Positions 1-64,000 of a DNA stretch of 64,000 bases are shown piece after piece. A model generated the notes under the pieces. The model ran no database searches and was not told where the DNA came from. It saw only the letters and a program-made list of their open reading frames with translations. Origin of the DNA: Cyanobacteria bacterium P01_F01_bin.150. GTDB lineage: Bacteria; Cyanobacteriota; Cyanobacteriia; CAKZMO01. Each line of letters begins with the position of its first letter. The first letter of the stretch is position 1. The stretch covers positions 1 to 64,000 of the forward strand of contig JBCCYL010000008.1 in assembly GCA_039189765.1 (NCBI GenBank). The letters run 5' to 3'. Made by a program: the position numbers and the translations under genes.

Positions 1-138
1 TCGAAGATAGTTTTGCAACGTTTTCAGGCTTAAGGACATAGTCTTCATCTGCCACCCTTTTTCGGATAAAAACAGATTGACAGAGAGTGACGTCCCTATT
101 TCTGTATCTTCAGATACATTTCAAATTTGGAATTGCTG
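1..138 (-). mobile_element. Probable end of an insertion sequence (ISNCY-like); a transposase-like ORF starts at 48 on the minus strand and runs off the window
   Basis: The minus strand reads CAGCAATTCCAAATTTGAAATG... from 138, then a purine-rich AAGGGTGG before an ATG at 48 (MKTMSLSLKTLQNYLR...). TauE similarity of the plus-strand ORF appears to begin only after ~138. The family call is from recalled resemblance, not a search. Confidence 0.5.
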
Positions 139-755
139 CCTGTCACAAGCTAGCGGTTGGATTTATTGGGATTGGTAGTGGCTACCGCTACATGCAAGAA
201 AAGTTGATCGATTGGAAAGTGTTTTGGTGGACGGGTATTACTGGCGTACCCTTTGTCATTTCAGGTACATGGTTTGCGTCATATTTGTCAGGCGATCGCA
301 TGAAGCCAATCTTAGGAGTCATCATTTTAATTATGGTTGCTTTATCATATCTGAGGAAAACGGACCATTTAGAGCATCAACCACGCATAATGCCGCGTAA
401 GGGATGGATGGTGGCCTCACTTATGCTGATCCCGATGGCATTCTATAGCGGCTGGATTTCCGTTGCTGCGGGAATTTTTACGACCTATCTCTACATCCTC
501 TATTTTCGATATGATCAGCTCCATGCCACAGCTATGACGCTATCCGCTAACGGCATTTTCTGGAATATGATGGGCGCGATCGCCCACATATTCTTCGGAC
601 ATGTTGTCTGGCCCCTCGCCCCAGGACTCGTAGCCGGAGCACTGATGGGAAGTTATTGTGGAGCTAGCTTAGGAATTCAAAAAGGCAACCGTTTCCTGAG
701 GCTTATCTTTCTCTCGGCTGCAACGATAACTGGTGCTTTGCTCCTGATAAGATGA
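139..755 (+). pseudogene. Sulfite exporter TauE/SafE family membrane protein, 5'-truncated
   Basis: Hydrophobic multi-TM ORF with TauE-like segments (ACHKLAVGF, GALMGSYCGASLG..KGNRFLR). It lacks the usual N-terminal GxxGGG helix, and the first 17 aa of ORF 87..755 fall in the putative IS end. Confidence 0.6.
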
Positions 756-782
756 GACTAATCCATCGTAACTAGATTGAAA

Positions 783-1172
783 TGGAGCTGACGGGAGTCG
801 AACCCGTGTCCGCCCTGGGTATTAGTACTCCGCTCATTCACAGGCTTAGTCTCCATTACCCCAGAGACGGGGACTGTTCATTATCCCGAACAGTAGGATG
901 CCTTGGTAGATTCTTAGCGTTGTAAATGACCAAGGGCATTTACAACGAGCATCCGTTGGGGTTTTGTCTACTGACCTTAACGGAGTCAATCAGAAGACGC
1001 TCGAGGTTTGTTTCCTAATTAAGCAACTGCAACAGGTGCAGACTTACGAGCAAAAGGAACGATGTTATTCGCACTTACATTTGTTTTGAGTCTTTGATTT
1101 ACGAGAGGAGACTCACTCTCGGCCTGAATCACAAGGTAGTGTTCGCCAAAACGTCGAAACCGTTACAGCCCC
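783..1172 (-). ncRNA. ssrA: tmRNA
   Basis: Minus strand begins GGGGCTGTAACGGTTTCGAC and ends GGGTTCGACTCCCGTCAGCTCCA (Ala acceptor stem, T arm; CCA not encoded). Tag reading frame 1072..1019 = ANNIVPFARKSAPVAVA*. Confidence 0.98.
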
Positions 1173-1310
1173 TAGACTGTTTTCTTACGCTTATAGTGTA
1201 GTACCTTATTATAGCTTTCATCCTTGAGATCATCGACTAGACCTAGAAAAATTTTAAGAATTGAACTCTCCCTAACTCCATCACTAGGCCCTTAATACCT
1301 TAACCAATTC

Positions 1311-3857
1311 TTAGGCTGAGTCTAACCATTTAGCTTCGTGGTACAGCAAAGCTTCAGCATCTTCAGCGGGCAATGGTCTGGCAAAATAATAGCCTTGGCC
1401 ATATTCACAACTCAATGTTGTTAGTTTCTGAGCTTGCTCAGCCGTTTCAATTCCTTCCGCAATGACATCCATTCCAAGATGATGCCCAAGGGTAATAATT
1501 GTCTCAACGATAGCATGATCTTCTCCCAAATCATCAATATTCATAACAAAGGATCGATCCACCTTGAGAGTGTCTATGGGAAAACGGTGTAGATAGCTCA
1601 AGGAAGAATAGCCTGTCCCAAAATCATCAATGCTAATTTTCAAATTGAGTCGTTTCATCTGATTGAGCGTATCGATAACGGAGGAAACATCATCCATCAA
1701 AATACTCTCAGTCAGTTCCAGTTTTAGATACTCTCCTGGCAAACCTGTTCTTTTGAGAGTTTGTTCAATGTGATGAACCAAGTTGGGTTGGGTAAACTGC
1801 CGACCCGACAGATTAACGCTAATGATAGGAGGAGACTTTAGTTTAAATTGAGCATGCCAACGCTGCATCTGTTGGCATGCTTCCTGCAGAATCCATTGAC
1901 CAATAGGAATAATCAGATCAGTATCCTCAGCAACTGGAATAAATTTGCCAGGAGGAACTAATCCATGTTCTGGATGTTGCCAACGAATTAACGCCTCAAA
2001 CCCAGCAATTTTTCCAGTCTTAAGAGATATAAATGGCTGATAGTACGTCAATAACTCTTGACGCTCAATGGCATGGCGTAGGTCAGCTTCTGTTTGAAAG
2101 TGAGCAATAATATTGAGACGCATATTGCTGGTAAACACTTCAATATGATTTTTGCCCCGGGCTTTCGCTTGATGAGTTGCAGTTTGTGCATCACGCAACA
2201 ATTCTCCCGCACTAATCTCAGTATCACATGGCTGTAAAGCGATCCCAATACTGGCTGATGTCACTATCTCTTGCTCATCAAGCTTTAGAGGTTTTTGAAT
2301 AGCCGTTTGCAATGTACGTGCAATCGAAACCGCAGCAGCATCATGAGCTAAATTACTTACTCGAATCGCAAACTTATCACCAACGAATCGAGAAATGTGA
2401 CTATTAGACGGCAAAACGTCTTTAAAGCGAGCTGTTAGCACTAGCAGAAGATAATCACCTTGCTCATGCCCTAAACTTTCATTAATACGTTTAAATCCAT
2501 CTAAATCTACAAAGAAAATCGCTATATACGTCGCTTGCTTCTGCCGATAAGACGTTCGCAATGCTCGCTCTACTATCTTCAAAAATAATGTCTTTTGAGG
2601 CAAACCCGTCAACGTGTCATATAGCAGCTTATACAGGGCTTTATAGCTAAACACCAATCCACCCGTTGAACCTAAGGTCAGAACGGCAGGCCACACAGGC
2701 ACCCAAGCAGCATTTAAAAAAAGAAGATAGCTCCCACTCACTAAACCCAACACAGAAACAGCCAGCCCAACACTAATCCATGCAGGATGGCGAATAATCC
2801 AAGCAATCGTTCCTCCCCAGATAGCCCAACCTAGCATCCATAAAGCTTCTAACCAATCGGGGAAAAACCAGAATAACTGTTCCTGTTCTAAAACAGCACG
2901 TAGGATCTGGCCAGTAAGGTGTGCATGAACTAAGACCCCTGGCATGGAAGTTCTCTCAGCACGATTGGTGATGTGAGGGGTCAGAAATACATCTTTAATG
3001 CTAGGGGCAACAGTGCCAATGATGACAATCTTGTCTTTAATCCACATTGGATCAACTTCATCATTGAGAATCTGATTTAATGTTACTTGCCTTGATGGCC
3101 TTAGATTGCTACGGTAGCGGGCAAGAATCTGGAAACCCTTTATGTCCGGATCTGTATAGCTCCCTGATGTTTTATCTAGGTCAGGAAATAAGGTCAAACC
3201 TAAGGCCATTCCCTTCTCATGAAACGTGAGGGGAAGATTGAGATCATTAAGATAAGCCATACTAAGCAGTAGAGAAAAGGAATAGCGATACTGGTTATTC
3301 CCAAAATCTACTGCAATTAAATTTCGACGCAAAACCTGATCATCATCCTGGACAAAATTATTAAAGCCAACTCGCTCAGCAGGAACTGAATCCGGAGCAG
3401 GCACGGCATTGGAACCACCCAGTTTTTCAATAACAATAATGTTGTCTGCTTCCAACTGTAAACGCAAATTCTCCTGTCCCGGAGGATGGGCAATGTTGCG
3501 GTACAAATCCAATCCAATCACCTTGGGGTTGTGACGCTGCAACTGAGCCAGCAAATCCGCCATGACATTGTCAGGCATCGGCCAATTGTCTTGTGCATCA
3601 ATATCCGCCTCTCCAATGCCGACCACCAATATACGATCATCCAAGCCTATTGCTGGCTGATGCTGCACCATCTGATCAAAGGCATCAAATTCTAAGGACT
3701 TTAATACTCCTAGAACTCGAATGCTCCAAACCGCACTCGTAACCGCCGCCGCAATCAGAAGAACTACCTGTCCATATTCTCGAAAAGCCTTGCCACGAGT
3801 GCGCATCTGACCGATCTTCAATGAGCCCGATGATCGTTGTGTAGGACGAATTCGCAT
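1311..3857 (-). CDS. CHASE2-TM-GGDEF(degenerate)-EAL protein, likely c-di-GMP phosphodiesterase
   Basis: CHASE2 motifs (DDRILVVGIGEADI, PKVIGLDLYR, MPGVLVHAH), three TM helices, GGDEF site reads VGDKF, EAL domain with FEALIRW, DDFGTGYSS and AEGIET. The start may be 3806. Confidence 0.93.
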   Translation of the reverse strand: MRIRPTQRSSGSLKIGQMRTRGKAFREYGQVVLLIAAAVTSAVWSIRVLGVLKSLEFDAFDQMVQHQPAIGLDDRILVVGIGEADIDAQDNWPMPDNVMADLLAQLQRHNPKVIGLDLYRNIAHPPGQENLRLQLEADNIIVIEKLGGSNAVPAPDSVPAERVGFNNFVQDDDQVLRRNLIAVDFGNNQYRYSFSLLLSMAYLNDLNLPLTFHEKGMALGLTLFPDLDKTSGSYTDPDIKGFQILARYRSNLRPSRQVTLNQILNDEVDPMWIKDKIVIIGTVAPSIKDVFLTPHITNRAERTSMPGVLVHAHLTGQILRAVLEQEQLFWFFPDWLEALWMLGWAIWGGTIAWIIRHPAWISVGLAVSVLGLVSGSYLLFLNAAWVPVWPAVLTLGSTGGLVFSYKALYKLLYDTLTGLPQKTLFLKIVERALRTSYRQKQATYIAIFFVDLDGFKRINESLGHEQGDYLLLVLTARFKDVLPSNSHISRFVGDKFAIRVSNLAHDAAAVSIARTLQTAIQKPLKLDEQEIVTSASIGIALQPCDTEISAGELLRDAQTATHQAKARGKNHIEVFTSNMRLNIIAHFQTEADLRHAIERQELLTYYQPFISLKTGKIAGFEALIRWQHPEHGLVPPGKFIPVAEDTDLIIPIGQWILQEACQQMQRWHAQFKLKSPPIISVNLSGRQFTQPNLVHHIEQTLKRTGLPGEYLKLELTESILMDDVSSVIDTLNQMKRLNLKISIDDFGTGYSSLSYLHRFPIDTLKVDRSFVMNIDDLGEDHAIVETIITLGHHLGMDVIAEGIETAEQAQKLTTLSCEYGQGYYFARPLPAEDAEALLYHEAKWLDSA

Positions 3858-3979
3858 AAAGATTGATGGAAAGCAACAAATAAATATTGCAAAACTCCAT
3901 CCATCTTAAATATGGAGCTTTAGCAAGTTGGTTTATCCACTCTAGCGTTGCTTTGCAACAGCATGAGATACAAAGATTA

Positions 3980-4738
3980 TTACAGTGCAGGAGGAATAGT
4001 CACTTGAGATGCGGTTGTAAAATTCAAAGACACTGGTGCTGGGCTAATAGTTTGAACCACTGAGTTCCACATATCTAAACGACTTTCTGTAGTATTACTC
4101 ATTCGGGGAGAATTCATGAGCAAAAGAACAGCCTCTGACCAGAGTCCCTCTTGAATATACAGGTTCGCCTGTTCAACAGGAGACACCGAATTGATTGCAT
4201 CAGTGAAAGACGACGAAAGACTTGTTGTTTGCACCCAACCATCAACAGAGAGATCGGCAGCGCGATCATCGGGACAAATTAGAGAGAAAAACCATCTGTA
4301 ATTTTTTTCTAAATCTAATTTACCTTTTTCAACCATCAAGTTTAGATTGACTCCCAGCAAACCGGAACGCTCGGCAACCGAAAAACTAGTATCTATTACT
4401 ACAGCATTGGTTTCATCGTAGACAATCAGCTCTGCGTTCGTAAGGATGTCAGAATCTGGCAAATAAAACCATAAAGTTGTCTGCGCTTCAGTAGTCTTCA
4501 AAACATGGTTTCCAGGGACAAAAGCTAATAGAGGTTCCTGGCTATTGCAGGCAGAGCCACTCCGTGAGCCACCGCCTACCGTTCCCTCAGGCAATCCCTG
4601 ATTTGCATCAGTGCCATTTGCATGAACTATTGAGGGCAAGCTGAGCGATGATAATGTCCAGAGAGACATCATGCTCAGAAATGTGAATATCCGATCTTGC
4701 AGTTGATAGTGTTTCATCATTAAATGTCCTGATCTCAT
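3980..4738 (-). CDS. DUF928 domain exported protein
   Basis: Signal-peptide-like N-terminus, GGGSRSG..C motif, TLWFYLP, YRWFFSLIC, VDGWVQ, LYIQEGLW; sits between CHAT and CHASE2 genes. Confidence 0.88.
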   Translation of the reverse strand: MRSGHLMMKHYQLQDRIFTFLSMMSLWTLSSLSLPSIVHANGTDANQGLPEGTVGGGSRSGSACNSQEPLLAFVPGNHVLKTTEAQTTLWFYLPDSDILTNAELIVYDETNAVVIDTSFSVAERSGLLGVNLNLMVEKGKLDLEKNYRWFFSLICPDDRAADLSVDGWVQTTSLSSSFTDAINSVSPVEQANLYIQEGLWSEAVLLLMNSPRMSNTTESRLDMWNSVVQTISPAPVSLNFTTASQVTIPPAL

Positions 4739-5181
4739 TAACCATTAATAGACACAATGAAGAATAAACGGTTGCTCCCACACATATCTTCTTAGCCCTA
4801 TTGCAACATAAGAGATTGCGTGTTGTTATCTCTCCCCATAGGTTTCCCTAACCACCTATTGTAAGCGACACAAACTGAACACTCGATTTAATTCTCAATG
4901 TTATGTAGTGACGCCATAATTGATTTCTGGATCGTCAGCTTGATCTATTCTGACGTAAATTGTTTAAAATACCTACCGAGAATGTAACATTTTTATCGCA
5001 GTTTTCATCAAATCAACATAAATTTGTTCCTTATCATCACTCTCATCGTTTCTACTAACGCGTAAAATTGGATGAAGCATCAGTATTTTCATAGGATCTC
5101 TGCGGCTCTTGACATTTCTCCAAGAAATAAATAATTTCACTAACACTCTTCGTCTTTTTTAAATTTGAATAATACTTCACT

Positions 5182-5261
5182 GGCTTATAACTAAGCCAGG
5201 AAAGATTTAGCAGTGTTGTGGGGCGCTCTGTACCCCACAACACCGCCTTAAAATACAGACC
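5182..5261 (+). repeat. ~80-bp nested-hairpin dispersed repeat, subtype B
   Basis: GGCTTATAACTAAG..GAAAGATTTAGCA-[GTGTTGTGGGG..CCCCACAACAC]-CGCCTTAAAATACAGACC; aligns with the copies at 31932, 48922, 49542 and 54468. Confidence 0.8.
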
Positions 5262-5566
5262 TTTCACATACCGTTCCCAAATTCATATGGAGCTTCAATT
5301 TTTTCTCTTCTAGATGGTAAGAAGCTTTCTTTTATACTAGGGGAGATGGCGATTGTGCGATCAGTTCATGACATGTAAGAAGGTAGATAGATTAACGATA
5401 TAGACGCTAGCTAGTGCATCTTCTTCTGTTTTTACGATGATTTGCTTGAAAACAGGGAATTCTTAGAGGACGAGCGTTTAAACGCTATCTCATAAAAAGC
5501 TGAGTTATGCTCAATATGCTCAAGTCGTCTTTGTTCGCCGTTACGGGCTAAATTAAGTCGTTCGTT

Positions 5567-8188
5567 ATGCTGCAATACTCTTGGAGACGCTATCTTCTGC
5601 ATTTCTTATGTGGGTTAAGTCTCATATTAATTACGATTGTTCTACCATCAACGTCTCTCTCTCACAGATTGACTCCCACACCAGCAATCAGAGAAGTGAA
5701 AACACTCTCTGCTATAACCTCTGGTTTTGAAGCTCTCCAAGCTGAACGTTTGGGAAAAAAGATGTACCAGCAAAGACAATATTTTCCTGCACTTGAACAG
5801 TGGCAATCTGCAGCTAATTTTTATCGTCAATCGAATTTGTATTTACATCAAGCCCGTGTCCTTAACAACATTTCACTTGTTTATCAAGCACTTGGGGATT
5901 GGCCTAAGGCAACTTCATTTATCAGACAAAGCCTAGATCTTTTAGGTCAAGATTTTGCCGAGACAGACTTAGAAAGTCACCACCGTAGCTTAGCCCAAGC
6001 ATTAAATACTCAGGCAAGTTTGTGGTTTGCTATTGGACGTACGCAAGATGCACTAACAACCTGGGAAGAGGCGATCGCCACCTATACCTCCATTAGCGAT
6101 GAGACTGGCATTCTTCGAGCACGCATCAATAAAGCCCAAGCGATGCAGGAATTAGGGCATCATCGTCAAGCAATTGAATTTCTCACAAACCTTAGTCATG
6201 ACTTAGAGCTTAGTCAACCCCAATCCTCCCTCCAAGCTACAGTCCTTCGACACCTTGGTAATACCCTCCGGTTAATTGGAGAGCAAACTAAGACGCAAGA
6301 AGTTTTAACGGAAGCGTTATCATTTGCAACAAGAGATAATAACGTCACTGAAATCCCAGCGATTCTATTCAGCCTAGGCCAAACAGCACAGGCTCAAAAA
6401 CAATGGGAGTTGGCCTTCGATTACTATGAGCAAACACTGTCCTATGATGTGGATTCATTTCTCAAAATCCAGGTACAGCTTGCTCAGATTCGCGTTTTAC
6501 TGGGAATGGAACAATGGAATAAAAGCGAGCAGTTATGGCGTCAAGCTTCTCGTCATCTGTCTTCTCTTCCCCATCAACGCAGTACAGTTTACGCCTATAT
6601 TGGTTTATCCCAACAACTGACCGAACTCATTCCTCATTACCGAACTCTTCCACTATCAAGCCTGGAAGGATGGGCAAACTGTATTCAGTTGTTGACGGAT
6701 GCCATCCACATTGCTCAAGAAATTGGCGATCATCGAGCAGAAACTTATGCCCTAGGATATTTAGGCCACGTCTACGAAGAAACGCAGCAATGGCCTTTGG
6801 CCCAACAGCTTACTCATCAAGCTCTACTTGTTGCTCAACAGTATAAAGAAGAAGACATCGAATATCGATGGCAATGGCAGCTGGGCCGAATTCTAAAAGC
6901 AGATCAGGATCAAGAAGGAGCAATAGCTGCATATAGTGAAGCAGTAAATCATTTAGGGTTATTACGAGGAGATTTAGTTGCTACCAGCTCTGAAGAACAA
7001 TTTCGATTTCAGGAAGAAGTAGAGCCTGTCTATCGTGAACTGGTGGGTCTTTTGCTAACTCCAAGAGAGGATGGCACTATCCCCCAAGCGTATCTCAGCC
7101 AAGCTAGAAACGTAATGGAAGCGTTTCAGATTGCGGAATTAGATAATTTCTTCAAAGAAGCTTGTTTAGATGACTCTCAGTTTCACATCGGCCAAGTCGA
7201 TAAAAACTCAGCAGTAATTTATCCAATCATTTTGGACGATCGCCTTGACGTTATTGTTAGTGTTCCGAATCAACCTTTTTATCATTCGTCCATCACCGTA
7301 GAACAAGATAAACTCTACGACTTTATCAGTATTCTGAGAGACAACCTAGTGATCAGAAGTCGGATGAACTTTTTGCCCCAAGTACAGCAGCTATATGACT
7401 GGATGCTGCGTCCTCTGGAAAATGTGTTCCAACAAAATGAGATTAAAACTTTAGTCTTTGTTTTAGATGGACCATTACGGCAAATTCCCATGAGTGTCTT
7501 ACATGATGGAAACCATTATTTAATCGAGTCCTATCAAGTTGCCATTGCTCCAGGGCTGACCTTACTAGACACTCAAACATACGACCATGAAGAGTGGAGA
7601 GGAATTTTAGCTGGACTGAGTCAGGCCAGACATGGATTTAGTCCCCTTAGCTATGTCAAGCGCGAATTAAAATCCATTCGTCAAAGCCTCAACAGCACAC
7701 TTCTACTAGATGAAGCATTTACTAGCCAGTCTTTACAACAGAAAGTACAAACAAAGTCGGCCCCTCTTATTCACATTGCATCCCATGGACAATTTGGATC
7801 CAATCCAGAAGAGACCTTTATCCTGACCTGGGACCAACATCTAAATATTCGACAACTACAGCATATTCTTCAAACAAATGTCCCCAATACAACTAACCTA
7901 GAACTCTTAGTTTTAAGTGCTTGTGAAACTGCGACAGGCGATCCTAAAGCTCCTCTCGGCCTTGCGGGTATGGCAGTGAGAGCAGGCGCACGCAGCACCC
8001 TGGCAACCCTTTGGGCCGTCAATGATGGTGTTACCGCACAATTTATGGACCACTTTTATCAATATCTAGCAGATGGCATGCCTAAGGCTGAGGCTTTAAG
8101 ACAAACACAGCTCTGGATTTTAAATTCTAGACGCCATCAGCATCCCATATACTGGGCACCCTATATCCTGATTGGGAACTGGACCTAA
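5567..8188 (+). CDS. TPR + CHAT (caspase-like protease) domain protein with signal peptide
   Basis: N-terminal hydrophobic segment, TPR repeats, CHAT motifs HIASHGQF and LVLSACETA, C-terminal HPIYWAPYILIGNW. Confidence 0.93.
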   Translation: MLQYSWRRYLLHFLCGLSLILITIVLPSTSLSHRLTPTPAIREVKTLSAITSGFEALQAERLGKKMYQQRQYFPALEQWQSAANFYRQSNLYLHQARVLNNISLVYQALGDWPKATSFIRQSLDLLGQDFAETDLESHHRSLAQALNTQASLWFAIGRTQDALTTWEEAIATYTSISDETGILRARINKAQAMQELGHHRQAIEFLTNLSHDLELSQPQSSLQATVLRHLGNTLRLIGEQTKTQEVLTEALSFATRDNNVTEIPAILFSLGQTAQAQKQWELAFDYYEQTLSYDVDSFLKIQVQLAQIRVLLGMEQWNKSEQLWRQASRHLSSLPHQRSTVYAYIGLSQQLTELIPHYRTLPLSSLEGWANCIQLLTDAIHIAQEIGDHRAETYALGYLGHVYEETQQWPLAQQLTHQALLVAQQYKEEDIEYRWQWQLGRILKADQDQEGAIAAYSEAVNHLGLLRGDLVATSSEEQFRFQEEVEPVYRELVGLLLTPREDGTIPQAYLSQARNVMEAFQIAELDNFFKEACLDDSQFHIGQVDKNSAVIYPIILDDRLDVIVSVPNQPFYHSSITVEQDKLYDFISILRDNLVIRSRMNFLPQVQQLYDWMLRPLENVFQQNEIKTLVFVLDGPLRQIPMSVLHDGNHYLIESYQVAIAPGLTLLDTQTYDHEEWRGILAGLSQARHGFSPLSYVKRELKSIRQSLNSTLLLDEAFTSQSLQQKVQTKSAPLIHIASHGQFGSNPEETFILTWDQHLNIRQLQHILQTNVPNTTNLELLVLSACETATGDPKAPLGLAGMAVRAGARSTLATLWAVNDGVTAQFMDHFYQYLADGMPKAEALRQTQLWILNSRRHQHPIYWAPYILIGNWT

Positions 8189-8206
8189 GTGCTATAGGCG
8201 CAAAGA

Positions 8207-9556
8207 TTAGGCTAGGGATGATCTAAGATTTTCCAAATAGTTTATTAAAGCGATCGCCACTGTCACACTACCGGCAAAAACCAGCCAAACGTTAGATCCA
8301 ATGACATCAGGATGATCCAATGACCAACCACCAAAGGCAGGGCCAAGCATATAGCCCAATGCCCAGCATTGCGAGTCTAGAGAAAAATAAATCCCTCTCA
8401 AATGAGCCGGAGCCATTTGTCCTACAACACCAGACGCAGTAGGGCCGTACAACATTTCTCCCATACCCACCAAGGTGAAGGCAATCAACATGAGGGCAAC
8501 CACACTCAGTACATTGAAGGGTAAATCATTCCCAACGAGCCAAATAAACCCAAAACTAACCATCCAACATCCCAAGGCACTCATAAGAACATTAGCATCA
8601 GTAAACCGTTTGACCCATCGAGTGATGGGTAGCTGTAGAGAAATTTTTAACAGCGAATGCCACACAAAAAAGTAACTAATCCATTGCTCTGAGAACCCTA
8701 TATTCGCATTACCGCTGGGAATAAAATTAGCAAGGTAGAGGGGTAAGGTGCTGCTGAGTTGGGCCGTATAGGTCGTGACAAAAATATTAGCCAAAATATA
8801 GATAAGAAAAGGGCTATCTTGTATCACCTGTCCCCATTTTTTTAAGGCTGTCTCAGCAGCTTGTCCTTCAAAACTATTAATGCTTGTAGTACCATCTGCA
8901 AGGCTACCTTTAGAATCGGATTGAAATGATGTAGAAGAAATTTGAGCATGCAGGGTTTCAGCAATCGAAACATACACAACAATGCCACAAATCAAGTAAG
9001 CAGCGCTTTTACCCAAAAATAGAGCCTGATAGCTGCCTGATATGGCCATATACTGTCCGGCTAAAAAAGCACCTAACCCCAGGCCCAAATTGTCTGATAG
9101 GCGAGCTAAAGCAAAGGCTTCTGTGCAATTTTTTTCAGTCGTTAAATCGGTAGTGACGGCCATTGTTGCAGGCCAAAAAAGACTCAATCCGACTCCTAAA
9201 AGAAGATTACCGGCCACTAGCAGGGGAAATGTTGTGGCAAAAGCAAGGCAGCAGCAGGCGATCGCAGCAATGATAGTGGAGAGAAACAAAATATTACGGC
9301 GACCAACCTTGGGCGAGTCAATAGCACTGCCAGCCCAAAAGCGACCCACAATACCAGATAGCCCTGAGCTGCCTAACGCTAAACCCACCTGAGTCGCAGA
9401 AAACCCCAGCTCATTAACAAAATATATAGAGGCGTAAACCATCGTAAAGCCTTGGCCAATAAAGAGTAGAAGCTGGCCTACGGATAAAATCCATACTTCT
9501 TTGGGAAGATCAGGAACCCATTCCCATCCCTGCCTTACTGATGATGACTGCGTCAT
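8207..9556 (-). CDS. MFS transporter
   Basis: About 12 TM helices; MFS motif A-like GSAIDSPKVGRRN; APAHLRGIY. Confidence 0.9.
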   Translation of the reverse strand: MTQSSSVRQGWEWVPDLPKEVWILSVGQLLLFIGQGFTMVYASIYFVNELGFSATQVGLALGSSGLSGIVGRFWAGSAIDSPKVGRRNILFLSTIIAAIACCCLAFATTFPLLVAGNLLLGVGLSLFWPATMAVTTDLTTEKNCTEAFALARLSDNLGLGLGAFLAGQYMAISGSYQALFLGKSAAYLICGIVVYVSIAETLHAQISSTSFQSDSKGSLADGTTSINSFEGQAAETALKKWGQVIQDSPFLIYILANIFVTTYTAQLSSTLPLYLANFIPSGNANIGFSEQWISYFFVWHSLLKISLQLPITRWVKRFTDANVLMSALGCWMVSFGFIWLVGNDLPFNVLSVVALMLIAFTLVGMGEMLYGPTASGVVGQMAPAHLRGIYFSLDSQCWALGYMLGPAFGGWSLDHPDVIGSNVWLVFAGSVTVAIALINYLENLRSSLA

Positions 9557-9661
9557 ATGTCCGTCCACTTAATATTTCTTTTCATTTATTGTAATGGAGA
9601 GGGCAGGCATACAAATCCCATAGAGATTGATCCCCAGGAGCACTCAATCAGTAAACTGCAT

Positions 9662-10585
9662 TTACTCTATATCTAAGGCTAAAGTGCTGTGCATTTGCAG
9701 TGCAGAAGCCCATACTCGATAACCATCATCATTCAGATGAAGGCCGTCAGTCGTTAAATCTACTCGGAGATTTCCATTTGAATCGCGGAACATGGGTTGG
9801 AGATCCAAATACTCAACATTAGAGGTTTCAGCGATGTCACGCAGGCGCTGGTTTAGAGATTGAATGCGTTCATTAGAAATGGCCAGCAGTGACTCTTTCC
9901 CCTCCCATGTGATGCGATCACCAGCATGGGGAAGAATAGTCTGCACAACAATGGTTGCTTCAGGGTGCATTTCTTGAAGATCTTGAATAATTTGTTGCTG
10001 ATTCGCCAAGAGTGTTTCATCACTCACGTTTCTTAGAAGATCATTGATGCCAATCATCAAATAAATAATCTTGGGCTTTGTTTCAGAAATCAGCCCCAAG
10101 CGATTGATCAAACCTACAGTCCCTTCTCCAGATATACCTTGGTTTAACCAGGTTGATCCATTGGGGAGTAATTCATGGGGAAACCATAGGCTAATAGAAT
10201 CACCAAGAAGAATATTGAGGTTTTCTGGAGCAGTACCAGCCACTGCGCCTGCTTCTCGCTCAAGTTGACTCACCCATTCGTCATAGTTCCATTTGTGGCG
10301 GGGGTTATCTTGAAAGTCGTTCGTATCTTCTCCTTGATTGCTATCAATCCACTGCGAGGGTGGAGTTTGCTCGTAAGGAATTGCCTCATTTGCTGTGGCA
10401 AACGCAGAGAAGAAGGAAAAGAAGGGGCGATCGCGGAGACTCAAACCTACTAAACCAGCCAAGACTACATTTAGGAGCACAGAAACAAAAAACCAGGGCG
10501 AAAAGCTATACCTCCGAGGAGGACGAACAGAAAATTCTTTAGAGCGAATAGCTGAACGACGTCGATGGTAGAAGGAACTGCTCAT
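9662..10585 (-). CDS. SGNH/GDSL hydrolase with N-terminal membrane anchor
   Basis: LGDSIS, NQGISG, MIGINDL and DGLHL blocks. Confidence 0.92.
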   Translation of the reverse strand: MSSSFYHRRRSAIRSKEFSVRPPRRYSFSPWFFVSVLLNVVLAGLVGLSLRDRPFFSFFSAFATANEAIPYEQTPPSQWIDSNQGEDTNDFQDNPRHKWNYDEWVSQLEREAGAVAGTAPENLNILLGDSISLWFPHELLPNGSTWLNQGISGEGTVGLINRLGLISETKPKIIYLMIGINDLLRNVSDETLLANQQQIIQDLQEMHPEATIVVQTILPHAGDRITWEGKESLLAISNERIQSLNQRLRDIAETSNVEYLDLQPMFRDSNGNLRVDLTTDGLHLNDDGYRVWASALQMHSTLALDIE

Positions 10586-10780
10586 AATTTTTATGGGTTA
10601 TATCAATGTCGCAACACTGTTGTAAAAGCAAGCCGTATCTAAAAACGCTTGTGCATGCTTGAAATCAAACAGATGCACTACTTTACACCATATAAAAGGC
10701 ATAATAACTCAACACTCTTTATGCCTCAATACAATACAACATAGTCATTTCAAGCAAGTATGCAGCTAGTCAGATAAAAA

Positions 10781-10814
10781 AATGTCCAGGGTGACTCTTT
10801 TCACCCTGAACATT
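10781..10814 (-). terminator. Intrinsic terminator downstream of amt
   Basis: AATGTCCAGGGTGA-ctcttt-TCACCCTGAACATT stem; an A-run on its left gives a U-tail on the minus strand. Confidence 0.7.
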
Positions 10815-10904
10815 TACGCTTTACAGAAGCAAACAATAAAGGTACGAAACAAAATCCAGCTCAGCTACTCACCAAAGAACTTTAGATTTTGCATGCAGTC
10901 AGCA

Positions 10905-12410
10905 TTAGACACGCTCTGCCGTAGAAGAAGCTGCAGCAATGCTGCTTGCATCTTTAACAAAGCCACTGTAAGCTTCCATCCCATGTTCCGCGATGTCCAA
11001 ACCAATCAACTCGTCTTCCTCAGAAACACGAATACCAACTGTTGCTTTCAACAAGCTCCAGAATATTGCAGATGCAATGACAGTGAACGCACCAATTGCA
11101 ACGATCCCCAATATCTGAGCACCTAATTGAGCAAAACCACCACCGTAGAACAATCCGGACTCTTGATCAAAAAGACCAACGGCCAATGTACCCCAGATAC
11201 CACAGACCAAGTGAACAGAAGTCGCTCCTACAGGGTCGTCAACTTTAATGTTGTCAAAGAAGAAAACAGAGAAGACGACGATGACACCTGCAATTAAGCC
11301 AATAATGACGGAACCAAAGAAGCTAGCACCCGCACAACCAGCAGTAATACCGACTAAGCCAGCAAGAATACCATTAATAATCATGGACAGGTCAGGCTTT
11401 CCAGACACGATCCAAGAGGTTATTGTTGCAGCAAGACCACCCGCAGCAGCGGCCAAGTTAGTCGTAACGGCGATATAAGGAACAGCCTCACTCGCAGCTA
11501 ATTCAGAACCAGGATTAAACCCAAACCAGCCAATCCATAGGATTAAGCATCCCAACATGGACAGACTCATATTGTGTCCAGGTAATGCAGCAGGCTGACC
11601 ATCTTCACGATACTTGCCAATCCGAGGCCCAAGAAAGACTGCACCCACTAGGGCAGCCCATCCACCAACGGAGTGAACAACGGTAGAACCCGCAAAGTCG
11701 GAAAATCCAGCAGCACCCAACCAGCCATCACCACTCCACACCCAGTGACCAGTAATGGGATAGAAAATTCCAGTCAGGAAAACACTGAACAGAAGGAACG
11801 CGACGAAGTGTACACGTTCAGCCACCGCACCAGAAACGATCGTAGCGGCAGTGGCAGCAAAAGCAACCTGAAACAGAAAGGAAACAGACACGGGTAGGCC
11901 CGCAGGGAAGGGGTCCAATCCATAAGCGGCAGAATCACCACTGAGGAACCAACCACTCAAACCAATAAATCCATTTCCATTACCAAACATCAAGGAAAAT
12001 CCTAATGCCCAGTAAGCCAACGTTGCTATTGCAAAAACAATGAGGTTTTTGGAAAGAATGTTAACCGCATTCTTCTGGCGGCAAAATCCTGTTTCCAACA
12101 TTCCGAATCCAGCGTTCATAAAGATGACGAGGATAGCGGCAATAGTCACCCAAATTGCATTGAGCACACCCTGAATATATTCAGGGGATGATGCGTCAAT
12201 TTCCTGAGCTGAAACAGATAGACTAAACCCAGCAACAATCGCTATTGCTAGAGGCAAGCAGACAAGCCAACGATTCGAAGGCTTGGAGAGAACTCTTGCC
12301 ATTTTAGAGAAAGCTTTTTCAGGGGTAGACCAAGCAGCAAATGTGGGATTCACAGGCTGCTGACTCCTTCCCTTAAATCGTTTTTTTCTGAATTCCATTT
12401 TAGACATCAT
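10905..12410 (-). CDS. amt: Ammonium transporter
   Basis: [43 protein letters not shown]. Exact start uncertain. Confidence 0.97.
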
Positions 12411-12676
12411 CACAGGACGTTTCTTTCATTTCATCACCTGAGATAGATCAGTTGCGAACCTATCTCATTCACCAATTGGGAGGAGCGATTGGATTCCACC
12501 TGCACAATAGCTAGTCTTCACTTTTAAAAGGCAAGTAGATTTGATTAAGAGAGCTGTGTCACACATAATCTCACAAGACAGGAGCCACAAAAATTTAGCC
12601 ACCACTATTGGTAAAATTGTCTTGTGCAATGTGCTTATGCTCACACAGATTCCACCAATTTCACAGAATACATTCT

Positions 12677-12690
12677 GTATAGTAGAACAC
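12677..12690 (-). promoter_or_regulatory. Possible NtcA box (GTG-N8-TAC variant) upstream of amt
   Basis: Minus strand GTG TTCTACTA TAC about 270 bp upstream of amt. NtcA control of cyanobacterial amt genes is established, but no clear TAN3T box lies 22-23 nt downstream. Confidence 0.4.
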
Positions 12691-13120
12691 TTTTTTACAA
12701 TTCCAACCCATTCACGTTCTTTCAGAATTTCTCGGGAAGCAATAACCTGAAGAGTCATAAACAATTTATTGACGACTGAGACCAGTATGTTCTTCCCAAC
12801 TTTTATTTCTTTTTCCATGTTTAGCCCAGTTTGCGGGTAGTAGGACCAAAAACATCAACGTCCCACTGATTAGAGGTTTGAGATGATGGCAATAGGACGT
12901 TCAAAGACACTTATGAAGAATAGAAAAGCAAAAGAAGCGGGAAACGATCCATGCCTCAAAGTTAAGATCAAGGCTCTGACGAATGGTTGATGCCAAAAGC
13001 AGAACCAAAATATCAAGAATTATTTCGATATTTTATATTTAGCTTTATTACGGGGAATAATACAGCGATTTAATAGTTTTAGGCAGCACACCATTGAAGT
13101 CCAAAACCGTTTGAACTGAG

Positions 13121-14032
13121 TTAAGAATACCAATGGGCAAGGTCACGATTAATGAGCTGAGACAGTTTTTGAATATCAGAGCTAAGTTCTTGTGTTAATT
13201 GCTTACGCAAGGCCGGATCCAGGCTTGGACGAGTGAACTGTTGTGTATTGGCCTTGCTCACTTGATTTTTGCCCCATTCTAAAAGCTGACGGCGTTGCGC
13301 TTGGGGCAACGGAAGTAGATACTTTCCAACTTCTAAAAGACGTTTAGGGGGATATTTGATCAATTCCTGAATTTTCTTATTACGCACTCTTTTACTAGAG
13401 TTCATGCGAACAAACTCCATTTCAAAGTTTGGCTCAGCCCCAATAAACTCTAAAACACTCTGAAAAGATCCTACAGTGTTCTCCGTAAACTCATGAAAGA
13501 GAAGAATTTTCACCTGATCAGGTCCAAATAGATCGAGGTAACGGTTGACCTGCTCACTAAATTTGGCAAGCTCCCGATAGAATAGCAGCCTAGGTTCACG
13601 ACAACGTGTAGGAATCTGCTGGCCTTCTTTTCTTGGGGCTTCTAGAGCGATCGCCTCTTTAAAGTCTTCCACAGTCTCACTAGAGCCATTAAATAAAAGC
13701 TGACTATGGAATGAGTACATCATTTCGACAGGCTCCCGCAGCATGATGACGATCTTTGCATCTGGGTCGAATCGATAAATTTCCTGAGCTGCAGTTTTGG
13801 AATAAAGATATGTAGTTGTGCCTTCACCACAGATTTTATTTGCACCAGGTTCAAATAGACTGAGGTAATGTTTTAAGTTCCTAGCTCGTTCTGGAGTTTT
13901 AAGGTCAGTATCAAAAAAGTGCAGTTCCTTCTGTTCAGGGATAAAAACATCTGGATGGCAATTGAGATATTTGCTGAGGGCAGTTGTCCCACATTTGGGT
14001 GCTCCCACAATAAAAAAGCTAGGTTGGGTCAT
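13121..14032 (-). CDS. Sulfotransferase family protein
   Basis: PAPS-binding FFIVGAPKCGTTAL, KELHFFD, MLREPVEMMYS. Confidence 0.92.
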   Translation of the reverse strand: MTQPSFFIVGAPKCGTTALSKYLNCHPDVFIPEQKELHFFDTDLKTPERARNLKHYLSLFEPGANKICGEGTTTYLYSKTAAQEIYRFDPDAKIVIMLREPVEMMYSFHSQLLFNGSSETVEDFKEAIALEAPRKEGQQIPTRCREPRLLFYRELAKFSEQVNRYLDLFGPDQVKILLFHEFTENTVGSFQSVLEFIGAEPNFEMEFVRMNSSKRVRNKKIQELIKYPPKRLLEVGKYLLPLPQAQRRQLLEWGKNQVSKANTQQFTRPSLDPALRKQLTQELSSDIQKLSQLINRDLAHWYS

Positions 14033-14132
14033 GGTCAAACGTTGAATAGCACGGAGTCAGTATTTGCCTAGTATTCCCCAAACCTCAGAAAAGTCTCAGA
14101 CGCCTTAGTGAATGAAAAGCTGTGAATTATCA

Positions 14133-14411
14133 TTACTCTAGACGTTGATACCTATCAACTTCAAACACAGGCCCCACCATTGCCGCAGTCATCATGTCAG
14201 TTCTAACTTTACCTGTTACTCGAACCTTCAAACCCTCTTCAAGAATTGCTTCTGGCTGATTCCGAAAAATTTGGACCGTACGCCCCGTGCTCTCAATTGT
14301 CCATGCGCCTGCACCAAAGCGCGATCGCCTCACGACTCCTTCAATCGTCACACTATCTGAGGACTGAAAACTGCTAGCCTTCGAATCGTCTGATGCATTA
14401 TTACTAATCAT
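14133..14411 (-). CDS. Small hypothetical protein (possible OB-fold-like), coupled to the S8 peptidase gene
   Basis: ATG overlaps the peptidase stop (ATGA at 14411-14408); VTIEGVV..GAGAWTIE..GLKVRVTGKVR..MTAAMVGPVFEV. Confidence 0.75.
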   Translation of the reverse strand: MISNNASDDSKASSFQSSDSVTIEGVVRRSRFGAGAWTIESTGRTVQIFRNQPEAILEEGLKVRVTGKVRTDMMTAAMVGPVFEVDRYQRLE

Positions 14412-16216
14412 CGCTCTGCCTCCGCCTTTAAAGCTAAATATGCTAACAGCACGCATAATACGGCATTAATCACTAGATAGGCTCTTGCCCATAGAGTCGT
14501 GCCAATCCACAGACATTCCGGATCGAGGATTGAACTAACCGCTAAGCAAGCAGCAATGCCGAGAGTAGACCCAATGGCGTACCATTTCCAGGATGGATGA
14601 GATAGGAGCACTCCAAGCAACACTATTGGGACCAGAACACTTGCCGTAATCGGATTTAAAACCGGACTGGCTTGCGCCGACGTCCCCCATTCAGGAATGG
14701 AACTACCCAACATCCTGAGAGGCCACTGGGGCAGGTCAAAAATATACAGACCACGCAATAAGAATAAACCTGCACTTCCAGCAATTAATCCACCATGCAG
14801 TAATCCAGGCCACCGGTTGGGTAAATAGGCTTTAAATAAGATCGCTAACCCGTAGGCGACTCCAATCATCAGCACTTTTGGCACTACCGGCACCGCCTCT
14901 AGATCAAACCACAGACGTAGACGGAAAAAGGCGGTTTGCCACAGCCATCGCAAGAACTGCCAAAAAGGCAATTGTCCTTTTTGCGCCAACTTCACGGCTG
15001 CTAAAGCATCCAGTTGACCTGAGCCAAACTCGTTGAGTTCGTCGCTTTGAATCCCCTTAGACGACTCATAAAGGATTTTAGCCACTGTATCAGGATCGGA
15101 TACTCCCGATGATTTGATCAGCGCTGCAACTCCAGCCACGTGAGGAGATGCCATACTTGTTCCCTGAAAAGCGCTAAATATTCCACGACCAGTCGATGGA
15201 TCAATTGTTTCTTGCAAAATACCGCCTTCATCACCATTGCGGGTTGCACCGCCGGGAGCAGAAATATTCACTCCAGCACCAAAGTTAGAATAAGGGGCTC
15301 GTTTCCCGTCTTTATCCAAAGCTGACACAGCAATTACATGGTCATACCGTGCCGGAAATGAAGCTGAATTAGTATTTTCATTGCCCGCCGCCGCTACGAT
15401 AACTACGCCTTTATTATGGGCATAGGCGATCGCCTCTTCCATCACCTGACTGCGACCACCACCCCCCAAACTCATATTGATCACGTCAGCTCCATTATCG
15501 GCGGCAAATCGGATCGCGTCAGCAATATCTGACACTGTTCCCCCTCCAAAAGCACTCAGTACTTTCAACGGCATCAGCTTTGCCCGATAGGCGATTCCTG
15601 CTACTCCGTAATTATTGTTCGTGGATTGCGCGACCGTTCCCGCCACATGCGTTCCATGGCCATTATCATCAGCCGCATCAACCTGATCATTGACAAAGTC
15701 ATAGCCTGCAACCAAGGTAGTATTGGCCAAATCTTTGACCGGACTAATGCCTGTATCAATCACAGCCACTGTCACGCCATCCCCTTTACTATGCGACCAC
15801 GCCTGTTCCATATTGATGGACTTTAAATTCCACTGCCTAGAATAATCAGGGTCATTAGGCACATCCAAAGCCCGGTATATATAGTTGGGTTCTATAGATT
15901 GTGTGTATTGCTTAAGATCGGATCGTTTTAGCTGTTTGATTAACTGGCGATTTTTCTTGTTTGCATCCGCACTCAAACCTTCTAAAACGTATACATTCTC
16001 CGAACCTGCAAAGACGCTGTTGAGTCGAGACGATTTATTAGCGCCAACAGTATTGGTCAGATCCGCAACCTGTTTTTCAATTTGAGTGACATCCACATCA
16101 TCTTTGAAGTTGAGGATGATGGAATCAAACTCTCCCTGATTGGACAGCCCAGGGTAAGCACCAACGACCCAGAGAAAAGCAGCAAAGAATAGAGCAAGCC
16201 AGAATAAGCGTTTCAT
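14408..16216 (-). CDS. S8 subtilisin-like serine peptidase with signal peptide and C-terminal membrane domain
   Basis: Catalytic motifs VAVIDTG, GHGTHVAG and GTSMASPHVAG; C-terminal hydrophobic helices. Confidence 0.95.
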   Translation of the reverse strand: MKRLFWLALFFAAFLWVVGAYPGLSNQGEFDSIILNFKDDVDVTQIEKQVADLTNTVGANKSSRLNSVFAGSENVYVLEGLSADANKKNRQLIKQLKRSDLKQYTQSIEPNYIYRALDVPNDPDYSRQWNLKSINMEQAWSHSKGDGVTVAVIDTGISPVKDLANTTLVAGYDFVNDQVDAADDNGHGTHVAGTVAQSTNNNYGVAGIAYRAKLMPLKVLSAFGGGTVSDIADAIRFAADNGADVINMSLGGGGRSQVMEEAIAYAHNKGVVIVAAAGNENTNSASFPARYDHVIAVSALDKDGKRAPYSNFGAGVNISAPGGATRNGDEGGILQETIDPSTGRGIFSAFQGTSMASPHVAGVAALIKSSGVSDPDTVAKILYESSKGIQSDELNEFGSGQLDALAAVKLAQKGQLPFWQFLRWLWQTAFFRLRLWFDLEAVPVVPKVLMIGVAYGLAILFKAYLPNRWPGLLHGGLIAGSAGLFLLRGLYIFDLPQWPLRMLGSSIPEWGTSAQASPVLNPITASVLVPIVLLGVLLSHPSWKWYAIGSTLGIAACLAVSSILDPECLWIGTTLWARAYLVINAVLCVLLAYLALKAEAER

Positions 16217-16401
16217 AAATGTGGGGAATTGATGAACGTGAGATAACAGTGAAAGTGAATCCTCTGTCAGGACTAGATCGACCTAACAGATAAACTTCTT
16301 TCCAAGATAACTCACCTCTTCTATCTGACGCTTTATTTAAGTTGAAAGCATCTTTCGTAAGATGGCACGTTGTTAAGCCCCCCAATCTTCGCTTCCAGCG
16401 T

Positions 16402-17436
16402 TTAGGGTTTCTTGCCTGTCGCTCGCAACGATAAAGTCTGATTCAAGAGAGAAAACCAAAAGGGAGCGCCCATAGAAATGGCAACACCACTAATCATCCA
16501 ACCAACTGTCGTCTTGAGCACTTTGAGCGGGGTCAAGCGAGCCACTTGCTGAGCGGGAGCATCAAGATGCCAACCAATGGGAAACTGATCAAGCCGGTCT
16601 ATTGCCAGACTCATATCTCTCTGCACTAAGCTAAGGCATTGAACTTTAGCCTCAGAATCCATAGAGTCCTTGACACAATCTAAGTCACTAGCCTGAGGCA
16701 CAACTATTTGTTCAGCAATCTGATGCATAGCGTCTTGCAGCATACGATCTTGAGAGAGAACATTAATAATATGCAAAGAATCAACATTCGCCCCCACTGC
16801 GATCGCCACCCCTAAAATTAACGCTATCCCTTTAGCGTTTCGCTTGTATACTCCTGAGGCTCGATCCATGGATTGATCAAACCATGCAGCAATTTCTTCC
16901 TGAAACTTTTGCACCTCCTCCTCAGCTCTATTCGCTTTTGTGCGAGCCTGCTGGACTAGAATGCGCAGATTATCTTTAAGATTACCGGGAATATTTGCTT
17001 TCGCGATAGACGACCATATGTCATCTAAGGTGGCCGTCAAAACATTATCTGGCAAACGATGTACTGTATCAAGCAAGGCTAAGGCAAACGTTTTCGATTC
17101 AATATATGATGGCCCTTTAGATTGAATCCGATTTCTTGCTGAATGATTAAGAGCCACAATTAAAGGGTTGGAATAAAGGAGCTCAACAAATGAATCAGCA
17201 TCGTTTAGTGTTCTCATTCGACCTTCGTCAACCTCAGAACTATTGCCATTGTCAGACACATCAGAAGTCTGAGAGGCATGGGCAGACAACAAGTAGGCAA
17301 TAGACTCTTTCAAATGTTTAGCCCGCCACTCTAAAACAGTTGCAAGCATTTCTTGAATTTCAGACGCAATCAAGCTCAAGACAAGGTAAATCAAGACTAG
17401 GCCAATGGCCACATTGAAAATGACAGGTAAATTCAT
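16402..17436 (-). CDS. Hypothetical membrane protein
   Basis: 344-aa ORF with N-terminal TM, WFDQSMDRASGVYKR and C-terminal GWMISGVAISMGAPFWF. Confidence 0.8.
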   Translation of the reverse strand: MNLPVIFNVAIGLVLIYLVLSLIASEIQEMLATVLEWRAKHLKESIAYLLSAHASQTSDVSDNGNSSEVDEGRMRTLNDADSFVELLYSNPLIVALNHSARNRIQSKGPSYIESKTFALALLDTVHRLPDNVLTATLDDIWSSIAKANIPGNLKDNLRILVQQARTKANRAEEEVQKFQEEIAAWFDQSMDRASGVYKRNAKGIALILGVAIAVGANVDSLHIINVLSQDRMLQDAMHQIAEQIVVPQASDLDCVKDSMDSEAKVQCLSLVQRDMSLAIDRLDQFPIGWHLDAPAQQVARLTPLKVLKTTVGWMISGVAISMGAPFWFSLLNQTLSLRATGKKP

Positions 17437-18342
17437 AAATACACTTTCACGAAAAGGTAATACTATGAGTAGGTACTACTAAAATCAGTATTTCGACCGT
17501 TAACTTAAAGATATCAACTGTGACTAGCTCTCAAGCAAGAGCATGCCCTTCAGACATGATTAGATGGAATTTTCATGAACCCTTCCCAGAACAATAAGCA
17601 AGTTCCCAATCGTTTACAAAAATTTATTGTTTTTTAAAGATTGTTTGGATATAAAGTATCTAGACTTACTGAATAATAGATTGGTAGAAAATTCTAAATT
17701 CTAATAAAAACTACAAGTTTGCAGGTCTCCCAGCTTTTGTAGGGGTGTGACCACGTTTTTTATCCAAATAGCAAGGATAAACGATGAAAATGGCTAGCTA
17801 TCTCAAAGTAGTCACTCATTTTATTGACTGTGTCATATCTCGAATAGCGTTCCTGTACTTTAGTCAGAATTCTTGAGTTTGCATCGACCATGATGTTGAC
17901 TCTCCTTACTGACACCATCACAATGTTTGCAAAGAGAAATTACACATTAGGCAAGATAAGATTTACGGGAACTTTACATTTTTAAATAGAGTCTTTTCCT
18001 TTAGAGATGAATAATGGGAAAATTCATTCTAGATGTTGAGTATCGATTTACTTAATTCTTAATTTTGTGCCGATACAGTATGCGTCTTCCTTAAGAGGAA
18101 TGGATTCAACAATTTTTCTTTGGTTTGTTGAAACAGGGTTGCATATTTAGTTCATAGCCCCTTCATTACTATGACTATGTTCAACTTTTCATTTGAAGAG
18201 CTGTTACATATTCGAAGATATCAACCAATTGATATCGTACACATTGTGATCAGTTCATGTCTGTGCAAAACATCATCTTAATGTGACATGATATGGCGAT
18301 CACTCATAATTAAACATCTTGAGAGAGGTCAAAGGTCCGAAC

Positions 18343-18540
18343 ATGTCTTGGTGGGAATTATTTCGACGGGTAACAACAAATGAGGATTCCAAGCATATTG
18401 TCCACAATCGTGAATTGATAGCCACAGAATCTAGTAAGTCGCAATCATCATTTCACAAGCATACTGACCCAACTTGGGCAGAAAATCGAGATTACATAGC
18501 TGCTCGTCGGTATTGGAATAGGGCATCTACTGATACGTAG
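18343..18540 (+). CDS. Small hypothetical protein (65 aa)
   Basis: ATG preceded by GAGAGG/AAAGG; the only tracked ORF in a 1.3-kb gap; MSWWELFRR...WAENRDYIAARRYW. Confidence 0.4.
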   Translation: MSWWELFRRVTTNEDSKHIVHNRELIATESSKSQSSFHKHTDPTWAENRDYIAARRYWNRASTDT

Positions 18541-18743
18541 CGATTATTTAACGAACAAAAGCCCCCATTTACATAGCCGTGGTGACTGAAGGTCTCCTCG
18601 GCTAATCCTAGCTTGGATACAAGTGCCTTGAGGCAAAGTTGGAAAAGAGACGGAGATACTCTATGCCTCAGTATTCAAAGATATACAATTCGAGAATAAA
18701 CTTCATGACACTGGTCAGAAAGAAGCACATCTTTGCTTTTCTC

Positions 18744-20207
18744 TCACGTATCAAGAGGGACAACAGACTGTTGAATGCGTTTCATTAAAGTTAGAAACGG
18801 CTGCCAATTATCATCAGCGACAATGGGATCCCAAATCGTTTCAATTTCAGGACGAATAGGAACAATATCAGGATTATGCAGCCCCAGACGCTGAGCAATA
18901 GCGTCCATCTGGTCTTCACCATATTGTTTGATCGCTTGATAGTAGAGCGATCGCCATTGATGCACTAGCTCTTGCTGATCATCTGACTCAGGCCGTAGGA
19001 TGTCTAGGGCAATCTCTTCTTGTGATTCTCGCCATTTAGCGGTAAATAACTGTCGCAATGCTAGGAAAAAATCGTGATAGCCAATATTGAGGTGACTCAG
19101 TAATGTCAAAGTGGCTGTCAACAGATCGTCGGCCATTGCTGGAGGTAAAGAGGCAAATCCGAGACGGTTGATCATCCGTTGTTGATAGACACGATCATAG
19201 TTGCTTTGATAAGCATCTAATCCAGACTGCAAATGTTCCGAGGACATAACCATTTTCAAGGGATACCGAAGCATTTCTAAATTCCATTGACAGGCATTGG
19301 GTTGATTGGCATAGCAGTATCGTCCAGAATAATCAAAGTAGGCAGCAGTAAAACGGGGATCAAAGCGTTCCATAAATGCATAGGGACCATAGTCAAAACT
19401 TTCCCCTGTAATAGACATGTTGTCCGTATTGAGGACCGCATGACAAAAACCTGACGTCATCCATTGAGCTGCCAGTGTCGCGACCCGTTCCACTAACTCA
19501 GTAAAAAATAGGCCGTAGCGCTCGCCTTCATCAGCCTCTTGTAGTAAATGTGGATAGTAATACTCAATGACATGGTCCAAAAGTACCTTTATTAAGTCTG
19601 GCCTCTGAATATAGTGCAATCTTTCAAAGGTTCCAAAGCGGATATGAGAATGACTCATGCGAATCATGACCGATGAGCGCGCAGGGGATGGCTCATCTCC
19701 TCGCCCCAGTTTCTCGCCAGTTTCAACCACACTCAGACAGCGAGAGGTTCTCACTCCGTACTGGTGCAAAGCCTCGGCTGCAATGACTTCTCGAACGCCT
19801 CCTTTGAGCGTCAGCCGACCATCACCGCCTCTGGAATAGGGCGTTGGTCCCGTTCCTTTAGTACCAAAATCATATAGACAACCGTCATTACCCCGCACTT
19901 GACCATACAAAAAGCCGCGACCGTCCCCCAGATAGGGATTGTATTCGCCAAACTGATAGCCGTGGTAGCGCATCGCCAAAAACGGCGATCGCCCTTCAAA
20001 TCGACCAAACGCCTCCAAAATCTGATCATCGCTAACTTGGTCGGGTGCTAAGCCTACTTGCGCCAACAAATCATCGTTGCGCCAGCGTAGAGTATGCATC
20101 GGAAAATTGGCAGCCCCCACAAGGTCTGAATAATCTTCGCCAAGACTCTCAAAAGCGGGAATAAAATCCAAAGACAGGAGTGGGTTCTGAGAATTGAAAT
20201 GCGACAT
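18744..20207 (-). CDS. selO: Protein adenylyltransferase SelO/YdiU
   Basis: [52 protein letters not shown]. Confidence 0.95.
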
Positions 20208-20468
20208 GGATGATGAGGTCACGTCTTAAAATACCACTACAATACTTGCAGCTATACTGCCAACGGCTGAGATTTGGCAGAGTGTCCCCCACTATGCAGG
20301 GGACACACCTCATAAAAAGTCCAGCACCTAGCCGTGCAGAGTATAAGGAGTCAATGGTACGTTTATCTGTCTCTCTCATCATAAAGAGTGGAAATAAACG
20401 GCTCATCTACTCTCCATTGTGCCATCCTCAAGTTAAGATGCTTTATTGAAATAGAACAATATTTTTCA

Positions 20469-21791
20469 ATGGATTCGCCTCCAGCTCCTCGTCAAGGCTA
20501 TACTCTGCCAGTATTTGCCTGTGCAGCGGCGATCGCTGCCCTTCAACACCTCCAGAATTATGCCCAATCAGAGCGCCAGCAAAGAGTAGAAGATGGAGAA
20601 TCACCCAGTCCAGCCTCGCCACACCCCAATGCCTCAACGTCCCAACGCCTTAAGCCTAACGCCAAAACCCAACATCAAGCTGTCTCTGTCGATCTGATTA
20701 CACCAGCTCAGACAGTGGACATACCAATTGAACAGGTTGCCCAACTCAATGAAAACAGCGCACTGGCGATCGCTCGTAGTGATCCAGGAGACAACCTAGA
20801 TTTGACCCGACACACTCCCATATGGGCTTGGGTTACATGGGGAGACCAACACCAGAAGCCCCCTATCTTAATCGAAGGGGGAGAGGGAATTGGTCGTTAT
20901 CAGTCCCCAGCCTTTGATGGTAGCAATAGTAATATGCATACTCAGTCCACAATCCAAATCAAGGAAGGAGCAAAGGCCGCAATTTATCAATACGCGACTG
21001 ACTTACTGCAAACAAATCTCAAGCGAGTTTTACTAGACCATCGAACCATCAAAGTAACCCTCATACTTCCAGAAGGCAAAACGCTGGCAACTCGCACCTC
21101 TAATGCAGCATTTGGGGTTGTCGATGGTCTATCGCTTTTAGGCACCTCTGGTCTCTCTCAGCCGTTGAGCGCTCCTGAACAACTAGAGGTCTTTCGGTCC
21201 AACTTGGCGACTCAAATTGCTCAATCAACTGAAGCTAAACGCTGCCTAGTGTATTGCATTGGCGAAAATGGTTTAGACTTGGCCCGTCGATTTGAGATTA
21301 AAGAGATCCAAATTCTAAAAACAGCCAATTGGCTGGGGCCGCTCTTAGTGGAAGGTGGGCATCAAGGAGTGGAATCAATCTTACTGCTGGGGTATCATGG
21401 CAAGTTGATTAAGCTAGCAGGAGGAATTTTTCATACACACCATCACTTGGCAGATGCGCGGTTAGATATTTTTGTCGCTCATTGTGGTGTTCTGGGGTTG
21501 GCCACATCTCATCTCCAAGCTCTCTGGAATTGCCAGACGACAGAAGATGCACTGCAATACCTTAAAGCTTTAGATCAAAATACTGGAAGTCATTGGGTCC
21601 AGACCATTTACCAATCTATTGCCCAACGTATTGATCAACGAACCCGAGCTTACATATACACCCATAGCGAAAAACAGGTCAATGTGGGAACCGTGTTGTT
21701 TGGACGCGATCGCCAAATTATTTGCCAAAGTGTCATCGGCCAACAGCTAGGAAAACAAGTCAGGGCTCATTTTCTTTGCATAGATTCATGA
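20469..21791 (+). CDS. cbiD: Cobalt-precorrin-5B C1-methyltransferase
   Basis: GYTLPVFACAAA, SDPGDNLDLTR, RTSNAAFGVVDGLSLLGT, GYHGKLIKLAGGIFHTH. Confidence 0.95.
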   Translation: MDSPPAPRQGYTLPVFACAAAIAALQHLQNYAQSERQQRVEDGESPSPASPHPNASTSQRLKPNAKTQHQAVSVDLITPAQTVDIPIEQVAQLNENSALAIARSDPGDNLDLTRHTPIWAWVTWGDQHQKPPILIEGGEGIGRYQSPAFDGSNSNMHTQSTIQIKEGAKAAIYQYATDLLQTNLKRVLLDHRTIKVTLILPEGKTLATRTSNAAFGVVDGLSLLGTSGLSQPLSAPEQLEVFRSNLATQIAQSTEAKRCLVYCIGENGLDLARRFEIKEIQILKTANWLGPLLVEGGHQGVESILLLGYHGKLIKLAGGIFHTHHHLADARLDIFVAHCGVLGLATSHLQALWNCQTTEDALQYLKALDQNTGSHWVQTIYQSIAQRIDQRTRAYIYTHSEKQVNVGTVLFGRDRQIICQSVIGQQLGKQVRAHFLCIDS

Positions 21792-22327
21792 GCATTTGCC
21801 AATGTTCCCCAAATGCGTATAGAATTTTGAAACACTTTTTAACAATACCTTTTTCTTACGATTCCTAAATTAATTAGATTCTGAAATTTTGTCTGTTCAC
21901 CATCGGATTGTACGGTTCAGTCCGTTCTTCCTATCTTATACATGTTGAACGTTGATGATATTCACCCCGACTTTACAGAATGTTAACAGCCATTTTTATG
22001 GCATATCTTGACTGAATATTTATTGCATGGTGTTTTCAGAGTTATCCAGTCTTTTGTAAAATTTGGGATTATAGGTATCTTGGCTAACTTGGAGTAGATC
22101 GGTTCTTTACACACCATCATCTATTCATAATTCATAGATTTCCTTCTTATCGATAGTGCGGCATTAATCCACGAATAAATAAGAACATTGTTTTGTCATG
22201 ATGTTTGACAGATCGTCAGGAATGTCTGTCCCTAATCTCACAGCAGAAATATTTTCTTTACGATTTCCTTTTATCCATTTCTTTTTATTGCTTGACTACC
22301 CATTTAACCTATCTAGGGGCTAACCAT

Positions 22328-23938
22328 ATGACTCTACAAGAACTTGATCAACCGATATCAACGTCTTCAATTAAAGATGTGAATCGTCAAATGATTGTCA
22401 TTCTAGACTTTGGTTCACAATACTCCGAACTCATTGCCCGTCGTATTCGTGAAACTCAGGTTTATTCGGAAGTGTTGTCTTATCGGACATCTGTAGAAGA
22501 CTTAAAACAGTTAAATCCAAGAGGCATTATTCTTTCAGGTGGCCCCAGTTCGGTTTATGACGCGTATGCCCCTCAATGTGATCCAGCCATTTGGCATTTA
22601 GGCGTGCCCATTCTTGGCGTTTGCTATGGCATGCAGCTAATGGTGAAACAGTTGGGTGGCACGGTTGAACAGGCAGATCGCGGAGAGTATGGTAAGGCAG
22701 CTTTAAAAATTGATGATCCAACAGATTTACTGACTAATGTCGAAAATGACTCCACGATGTGGATGAGTCATGGTGATTCTGTCACCCAATTACCTGAAGG
22801 ATTCGATATTTTAGCCCATACAGACAACACCCGATGTGCAGCGATCGCGAATGCCAAGCAAAATCTATATGGTGTTCAGTTTCATCCAGAAGTTGTTCAT
22901 TCAAGATGTGGGCAGTCTCTGATTTGTAATTTCGTTTATCACATTTGTAAATGTGAACCCACTTGGACCACAGAAGCCTTCGTAGAAGAATCAATTCGTG
23001 AAATCCGGGCACGCGTTGGCGATAAACGAGTATTGCTTGCTCTATCTGGTGGCGTTGATTCATCAACCCTGGCATTTTTGTTACATCGGGCAATTGGCGA
23101 TCAATTGACCTGTATGTTTATCGATCAGGGGTTTATGAGGAAAAAAGAACCGGAAAATTTAATTGAGCTATTTGATAAAAAATTCCACATTTCTGTTGTT
23201 TATATTAATGCTCGAGAACGTTTTCTAGCCCAAGTAGATGGGGTGACGGACCCAGAAGAAAAGCGTAAGCGCATTGGTCATGAGTTTATCCGCGTTTTTG
23301 AAGAAGAGTCAAAGCGTCTAGGACCTTTTGACTATTTAGCCCAAGGTACCCTTTATCCCGACGTCATCGAATCTGCTGATACCAACGTTGATCCCAAAAC
23401 CGGTGAGCGAGTTGCTGTTAAGATCAAGAGCCACCACAATGTTGGTGGTCTACCTAAAGATCTAAGATTTAAACTAGTTGAACCTCTTCGTAAATTATTC
23501 AAAGACGAGGTCCGCAATGTAGGACGTTCTGTTGGACTACCAGAGGAAATCGTGCGTCGCCATCCATTTCCAGGACCAGGTTTGGCAATTCGCATCCTCG
23601 GAGAAGTCACATCAGAACGCCTCAATATTCTTCGTGATGCCGACTATATTGTCCGTGACGAAATTGCTAAACAAGGTATGTACCATGATTTTTGGCAAGC
23701 ATTTGCGGTTTTATTACCAGTGAGAAGTGTTGGTGTAATGGGAGATAAAAGAACCTATGCTTATCCCATAGTGCTGCGCTTCGTTTCTAGTGAAGATGGT
23801 ATGACTGCTGACTGGTCCAGGGTTCCCTATGATTTATTAGAAACCATCTCTAACCGGATTGTTAATGAGGTCGAAGGAGTGAATCGAGTCGTTTATGATG
23901 TCACCTCAAAACCTCCCGGAACAATTGAATGGGAGTAG
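22328..23938 (+). CDS. guaA: GMP synthase (glutamine-hydrolysing)
   Basis: [44 protein letters not shown]. Confidence 0.99.
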
Positions 23939-23966
23939 AGCAACTATAGAATCTGCCTTATATTGC

Positions 23967-24002
23967 AAAGTATCGGAAGTCCACAAGGATTTACGATACT
24001 TT
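23967..24002 (+). terminator. Hairpin downstream of guaA (probable terminator)
   Basis: AAAGTATCG-G-AAGTCC-acaa-GGATTT-A-CGATACTTT inverted repeat. Confidence 0.55.
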
Positions 24003-24012
24003 CCCCAGTACC

Positions 24013-24173
24013 TGTGGAAAAAATAATTAGACATGTGGAAAACCTGTGGATATTTGTGGAAAACCTGTTAGAAAGCTCGATCTCTTGATCTGAGGGGGTT
24101 TTGGCGATCCAGTTTTTTTAATAATGTCAGTCTAGGCAAAAGTTTTCCACAGGTTTCCACACTATGTGGGATA
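24013..24173. promoter_or_regulatory. DnaA-box cluster (oriC-like or DnaA-regulatory)
   Basis: TGTGGAAAA at 24013, 24034 and 24055; TGTGGATAT at 24045; TTTTCCACA at 24143; GTTTCCACA at 24153; degenerate copies at 24066 and 24165. Confidence 0.75.
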
Positions 24174-24338
24174 GTCATACCCTTCAATAGTCCATATCAA
24201 TTATTTGCTATTCTGATTCTTCATGTGCCTCTTCTCACAGCGAAGACACTGACGATTGCAATTGATCGTATCTGCATTATCTGCTTGAAAATCTGTTATT
24301 ACAGAAGGGTAGTTATCCAAGCATTAAGGAGAACCGTC

Positions 24339-25679
24339 ATGCCGATGGATTGGCAGCGACTTCTTATTCGGCAGCGACTAGGCATGGATTATCCAGAAGG
24401 ACAAGAGTCTGGTAGAACATGCTTTCAGAGAGATTTTGATAGGTTAGTTTTCTCCTCTTCTTTTAGACGTCTCAAGGATAAGACGCAAGTTTTTTCCCTG
24501 GTCGATAACGACTATATTCGTACCCGACTTAGCCATAGTATCGAAGCCTCTTGTGTAGGGCGTTCCCTGGGACGCATTATTGGCGATGCAGTAATTCATC
24601 GTCATCATCTCGGAAAAATGGGGTTTACCGCATCAGATTTTGGTGATATCCTTGCAGCCGCTTGTTTGGCTCACGATATTGGCAATCCCCCTTTTGGCCA
24701 TGTAGGTGAAGATTCAATTAGTCACGCTTTCACTATCTGGAGTCAAACAACTATCGGCAAAGAGATTTTGCATGAGTTAACCCCTCAACAACAGCGAGAT
24801 TTTAGAGCATTTGAGGGCAATGCTCAGGGCTTTAGCATCCTCACTCGTCTAGAAATGTATCCTCGCCATGGCGGCATGTGCCTTACCTGCCCTACCCTAG
24901 CAGCTTTTATGAAATATCCGAGAGAATCTTTTATTCCAGATTTAACCCTGGCCTCTTATCACGGTAAAAGCATTGATAAGCATGGGTTCTTTCAGGCAGA
25001 TAAAGAGGTCTTTGAGGCGATCGCCAATACCGTGGGGCTTTTGAAACGAAGCGATCGTGCCCATTGGTGGGTACGCCATCCATTGGCCCTACTAGTAGAA
25101 GCGGCGGACGATATCTGCTACCGCATTGTTGATATTGAAGATGGCTGCCACATGGGATATGTTTCCCATGATGATGCCCTGGAACTCTTAAGCTCAATTA
25201 CCACAACCTGTAAGCCAGAAAAAGGAGAACGCCCTCAGGAACAATTAAAACGCCTGAGGGCTTGCGCCATCAATACCTTGACCTATGAAGCCGCCGAAAT
25301 TTTTTTGGCCCATGAAGACGAGATCTTAGCAGGTACATTCGACGAAGCGTTATTAGATCGCAGTGAACATGGTCATGTATTGAAAGATATTAAAGTCATC
25401 ACCAAAGACCAGATTTTTGATAACGTTAAAGTGCTTAAAATTCGGATTGCTGCATACGAAGTATTAGGAACATTATTTCAAGAGTTTATTACGTCTGCCT
25501 TTGGAGATAGTGACAAAGGACAACTACTCTGGCAAATTCTGCCAGAACAATACCAATCTCAATCGTCCGATTCAGCCTATATTAAAATTCTCAAAATTAC
25601 GGATTATATTTCGGGCATGACCGATTCCTTTGCCACTAGTCTCTTTCAACAGCTTAAAGGAATGTCCCTTTTAGGATAA
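24339..25679 (+). CDS. dgt: Deoxyguanosinetriphosphate triphosphohydrolase (HD family)
   Basis: RDFDR..SFRRLKDKTQVF, RTRLSHSIE, AHDIGNPPFGH, EAADDICY, DYISGMTD; AAGGAG RBS before the ATG at 24339. Confidence 0.95.
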   Translation: MPMDWQRLLIRQRLGMDYPEGQESGRTCFQRDFDRLVFSSSFRRLKDKTQVFSLVDNDYIRTRLSHSIEASCVGRSLGRIIGDAVIHRHHLGKMGFTASDFGDILAAACLAHDIGNPPFGHVGEDSISHAFTIWSQTTIGKEILHELTPQQQRDFRAFEGNAQGFSILTRLEMYPRHGGMCLTCPTLAAFMKYPRESFIPDLTLASYHGKSIDKHGFFQADKEVFEAIANTVGLLKRSDRAHWWVRHPLALLVEAADDICYRIVDIEDGCHMGYVSHDDALELLSSITTTCKPEKGERPQEQLKRLRACAINTLTYEAAEIFLAHEDEILAGTFDEALLDRSEHGHVLKDIKVITKDQIFDNVKVLKIRIAAYEVLGTLFQEFITSAFGDSDKGQLLWQILPEQYQSQSSDSAYIKILKITDYISGMTDSFATSLFQQLKGMSLLG

Positions 25680-25684
25680 GAGGC

Positions 25685-27904
25685 TTATTTTTCAGTCAGT
25701 ACTTCAGTCACTGTAAAATCTGCTGATGCGAGAACAAACAGAATAGTGGGTAAATTCATCGTGCGCTTTTGCAGGTTTTCATAGTAATCACTGTAATTTT
25801 CCATTGGGGTTGCCATCCCTAGAAAAATCAGATCGGCATTTTGGGACGATTCATGCAGTACTTGGTCAAAACTGCGATTATTGGAGACTAAAACTTGGGG
25901 TTCAGTTTCAATGCGAAATTCATGGGTTAGCCGATCTAAATTAGCGCGGGCAGCCTGAGCCGCTAGCTCATCATTGACCATTAGCTTTAGATGAATGGTA
26001 GCTTTACGCCATGCAATATTGCTACAGAGTAAATCCGCCAACAGCAACATTAATCCACCATTGTCCTGACGTCCGCCCCACCATACATCAATGCGACGTT
26101 TACGGCCAAAGCGGCGATCGCTATTTTCCCTTAAAATCACCACGTTACGCTGGGCCTGATGGAGTTGCGCAATCAGACCGCAATAAGCGTCCCGACGAGT
26201 GGATTCTTCGCTATCACCCAGCAAAATTGTGTTGGGGACCAAGGGACCAATACCATAGGTTTCAACTAGCTGCATTGCCCCCTCAAACGGATCGGGTGCA
26301 GTGACAATGCGCACCAACGCCTGAACGCCTCGCCGATCGAGATAGTCTCGAATGGTTTGCTCCATATTGGTCTGTTGACCGACGTCTCTTGACCCACTGG
26401 GCAATACACTCGATACCGTGACCAAGCCGCGTTTGTGGGTTAGAGCATCCGCTAATTCTACCAACGACCATCGTTTCGCAGGTGATCCCGATAAGGTCAA
26501 AATATGAGGTCGCCAGTTCTTGGCATCTTCGGTAGTCGCGCTCAGTTGCAAAATTCCCGTACGCATTAAGGCCATCCAAATACCCCGTCGCGCATCTCCC
26601 CAAGTTGCTCTCAATTCGCGTCGCTGTAACCAGAAGAAAATGATTAACACAATGACGCCCGCCACAATGGTTGCCAAGGCGTCAATCAAAAACATCACAG
26701 CAACACAACCAATCGCCCCCAGAAGTGACAATGACCAGTGGACCCGAAACGTCGGTCGAAAGGAAGGACTCTGCAATACATCTTCAATAAAGGCCGACAC
26801 ATTCAAAACCAGATAAGTGGTCAAGAAAAACATGGTGAGGACAGGAGCAATGATATTGAGGTCGCCAATACACACAGCACCAACAGACACCACTAAAGTA
26901 ACCATTGTGCCAATACGTGGCTCATCGTCAGGTCCGCTTCCTGTCCCCAAAAAACTCATCCACCGAGGAAGCACACCGTCACGAGCCAATGCTTGCAAGA
27001 CCCGTGGCGCACCCATAATGCTGCCAATGGCGCTGGAAAGAGTTGCGCCCCATACTCCCAACAAAATAGCGGGACCCCACAACGCAATCTGCTGCATTAC
27101 TAGGGGTTCAGTAAGCAGCGTATCCGCATCAGCACGCATTGCCAAAAAGAGCGGCAGTATCATGTAAATGATATAGCCAGTACCGACCGCTGCCAGGGTA
27201 CCAGAGGGAATCGATTGAGTGGGCGTCTTAAGATCGCCGGACATATTGACTCCGGCCATAATCCCAGTAACGGCGGGAAAAAAGACGGCAAATACGCCCC
27301 AAAATGGCTCAGTTGCAGACTCTGGTGGCCCCCAAAATATTCCACTTGCCCCTTCCAGTGGATGTCCCATCCCAAATGACACTAAAGAAACTGCGATCGC
27401 CACCATAATGATGTATTGAGTCCGAATCGCTAAGCTGGCTGAGGCCATCGCCAATACAGCCACAAAGACAGTAGTGCCCAAGGCCACATATACCTGGTTC
27501 CATCCCGTCACAGCGACTACACTCTCAGCAAAGCCCAAAGTATACAGGGCAACGGATAGAGCCTGGGCAAAATACAGCGGAATGCCAACAGCTCCCCCTG
27601 TTTCAATGCCCAAAGAGCGACTAATCATGTAGTAGGCACCACCCACCCTGACGACTCGATCTGTAGCAATCGCACACACGGATAATGCGGTGAGAAACGT
27701 AATAGCGGTGGACAGGGTAACGATAGCCAACGTCCCCAACAATCCAACATTACCGACTACCCAGCCAAAGCGTAGGTACATAATGACCCCAAGAATGGTC
27801 AGGATTGATGGAGTGTAGACCCCCCCAAACGTGCCTAATCCCGTTGCCTCTTCTGAAGATGGCGTCGTGGGGTTAGACGCAGAAAGTTTGAACCAAGATT
27901 TCAT
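25685..27904 (-). CDS. APC-superfamily / cation-chloride cotransporter-like permease
   Basis: LGTFGGVYTPSILTILGVIMYLR, GGAYYMISRSLG, FFPAVTGIMAG, KNWRPHIL, IDVWW; SLC12-like C-terminal domain. Confidence 0.92.
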   Translation of the reverse strand: MKSWFKLSASNPTTPSSEEATGLGTFGGVYTPSILTILGVIMYLRFGWVVGNVGLLGTLAIVTLSTAITFLTALSVCAIATDRVVRVGGAYYMISRSLGIETGGAVGIPLYFAQALSVALYTLGFAESVVAVTGWNQVYVALGTTVFVAVLAMASASLAIRTQYIIMVAIAVSLVSFGMGHPLEGASGIFWGPPESATEPFWGVFAVFFPAVTGIMAGVNMSGDLKTPTQSIPSGTLAAVGTGYIIYMILPLFLAMRADADTLLTEPLVMQQIALWGPAILLGVWGATLSSAIGSIMGAPRVLQALARDGVLPRWMSFLGTGSGPDDEPRIGTMVTLVVSVGAVCIGDLNIIAPVLTMFFLTTYLVLNVSAFIEDVLQSPSFRPTFRVHWSLSLLGAIGCVAVMFLIDALATIVAGVIVLIIFFWLQRRELRATWGDARRGIWMALMRTGILQLSATTEDAKNWRPHILTLSGSPAKRWSLVELADALTHKRGLVTVSSVLPSGSRDVGQQTNMEQTIRDYLDRRGVQALVRIVTAPDPFEGAMQLVETYGIGPLVPNTILLGDSEESTRRDAYCGLIAQLHQAQRNVVILRENSDRRFGRKRRIDVWWGGRQDNGGLMLLLADLLCSNIAWRKATIHLKLMVNDELAAQAARANLDRLTHEFRIETEPQVLVSNNRSFDQVLHESSQNADLIFLGMATPMENYSDYYENLQKRTMNLPTILFVLASADFTVTEVLTEK

Positions 27905-28087
27905 TAATGCAGGTACCTACTAGTGGACAGTCCTGGAAACAATACCCCGATTATGTACTACTTCATGTCAACCATATAAAACACCCCAGCACTTTATATT
28001 TTATTAACTTTTATGGCCAACTCAGAGTCCTGATCCATCTCAACAATTTCAGTATCAAGAAATAACCACTTCGAGATTTATAATTTT

Positions 28088-28285
28088 ATGCTGAATCGAA
28101 CTTTGACACTCCTCTTTTTGAGTGTTGGCCTTTACTATGCTCATATCAGTGGGTTGATTGCGCCCCTTAGTTTCGGTCAATGGCAGACAGTAGAACATCA
28201 AGAAAATGGTACTGATTTACTGGCCCAAGAGTCACCCAACAACATACCCCATCGTGGCAGTGGACGCTGCGATAAACCATGCTGA
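28088..28285 (+). CDS. patX: PatX-like small protein with RGSGR pentapeptide
   Basis: 65 aa; hydrophobic N-terminus and C-terminal LLAQE..PHRGSGR, matching the PatX architecture. Confidence 0.75.
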   Translation: MLNRTLTLLFLSVGLYYAHISGLIAPLSFGQWQTVEHQENGTDLLAQESPNNIPHRGSGRCDKPC

Positions 28286-28336
28286 TACGTTCTGCCAATA
28301 TTGCTATCAGCGTAGCGTAGGACTCTTATTATGGGG

Positions 28337-29422
28337 CTAGTTCATTGTAGACAAGCTAATTCTAGGATCCACAAAGTTTAAAACTAAGTCGGCCAGTAAG
28401 TTTCCAACAATTAACATTACCGCACCCATCATTAAGCTTGCCATCACTAAATATAGGTCTTTAGATAAGATTGCTTGAAGAATCAATGTTCCAAGTCCGG
28501 GCCAATTAAAAAACTTTTCCGTGATAAAAGCACCACTTAACAAAGTAGAAAACTCGAACCCTAATAGGGTAATGAGGGGATTAATGGCATTGCGGAGAGC
28601 ATGGACATAAATAACCCGTGACTCTGGTAAGCCTTTAGCTCGGGCCGTTTGAATATAATCCTGACGTAAAACATCCAAGAGTTCCCCTCGCATAATTCTC
28701 TGTAATCCAGCAAAGCTGGTAATGCTCAGTGCAAGGGTAGGCAAGATCATGTGCCAACCAATATCTAGGATCTTTCCAAAAATATTGAAATCATCATAAT
28801 CAATACTGGTCATGCCGCCAATCGGAAATAAGGGACTGGTCAATTGGGCAAAGAAAAGCAAGAGAAGTCCCGTAATAAGTGTAGGCATTCCTTGGCTAAG
28901 ATAGCTGATGACCCGCAAAAAGCGATCGCTCCACTTATTTTGATTAACGGCTGCCACAATGCCCAGGGGAATGGCGATCGCCCAAGTTACCAAAATTGAA
29001 GCCATGGAAAGAAGGAGCGTAGCGCGAATACGCTCCACCAGGAGCGACGAAATAGAGCGACTATAGGCAAAACTATCACCAAAATCAAAGCGGGTAATCA
29101 CTTGCATCAACCACTTTCTATATTGGGTTAAAACAGACTGATCAAGCCCAAACCGCTGCTCCAAATCAGCAATGGTCTCTGGAGAAATCTGCGGATTTTG
29201 ACGGGCCGCATCTAGAAAATCCCCAGGGGTTAGCTGAATGACTGCAAAACATAGCATCGATGCCAGTAAAAGCGTTAATAGTGCTTGAACAAGCCGCTTA
29301 ACGACGTATCGTGCCGTGTCATTAGGTAAAAGACGAGACAAAAGGGCTAAAATTAGCCGAACAAAAGCATTATCCTTAGAGATCAGACTAGCTAGCATAC
29401 GAGAAAAGGCGGTTAAACGCAT
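28337..29422 (-). CDS. Peptide/nickel ABC transporter permease (DppB/OppB family)
   Basis: YVVKRLVQAL, PGDF, FGLDQ, EAA loop DYIQTARAKGL..HALRNA, WPGLG. Start uncertain. Confidence 0.93.
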   Translation of the reverse strand: MRLTAFSRMLASLISKDNAFVRLILALLSRLLPNDTARYVVKRLVQALLTLLLASMLCFAVIQLTPGDFLDAARQNPQISPETIADLEQRFGLDQSVLTQYRKWLMQVITRFDFGDSFAYSRSISSLLVERIRATLLLSMASILVTWAIAIPLGIVAAVNQNKWSDRFLRVISYLSQGMPTLITGLLLLFFAQLTSPLFPIGGMTSIDYDDFNIFGKILDIGWHMILPTLALSITSFAGLQRIMRGELLDVLRQDYIQTARAKGLPESRVIYVHALRNAINPLITLLGFEFSTLLSGAFITEKFFNWPGLGTLILQAILSKDLYLVMASLMMGAVMLIVGNLLADLVLNFVDPRISLSTMN

Positions 29423-29530
29423 ATTGAGGAGACTAATTGATAAGCAAGAGAGGGCTTGCAATATTTATCAAAAATAAAACCATAGAGACGCAAAAGACAT
29501 CAATGTGAATGGCACCATCCATTGGAGATA

Positions 29531-30046
29531 TTAATATTGCACCAGAGTCTCCACTAAACTACCGCTTGGCAACTGAGAACGGCCTTGTAGAGCTGTTAAC
29601 TCAATTACAAAACCAAACCCGACTAAATACCCTCCTACTTTTTTCACGAGTTCAGCGGTTGCGGCCGCAGTCCCCCCCGTTGCCATCAAGTCATCAACAA
29701 TCAATATTTGACTGCCTGCGTCAAAAGCATCCTGATGGATCTCAAGAGTATCAGTGCCATACTCTAGCTCATAGCTCGCCGAATAAACAGATGACGGCAA
29801 CTTTCCAGGTTTGCGGACAGGTACAAAGCCTACACCCAAGGCATAGGCTAAAGGCGTACCGAAAATAAAACCCCGTGATTCAGTGCCAACAACGTAGTCA
29901 ATTTTATGGTCAGAAAATCGACTGACGAAAGAGTCAATAACAAACTTTAATCCATTAGGATTCTGAAGCAAAGTTGTAATATCTCGAAATATAATCCCGG
30001 ATTTCGGAAAGTCTGGGATGTCACGAATAAGATGCTTTAGATCCAT
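29531..30046 (-). CDS. apt: Adenine phosphoribosyltransferase
   Basis: [43 protein letters not shown]. Confidence 0.98.
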
Positions 30047-30160
30047 TGGTCAAATCGCTTGAGTAACACCTAATTACAATGCATGCATATCCCAGCAATC
30101 TTATCGTATTTAGAGACATGGAGAAGCTCTCTATCAATGGGTCCCTGGTGCATTCATAAA

Positions 30161-30625
30161 TCAGAAAGAGATACGCAATTTATATCCCTCGTGTTTGGTC
30201 TTCTCTCCTTCCAGATCACCTCGTCTCAGAGGATCGATCATTTCAGTAATCTTAGTCGGCTGCGGTTTTACAGACAGAGGACGATGACCAATCAAGTGGT
30301 CTGGTAGATCTCTCAATGAATCTGCACCCAGCCGAATTTGAATATTGGGACCGGAACGAGCTAAGCGAATGACGGTTCCATCCTGAACAGCTACTTTTTC
30401 AATTCGTTTACCTTCCACATAGGTACCATTCGTGCCAAGGTTAACAATATCCCATAGATTTCCTCCCACTTTACGTAGCTCAACATGACGCCGAGATACC
30501 ACGGCACTATATAGAACCACATCATTATCTGTAGAACGCCCAACACGAATAACCGATTCATTGTCAAAGGGCCAAACTTGAATCGGCGTTTGCTTAAGTG
30601 GATGTAGCAGTAGAAGAGTAATCAC
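30161..30625 (-). CDS. FHA domain protein
   Basis: RVGRSTDND..VSRRH..NGTYV. Confidence 0.92.
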   Translation of the reverse strand: MITLLLLHPLKQTPIQVWPFDNESVIRVGRSTDNDVVLYSAVVSRRHVELRKVGGNLWDIVNLGTNGTYVEGKRIEKVAVQDGTVIRLARSGPNIQIRLGADSLRDLPDHLIGHRPLSVKPQPTKITEMIDPLRRGDLEGEKTKHEGYKLRISF

Positions 30626-30745
30626 ATTGATGGTGGCAAGATTTATCCAACAGTACTAAGGAATGAAGGGATGAGAAGAAATTAACGTTTAAGTCTCTTC
30701 CATCTTGGTCAAAATACCACAAGACACATCATGTTCGACTGCACG

Positions 30746-31672
30746 CTAGACAATTTGAACAATAAACGATACTTTGTCTCCCTTCCCCAAAGCAATACGA
30801 TCGCCTGCGCGAAGCATATGCCGATTGCCTGGCATTAAGGGAATATTGTTTACGTAAGTACCATTAGAACTGCCAACATCTTCAATGTAGTAGCTATCGC
30901 CTTCTAAACGAAGGTCAGCATGAACCCGAGAAACAACTTCCGAATCTTTAAAGCCAGATACATCAATATCGGGAGGAACACGATCGTTTGGCTTCCCGAT
31001 ATGAACCACCGATAAATTAGGTGGAACCTCAACCGCTGTATTGGTATATGTGTGGATAAATTGAAGTGATTGACGTTGAATCTGTGTCGCTCTGGAGGAA
31101 GGGAACGGAGATGGAGCAGGAGATTCTAAAGAAACTCTTAATTCGGGGAATCCAGAAGAATTTGGCTCTGCTGGAGAAGGAAAAGGTTCATGATTATTTA
31201 ATTCAGCCTGAGAGTGAGGCGCTACCAACTCTGACATTTCAACAGGTGAAGAGGACTCAAGATCAGGAAGATCGGGCGTCAAGGGTTCTGGCTCAACCAA
31301 TGCCTCAAATTCCGCTAAGTCAGGTACAGTCACTTCAGGAATCTCAACATTACTCCATTGCCCAGATAGAGAGGGTGCTACGGGAGCAGGCTGCTCAGTA
31401 GATGATGGAGATTGAGACTCAGATAAGTTTACATTCCCAGGATCAGAAGACTCTAATGGCACTAATTCCTCCTCAAGACTCGATTGAACAGACGGAGATT
31501 GCTGCATGGCTACGCTTAAATTAGCACCACACTGTCCACAAAAACTCGCATCTGATTGGACTGAAGCACTACAGACAGGACAACTTACCATCGACGGTAA
31601 AGGGGTGTAACATGCCTCACACTGAATGGCGACAGCTGGATTATGGTGGCTGCAGTTGGGACAAACAATCAT
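30746..31672 (-). CDS. fraH: FraH-like double zinc-ribbon + Pro/Ser linker + FHA protein
   Basis: MIVCPNC..CEAC..CPVC..FCGQCG, then FHA (IGKPND..PPDIDVS..VSRVHA..SSNGTY); lies downstream of pgl/devB as in other cyanobacteria. Confidence 0.8.
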   Translation of the reverse strand: MIVCPNCSHHNPAVAIQCEACYTPLPSMVSCPVCSASVQSDASFCGQCGANLSVAMQQSPSVQSSLEEELVPLESSDPGNVNLSESQSPSSTEQPAPVAPSLSGQWSNVEIPEVTVPDLAEFEALVEPEPLTPDLPDLESSSPVEMSELVAPHSQAELNNHEPFPSPAEPNSSGFPELRVSLESPAPSPFPSSRATQIQRQSLQFIHTYTNTAVEVPPNLSVVHIGKPNDRVPPDIDVSGFKDSEVVSRVHADLRLEGDSYYIEDVGSSNGTYVNNIPLMPGNRHMLRAGDRIALGKGDKVSFIVQIV

Positions 31673-31931
31673 GTCATTATCCTTATCAAATACCAGGCAT
31701 GGTGTTGACACTAACTGCCCTATGCAATTAGTTGTGCGACCTCTCTGTTTCGCTGTAACTATGCTAATCCCATCGCCAAAGAGGCCTATGATAAACCCAC
31801 TCTTGACTGGTCACGACCATAGTTAATGCTGTGTGACACCAAGGAACTGACATAGCACTTTCCATGTTCTCAGGAGGTTGACGGTCATTTCCAGATAAAA
31901 ACGACAATATCTAGATTAATTTTTGTTCAAG

Positions 31932-32014
31932 AGCTTGTATTTTAAAATGGTGTTGTGGAAGCGCACTGTGCCCTTACAACACCGTTCAATCTTTCGCTGC
32001 TTCAGTTATAAGCC
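31932..32014 (-). repeat. ~80-bp nested-hairpin dispersed repeat, subtype B
   Basis: Reverse complement GGCTTATAACTGAAG..GAAAGATTGAAC-[GGTGTTGT..ACAACACC]-ATTTTAAAATACAAGC closely matches 5182..5261. Confidence 0.8.
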
Positions 32015-32054
32015 AAAAGACAGAAGCTTCCAAATACTTCTTATATTCAATTCA

Positions 32055-32801
32055 TTATGATCTTTGACCAAAATTGCATTCTCCATCTGCGGCCTGATCT
32101 AGAAGCCACCAGAGATTCCCTGGGGGTTGGATAAACCTAGACGGAAACATCTTGGAATCAATGGAGCTAGATGAAGGGGCCAGTACATTTTGCAATGCAG
32201 TATTTTTATTAGCTCCAGACACTAGAAAAATTGTGGTCTTCGCATGATTCAGCAAAGGAATAGTCAATGTAATCCTTATGCTGTCTTGCTTATTCCCTAC
32301 AGTAACCCACCGATCACGCACCTCCAAGGCCGGAGTATTGGGAAACAGAGATGCAGTATGGCCATCATCTCCCATACCTAACAGCACCAGATCTAGGACA
32401 GGAAAATGATCGGCCTCAACTTGAAAAAAGTCCTTCAGCTCTTTTTCATAGGCATCGGCCGCGATCGCAGGGTCATCCATTCCCGTGGGCATGGGATGAA
32501 TATTATTAGCCGGAATACTGACGTGGTTCAGCCATGCACTACGCGCCATCCTTTCATTACTGTCTGGATGATCTGGCGCAACATAGCGTTCATCTCCCCA
32601 AAAAATATGGAGCTTTGACCAATCAATCGATTCTTTAGCCAACGCTTCATACAGTGGCTTTGGTGTACTCCCTCCGGCAAGGGCCATAGTGCAACGACCT
32701 TGTGTTGCAATAGAATCTTGAATGATGTCACAGACTATCTGGCGCGATCGCTCCACAATAGCCGCCTTGTCCGACAAGATTTCAATCCTACGACGACTCA
32801 T
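32055..32801 (-). CDS. pgl: 6-phosphogluconolactonase
   Basis: ALAGGSTP, FWGDERYV, DSNERM, LGMGDDGHTASLFP, RITLT. Confidence 0.97.
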   Translation of the reverse strand: MSRRRIEILSDKAAIVERSRQIVCDIIQDSIATQGRCTMALAGGSTPKPLYEALAKESIDWSKLHIFWGDERYVAPDHPDSNERMARSAWLNHVSIPANNIHPMPTGMDDPAIAADAYEKELKDFFQVEADHFPVLDLVLLGMGDDGHTASLFPNTPALEVRDRWVTVGNKQDSIRITLTIPLLNHAKTTIFLVSGANKNTALQNVLAPSSSSIDSKMFPSRFIQPPGNLWWLLDQAADGECNFGQRS

Positions 32802-33069
32802 ATAGAAATAGTCCTCACTCAATATTATTAAAGCTGATCGCGGGTTTCGCCCCTGCTTTAAGCATGTACTCCGTGCCCATACTACATCCTAGATCGACTA
32901 CCCGTTCTTGAGACTAACCTTGTTTATAGAAGAGACCACAGAACCAAACGAATCCTTAAGAAATGAAAATTGCAGATTCTTGAGCAACATCTATCGGGAC
33001 AACATCTAGCAGGCGATGGGGTCCCACATGGGTTCGAACGCTCTTTATTTGAATGTTGTTAAGGCAAAG

Positions 33070-33147
33070 GGGGACCAACTTGAGGCAGTAGTGGAGACTC
33101 TTTAAGCCCCCACTACTGTTCATTTTATTTCGGCTTAAAACGAAGCA
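33070..33147 (+). repeat. ~80-bp nested-hairpin dispersed repeat, subtype A (degenerate)
   Basis: GGGACCAACTTGAGG-[CAGTAGTGG..CCACTACTG]-TTCATTTTATTTCGGCTTAAAACGAAGC, similar to 54309..54389. Confidence 0.65.
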
Positions 33148-33371
33148 TATGAGATGGTAAGAGTGAAATTTTTAAAGAATGTGGGCACTATAAGCAAGTC
33201 TTGCTAATTCCAAGCCTTTTTGCCCAGTTATCTATCCATAAGGTCTACCCATACGGTTTAATGAGCGATGGGTCTGGCTATTCACTTAAATAGGACTATT
33301 CCCAATATTCATTAACTGTCTAACTATCAAGTGACACTACACCAATCTTAGTCGCACTCACTATCAAACCT

Positions 33372-34127
33372 ATGAATGCATTGAACAGTCGTCAACTATC
33401 TCCACTATTAGCGATCGCCTGCCGATCTACCGGAGCCATTATGATTGTGGCAACCCTAGTTAGTATGATTGTCTTACCATTACCCTATGAATTTCAGAAT
33501 CGGGAATGGCTATTGTTCCGCTTTGTCACTCCCATTGTCGACCGGGGTATTATTTCATTACTGGGAATTGTTTTAGTGTTGGGTAGTTGCTGGATTGACT
33601 CCATTACCCGCGATAACCAAACCAATACAGGAAAAACGTCTCCTCTTCCCCTGGTCTCCTTTAGCACTTCGGGCTTTTTTGCAGCCTTATTTGGGATCTT
33701 ACTTATTCTGCATCTTTGGAATCTTTTTCAGTGGCGAACAGAGCAAATTAACTCTGTTGCAGCACAAGCTGCTGAAGCCGAAACCCAGCTTACTCAACAA
33801 GTCGATCAGCAAAAGGAAATGATTAATACTTTGTTGGAAAATACTGGACTACGACAAGAAGCAATTGCCCAGGGGCAAATCCCTGGTGAAGTGGTTGCTT
33901 TACTTGAGCAGCTTGATGATAATCCAGAAAATTTAACGACTTTTGAGGATCAAATTAAAGAGGGTCTGAGCGATCGCCAACAAGAAATTGGACTGAGACG
34001 TCAGCAACTGCAAGAAGAAGTGGCCAATCGAGCTCTTAAGTCCGGTTTGATGACTGGACTTGATAGCTTACTTTTAACCTTCGGATTTGGCTTAGTCGCA
34101 GGTACAGGATTTATTCTCACCAAATAG
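33372..34127 (+). CDS. HpsJ-family membrane protein (hormogonium polysaccharide/motility associated)
   Basis: Three N-terminal TMs with W....F...IVDRG, a coiled-coil region and a C-terminal TM; next to a GT2 gene. Confidence 0.7.
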   Translation: MNALNSRQLSPLLAIACRSTGAIMIVATLVSMIVLPLPYEFQNREWLLFRFVTPIVDRGIISLLGIVLVLGSCWIDSITRDNQTNTGKTSPLPLVSFSTSGFFAALFGILLILHLWNLFQWRTEQINSVAAQAAEAETQLTQQVDQQKEMINTLLENTGLRQEAIAQGQIPGEVVALLEQLDDNPENLTTFEDQIKEGLSDRQQEIGLRRQQLQEEVANRALKSGLMTGLDSLLLTFGFGLVAGTGFILTK

Positions 34128-34281
34128 AAACGCGATGGAAGCTGAGGTAACACTCTGCATTATTGGGCCAAGAACATGCCTATTCCCTCTTCCAAGATGA
34201 AGAATATGTTTTTACTCTCGATACATCAGCAGAATCCATCATCATGTTTATTGTCCAACTTTACTGAACTTTTACAGTGCT

Positions 34282-35136
34282 ATGATTTCAGTTTTTATTC
34301 TGACTCATAACGAAGAAATTGAAATTGCTGCCTGTATCGAATCAGCTTTATTATCCGATGACGTAATTGTAGTAGATTCTTTCAGTAGCGATCGCACCAT
34401 AGAAATTGCCCAAAAATATCCCGTTCGCACCGTCCAACATGCATTTGAGAGTCACGGCAAACAACGGACTTGGATGTTAGAGTCCGTTCCGGTGAAGTAC
34501 GACTGGATCTACATCCTAGAAGCCGACGAACGAATGACTGTCGATTTATTCCAGGAATGTATCGAAGTATCTCAAAAGGATGAATATATTGGATATTACG
34601 TGGCTGAACGGGTCATGTTTATGAATCGATGGATTCGCCACAGCACCCAATATCCTCGCTATCAGCTACGTCTGTTTCAGCATGGCCGCGTCTGGTTTAC
34701 GGATTATGGCCACACAGAACGTGAAGTCTGTGATGGCAATACCAGTTTTCTCAAAGAAACCTATCCCCATCACACTTGCGGAAAAGGATTTAGCCGCTGG
34801 ATTGACAAACATAATCGCTACTCCACGGATGAGGCATTTGAAACGCTGCGCCAGCTAGAACAAGGCCATGTTGCTTGGTCTAGTCTACTATGGGGTAAAT
34901 CCGAGGTTGAGCGCCGACGAGCCTTAAAGAATCTATCGTTACGTCTGCCCTGCCGACCCATCGTCCGTTTTATTTACATGTATATCGGATTAAAAGGGTT
35001 TCTGGATGGCCGTGCTGGGTTTACATGGTGCATACTTCAAGCCTTTTACGAGTATTTAATTTTGCTGAAAGTCTGGGAGATTCAGAATACTCTTCCCGCA
35101 GGATCAGCAATATATCATTCGTTAGAAGAAGTATAA
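34282..35136 (+). CDS. Glycosyltransferase family 2
   Basis: ISVFILTHNEE, VVDSFSSDRT, LEADER, GFLDGRAG. Confidence 0.93.
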   Translation: MISVFILTHNEEIEIAACIESALLSDDVIVVDSFSSDRTIEIAQKYPVRTVQHAFESHGKQRTWMLESVPVKYDWIYILEADERMTVDLFQECIEVSQKDEYIGYYVAERVMFMNRWIRHSTQYPRYQLRLFQHGRVWFTDYGHTEREVCDGNTSFLKETYPHHTCGKGFSRWIDKHNRYSTDEAFETLRQLEQGHVAWSSLLWGKSEVERRRALKNLSLRLPCRPIVRFIYMYIGLKGFLDGRAGFTWCILQAFYEYLILLKVWEIQNTLPAGSAIYHSLEEV

Positions 35137-35466
35137 ATAGCCAAAACAAAGCCCAGTCTCTATTCATAGTCTTGATTCATAGACCAGTCCACTAAAAAAG
35201 GGAAATACTTATCTACGGAGTTTAAATTCACACAATCTTTATTTTCCTGGAACAAAGAGCATCTGCATTTGTCCTGATTATTAAGGTTCCACGTAGAATA
35301 GATGAGGCTATACGGCTTAATAGTGTCACTGCATAGTGAACCATTGACTAGACTCAGTTTGAAAAACGTAATAGAATCCGGTCAGCTACTTCTGAGTACC
35401 TCTCGTCGTAGGATTATGACGCGTTTGCGTTGAGGTGGTCCGCCATTTTTGGAGAGTGAATTGTCT

Positions 35467-36492
35467 GTGAGTTTCTTAAATCGCTTCTCGTTTTCCCGTG
35501 ACATGGGTATCGATCTCGGTACTGCCAATACTCTTGTGTATGTCTCTGGTAAAGGTATTGTCCTGCAAGAGCCTTCTGTAGTAGCGATGGATCAGAATGA
35601 TCGCGTTCCTCTTGCTGTGGGAAAAGATGCCAAGAGCATGCTGGGTCGAACTCCTGGCAATGTCTTAGCGCTTCGCCCATTAAGAGATGGTGTGATTGCC
35701 GATTTTGATACGGCAGAAATCATGCTGAAGCATTTTATTCGTCGCGTCCATGAAGGACGAACTCTAGTCTCTCCCCGTATCGTCATTGGCATACCAAGCG
35801 GTGTTACAGGTGTAGAACGAAGAGCAGTTGAAGATGCGGCTCGTGAAGCAGGGGCCAGGGAGGTTCACCTGATTGATGAACCTGTAGCCGCTGCTATTGG
35901 CGCAGGACTTCCCGTTGCTGAACCCACCGGCAATATGATTATTGATATTGGTGGAGGAACAACTGAGGTGGCAGTCCTGAGCTTACAGGGTACGGTTCTG
36001 AGCGAATCCGTTCGAGTTGCGGGTGATGAACTGAGTGAAGCGATGATCCAGTATATGAAGAAAGTCCATAATTTGGTGATTGGAGAACGAACAGCAGAAG
36101 AGATTAAAATCACCATCGGCTCAGCTTATCCTCAAGATTATGATGACGAAAATACGATGGAGGTCCGTGGACTACATATGCTCTCGGGTCTTCCCCGAAC
36201 CGTCACAGTGAAAGGTGCAGAAATGCGGGAAGCGATGGCTGAGCCACTAGCAGTGATCATTGATGCAGTAAAGCGAACCCTTGAAAGAACACCACCTGAA
36301 TTGGCGGCTGACATTGTTGATCGGGGCATTATGTTAGCAGGGGGTGGGGCTTTACTAAGGGGCCTTGATACTCTGATTAGTCATGAAACAGGGATTGTCG
36401 TCCATATTGCAGCAGATCCCCTAAGCTGTGTTGTTTTAGGAACGGGACGTGTTTTGGAAAACTTCAAGCAGCTAGCCCGTGTCTTCAAATAG
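35467..36492 (+). CDS. mreB: Rod shape-determining protein MreB
   Basis: [38 protein letters not shown]. Confidence 0.99.
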
Positions 36493-36563
36493 ACTACACG
36501 ATTAAAAGGGTAAAACTAAACTTAGATCATTGGGGTTGAAATTTTAGAGACTGAGAAGATTGC

Positions 36564-37304
36564 ATGTATACACTGCGCCGTTGGTGGGAACGATATAGTA
36601 TTCAAACTGCTCTGATTGCGATCGCACTCATTGGAGCTTGGGCTATTCGAGCAACCCACGGTCTTTTTCTAGTTGAGCTGTATTATTGGATTTCCTACCC
36701 GTTTCAGCCTCAAGCGTCTTCAGAGCAAGTTCTTGCCGATGTTCAAGTTGCAGAACTCCAAGATCGTCTTTTAGAGTTAGAGGCCCAGAATCAACAGCTA
36801 CAGACTTTACTGGGATATACTTCCCAACTGCCAGAAGAAACAATTAGTGCTCCTATCATTGGTCGTCCACCCGACCAGTGGTGGCAACAAATTACCCTGG
36901 GTCGCGGGTCAGCTGACGGTGTAACACTTGGATCGGTTGTTTGGGGCATTGGAGGTTTAGTGGGAAGAGTGACAGACGTCACTCCACACACCAGTCGCGT
37001 TCTTCTAATTAGTGATCCGTCCAGTCAAATCGGCGTCACCGTCAGTCGCTCAAGAGCGATGGGATACCTGCGGGGGCAAACAGGCAGTAAAGCAGTTATG
37101 GTATTCTTCGACAAGTTGCCGGACGTCCGTCCTGGAGACGTTATCTCCACATCCAAACTCAGTCAGCTTTTTCCATCAGGGTTACCTATTGGTCGAGTTG
37201 AGTCAATTCAGTTAGATAAATCTCCAGCACCAGAGGTAGTTGTTAAGCTCAGTGCACCCATTAGTTCTTTGGAATGGGTTGTCATTCAAAGCACTCAGAA
37301 ATAG
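36564..37304 (+). CDS. mreC: Rod shape-determining protein MreC
   Basis: TM, coiled coil, GLVGRV..SRVLLISD, FPSGLPIGRV; follows mreB. Confidence 0.95.
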   Translation: MYTLRRWWERYSIQTALIAIALIGAWAIRATHGLFLVELYYWISYPFQPQASSEQVLADVQVAELQDRLLELEAQNQQLQTLLGYTSQLPEETISAPIIGRPPDQWWQQITLGRGSADGVTLGSVVWGIGGLVGRVTDVTPHTSRVLLISDPSSQIGVTVSRSRAMGYLRGQTGSKAVMVFFDKLPDVRPGDVISTSKLSQLFPSGLPIGRVESIQLDKSPAPEVVVKLSAPISSLEWVVIQSTQK

Positions 37305-37309
37305 AATCC

Positions 37310-37870
37310 ATGCATATTGCTGATTTTCATCCTCGAATTCGAGAGGTTTTTAACTGTTGCGTAACCCTGGGTTCTGTATTGATATGTACTCTTATTTTAT
37401 TGACTCGCTTTCCAGGCATGGAACTGTTAGGTGTGGGGCCAAACTGGTTACTGATTTGGGTCGTCGCATGGAGCTTACAGCGATCGCCGTTTCAAGGAGC
37501 GATCGCAGGAGTTTGTCTGGGGCTGATACAAGATGGGCTGACGGCGCATATGCCGACCCACACGATTAGTCTAGCAATTGCAGGCATTTTGACAGCTCGA
37601 TTGCAGAAGCAAAAGTATATCCAAGAAGATTTTATTTCCGTCGCTATGATTGTCTTCGGCATGGCCGTTGTACTTGAGACCATTATGGCCGTGCAGTTTA
37701 GCATAGGGGTTTTGATGAACCGTCTACCCAGCACCTACTTTATTCTGACGGACACATGGCTATACCACCAACAAGTTGCCTTAAGTTCAGCCATTCTCAG
37801 CAGTTTGTGGGCACCCGTGGTTTACTATCCCTTGAGCCGATGGTGGAAAGCAATTCGAGCTTTAAATTAA
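37310..37870 (+). CDS. mreD: Rod shape-determining protein MreD
   Basis: Hydrophobic ORF with PNWLLIWVVAWS and GLIQDGLT; follows mreC. Confidence 0.93.
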   Translation: MHIADFHPRIREVFNCCVTLGSVLICTLILLTRFPGMELLGVGPNWLLIWVVAWSLQRSPFQGAIAGVCLGLIQDGLTAHMPTHTISLAIAGILTARLQKQKYIQEDFISVAMIVFGMAVVLETIMAVQFSIGVLMNRLPSTYFILTDTWLYHQQVALSSAILSSLWAPVVYYPLSRWWKAIRALN

Positions 37871-37980
37871 ATGTTCTGAGTTAAGCAATGTGTGACATTT
37901 GAGCAGAGATCATCTGATACGAGATACCTTTCTGAATAAGCCATACTCGTCGAATCATTACTGCTATTGGTGGAAGCATT

Positions 37981-44679
<6,699 letters not shown>

Positions 44680-44819
44680 TCTCAGGCGATTTCTCAAAAT
44701 AAATATACCAACGATGATGGGTTACGCTGTCGCTACAAGCAGCACATTCTTTTTCAGAAATAGCCTCAAAAGATGAACGGTTGCCCCCCAACCCTTTCAA
44801 GGGAGGACATTGCAGAGAA

Positions 44820-46082
44820 TTACTCGGTAAATTTCAACCGATGGCGATGATTCATCACCGATTCCACAATGCCTAAAGATAAAAAGTTCGTTAGCATCGC
44901 CGATCGCCCATAGCTCATCCAGGGCAGAGGAATTCCGGTAATGGGCGCTAAGCCAATCGTCATGCCAATATTCACCAAGACTTGAAAAATAATCATCAGC
45001 AACACGCCAATGGCAAGTAAAGACCCAAAATCGTCTTTAGCATTTTGAGCAATAATCACCAAGCGTAAACATACAACCCAAAATAGAAACAGCACAAGGC
45101 AAGCGCCTGCAAATCCTAACTCTTCGCCAATGGCTGAAAAAATAAAGTCTGTGTGCTGTTCCGGAATAAAGCCAAGCTGAGTTTGAGTGCCCTGGTGTAA
45201 CCCTCTTCCCCAAAGCTGTCCAGCACCAATAGCAATGCGGGATTGAATTAAGTGATAGCCTCCGCCTAGGGGGTCTTTGTCTGGCTCTAAAAACAGAATC
45301 AACCGAGCTTTTTGATAATCTTGGAGCAAGCTCCACAGAAGTTTACCAATACCGCCAGCGAGGAGGTTCATGACTACCATGGCAAAGGTTCCCAACCAGC
45401 GCCACGGCAAGCTGTTCCATGCGATCGCCCCTACTACACCTACCCATAAAAACCATAGGGGCCAGTATAACCCGAACAAAATAGCCGATATTAAAGGGGC
45501 AACCAGCAATGCTAACCAGCCTGGATTAGCATTCGCCCAGTAAAGCATGCCCAGAGTAATCGCCCCAAAGACCAGCGAGGTTCCCAGATCAGGCTGTAGA
45601 AATATCAGTGCCCACGGTAGCATTGTGATGCTCAACACTTTGGCTACGATTGATAGATTCATCGCTTTGCTACGATGTAAGACACCTGCCAGGGTAATAA
45701 TCAAGCCCAATTTAGCAAATTCCGATGGCTGAATATTGAACCCACCAACGGAGATCCATCTCTGTGCACCCAGGGCTTTAGTGCCCACAAATATTACTAG
45801 CAGTAGAGACGCATTGGTGATGCCATAAATAATCCACGTCCATCGCAACAGATTTTCATAGCGCCATCGAGCCAAAGACAGTAGAATACCCACACCTATA
45901 ATGCCTAAAAACCAGTGTTGCCAGGAAAAAAAGACAACATCCTCAGCAATTTCAGTACTGCGAATCATAAATCCACCAATGGTGGTCAAAACAATAACGA
46001 CGACGACCAAGAGCCAATCCAGTTCTTGCCACGGCTGAAAAACGGCCTTCCATTTGACGCGACCGGAAACCTGTTGAACCAT
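44820..46082 (-). CDS. rodA: SEDS peptidoglycan polymerase RodA
   Basis: GAQRWI, QPSEFAK, QPDLGT, GYHLIQS..AIGAG, PEQHTDFIF, TGIPLPWMSYG. Confidence 0.96.
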   Translation of the reverse strand: MVQQVSGRVKWKAVFQPWQELDWLLVVVVIVLTTIGGFMIRSTEIAEDVVFFSWQHWFLGIIGVGILLSLARWRYENLLRWTWIIYGITNASLLLVIFVGTKALGAQRWISVGGFNIQPSEFAKLGLIITLAGVLHRSKAMNLSIVAKVLSITMLPWALIFLQPDLGTSLVFGAITLGMLYWANANPGWLALLVAPLISAILFGLYWPLWFLWVGVVGAIAWNSLPWRWLGTFAMVVMNLLAGGIGKLLWSLLQDYQKARLILFLEPDKDPLGGGYHLIQSRIAIGAGQLWGRGLHQGTQTQLGFIPEQHTDFIFSAIGEELGFAGACLVLFLFWVVCLRLVIIAQNAKDDFGSLLAIGVLLMIIFQVLVNIGMTIGLAPITGIPLPWMSYGRSAMLTNFLSLGIVESVMNHRHRLKFTE

Positions 46083-46108
46083 AAATTACACTTCCCCAGA
46101 CTACAAAG

Positions 46109-48811
46109 CTATTGGACATGGGCAACGGTAACACCACTGCCACCATCTGCCTTATCCGCAGGTTCAAAGCGAGACACTTGGGGATGTTGCTTCAGAAAGG
46201 CTTGGACACCTTTGCGCAACTTACCCGTACCATGTCCATGAATAATCCATAATGGCCCTCCAAGGGAAGAGGCGATCGCCCGATCGATCTCAATCTCCGC
46301 ATCTGCGACTCGACTCCCCCTCAAGTCCAAAGTATTACGAGAGGTACGCACGGCGGGCTGACTTGGCTGAGATTCAGGCACAGCTACTTTTTTCTCAGGG
46401 GTCATTTTAGACGCTTTTTCTTTCTCAGGTACCACCGCTTTAATACCCTGCAACGACTCTACATCTTCCAGTGCTACAGTCATTTTCATTAGGCCAAATC
46501 GCACCGACATTTCCCCATCGGCATCGGGCAGAGTCAACACCTCCGCCACCTGATCAATGCGAGGAATCCGGACGCGATCGCCGACCTTAGGCTCATAGCC
46601 CACTTTCTTTTTCTTCTTCGCCTCCATCTTCCGTTTCTGACGTTCGGCGATTCTATCCAAATCATTAGTTGCCTTATGAGCATCCTGGGCAGTCGTGGTA
46701 CCTTGCTGGAGAGTCCGAATCACCTTAGCAATTTCCCCTTTCGCTTGAGAAATAGCATTTTGAACTTCTTTATCCTGCTGCCGTTGGAGAGCTTTTTCAC
46801 GCTTTTTCAGTAAGTTCGCTTTGCGCAAGACCTCATCATGGAGCTGTTCCGCCTGACGCACCAAAACATTGGCCTCCTGTGCCTTCTGTTCCTGTTCCCG
46901 ACGCTGCTCCTCTAATCCGGCAATAACTTCGTTGACATCCTCATTAGACTGCAAACCCACCTGTTGACGAGCCTGGGCAATCACGCTTTCATTTAGCCCC
47001 AACCGACCAGCAATCGATAGTGCGTTGGAGCGCCCTGGAATTCCCCACAATAAACGATAGGTTGGGGACATACTGACATCATCAAATTCTACCGACGCAT
47101 TTTCAAATCGTTCATCCTGATACTTGAGAGATTTCAGCTCACCAAAGTGGGTAGTGGCAATGGAGAGATACGCATGGTCAGCAAGATGTTGGAGAAGGGC
47201 GATCGCCAATGCGCTACCTTCAGTTGGGTCAGTACCCGCACCAACCTCATCGAGAAGAACAAGGGATTTTGGATTTTGGATTTTGGATTTTAGACCTTGG
47301 AGGGTTGTGGAGTTGGAGGGTTGTGGAGTTAAAGAGTTAGCATTTTCCAATAGCTCCTCTGCTCCCCTGCTCCCCTGCTCCCCTGCTCCTCTGCTCCCCT
47401 GCTCCTCCGCTCCCCTGCTCCCCTGCTCCTCTGCTCCTCCGCTTCCTCGCTCCTCTACTCCCCCGCTCCCCTGCTCAGCATCGGGGTCAAGCTCATGCAG
47501 TAACTCAGCCAACTGTTCGTCTTCATCGGCAGGCTTTTCAGCAGAGGATTCGAGAGGCGACGGTTCAAGAGGCTGGAGGGCATCGAGGATGCGACTAATG
47601 CGGCGAATATGCCCAGAAAAAGTCGAAAGGCTTTGCTGAAGAGACTGTTCGTCTCCAATATCTGCTAACACTTGATCAAACCAGGGTAGCTCTACCGGCT
47701 CACGGGCGGGAATAAACAGACCCACTTTGGCCATAAGCGCAGTAATACCCAACGTTTTTAAGGTGACGGTTTTGCCGCCAGTGTTGGGTCCAGTAATCGC
47801 CACTACACGAATCTGAGGCTGAATATTAACATCAATGGGAACGACCTCTGGCCCCTCTTCGTGATGTTGCAGCCATACGAGAAGAGGATGTCGCAATTGT
47901 CGGAGCACCACTCGCTCATTGTCAGACCGTTCTATAAAACGCGGAGGATTGGCCTCTAGCCACAGACTGTAACGAGCACGGGCTGAAGCAAGATCAAGGG
48001 TAGTGCAAATCACCAACAAGCGCTCAATATCCGGAATAACTTCAGCGACTTTTTCAGTAAGCACGGAGCGAATTTTCTCTTCCTGGGCCTGCTCCTGTCG
48101 TAATGCTTGGCGTAGCTGATTACCTAAAGAAATAACCGCTTGAGGCTCCACGTAAAGAGTTGCACCACTGGCGGAGGCATCATGAACAACACCAGGAATC
48201 TTATCTTTTTGAGGCGCTTTAATGGGTAGCACAAAGCGATCGCCCCGCTGAGTCATCACCATTTCTTGCATAGCGCCGCTATGGCGCTGCATAATGCGCT
48301 GAAGACTGGTGCGGATGCGATCGCGCACCTCTTTAACTTTTTGTCGAATTCCACTCAGTTGCGGATTCGCTCGGTCAGTAACTTTGCCCTGATCGTCAAT
48401 ACAGCGATGAATCTCTTTTTCTAGTTCAGGATAAGTCCGTAACTGTGTAACTAGCGATTGGAGTACGGGTACATCTTCTTGGGCATCAATCGTGCGCCGT
48501 AGGCTCCGGGCAGCGGCAAAAGTCGTTGCCACATTCAAGAGCTGATCACCCGATAAAATACCTTTGCGCTCTGCCCGCTCCAGTGGCTCCCAAATATCCT
48601 CCAATCCATCAAACTTAAGTCCCGTTACCAAGGTGGTCTCTAGATAGTACATTTCCTTGGTTTGGATTAAGAGCGATTCACTCTCTGCTTTCGTGGAAGG
48701 AATGACTAGGCGCTGAGCCGCCATCATCCCTAACTTCGTCGCAGCAAACGTGGAAAGCTGCTGACAGAGACGGGACCATTCAAGTAGTTCAAGAGTTTCA
48801 GATTGAATCAA
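46109..48811 (-). CDS. mutS2: Endonuclease MutS2 with in-frame repeat insertion
   Basis: TGPNTGGKT, IGDEQSLQQSLSTFSGH, LLDEVGAGTDP, C-terminal Smr domain (LDLRG..IIHGHGTG). Confidence 0.97.
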   Translation of the reverse strand: MIQSETLELLEWSRLCQQLSTFAATKLGMMAAQRLVIPSTKAESESLLIQTKEMYYLETTLVTGLKFDGLEDIWEPLERAERKGILSGDQLLNVATTFAAARSLRRTIDAQEDVPVLQSLVTQLRTYPELEKEIHRCIDDQGKVTDRANPQLSGIRQKVKEVRDRIRTSLQRIMQRHSGAMQEMVMTQRGDRFVLPIKAPQKDKIPGVVHDASASGATLYVEPQAVISLGNQLRQALRQEQAQEEKIRSVLTEKVAEVIPDIERLLVICTTLDLASARARYSLWLEANPPRFIERSDNERVVLRQLRHPLLVWLQHHEEGPEVVPIDVNIQPQIRVVAITGPNTGGKTVTLKTLGITALMAKVGLFIPAREPVELPWFDQVLADIGDEQSLQQSLSTFSGHIRRISRILDALQPLEPSPLESSAEKPADEDEQLAELLHELDPDAEQGSGGVEERGSGGAEEQGSRGAEEQGSRGAGEQGSRGAEELLENANSLTPQPSNSTTLQGLKSKIQNPKSLVLLDEVGAGTDPTEGSALAIALLQHLADHAYLSIATTHFGELKSLKYQDERFENASVEFDDVSMSPTYRLLWGIPGRSNALSIAGRLGLNESVIAQARQQVGLQSNEDVNEVIAGLEEQRREQEQKAQEANVLVRQAEQLHDEVLRKANLLKKREKALQRQQDKEVQNAISQAKGEIAKVIRTLQQGTTTAQDAHKATNDLDRIAERQKRKMEAKKKKKVGYEPKVGDRVRIPRIDQVAEVLTLPDADGEMSVRFGLMKMTVALEDVESLQGIKAVVPEKEKASKMTPEKKVAVPESQPSQPAVRTSRNTLDLRGSRVADAEIEIDRAIASSLGGPLWIIHGHGTGKLRKGVQAFLKQHPQVSRFEPADKADGGSGVTVAHVQ
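47264..47476. repeat. Composite short tandem repeats (STRR-like) inside mutS2
   Basis: GGATTTT x4 (47264-47291), a GGAGGGTTGTGGAGTT duplication, and about 15 GCTCC(C/T)C(T/C) octamers (47353-47476). Confidence 0.9.
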
Positions 48812-48921
48812 CAGACTTACAGTAGAAAACTATGGTGAATTTTACATAATAGATGTAGTCACATTCTGACATAGGTTTACCGTCAAAGCAGCACTACAAT
48901 AGCTTCCCTGAAATCAAGAGA

Positions 48922-49001
48922 GACCATCACTTAAGTTGGGAAAGATTGAACGGGTTTCTGGGGCACTTCGTGCCCCAGAAACCCGCTTTAAAATACAAGC
49001 C
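48922..49001 (+). repeat. ~80-bp nested-hairpin dispersed repeat, subtype B
   Basis: CTTAAGTTGGGAAAGATTGAA-[CGGGTTTCTGGGGCAC ttc GTGCCCCAGAAACCCG]-CTTTAAAATACAAGCC. Confidence 0.8.
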
Positions 49002-49028
49002 AAAATTACAAATTTTTAAAAGGAAATA

Positions 49029-49059
49029 GCCTGACCCTATAAGCCCCCAAGGGTCAGGC
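49029..49059. terminator. Terminator-like hairpin
   Basis: GCCTGACCCT-11 nt-AGGGTCAGGC with T-rich flanks on both strands. Confidence 0.6.
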
Positions 49060-49541
49060 ATTTGTTTACTGTAAGGACGCTTTCGTTTAGTACCAAAGAG
49101 CGAAGCAGTATTTTGCCCCCTAACCACTCCACTCTTACAGAATGCGCTCTTGCAGAAGTTAATAGTATTGTGTCACGGGGACAGACGAACAACGTCCTCA
49201 AAAATACTCAATATTGAAAGGGATGATTGAGATATTTGAGTTAGAAATCTTAGGATTTAAGTATTTACACATTGGTCATCTGCCAATCTTATATATATGG
49301 ATGCGCCGCTTGAGGTTTAATCCTTAAGACATTCTATTGCAATAATTATGGGTTCTCACTAAAGTAGCGAACAACGCCTCATGATTGATAACAGAGAATG
49401 CTTGCCATCAACCCACACCCAAAACTGGACTCTTCCTTGAGACAGAATATTAGAACACAAACTGTATCAGCATCGCGTTCCTTGATTTCTCACTCCCGTG
49501 AAGTTGCAATACGACACCACAACATGCAAGCCCAAAAAGTA

Positions 49542-49622
49542 GGCTTGTTTTTTAAGGCAGAATGCTGGGGCGCGGAGTTCCCCAGCATCCCGTTAAATTC
49601 TTCTCAGCTTAAATTTTAAGCC
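49542..49622 (-). repeat. ~80-bp nested-hairpin dispersed repeat, subtype B
   Basis: Reverse complement GGCTTAAAATTTAAGCTGAGAAGAATTTAACGGG-[ATGCTGGGG..CCCCAGCAT]-TCTGCCTTAAAAAACAAGCC. Confidence 0.8.
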
Positions 49623-49679
49623 TTTTTAACTTATGAAAATAAAGATTGCTAATCCTATAGAGTTTTTTTGAGATTAGCA

Positions 49680-50291
49680 TCAAACAACGACTTCAAAATT
49701 AGCTCTTTTATTGAGCGATCGCCGCTCTGCTTCATCTCGCATTGCTGTAATATTTGCTTTCAAGCTATCCATCAATAGACCCTGCACAATCTTCTCAAAG
49801 AACACCGATCCTGCATCCACTTCTGTGCTGTAAATCAGCAACGTTTGTTCCATTCCAGGATGGTCATCCATTTCCACCGCATATAGCTGCCAATGGCCTT
49901 GAAAAGTCTTCATATCACCTTCTACAAGCCGAAAATTAATGCGCTTTTTAGGAATCTCTATATTTTCAGTGCATACTCGCGTCCGTACAGGCGCAAATAG
50001 AATGGTTCGCGAATCGATTTGTTCGACAATATGACAATTTCCCGTCGATTTTAAGACTCGACTAGAGATTACTGTGGGTAAAAAGTGATTAAAGTGCTTG
50101 TAGTCCGTTAGGATATCCCAAACGGTTTCAGTACTTGCCGATACTAAGATTCGGGTTACAAATCGACACCCTGTTGGTGTCACTACAGCTTGCCTGTATC
50201 GCAATGATTTCTGAACAGTTTTAGGTAGGGGACTAATCAGAACATCAAATGAATTGATGGCAGAAGAATAATCAACAGATGGAAACGCCAT
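49680..50291 (-). CDS. SRPBCC/START-like (polyketide cyclase/Coq10) protein
   Basis: VWDILTDYKHFNHFLP..SRVL, INFRLVEGDMKTFQGHW. Confidence 0.88.
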   Translation of the reverse strand: MAFPSVDYSSAINSFDVLISPLPKTVQKSLRYRQAVVTPTGCRFVTRILVSASTETVWDILTDYKHFNHFLPTVISSRVLKSTGNCHIVEQIDSRTILFAPVRTRVCTENIEIPKKRINFRLVEGDMKTFQGHWQLYAVEMDDHPGMEQTLLIYSTEVDAGSVFFEKIVQGLLMDSLKANITAMRDEAERRSLNKRANFEVVV

Positions 50292-50399
50292 AGACCGTTA
50301 TATGATGGCTGCGTAGTTGTCTTTTCCACGCCTAAGAGGCTCAGATATTTTAGCAGTTGTTTTTGCCTTCTAACGTTCTCTAATTCTAAAGATATTCCG

Positions 50400-51605
50400 A
50401 TGATTTCAATTCAACGTGCCGCCTCTTCCAATACATTTCGTAATACTATCCAAGATATTCTTAACCAGGCAGACATTGAAATTAACGGCGATCGCCCGTG
50501 GGATATTCAAGTACATGACGAGCATTTTTTTAGACGTCTGCTTGCAGAGGGATCTATGGCGGCTGGGGAAGCTTATATGGACGGATGGTGGGATTGTCAA
50601 CAGCTCGATGAATTCTTTGCTAAACTACTGCGCTGTAAGTTAGAAGATGCCTTTAAACATTGGACAATTGTACAAATTATTCAAGCAAAGCTGCTTAATT
50701 TTCAGTCTATTTATCGAGCATTTACGGTGGGAAAACGGCACTATGATTTAGGAAACGATCTGTATACCGCAATGCTGGACGATCATCTTATTTATAGCTG
50801 CGGCTATTGGCAGAATGTCGATACCTTAGAAGCAGCTCAGTTAGCTAAGCTGGATCTAATTGCCCGTAAGCTGGATTTACAGCCTGGCATGAGAGTCATG
50901 GACATCGGCTGTGGTTGGGGCAGCACCGCTAAGTATTTAGCCCAAACCTATGGAGTCAGCGTTATTGGCATTACCGTGTCGGAAGAACAGGCCGTTTATG
51001 CCAGAAAACTTTGTGAGGGGTTGCCCGTTGAAATTCGTCTTCAGGATTATCGAGAAATGGGTCGAGATATGAAACAAGGACGAGAGAATAAATGCGATCG
51101 CATTCTTTCCGTGGGTATGTTCGAGCATGTAGGCTACAAAAACTATCGCACTTTTTTTGAATGCGTTACCTCCTGTCTCAAGCAAGATGGCCGCTTCTTA
51201 CTCCACACTATCGGCACCAATATTTTGACAGTACGCACCGATCCTTGGATCGAACGATATATTTTTCCTAACTCCATGGTCCCCTGTGAACAATATGTAG
51301 CATCAGCCTTTAATGGATTGATGGTGCTGGAAGATTGGCATAATTTTGGACCAGACTATGACAAAACACTAATGGCATGGCACCACAATTTTCATCAGGC
51401 ATGGTCTAGCCTAAAAGAGCAATATGGCGATCGCTTTTCATCCAGTAAGCAGGATCGTCTACATGATAGTTCTGTACGTTTTTACAGAATGTGGACCTAC
51501 TATCTGCTGAGCTGTGCCGGGTCATTTCGCGCCCGCAAAAATCACGTTTGGCAACTGTTATTGACACCCCATGGTATTCCAGGAGGATATACCGTTGCTC
51601 GCTAA
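50400..51605 (+). CDS. cfa: Cyclopropane-fatty-acyl-phospholipid synthase
   Basis: INGDRPWDIQVH, GEAYMDGWW, HYDLGNDLY, YSCGYW, DIGCGWG, SVGMFEHVG, YYLLSCAGSFRAR. Confidence 0.95.
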   Translation: MISIQRAASSNTFRNTIQDILNQADIEINGDRPWDIQVHDEHFFRRLLAEGSMAAGEAYMDGWWDCQQLDEFFAKLLRCKLEDAFKHWTIVQIIQAKLLNFQSIYRAFTVGKRHYDLGNDLYTAMLDDHLIYSCGYWQNVDTLEAAQLAKLDLIARKLDLQPGMRVMDIGCGWGSTAKYLAQTYGVSVIGITVSEEQAVYARKLCEGLPVEIRLQDYREMGRDMKQGRENKCDRILSVGMFEHVGYKNYRTFFECVTSCLKQDGRFLLHTIGTNILTVRTDPWIERYIFPNSMVPCEQYVASAFNGLMVLEDWHNFGPDYDKTLMAWHHNFHQAWSSLKEQYGDRFSSSKQDRLHDSSVRFYRMWTYYLLSCAGSFRARKNHVWQLLLTPHGIPGGYTVAR

Positions 51606-51613
51606 ATCAATGA

Positions 51614-51640
51614 GGGGAAAATCTCTGCGAGATTTTCCCC
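51614..51640. terminator. Hairpin between convergent cfa and mcdB
   Basis: GGGGAAAATCTC-tgc-GAGATTTTCCCC perfect stem. Confidence 0.7.
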
Positions 51641-51661
51641 CAAAATAAAGCTGACGCGTTA

Positions 51662-53362
51662 CTAGTCGTACCATCCCATTTCTGAACTAGATCCGTTTTG
51701 GCCATCTTTAGAGCCTGGTTTCATCGAAGCCCTCCGCACTTTTTTATATTTAGGCGTCAAGAAACGACCTTCTTTCTTAGCCATAGGAGTAGTAGAATTT
51801 GTGCGAGCCAACTGAGAGGTGGAGTTCGTCTCTGCATCAGAGAGCTGTTGAATTTGGGTTTTAGCTTTCGCCAATTCAGCTTTTACCTTCTCCGTCTGTT
51901 TCACCTCTTTCTTCAGAGTTTGAACTGAAGCCTTTTCTTTCTTCAAATCGGCTTGGAGAGCAGCAATCTTTTTTTGTAAGACTTGCTCTTTACCAGTATT
52001 TGTATCTGCCAACTTGAGGATAGTTTTCTTTGCGTCCGTCAACTCAGCGGTGAGTTTATCAACCTTTTTCACCTCTTTCTTTAATTTCTGCACCTCAGCT
52101 TTTTCTTGCTTTAAGCGAGTTTCTAAATCAGTCACTTTTTTCTGACCAGCTTGAGCAGAACCGTTGGAACCCTGTTTGAGTTGCGACTGCAAACGGGTAA
52201 TTTGTTTTTGTAAGGCTCCTTCTGCCTTACGCGCAAGCTGTAATTCCGCTTTCGCATCTTCCAACATGACTTCTATTTGAGCCTTAGTCGGTGGCCGTTT
52301 ACGTTGTGCCGCTGGTTTACTAGCAGTTGTTGCGGCTTTAGTAGAAGTTTTAGCAGGTGATGTAGATTTAGACGTACTCGACTTAGATGTACTCTTGGGT
52401 GCAGATGATGTGGGTTTTGAGGTTACTTTACTGTTGCCATTGCTGGCTGCTTTCGACGTCTTAGTAGCTGATTGGTTTCCCGGTGTCTTAGCAGAGGTGG
52501 AGCTTTTAGCCGTTGTAGACTTAATAGTTGATTTACTACCAGGTTTTGATGCCGTAGTATTTGCTGGTGAAGATTTTTGATTAGCAGGCTTAGCCACAGT
52601 TTTCGACGCTGTGGCTTTAGTTGAAGCCGATGTGGGCGCAGCCTTCGATTTTGTCGCTGCTTTAGACGGTGTTGTTTTAGATGCTGACGTTTTAGATGCT
52701 GATGCTTTTGGCGTTGTTTTAGTGGATGCAGTCTTAGCTTTAGATGCTGATGCTTTTGTTGCTGTTGGAGTGGATGTAGCCTTAGACTTAGACACTGATG
52801 CAGTCTTAGCTTTAGACGCTGATGCTTTTGTTGCTGCTTGAGTGGATGTAGCCTTAGACTTAGACACTGATGCAGTCTTGGCTTTAGACGCTGGTGCTTT
52901 TGTTGCTGTTTGAGTGGATGCAGCCTTAGCTTTAGATGTTGCGGCTTTAGCTACAGACTGAGATGTAGTGGACGCCGCTTTAGATGCTGATGCCTTTGCC
53001 GCGCTAGATTTGGGGGTCGATTTAGGCGTTGCTTTAGGGGTTTTAGCTTTACTTGTTGTCGATTTAGCGGTCGTTTTAGCCTCGGTTTTCGACGCTGGCT
53101 TAACTGTCGATTTCGCAGTCAAGGATTTTGATGGTGACGATTTCTTCGTGGCAGTAGACGTCGTTTTAGCCTTACTATCAGTCGATGCTGTAGATGCTTT
53201 TGATGTAGATTTACGGGTTGTTGTTTTACTGCCTGTCGATTTACGAGCGGCTGTTTTATTAGCTGTAGATTTACTTGTCATCTTATTACCTGTAGACGCT
53301 ACGTCAGTAGCAGCCTTACCAGCTTCTTCTTTTAATAGATCTGCAATTCGTTTTTTAGCCAT
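51662..53362 (-). CDS. mcdB: McdB-like carboxysome positioning protein with very long Lys/Ala/Ser/Thr-rich region (566 aa)
   Basis: ATG overlaps the ParA/McdA stop (TAATG); N-terminal MAKKRIADLLKEE, coiled coil and terminal ...MGWYD tryptophan, as described for type 2 McdB. Confidence 0.72.
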   Translation of the reverse strand: MAKKRIADLLKEEAGKAATDVASTGNKMTSKSTANKTAARKSTGSKTTTRKSTSKASTASTDSKAKTTSTATKKSSPSKSLTAKSTVKPASKTEAKTTAKSTTSKAKTPKATPKSTPKSSAAKASASKAASTTSQSVAKAATSKAKAASTQTATKAPASKAKTASVSKSKATSTQAATKASASKAKTASVSKSKATSTPTATKASASKAKTASTKTTPKASASKTSASKTTPSKAATKSKAAPTSASTKATASKTVAKPANQKSSPANTTASKPGSKSTIKSTTAKSSTSAKTPGNQSATKTSKAASNGNSKVTSKPTSSAPKSTSKSSTSKSTSPAKTSTKAATTASKPAAQRKRPPTKAQIEVMLEDAKAELQLARKAEGALQKQITRLQSQLKQGSNGSAQAGQKKVTDLETRLKQEKAEVQKLKKEVKKVDKLTAELTDAKKTILKLADTNTGKEQVLQKKIAALQADLKKEKASVQTLKKEVKQTEKVKAELAKAKTQIQQLSDAETNSTSQLARTNSTTPMAKKEGRFLTPKYKKVRRASMKPGSKDGQNGSSSEMGWYD

Positions 53363-54003
53363 TAGTTCCTCCAATCCTGCTGTATTTCATCTGCTATTGA
53401 TCGATAATCCGACTGCGCGGCTCTTCCATGTCGTCCTTTCCACTGTGTAATGGCCACTCCTTGGAGTGCTGCCTGTTCATGAGCTTTATAGGCGCGAATA
53501 AAGGTGCTGCAAACTGGAATAGCCAATGATTCAAGAGTGTCTTGGGCTTCCACTGCAATATTTGAACTACGAGGATCAACCCGAGTCAGCAATACTCGAT
53601 AGGATACTTTTGTCGGCTTTACCGTTTTTTTTACTGTTTCTATCAACGCTGCTAAATCCATCGGGGCTGGAGGGGTTGGCAAAATAAGATAGTCAGATAA
53701 AGGTACCAGATCTTTCAAGGTTTTAGAATCAAGATGGGGAGGAGTATCAATCACTATTACCCCATATTTCCCATTTTTTTTCAGTTGCTTTAGCTTTCTC
53801 GGATTTGTTTCTTGGCTCAGATCAAACCCCATGCCAGCTTCGTTTCTTCCAGCCCACCAAGTAGCAGACCCCTGGGGGTCTGCATCCACTAAGAGAACAG
53901 GACAGGTTTCCGATAATACGGCAGCCAGGTTGACCGCTGTCGTTGTTTTACCAACGCCGCCTTTTCCATTTAATATCCCCAAAATTTTCATTGTGTGGGA
54001 CAT
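53362..54003 (-). CDS. mcdA: Short ParA-family ATPase, McdA type 2-like
   Basis: KGGVGKTT with signature Lys, DADPQGSATWW (double Trp), IDTPP; no adjacent parB; coupled to a coiled-coil partner ending in a Trp motif. Confidence 0.75.
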   Translation of the reverse strand: MSHTMKILGILNGKGGVGKTTTAVNLAAVLSETCPVLLVDADPQGSATWWAGRNEAGMGFDLSQETNPRKLKQLKKNGKYGVIVIDTPPHLDSKTLKDLVPLSDYLILPTPPAPMDLAALIETVKKTVKPTKVSYRVLLTRVDPRSSNIAVEAQDTLESLAIPVCSTFIRAYKAHEQAALQGVAITQWKGRHGRAAQSDYRSIADEIQQDWRN

Positions 54004-54308
54004 AAGCGTAAAAAATATCTCCTCAAGAAAGATGGAATCGTCAGCATGTTTATAATGTTGCGTCTAAATATGCTGATGTTTGATGCAATGAATTATCTTG
54101 ACGCTTTAAAGATAACGCTAACATTCAAATATAAGCTAAATGTGTACTGTTGAGGGCTGTTTCACTGATTGTTACGTTACTTCACCATTTTATAGTGTAT
54201 TTACCAAATTAAAAATTGAGTTGAGAAGAATTTCATTGAACACTGGGATATTTCGAGCCTCAGAATCTTGCATTAAAAGATAATCATTTTTATCTAAGAT
54301 CAATATCT

Positions 54309-54389
54309 AGGTATCAACTTTAAGCGGAGAGTGTGGGTGCGTCGCGTCCACACTCTCCTTACTTTTGTTTCGTCTTAAAACGAAACCCA
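54309..54389 (+). repeat. ~80-bp nested-hairpin dispersed repeat, subtype A
   Basis: GGTATCAACTTTAAGC-[GGAGAGTGTGG..CCACACTCTCC]-TTACTTTTGTTTCGTCTTAAAACGAAACCC. Confidence 0.8.
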
Positions 54390-54467
54390 AATACCTGATG
54401 ATTCATGACTCTAATGGTAGACAAGAACATCTTCAAGAAATAGCTTTTCTGATTCCTGATGATTTTA

Positions 54468-54545
54468 AGATTAAAATTTACAGTTGTGAACCATCTAACA
54501 AGTATTGGGTTGCACACCCCAGTATCTAGCCTTAAAATACAAGCC
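54468..54545 (+). repeat. ~80-bp nested-hairpin dispersed repeat, subtype B (degenerate)
   Basis: GATTAAAATTTACAGTTGTGAA..AAC-[TATTGGG..CCCAGTA]-..GCCTTAAAATACAAGCC. Confidence 0.65.
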
Positions 54546-54566
54546 AAATTAATCAGGTGAACTTAC

Positions 54567-54646
54567 TGGGTGTCAACTTAAGGAGGGAAATAGGGGCGTG
54601 ACGCCCCTATTTTCTATAGACTTGTTTCTCTTGACGTTGAAACCCG
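54567..54646 (+). repeat. ~80-bp nested-hairpin dispersed repeat, subtype A
   Basis: GGGTGTCAACTTAAGG-[AAATAGGGGCGT g ACGCCCCTATTT]-..ACTTGTTTCTCTTGACGTTGAAACCC. Confidence 0.82.
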
Positions 54647-54680
54647 AGTGTAACTTAACTTAGGCGAATGGGATAAAAGC

Positions 54681-55031
54681 ATGGAAAGGTGGAAATGTAT
54701 AGAAAAATGTGGTGCCTGTTGCCATCTTGACCCAGCAGATAGACCTGATCTGGATGAGTATTTATCTCCTGAAGATTTGTCGTTATATCTCAGCATGGTT
54801 GGTGAAGATGGTTGGTGTATTTATTTCGACCATAATCGTCGATGCTGCACTATTTATGATAAGCGCCCTAGCTTTTGTCGAGTTCATGTCGACACGTTTG
54901 TGGCGATGTACGATATCGAGCCAGAAGAAATGAATGATTTTGCGATCGCATGCTGCCATCAACAAATTGCAGGGGTATATGGCGATCGCAGTCTTGAAGC
55001 TCTTCGCTTTGAGCGGGAAGTGGGGGGATGA
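54681..55031 (+). CDS. YkgJ-family cysteine-cluster protein
   Basis: WKCIEKCGACC, GWCIYFD..CTIYDKRPSFCRV, ACCHQQI. Confidence 0.9.
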   Translation: MERWKCIEKCGACCHLDPADRPDLDEYLSPEDLSLYLSMVGEDGWCIYFDHNRRCCTIYDKRPSFCRVHVDTFVAMYDIEPEEMNDFAIACCHQQIAGVYGDRSLEALRFEREVGG

Positions 55032-55169
55032 ATAGAGTAGCTAAGCAATGATATGTTCATTGGACCCAAAACGGCCTAACCAAAGTGACCATGGCTCCAT
55101 AAAAGAAACCAGAGTTTTTGGAGAACCCTGGTTTCTTCGATATTAATTCAGAGACTATCGTTTCTCGCA

Positions 55170-55250
55170 GGGTATCAACTTAAGGTGGAAAATTGGGGCG
55201 CGTTGCGCCCCAATTTTCCACAAACTTGTTCCGCCTTACGTTGGAACCCA
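55170..55250 (+). repeat. ~80-bp nested-hairpin dispersed repeat, subtype A
   Basis: GGGTATCAACTTAAG-[GTGGAAAATTGGGGCGC gtt GCGCCCCAATTTTCCAC]-AAACTTGTTCCGCCTTACGTTGGAACCC. Confidence 0.85.
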
Positions 55251-55263
55251 TCTCGCAAACCCC

Positions 55264-56727
55264 TTAGCTTGCGAACCACATGCTGGCCGTACGGCCAGGA
55301 ATCGAAAAGGTGTGAGATGCTTGGTCGATTTCAATCGGCTCGTCATCAGCTAAAGCATTTTGATAAGGGTGATTCCATTTCAGCTTAAAACGAGTATCAA
55401 TAGTAATGTTACGTTGATCGCCACACTTGTTAATCGCCACAATCCCATCTTCACCTCTACGCCACAACAAGGTACATTCATCGGCATGGAGCATTTCCAT
55501 ACTTTGCCCCTGCATTCGATTGTGGAAGTTGATCATACGGGTCATAGCATCACTCTTCCACACGTTCTGCCAGCGTCCATCATCCGTGTATCCAAAGGGT
55601 GGATCCGCCGTAGTACCATCGTCAAAGACGAGAGGGGAACCACCATCCCGTCCCATAATGTAGGCGTAGGCCAACGCTTCATCCGTAGGGTCCATAATCA
55701 AATAGCGAAAGCCTTCGTTGTAGGGAATATCGTGGGTGGTAACGACGGTGACCGCCCGACTATTCTCTAGGGCGTTGCCATCGGCATAGGGCTGGGCTAA
55801 ATCAGCAAGGGAATTGCCAAAACCAAAGGCCTGTTTAATCGTGTTTAACAATGGAAAATCGTAGGCACCAAAGGCAGCAGGGAGTTCTCTCAAGTAGGGT
55901 TCTAGAAACGTTTCGTACTCGCTATCACCGACGCCACCTGTGGTGATAATTTCAGCAAAAATATGAGCGTTGTCAGAGATCTCATCGGGGACAAAATACT
56001 CAATTGCACCGTTGGGCATGTGCTTAGCCGCATCTAGACGAAATCCACGCACGCCCAAATCATAGAGCGATTGGACATACTGCTTCCGCTGGTCTAAAAC
56101 CCAGTTATCACCTGGAACCGTATCACGCAAATCAGGCAAGCCGGGGTCATCTCCGCCACCACAAATGCGACCGTTGATGACCTCTTGGCGATCGCCATAG
56201 TTGCGAATGCACTGAGGAGAGTGAAAATCATTAGGGCCAAATAATCCATCATCCAGATCACCATAGAGCTGCTGGCGCTGCCAATACTCCGGGTCGCTGT
56301 CATAAGCATCTAACGTTTCTTCTCCAGGGAAAGTTGTAGCGGCATTGCGCTCATTGGCCATATGGTTGACTACCACATCTGCATAGGTGAGGACACCAAC
56401 CTTAGAAAGGACATCAATCATCGCCACAAAGCTGTCTTTATCTCCGTCACAATTTTGAATCACCCGAAAATCCTGGGGTTGATAGCGCTGATACCAACGG
56501 CAATTTTCAGTAATGGGGGACTTAAGTGGGGGTGTCACCAACACGGCTTTATACCCGGCTTCAGCGATCGCCGAGGCACGGTTGGCAACCGTTTCGTAGC
56601 TCCAGTCAAACGCATGGAGAATCACATCAGCATGGACAGGGTTTGCCATCGGTAGAAGAAACGCGATCGCCAATAGCATAACAACGATCGAGCGACAAAG
56701 AGATTGAAACCATCGAGTTACTTGCAT
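55264..56727 (-). CDS. Secreted alpha-amylase (GH13)
   Basis: Signal peptide, ILHAFDW, WYQRYQP, DVVVNHM, GFRLDAAKHM, AEII, TTHD. Confidence 0.93.
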   Translation of the reverse strand: MQVTRWFQSLCRSIVVMLLAIAFLLPMANPVHADVILHAFDWSYETVANRASAIAEAGYKAVLVTPPLKSPITENCRWYQRYQPQDFRVIQNCDGDKDSFVAMIDVLSKVGVLTYADVVVNHMANERNAATTFPGEETLDAYDSDPEYWQRQQLYGDLDDGLFGPNDFHSPQCIRNYGDRQEVINGRICGGGDDPGLPDLRDTVPGDNWVLDQRKQYVQSLYDLGVRGFRLDAAKHMPNGAIEYFVPDEISDNAHIFAEIITTGGVGDSEYETFLEPYLRELPAAFGAYDFPLLNTIKQAFGFGNSLADLAQPYADGNALENSRAVTVVTTHDIPYNEGFRYLIMDPTDEALAYAYIMGRDGGSPLVFDDGTTADPPFGYTDDGRWQNVWKSDAMTRMINFHNRMQGQSMEMLHADECTLLWRRGEDGIVAINKCGDQRNITIDTRFKLKWNHPYQNALADDEPIEIDQASHTFSIPGRTASMWFAS

Positions 56728-56898
56728 GTTGAATAAAATGGGGGAAAAACAACAGTTGATTACCTTTGCAACCATCAGGCAACTAAGTCACAACCTCAGA
56801 AAACTTCACCGACTAATCGCCCCATTTAGCAAAAATAATGACAAGATTCGCGGAAAAATTTTATGGTTTGATGACACTGCGTACCCCATGCAGAATCC

Positions 56899-57963
56899 CT
56901 AGGCGTTGCGCTTAGCCATCTGCTGTTCATCCAGCCATGCAACGCCCGCACCAATAGCTTCCGCTAAGGTACTAACCAATCGATAGAGCGCTACGGCACT
57001 TAGAATAATGCCGGTGGACAGGGTAGTGCTTTGGCCGAGGAGAGCGATCGCCGTTGCTTCAAATACCCCAATGCCCCCAGGTGCCCCTGGAATCACAAGT
57101 CCCAACATCCAAGCCAAACTAAACCCACTCAAAACAGCAGGCAGTTCGCTCCAGTTAAGAGACGTTAAAGCCATTAAAACAGCCACAAATCCCAAACTGC
57201 GGAAGCCGAGAAATATCAGTTCTCCGAATAAGGGAAGAAATGGGTAGCGTTTGAGTTGTGTGGAACCAGTTGGGATTTTAGATTTTGGAGAGTTGGAGAG
57301 TTGGGGAGTTGAGGAGTTGGGGAGTTGGGCAACTCCGATCCCCCTCCTCGGAGGGGCTAGGGGTGGGTTCTTCTGCCTTCTACCTTCTGCCTTCTGCCTT
57401 TTTACCCCCTTCAGATTTTGCAGACGCAAAACGGACTGAAGCTTACCTACTTTTAATCGTTTAAGAAGCCGATTAAGAAGGCGGGGATGAACGCTCAATA
57501 GCCCAACAATTAAGCAGAGGAGCTGTAGCGCAATATTGAGTTGCTGACTGGACAATAGACCAACCAATAACGCTGAAGCTGCCATCAGTAAGGCTTCCAT
57601 TACTACACTGACCGTGCTGGCTTCAATAGGAATATCTATCGATTTTGCCGTCATCACCCGACCATAAAAATGCCATATATTGCCGGGTAAATATTTAGCA
57701 ATATTGGTTTTGAGATAAGTGATCACGCTCCAGCTACCCATTGCTTGAGGATGATTTAGCTCACCCAGAATCCAGCCCCATACCCAACCTGACCAAATAT
57801 GAGCCAGTAGAGTTATCCCGGTGGCAGCAACGATGCAGGCCCAGCCCGCAGCGGTGACTCGAATGGTAGAAATATCTTTCCAGTTAGCTTGTAGCGTCTG
57901 GAACAAGAAGAAAAAGACGCCGCCTAGGATAAACCACTTGAGACTTGCTTTCAGTCGCTTCAT
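56899..57963 (-). CDS. Lysylphosphatidylglycerol-synthase-TM (UPF0104/flippase-like) membrane protein with in-frame repeat insert
   Basis: YLKTNIAKYLPGNIW, PGAPGGIGVFEA, LYRLVS; hydrophobic helices. Confidence 0.85.
   Translation of the reverse strand: MKRLKASLKWFILGGVFFFLFQTLQANWKDISTIRVTAAGWACIVAATGITLLAHIWSGWVWGWILGELNHPQAMGSWSVITYLKTNIAKYLPGNIWHFYGRVMTAKSIDIPIEASTVSVVMEALLMAASALLVGLLSSQQLNIALQLLCLIVGLLSVHPRLLNRLLKRLKVGKLQSVLRLQNLKGVKRQKAEGRRQKNPPLAPPRRGIGVAQLPNSSTPQLSNSPKSKIPTGSTQLKRYPFLPLFGELIFLGFRSLGFVAVLMALTSLNWSELPAVLSGFSLAWMLGLVIPGAPGGIGVFEATAIALLGQSTTLSTGIILSAVALYRLVSTLAEAIGAGVAWLDEQQMAKRNA
57273..57400. repeat. Composite short repeats inside the UPF0104 gene
   Basis: GGATTTT remnants, about five G(G/A)GAGTTG octamers, a CCCCTCCTCGGAGGGGCTAGGGGTGGG palindromic unit and TTCTGCC x4. 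Confidence 0.85.
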
Positions 57964-58241
57964 AAATGATTGAGATACGCTTCCGATACTGCTAGGGGAT
58001 ACTATACCCGTTGAGGGAAAGCAGGCTACGTCCGCTCATCCTCAACTTCGGTATTTTTTATTAGCAGATCCCTAATGGCATAATTTCATACAACTTGATA
58101 CATCGTCACCCGATTGCAGGACAGTTCGCATCATTACTGTCATCAAGAGCCACGACCTGAGGGTGGACGGAATGGAAAAAAATTGCTGTGATATGAATAG
58201 ACTTTCTTAATGACAATGGGTATGTCCCCTTTAGAATTGGT

Positions 58242-59585
58242 ATGGACTATCAACAGGCATTGCAAGATATTCGGGCAGGACGCTTTGAAACGGCGATCGC
58301 CCAGTTAGATGAGTTAATTCAATCTGATGCATCTCAACCCAAAGTGTGGCAAGCTAAAGCAGTGGCGTTATTGAGTAGTGGATCTGTGGATGCCGCTATC
58401 GTTGCAGCAGAGCAAGTGTTGCGGTTGAATCCAGCTCAAGCAGATGCCCATCAGTTATTAGGAACAGCCTATAAACAGCAAGGCGATTTGCCCCAAGCAA
58501 TCGCGGCATATAAACAAGCCACCCGTTGTTATTTGAATCATCAGAATAAAGCCAAGGCCCAATCTTGCATCACTCAAATTGAGCAGTTATCCGTTCAGCT
58601 ATCCTCCCATCAGAATGCTCATCGGGTCACTTCCGAGAAAACATCACCGTCTCAGCCGCAAACAAGACAACGGTCAGAATCATCAACTCGTTTTGCGTCT
58701 CCTGTTTCCAATCAGCCCCTGCCATCTCCAGTGGATTTTTTAGCGGAAGCGATCGCCAAAGGTAAGCGGGGAAAGCGTCATGAAGCCTTGAGTGATTTAA
58801 ATTGGCTCCTAGAGCTTGATCCCAATGATGTGGATGGCTTGGCACACCGAGGAATGCTACACGCCCAAACCGGGAACCATCGCGCAGCGATTCGGGATTT
58901 AGAGCGGGCGATGGCCTTGGCTCCCGATAACCCTAAAGTTTGCTTACTGCGTAGCCGAGCGCGGTTGTATATGGGAGATGATTTTGGGGCGATCGCGGAC
59001 CTGTCCCATCTGCTGCAAAATCAAGCTGATAATCAGGTGATGCTGTATTACTTACGGGGACGGGCCTATCTTAAAATTCGTAATGTTGACCAAGCCATTC
59101 GGGATTGTGAAACCCTCGTCAGCCTTGATGCAAATTATGCGGAAGGATATGAATTAGGTGGGGCAATTTATGAGTCTATTGGCAAGTGGGAAGACGCAAT
59201 CGCCCATTATCGCAAGGCCGAAGCCTGTTATTCAAACCAAGAGAAATGGTCCGTTTGTCAACGAGTACAGCGCCACATTCAATACCTTGAGGCAGAGGCA
59301 CGGCCTTCTATTAGTGAACGATCAACCCAAGCATCAGGACCATCAACAGCCAACGCGAAGGGGCAAACGGGGGAGGATCAAACTGAAGCGGAACGGGTAG
59401 AAGCGAAACGCCAAGAGGTCTACGAAGCAACATTAAACTGGCCCCGAGCAAATGCATTGTACAAGAAAGCAAAGCGAGAATCGCCGATGTTGACGGAGTA
59501 TCAAGCCTGGGAAAAAGCCCTAGAAATTTATGTATGGGAAAGCCGCTGGAATCGCTGGCAAGATCCAAACTTTCGCTGGCGGTAA
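58242..59585 (+). CDS. Tetratricopeptide repeat protein
   Basis: Two TPR blocks separated by a Ser/Gln/Pro linker; C-terminal Trp-rich segment. Confidence 0.88.
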   Translation: MDYQQALQDIRAGRFETAIAQLDELIQSDASQPKVWQAKAVALLSSGSVDAAIVAAEQVLRLNPAQADAHQLLGTAYKQQGDLPQAIAAYKQATRCYLNHQNKAKAQSCITQIEQLSVQLSSHQNAHRVTSEKTSPSQPQTRQRSESSTRFASPVSNQPLPSPVDFLAEAIAKGKRGKRHEALSDLNWLLELDPNDVDGLAHRGMLHAQTGNHRAAIRDLERAMALAPDNPKVCLLRSRARLYMGDDFGAIADLSHLLQNQADNQVMLYYLRGRAYLKIRNVDQAIRDCETLVSLDANYAEGYELGGAIYESIGKWEDAIAHYRKAEACYSNQEKWSVCQRVQRHIQYLEAEARPSISERSTQASGPSTANAKGQTGEDQTEAERVEAKRQEVYEATLNWPRANALYKKAKRESPMLTEYQAWEKALEIYVWESRWNRWQDPNFRWR

Positions 59586-59691
59586 GTGCAACAAGAGATT
59601 TATACGAGGGTATGGACTGTCCAAATAGGCAATGTGGCTTTACCCCGCCTCTGGCAAAGTACGGCCACCATAATACGCAAAAAGAGGAATT

Positions 59692-60390
59692 CTAGCTTGG
59701 AAGTAAGACGTTCTGGCTACTGAGTGCTCCTGGCAAAATATTATCCAATGTGACAATTCGAGTCAATGAGGTTCTCTCTTGCAAAGGATTAAGATTGACT
59801 CTCACTTCAACCCCTGTGCCGCTAGCCCTAAACTCAATCGCAGCACTATATTCGTCAGGGGAACTTAAGCCTGATCCTGCAACAATAGAGCGTAGATCTG
59901 CGACCTGTTCCGCCATTGAGGAAATCCTATCCGCGACTTCCGACGAGGCGATCGTTCCCTTTTCCGCCTAGCAGCAAATCATTCCCTTGCTGTCCAAAGA
60001 TTTTATCATTGCCATTTTGCCCAATAGGGCGATCTTTCTGTCCTCCACCTTTAAAGATGTCTTTGTCATCACCACCCAATAACTTAATCAATGCCCTTTT
60101 TGCCCAACAATTTGTCGTTGCCTTTAAGTCCTTTAAGAATATCGTTATGCCTACTGCCTTTGAGCTTGTCTTTTCCTTTTGTTCCTTGCTTGTTAATGCC
60201 CCGTTTGCCGCCTTTGAAGCGAATGGAAGCAAGGGCAGTACCTGGAACGAAGACCGACGTGACACCTCAACGGGAGGGCCAGGTGACAAATTGATGGGAT
60301 CGCTGGGGTCAATTGGAAGAATCCTTCTTTCGGTCAGATTATTAGGTGGGTCGTTGGCCGGATTAGAATTGCTTGTTGTATTGCCCCCAC
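59692..60390 (-). pseudogene. Degraded RTX/hemolysin-type calcium-binding protein
   Basis: GxxGxD nonapeptides continue across a +1 frameshift (~60086), an in-frame TAG (59929-59927) and a frame change near 59900 into a C-terminal segment. No plausible 5' end. Confidence 0.75.
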
Positions 60391-60658
60391 TCCTTTTTTG
60401 TTAAACAGAAATTTCTCAGTTAACAAAAAAACTATTTTTAAGATGGGATTATATATTTTTACACCAGAAATATTAACTACCTTGTTTACCGCTACCGAAG
60501 ATGTGACCAGATTGCATCCAAAGTTGCTAAATCTTACAAGCATATTCTCCGTGATGGTCACATGCTCAGAGGCGATCGCCAATGAATCCATGAGCATACG
60601 TTTCCGTACCAGAACATATGTCATTCCAGTAAAATCTGTTAAAGATTTCATCATGCCA

Positions 60659-61303
60659 TTAATTCAAAGCGTGTTGAGCTAGAACTTTTAAAATTTGCAG
60701 CACTTGATAGAGATCATTCCCTGGATCGATCAAGGAAAAGATAGGCGAGACGCTGTAAGCTGGGGTTTGCTGATGAGTAACTTTGAGGAAGCGGAAGTCA
60801 CTGCCATTGGTGAGTAGTCCAAAGGTGTCTTGAGGGGAGGCAGCACTCGCGTTGGGGCTGGCTAACATGTAGGCTAGCCCTTGAGGCATGGCCTTGTTCA
60901 AAGAAAATTCGCTGTGTTTAGATTCAATCACCACTACCCACAGCTTTTCCTGAAAAACTAAAATATCGATGCGCCCCCGGTAGAGAGTCTCTCCATCTCG
61001 TCCCGAAATCTCAACCGGGAATTCATCGCGCACCTGAATATCCTTGCCATAAAATCCTGCAAGCTCTAGCAACGGTGAGACAATCGCCATTTTGACCAGA
61101 TTTTCGGAGATGAGCAAGTGTCGCGTTAAGGCTATGAAGTGAGATTTGACCTGATCAAGGCGTCGTTTTTCCTCGATGGTCAATTCAGGGAGATTCCTTT
61201 GACACTCGGTAAAAGCATCGTGAGCGTCACTCATTTGTAAATCAAAACTTGTTTCCAAATCATAGAAACTCGTTTTCTCAGAAATCGCCACTGATTGAAC
61301 CAT
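60659..61303 (-). CDS. Stand-alone type I restriction enzyme R N-terminal-like (PD-(D/E)xK) protein
   Basis: SENLVKMAIVSPLLELAGFY, GRIDILV..VIESK, QGLAYM, GLLTNGSDFRF; no helicase, hsdM or hsdS nearby. Confidence 0.85.
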   Translation of the reverse strand: MVQSVAISEKTSFYDLETSFDLQMSDAHDAFTECQRNLPELTIEEKRRLDQVKSHFIALTRHLLISENLVKMAIVSPLLELAGFYGKDIQVRDEFPVEISGRDGETLYRGRIDILVFQEKLWVVVIESKHSEFSLNKAMPQGLAYMLASPNASAASPQDTFGLLTNGSDFRFLKVTHQQTPAYSVSPIFSLIDPGNDLYQVLQILKVLAQHALN

Positions 61304-61387
61304 CGTTCGCCCTGTTTTGCTAATCTTATTTATTAGTACATCAGCATTTAATGATAGTTTGGCGAATTTAGAATTGAGAATCCCCCT

Positions 61388-61413
61388 GGTTCCCAGGCTC
61401 TCGCTGGGAACGA
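61388..61413. repeat. REP-like palindrome
   Basis: GTTCCCAG-gctctcg-CTGGGAAC. Confidence 0.55.
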
Positions 61414-61719
61414 GAATATAAGCCGATTGCAATGGAAATGGGACGAAATTTCTGCCGCCCACGACCTAGGAAATAACATGCAAACTATAAATAAATTTAA
61501 GGGTAAATTTTTATAACTCCCAATTGGCCCATACTTAGCCCCTTCCACAAGCTTAAAGATATGTATATCAGTGCTTAAGCTCAATATAAAATGCAGAAAC
61601 CCTTGTTTGCATAAAAATTTTTATGCATGTTATTTTGTGGATGGGCGATCGCCAAACATCTTATTGACGATGATGCGTCATTCTCGTTTACTCATTCACC
61701 TAGCCTCACTCAAAACATC

Positions 61720-64000
61720 ATGAACACAACCTTTGCCAAGTTTGATTCCGCCACCAGCTTAGAAAACTATTTGGTTGAGCAAGCCCTTGAATCCTATAAA
61801 GGGGTGTTTGGAACAGAAGGCGGCTACTATTACCCCGTACGGGCTTTTTCTGGTGCCGTAGATAATATCGTCCTGGCTGAGACGGCTGCAACCGATCAAG
61901 CCACCTTTTCAGAGACGAATACCCAAGTAGACGGGGTGGATGAAGCGGACTTTATTGAAACCGACGGACAATTTATTTACCACGTCAACGGACAGCTATT
62001 GACTATTCTGGATGCCCGTCAACCTCAAAATTTAGACATTGCGACTCAAGTCTCCTTGAGCGGTAACGCCTATAAAGCAAGTAGTTCAGATGATATTAAT
62101 CTCGCCATTGATGCCTTCTATCCCATAAATAGCAATAGTTGGATCAACGGCATGTATTTGCAGGGCGATCGCCTCACCGTTATTGCGTCCGGCTGGTCTA
62201 CCATTAATGCTGATACAGCTTTAAGCACCTACTATTACTATCCAGGCACTAGTGAGGTTCAGGTCACCGTTTTCAATGTTGCTAATCCGGAAAAAATCAG
62301 CGTCCTTGAGTCCACAACGCTAGAGGGATCATTAGTAACCTCACGGGCAATCGACGATGAAGTTTTTGTGGTCACCAGTTCAAATTTTCAATTGCCAGGT
62401 CCTTTAAAGCTTGAAGACAGCTCTGAAGCTGGCTCAGGCAGTGGTGAACTAATCGATATCTATTCCGGGTCCACTGGAACCTATGAGACGGAGGAGCAAT
62501 ATCTTGAACGGATTAAAGATCAGATTCTAGAACTTGCCCTGCCTAATGTCGAAACGACTGATGCAAACGGTCAATCAGTTGTATCTGGACTCCTCACCCC
62601 GCCAACGGATGTGTACCAGCCCCTAATTGACGATCCGTGGCAACAGCTCACCACCGTATCAACCTTTGATATCAGTGATGGCAATCTGGGCGTTGATGCA
62701 GCGACGAGTATCCCAACAGGTTGGGTTGAAGAGACATTCGTCTCCAAAGACTACATGTATTTGTTGCGAACCAATTACCAAGGCCGCAACACTAAAACTG
62801 AGATTCTAAAGTATGACTTGAATACCGCCTCTCTGGTAGCCGAAGGAACCGTTCCAGGATATATCGATGACCAATTTTCAGTAGATGAACATAAGGGATT
62901 TCTAAGAATTTCCACAACTAAAGGCTTTGGAGACAAGTCCACGAATAACGTGTATGTCTTGGAACAAAATCAATCGTCTTTGGATATCGTCGGCAAAGTA
63001 GAAGATTTAGCTCCAGGAGAACGTATTTTTTCCACACGCTTTCAAGGGGATTATGGCTTTGTAGTGACGTTTCGCCAAGTCGATCCTCTATTCACCCTAG
63101 ATTTGAGTAATCCCAAAGATCCCAAAGTACTGGGCGAATTGAAAATACCAGGCTTTTCTGAGTATCTGCAAGTCATTCCTGATGGCAAGCGCACCCTCTT
63201 ATTAGGCGTCGGACAAGACGCAGATCCAGAGACTGGCCAATCTGAAAACCTCAAGGTTTCCTTATTTGACGTCACCAACTTAGAGAATCCAACGGAAATT
63301 GACAACTATATTTTTGAGGGCGACTTCACCTCGTCTGAAGCATTATGGGACCATCTGGCGATTACTTATTCTCCGGAGCATAAGCTACTGGCAATTCCAG
63401 CAGACTCATATAACTATGCAGAATATAGCTCTAAAAGCGCACTCCATGTTTTTGAAATCGATGGTACGGACGGTATAACCAGTCTGGGGAAAGTAACCCA
63501 TGGTGACGAATGGATCTATCGTAGTCTCTACATCGACGATACGCTGTTTTCTGTTTCAGGCCAGGAAATTTCAGCCCATCAGATTCCAACTATAGAAAAA
63601 TTAGACACGATTAAATGGTCAGGAAAGGGAGAGGGGGAACCAATTTTTGTACCAGGAAATGATTTACCTTTCTTTGGAACCATTCAGGACGAAGTCATCA
63701 CCGGTAGCGCAAGTCGTGACGTGATCAATGGCAAACGCGGTTATGACAGGCTAATGGGACGAAAAGGTCGTGATCTTATTCGGGGGAATAGAGGCGATGA
63801 CGAGCTATATGGTGGCAAAAACGACGATCGCCTCAAAGGCGGGCAGGGAGCAGATACGCTCCGGGGTGGCCAGGGTGATGATTCCCTCAAGGGAGGGAAA
63901 GGAAAAGATAACCTAAACGGAGGTTCTGGAAACGATCGTCTCCATGGCGGTGCGGATGCGGATATATTGGCTGGTGGTGGGGGAAGCGATCGCTTTATCT
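61720..64000 (+). CDS. Beta-propeller domain protein with C-terminal RTX calcium-binding repeats (3'-partial; absent from the ORF track)
   Basis: Open frame from ATG 61720: SETNTQVDGVDEADFIETDG, FSVDEHKGFLRISTT, GERIFSTRF..VVTFRQVDPLF..GELKIPGFSEYLQ, then about 10 GGxGxD nonapeptides to the window edge. Confidence 0.9.
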   Translation, partial: MNTTFAKFDSATSLENYLVEQALESYKGVFGTEGGYYYPVRAFSGAVDNIVLAETAATDQATFSETNTQVDGVDEADFIETDGQFIYHVNGQLLTILDARQPQNLDIATQVSLSGNAYKASSSDDINLAIDAFYPINSNSWINGMYLQGDRLTVIASGWSTINADTALSTYYYYPGTSEVQVTVFNVANPEKISVLESTTLEGSLVTSRAIDDEVFVVTSSNFQLPGPLKLEDSSEAGSGSGELIDIYSGSTGTYETEEQYLERIKDQILELALPNVETTDANGQSVVSGLLTPPTDVYQPLIDDPWQQLTTVSTFDISDGNLGVDAATSIPTGWVEETFVSKDYMYLLRTNYQGRNTKTEILKYDLNTASLVAEGTVPGYIDDQFSVDEHKGFLRISTTKGFGDKSTNNVYVLEQNQSSLDIVGKVEDLAPGERIFSTRFQGDYGFVVTFRQVDPLFTLDLSNPKDPKVLGELKIPGFSEYLQVIPDGKRTLLLGVGQDADPETGQSENLKVSLFDVTNLENPTEIDNYIFEGDFTSSEALWDHLAITYSPEHKLLAIPADSYNYAEYSSKSALHVFEIDGTDGITSLGKVTHGDEWIYRSLYIDDTLFSVSGQEISAHQIPTIEKLDTIKWSGKGEGEPIFVPGNDLPFFGTIQDEVITGSASRDVINGKRGYDRLMGRKGRDLIRGNRGDDELYGGKNDDRLKGGQGADTLRGGQGDDSLKGGKGKDNLNGGSGNDRLHGGADADILAGGGGSDRFI

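Follow-up and report, generated by a model that had tools for sequence, protein, structure and literature searches.

Type 2 McdAB systems of beta-cyanobacteria, the closest described relatives of the locus reported here, were delineated by MacCready, Basalla and Vecchiarelli (2020, PMC7182216), where the ATPase McdA is defined by a Walker A lysine, a double tryptophan and a conserved phenylalanine. The partner protein McdB has a published length range of 132-394 aa (PMC7182216, PMC11321042). Clustering of mcdAB with carboxysome genes is reported in only about 31% of the genomes that have McdAB, and McdB orphans without an adjacent McdA are tabulated in the same source (PMC7182216, Table 1). 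The role of the N-terminal peptide of McdB has been deduced from ParA partner proteins (PMC7182216, PMC10554743), and the invariant C-terminal Trp is described as required for association of McdB with carboxysomes (PMC11321042). In Synechococcus elongatus PCC 7942, the net charge of the McdB disordered region tunes the solubility of McdB condensates, and a three-charge change in this region switched the condensates on or off and altered carboxysome association (PMC10554743).

The window analysed here, 64,000 nucleotides of Cyanobacteria bacterium P01_F01_bin.150 (assembly GCA_039189765.1, contig JBCCYL010000008.1, positions 1 to 64,000), contains a gene pair that probably forms the Type 2 McdA/McdB carboxysome positioning system of this genome, with a giant cationic McdB linker that would act as a long tether (Table 1). 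The initial annotation had described a short ParA (KGGVGKT, SATWW) translationally coupled to a 566-aa protein ending in GWYD, and the open reading frames bear this out. The mcdA stop and the mcdB start overlap by one base (TAATG, read from the sequence), and mcdB lies directly after mcdA, the gene order of Type 2 McdB. The mcdB open reading frame begins at a TTG (51662..53374, minus strand, 570 aa), and translation from the ATG at 53362 gives 566 aa. The hairpin downstream of mcdB is also a copy of a dispersed palindromic repeat, the core of which occurs 59 times in the genome, and its depth in run X1 is 1150 compared to about 40 around it. The neighbours of the pair are a cyclopropane-fatty-acid-synthase-family gene (confirmed by Pfam) and two reading frames which we take, from sequence only, to encode RodA/FtsW-like and MutS2-like proteins.

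Table 1. Features of the mcdAB locus, with coordinates in the window.
Feature	Coordinates	Strand	Description	Evidence
mcdA	53362..54003	(-)	Type 2 McdA, ParA-family ATPase, 213 aa; coordinates include stop codon	ORF, Pfam, orthology, HMM
mcdB	51662..53362	(-)	McdA-coupled Type 2 McdB, 566 aa; coordinates include stop codon	ORF, alignment, AlphaFold2
GGAGGA, Shine-Dalgarno-like	53367..53372	(-)	Inside mcdA end, 4 bases upstream of mcdB ATG	Sequence reading
McdB residues 1-20, N-terminal basic helix MAKKRIADLLKEE	53303..53362	(-)	Conserved; putative McdA-contacting, ATPase-stimulating peptide	
McdB residues 21-358, K/S/T/A/P disordered linker	52289..53302	(-)	Polycationic	Composition, AlphaFold2
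72-bp (24-codon) tandem repeat in linker	52725..52936	(-)	2.9 copies, 93% identity	Tandem Repeats Finder
McdB residues 354-364, RKRPPTKAQIE anchor	52271..52303	(-)	Conserved, just before coiled coil	
McdB residues 360-505, central coiled coil	51848..52285	(-)	Internal duplication of ~53 aa	
McdB residues 506-566, C-terminal disordered region ending GWYD	51665..51847	(-)	Putative carboxysome-binding end	
Hairpin, 13-bp stem	51613..51641	(-)	21 bases after mcdB stop; terminator-like	Terminator scan

McdA matches Pfam CbiA and AAA_31 above their cut-offs, and 26 of 61 related genomes, this genome included, encode a single-copy orthologue with 55-71% identity to it. All 63 invariant columns of a 19-sequence alignment are kept: the deviant Walker A motif with its signature lysine (KGGxxKT) reads KGGVGKT, with K14 and G15-T20 invariant in 19 of 19 aligned sequences, and the double tryptophan, which in Type 2 McdA precedes a conserved Phe, Glu and Pro, lies in SATWW, with W49, W50 and F60 invariant and E65 at least 90% conserved. 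Its length falls within the Type 2 range of 202-253 aa, and its alignment with orthologues of 205-231 aa covers the full length, the long Type 1 extension between Walker A' and B being absent. An HMM built from 18 McdA orthologues, with the McdA of the window left out, scored this protein at 362.5 bits, compared to 112.9 and 83.1 bits for the next-best ORFs of its own genome; this groups the ParA with McdA and agrees with the McdAB-type pair proposed initially. A quick tree of McdA orthologues and own-genome P-loop paralogues was distorted by long, poorly covered rows and gave no clear branching. When a collection of genomes was scanned, a single McdA query returned no match and an alignment query (A2) retrieved loci. 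The C-terminal McdB motifs at these loci agree with those in Table 1 of PMC7182216 for all four named strains checked (Fischerella PCC 9431, WLLD; Nostoc NIES-4103, WLYD; Tolypothrix PCC 7101, WLLD; Leptolyngbya JSC-1, WID). By orthology and sequence signature the ParA of the window is a Type 2 McdA, orthologous to the McdA of published McdAB loci.

The termini of the partner protein align to McdBs, a check suggested in the initial annotation. In an alignment with 15 orthologues K4, E13, L441 and W564 are invariant, and an N-terminal motif, a KRKRxPTKA anchor and a GW[VFY]D end are common to all. The protein starts with MAKKRIADLLKEE, a charged N-terminus matching the motif M[AT][KR]K[RQ]L.DLL[KR]EE of the family, which is present in the McdB partners of relatives and at genome and metagenome loci, and it ends with GWYD, placing a Trp with acidic neighbours within the last four residues. 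The W564 codon lies at 51671-51673; the residue occurs in all 16 aligned sequences, and conservation reaches 90% or more at G563 and D566. AlphaFold2 maps the protein as a helix (residues 3-15, pLDDT ~75), disorder (16-359), a single long helix (360-505, pLDDT 70-91) and disorder (506-566). Secondary structure is confined to the two helices and 330 of 566 residues have a pLDDT below 50, as expected of a hydrophilic, disordered protein. The central coiled coil is assigned from the AlphaFold2 helix and heptad periodicity; the 3.5-residue periodicity of L/I/V/M has a z of 9.45, which 0 of 2000 shuffles reach, and the internal duplication scores 127 against shuffles with a mean of 42, sd of 7 and maximum of 81. 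Gln accounts for 19 of 155 coiled-coil residues (12%) and Lys is more abundant (19%), the Gln-rich feature of the published description having no threshold. With E up to 0.01, the only Pfam match in McdB was to the ATG16 coiled coil (17.3 bits, cut-off 33.7). A complex prediction with two copies of McdA and McdB residues 1-40, run without controls, scored 0.00 and 0.00 where the mark is 0.32, an outcome that speaks neither for nor against contact. Judged by its gene order, motifs and predicted architecture, the partner is a true Type 2 McdB.

Between the N-terminal helix and the coiled coil, the initial annotation had reported about 340 aa of almost purely K/A/S/T/P sequence, and the count upholds this description. 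In the 338 residues of the linker K (67), S (77), T (70), A (70) and P (20) make up 90%, with two acidic residues (0.6%), no aromatic residue and 3% hydrophobic or other residues. Its net charge is about +66, that of the whole protein is +89, and residues 25-375 in the 570-aa numbering carry +68 with zero aromatics. No secondary structure is predicted in the linker (pLDDT 40-49). When all six frames of the complete 10.6-Mb genome were screened for 100-aa windows of 80% or more K/S/T/A/P containing 14 or more K/R and no more than 4 D/E, this ORF was the sole one recovered. Searches with residues 21-358 found no usable match in the protein atlas, and Pfam found no histone, linker-histone, bacterial H1-like or nucleoid-protein family match in McdB.

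The linker is placed as an in-place expansion because the conserved RKRPPTKAQIE anchor, which aligns with KRKRSPTKADLE of same-genus orthologues and with the PTKADLE consensus, precedes the coiled coil. From the alignment and the repeats, we conclude that the linker was expanded from about 40 aa, the length in same-genus relatives, to about 340 aa by rounds of tandem duplication, of which the 72-bp unit is the youngest. Fusion with a separate nucleoid-protein gene was considered and rejected, as the anchors flanking the linker keep their order in orthologues; a gene-fusion origin is also contradicted by other McdBs, which carry shorter segments of like composition in this position.

Other McdBs are much shorter. 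Complete McdB partners were found at 16 of the 20 loci of relatives (171-314 aa, with same-genus proteins of 260-261 aa), at 62 of 80 genome loci (179-326 aa, with 12 more judged by eye to be no longer than about 325 aa) and at 39 of 80 metagenome loci (139-299 aa). The Acaryochloris-type family has a maximum of 328 aa. For the approximately 150 McdBs read from DNA the lengths are 139-328 aa, while the best 150 of 747 profile matches span 155-368 aa. No McdB was found in a database search among proteins of 551-2000 aa, which is weak evidence; a word-based search with residues 340-570 over lengths of 313-998 aa scored 0 of 4891 candidates, and one with alignment A1 gave 9 matches, low-complexity words having crowded the candidate list. 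Equally long tails in related McdA-coupled McdBs, which would have made the window protein ordinary, were not encountered among these loci. By one fixed criterion its basic segment measures 346 aa compared to 173 aa for the next largest, a linker of about 170 aa in the Acaryochloris-type lineage with a protein net charge of +48. Net charge across other McdBs runs from -27 to +48 (median -6 in 260 family members), and basic K/A/S/T segments of at least 30 aa are present in 84 of 260 other McdB-family proteins. Because shorter basic K/A/S/T linkers recur in this way, the window McdB is, on these sequence comparisons, the extreme of a recurring trend and no fresh invention, with a linker roughly double the length of the next longest encountered. 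The claim that it is an unusual variant survives as to its having the longest and most charged linker, and is tempered by the recurrence.

In the mechanism that we propose, ATP-bound McdA dimers would coat the nucleoid and McdB would be held on beta-carboxysomes by the Trp-acidic GWYD end and a coiled-coil oligomer. The N-terminal basic helix of McdB would stimulate the McdA ATPase, and carboxysomes would climb the McdA gradient and space themselves as a Brownian ratchet, all of these steps being carried over by orthology. The linker is envisaged as a long cationic tether which would let the McdA-stimulating helix extend further from the carboxysome surface, and our own estimate from generic polymer scaling is about 18 nm end to end compared to 5 nm. 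Weak, non-specific binding to polyanions (nucleoid DNA, RNA or polyphosphate, for example) is probably a further effect. The linker probably also shifts McdB self-association, because three charges switch S. elongatus McdB condensates on and off. We infer, along the lines of the initial annotation, that the linker may bind DNA, polyphosphate or shell and alter phase behaviour.

A further-reaching idea, which we regard as unlikely, is that the cationic linker gives McdB its own binding to the nucleoid (or to polyphosphate). Carboxysomes, covered with a brush of positive charge, would then be tethered directly to DNA, and the partner on which McdA acts would be DNA-bound, like ParB-parS for ParA. 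This would be a convergent, sequence-independent 'ParB-like' adaptor state that arose at least twice, here and in the Acaryochloris-type proteins, possibly in very large cyanobacterial genomes.

Alternatively, the genes would be McdA and McdB while the giant linker is the product of neutral replication slippage in a length-tolerant spacer and does what a 40-aa linker does. We consider this rather improbable, and it is a live alternative because McdB lengths and disordered regions are described as hypervariable and under relaxed selection (PMC7182216). The 72-bp unit has the marks of recent slippage, further repeats of 24, 30 and 48 bases, more degenerate in sequence, surround it throughout the linker, the basic segments seen in about a third of family members show that the raw material is common, and the long linker is known from one assembly, probably one sample. 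However, outside the young repeat the linker uses all synonymous codons, in proportions similar to those found elsewhere in the operon. Acidic residues (0.6% observed, 5.5% expected from single-base codon neighbours), hydrophobic residues (3% and 17.5%) and stop codons (none and 4.1%) are nevertheless 6- to 9-fold rarer than codon neighbours would give, which argues for a constraint on composition. The net charge of the protein is also far outside the range of other McdBs, and a physically silent +66 is unlikely when three charges changed the behaviour of the one McdB tested (PMC10554743).

It is very doubtful that the McdAB likeness is superficial and that the cargo of the pair is something else, such as a plasmid, the chromosome or a different granule. 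There is no carboxysome gene on the 137-kb contig (C8) that carries mcdAB: BMC shell genes are on contigs C169, C23 and C15, and the ccmK-L-M-N-O operon is on C169, with CcmL, M, N and O above NCBIfam cut-offs and the ccmK ORF matching shell-protein models only below theirs. McdB-like partners are also described for plasmid ParAs, labelled there as 'not true McdB' (PMC7182216), and the best NCBIfam model for McdA is the generic ParA_partition (126 bits, below the cut-off of 180). Against this, orthology and gene order are shared with the published McdAB loci of the four named strains, the neighbouring genes are chromosomal, and the invariant C-terminal Trp-acidic motif is present in McdB. The plasmid-like ParA of the genome is encoded by a separate gene, on contig C22, and has a partner of 381 aa, and searches of Pfam and NCBIfam found no ParB, HTH or RHH domain in McdB.

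The same genome also encodes an orphan McdB-like protein of 577 aa (G000:C18:25624-27357). CipG was considered as its identity and rejected, as CipG is a pentapeptide-repeat protein, described as a Trp-dependent protein of the carboxysome surface (PMC13506006).

Support for the assembly comes from run X1, probably the source sample and therefore not independent. Contigs made from X1 by another assembler cover 51500-52797 and 52850-54100 with zero differences from the window. They break only within the 72-bp repeat, where the 40-base unitig depth is 100 compared to about 40 on each side. Because of these breaks the copy number of the repeat in the window lacks an independent fix; the reading frame is kept at any copy number because the unit is 24 codons. 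For the proteins closest to the C-terminal half of McdB (P0151-P0157, identity 61-71%), the recorded gene calls have 201-209 aa and start at the equivalent of M366, the region upstream lying outside those records. Met is absent from the linker between residues 28 and 366, so that an ATG-requiring gene caller, after a contig break in the repeat, would start exactly at M366. A short isoform from M366 was considered and rejected, there being no convincing ribosome-binding site upstream of the internal ATG. Run X2, from the same study, contains a relative about 90% identical in mcdA at a depth of 2.5-4, with coverage outside the linker, and in run X3, also from that study, no sequence of the locus was found. 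A metagenome scan with the C-terminal alignment A3 gave no match, and one with alignment A2 found no McdA above 65% identity to that of the window. It is hardly credible that the 566-aa frame results from misassembly or gene decay and that the real product is the 201-aa C-terminal part, as the seven short records and the contig breaks might suggest. The sequence on either side of the break is identical to that of the window and the repeat unit is of whole codons; the N-terminal motif, linker and C-terminal half share one frame with no stop in 1.7 kb; the mcdB start is coupled to mcdA with a Shine-Dalgarno-like sequence upstream; the missing Met would account for the short gene calls; and the internal ATG has no strong ribosome-binding site in front of it.

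Gene callers truncate such genes, and relatives are recorded as 201-aa C-terminal pieces, so that long McdBs are probably under-represented in protein databases. Of the two halves of the carboxysome-positioning system, McdB is the less well understood, and S. elongatus is the sole dissected case. With the cationic tether as our preferred reading, the window McdB is a natural construct in which about 340 residues carrying about +66 lie between the McdA-contacting helix and the coiled coil, and same-genus orthologues with a 40-aa linker are built-in controls. A comparison of these linkers could show whether length and charge govern nucleoid reach, direct DNA tethering or condensate behaviour.

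The lysine-rich tails of nucleoid proteins (histone H1 C-terminal domain, Hc1, AlgP and mycobacterial HupB) are long, disordered, polycationic, nearly free of acidic residues and built of short repeats, and the K density of histone H1 tails is about twice the 20% of the linker. The linker resembles these tails in each of those respects and in its low complexity, but shows no family match to them, and the protein that contains it is an organelle adaptor rather than a DNA-binding protein. With K at about 20% and S+T at 42%, its charge density is about half that of the nucleoid-protein tails. The initial label of 'histone-H1-like' is thus apt for charge and disorder and inapt for composition and family membership. 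The orphan McdB-like proteins, the one on contig C18 and its same-family orthologues, share the ELxEAKxxILQL coiled coil, long disordered flanks and an SD.EIGWFD end. Their lengths of 342-604 aa mean that long McdB-like proteins as such are not unique; they differ from the window McdB in having no adjacent McdA, no MAKKRLxDLLREE and acidic or Pro/Ser-rich extensions with no cationic linker.

The Type 1 McdB of S. elongatus PCC 7942 is likewise an adaptor, described as binding shell proteins, stimulating McdA and forming condensates (PMC6328274, PMC10554743, PMC11321042), and it shares with the window McdB an N-terminal disordered region with charge-tuning basic residues and an invariant C-terminal Trp (PMC10554743, PMC11321042). 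The order of domains differs, its coiled coil not being central, its disordered region contains a total of six basic residues compared to about 71 in the window McdB (PMC10554743), and its McdA is described as being without the signature lysine, unlike that of the window. Acaryochloris-type McdBs (loci L250 and L251, ending in TWCYD; the mcdB of A. marina MBIC11017, AM1_0553, is listed with a WCYD end in Table 1 of PMC7182216) have a similarly basic, acid-free, disordered K/A/S/T linker in the same place. In these proteins of 326-328 aa the linker is half the length of that in the window McdB. The two expansions are probably independent because the lineages are far apart (McdA 55-56% identical).

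Type 2 McdAB (PMC7182216) remains the closest match, with the same Walker A Lys, double Trp and Phe in McdA, the same mcdA-mcdB order, and an McdB with a charged N-terminus, a coiled coil, disorder and a Trp in the last four residues. From the described members of that family the window McdB differs in scale: 566 aa compared to the published 132-394 aa, an N-terminal extension of about 360 aa compared to 60 +/- 23 aa (PMC7182216), and a net charge of +89 in a family whose median is slightly negative.

The window ATPase gene (mcdA) is followed by a partner (mcdB) whose predicted linker, lying between an N-terminal helix and a coiled coil, is the longest and most cationic found in the surveys reported here. 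Residues 21-358 comprise 67 Lys, 77 Ser, 70 Thr, 70 Ala and 20 Pro in 338 positions, with two acidic and no aromatic residues, in agreement with the initial annotation, which had described about 340 aa of almost pure K/A/S/T/P sequence with hardly any acidic or aromatic residues. When the complete genome was scanned in six frames for such low-complexity stretches, the mcdB ORF was the single hit. AlphaFold2, run with a 16-row alignment, predicted a helix at residues 3-15, an unstructured region at 16-359 (pLDDT 40-49), a long helix at 360-505 (pLDDT 70-91) and an unstructured end at 506-566. Heptad periodicity is strong in the long helix (z 9.45; none of 2000 shuffles scored as high), within which a stretch of about 53 aa is duplicated. 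Contigs from sequencing run X1, built with a different assembler, are identical over 51500-52797 and 52850-54100, although X1 is probably the source sample and hence not independent. Their only interruption falls within a tandem repeat of 72-bp units, in which depth climbs to 100 from about 40, so that the copy number of the repeat is uncertain and the reading frame is certain.

The source assembly (G000) comprises 10.6 Mb in 350 contigs, and the window corresponds to positions 1-64000 of its contig C8. The mcdA stop and mcdB start codons share one base (TAATG), and GGAGGA lies four bases 5' of the mcdB ATG. A convergent cyclopropane-fatty-acid-synthase-family gene is found downstream of mcdB, and further neighbours are chromosomal, namely an alpha-amylase-family gene (both confirmed by Pfam) and RodA/FtsW-like and MutS2-like ORFs, named from sequence by eye. 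The Gly/Glu-rich insert in the MutS2-like ORF is a further in-frame repeat expansion inside a conserved gene of the same genome. A terminator scan located a hairpin with a 13-bp stem 3' of the mcdB stop codon. This hairpin is a member of a dispersed palindromic repeat family, the core of which has 59 genome copies (about 5.5 per Mb) and which is common to many contigs of X1 and of a second run, X2, at a depth of 1150 compared with about 40 around it.

Features of the mcdAB locus, its paralogues and related loci (positions are those of the window unless a contig is named)
Feature	Position	Strand	Description
mcdA	54003-53362	-	213-aa ORF; KGGVGKT and SATWW in translation
mcdB	53362-51662	-	566 aa; begins MAKKRIADLLKEE, ends GWYD
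Hairpin after mcdB	51604-51667		copy of palindromic repeat
Intergenic region	54004-54680		680 bp, 5' of mcdA
Intergenic hairpin	54326-54358		perfect, GC-rich, 15-bp stem; within region 5' of mcdA
Promoter-like site	54490-54462	-	single site, on mcdA strand
MutS2-like ORF	46109-48811	-	900 aa; tandem Gly/Glu-rich units (GSGGVEERGSGGAEEQGSRGAEEQGSRGAGEQGSRGAEE) inserted internally
C22 ParA paralogue	G000:C22:16605-17237		KGGISKT; 32% identical; precedes 381-aa partner
C28 ParA paralogue	G000:C28:30239-30763		36% identical; internal TAA stop
Orphan McdB-like protein	G000:C18:25624-27357 (L287:4624-6357)	+	577 aa; coiled-coil motif ELDEAKRYILQL, end SDAEIGWFD
McdA orthologue of relative G023	G023:C1:1449684-1450309 (L038, L039)		residues 4-112 in one frame, 110-212 in another

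The window ATPase is a small ParA by Pfam and NCBIfam, and single-copy McdA orthologues with 55-71% identity occur in 26 of 61 genomes (60 relatives plus the source genome, itself counted). In a 19-sequence alignment it retains all invariant residues, including the Walker A lysine, W49 W50 and F60; a Walker A lysine, a double Trp and a Phe are described as dividing Type 2 from Type 1 McdA in the survey of MacCready, Basalla and Vecchiarelli 2020 (PMC7182216). An McdA HMM built from 18 orthologues, with the window sequence excluded, scored the window ParA at 362.5 bits compared with 112.9 and 83.1 for the next ORFs of its own genome, on contigs C22 and C28, which bears out its earlier assignment to McdA. 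The C22 paralogue is in a plasmid-like or mobile setting, and the C28 paralogue has no partner on its own strand. The split G023 orthologue is either frameshifted or broken.

A complete ORF directly follows the ATPase gene at 16 of 20 relatives' loci and encodes 171-314 aa. All 16 partners begin M[AT][KR]K[RQ]L.DLL[KR]EE and have a Trp within the final four or five residues, usually in the form [IL]GW[VFM]D; at the other four loci one partner runs off the contig, one is without Trp, and two ATPases have no adjacent partner. The window McdB and 15 aligned partners have in common the N-terminal motif, a second anchor (RKRPPTKAQIE, residues 354-364, in the window versus KRKRSPTKADLE in same-genus orthologues) and the C-terminal end, with K4, E13, L441 and W564 invariant. 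Both McdB ends thus align to orthologue partners, as the earlier reading of an McdAB-like pair implied. A scan with the McdA alignment, using one genome per species, gave 80 loci with organism names, among which the partners of Fischerella PCC 9431, Nostoc NIES-4103, Tolypothrix PCC 7101 and Leptolyngbya JSC-1 end in WLLD, WLYD, WLLD and WID, respectively. Supplementary Table 1 of PMC7182216 gives identical end motifs for these four strains, and this agreement makes the window pair orthologous to the published McdAB. By sequence, the pair is a true Type 2 McdAB. Cargo genes are present as a ccmK-L-M-N-O operon on contig C169, where CcmL, M, N and O exceed curated cut-offs and the ccmK ORF reaches only shell-protein models, below cut-off; no shell gene was found on contig C8, which carries mcdAB.

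Two complete same-genus orthologues (260 and 261 aa) have a linker of about 40 aa that is slightly acidic, and since two conserved anchors flank the extra sequence, the expansion sits inside an existing linker. Partner lengths were taken from DNA and are therefore independent of gene calls, with some genomes shared between the genome and relatives' sets. Complete partners at motif-found genome loci (62 of 80) were 179-326 aa, median 206; among 14 genome loci missed by the motif, 12 had complete partners of 184 to at most 325 aa and two had no adjacent partner. Metagenome loci gave 39 complete partners out of 80 (139-299 aa); of the other 41 loci, 21 had no match to the motif, 14 had a closed partner without Trp (111-404 aa), three were open-ended, and in three McdA was not found. 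Searched exhaustively with a profile, 1.84 billion representative proteins yielded 747 hits, a ranking in which long-insert McdBs are expected to stand low, and the best 150 of the 747 were 155-368 aa. A word-based search of proteins of 551-2000 aa returned only two generic coiled-coil proteins, which is weak evidence according to the tool. Among 401 class genomes (the source and 400 others), 265 had a profile hit, and the best 150 matches lay in open frames of 175-365 aa. The published McdB range is 132-394 aa, with an N-terminal extension of 60 +/- 23 aa (PMC7182216). When a single criterion was applied throughout, 84 of 260 other family proteins proved to have a K/A/S/T segment, basic and free of acidic residues, that reaches 30 aa or more; the longest such segment is 173 aa compared with 346 aa in the window McdB, and net charge in the others ranges from -27 to +48 (median -6) compared with +89. 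The initial annotation's claim of a greatly expanded, unusual linker therefore stands for length and net charge, but the linker is not wholly singular, since shorter basic linkers are found in those 84 proteins.

The 72-bp unit (24 codons) is present in 2.9 copies at 93% identity, and the remaining linker contains weaker repeats with units of 24, 30 and 48 bases throughout, a pattern that points to recurrent slippage. For K/S/T/A/P, every synonymous codon is in use outside the young 72-bp repeat, with proportions that resemble those elsewhere in the operon. The linker has 0.6% acidic and 3% hydrophobic residues and no stops, compared with 5.5%, 17.5% and 4.1% expected among single-base neighbours of its codons, a scarcity which we read, as an argument rather than a test, as a constraint on composition. 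Seven related database proteins (P0151-P0157), which share 61-71% identity with the last 201 aa of McdB, are recorded only as gene calls of 201-209 aa, all beginning at the equivalent of M366. The linker has no Met between residues 28 and 366, so a gene caller requiring ATG would, after a contig break in the repeats, start exactly at M366. The seven are probably truncated calls of long-linker McdBs, in which case protein databases under-report this form; the metagenome scans found no DNA that encodes the seven.

The source genome also encodes an orphan McdB-like protein on contig C18, which has no neighbouring ParA and matches no Pfam model above threshold. A basic stretch (net +16) makes up the first 100 residues; after it come 150 aa that are strongly acidic (-39) and then a tail rich in Pro and Ser. 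In all 8 same-family genomes checked, orthologues of 342-604 aa (L288-L295) adjoin a gene that resembles methionine aminopeptidase by eye; the McdA HMM has no hit at those loci, and the orphan lengths exceed the published McdB range. An McdA orthologue occurs in 3 of 3 same-genus genomes, but at an E cut-off of 1e-30 in none of the 13 genomes from four other genera of the family (within G004-G016), all 13 of which carry the orphan gene. This pattern suggests either that the McdA-coupled pair was lost and the orphan kept, or that McdA is far more divergent there. Long McdB-like proteins are not unique in the family; the McdA-coupled cationic form is. Separately, metagenome loci L163, L187, L189, L192, L193, L202, L203 and L198 encode McdA-like ATPases (55-59% identical) with partners of 114-161 aa that begin VKRKRLAELVREE and have no terminal Trp, except at L198, where the partner is 404 aa, likewise without Trp. 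The partners at these loci may be adaptors for different cargo.

ATP-bound McdA is described as binding DNA non-specifically, with McdB boosting its ATPase activity and release from DNA and itself binding shell proteins (PMC6328274). The McdB C-terminal Trp is reported to be required for carboxysome association (PMC11321042), ParA partners to act mostly via N-terminal basic residues, and condensate solubility to be tuned by the net charge of the McdB disordered region (PMC10554743). By orthology, this behaviour would apply to the window pair. The linker would give the McdA-contacting helix a longer tether to the shell-bound coiled coil, add affinity for polyanions and shift McdB self-association.

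Two large genomes of Acaryochloris type (the family of locus L090) encode McdBs of 328 and 326 aa, each with a net charge of +48 and the terminus TWCYD, in which the basic K/A/S/T segment measures 173 aa in one and 168 aa in the other; Table 1 of PMC7182216 gives WCYD for A. marina McdB. The window McdB linker, about twice the next case, marks the extreme of a trend that appears to have arisen more than once.
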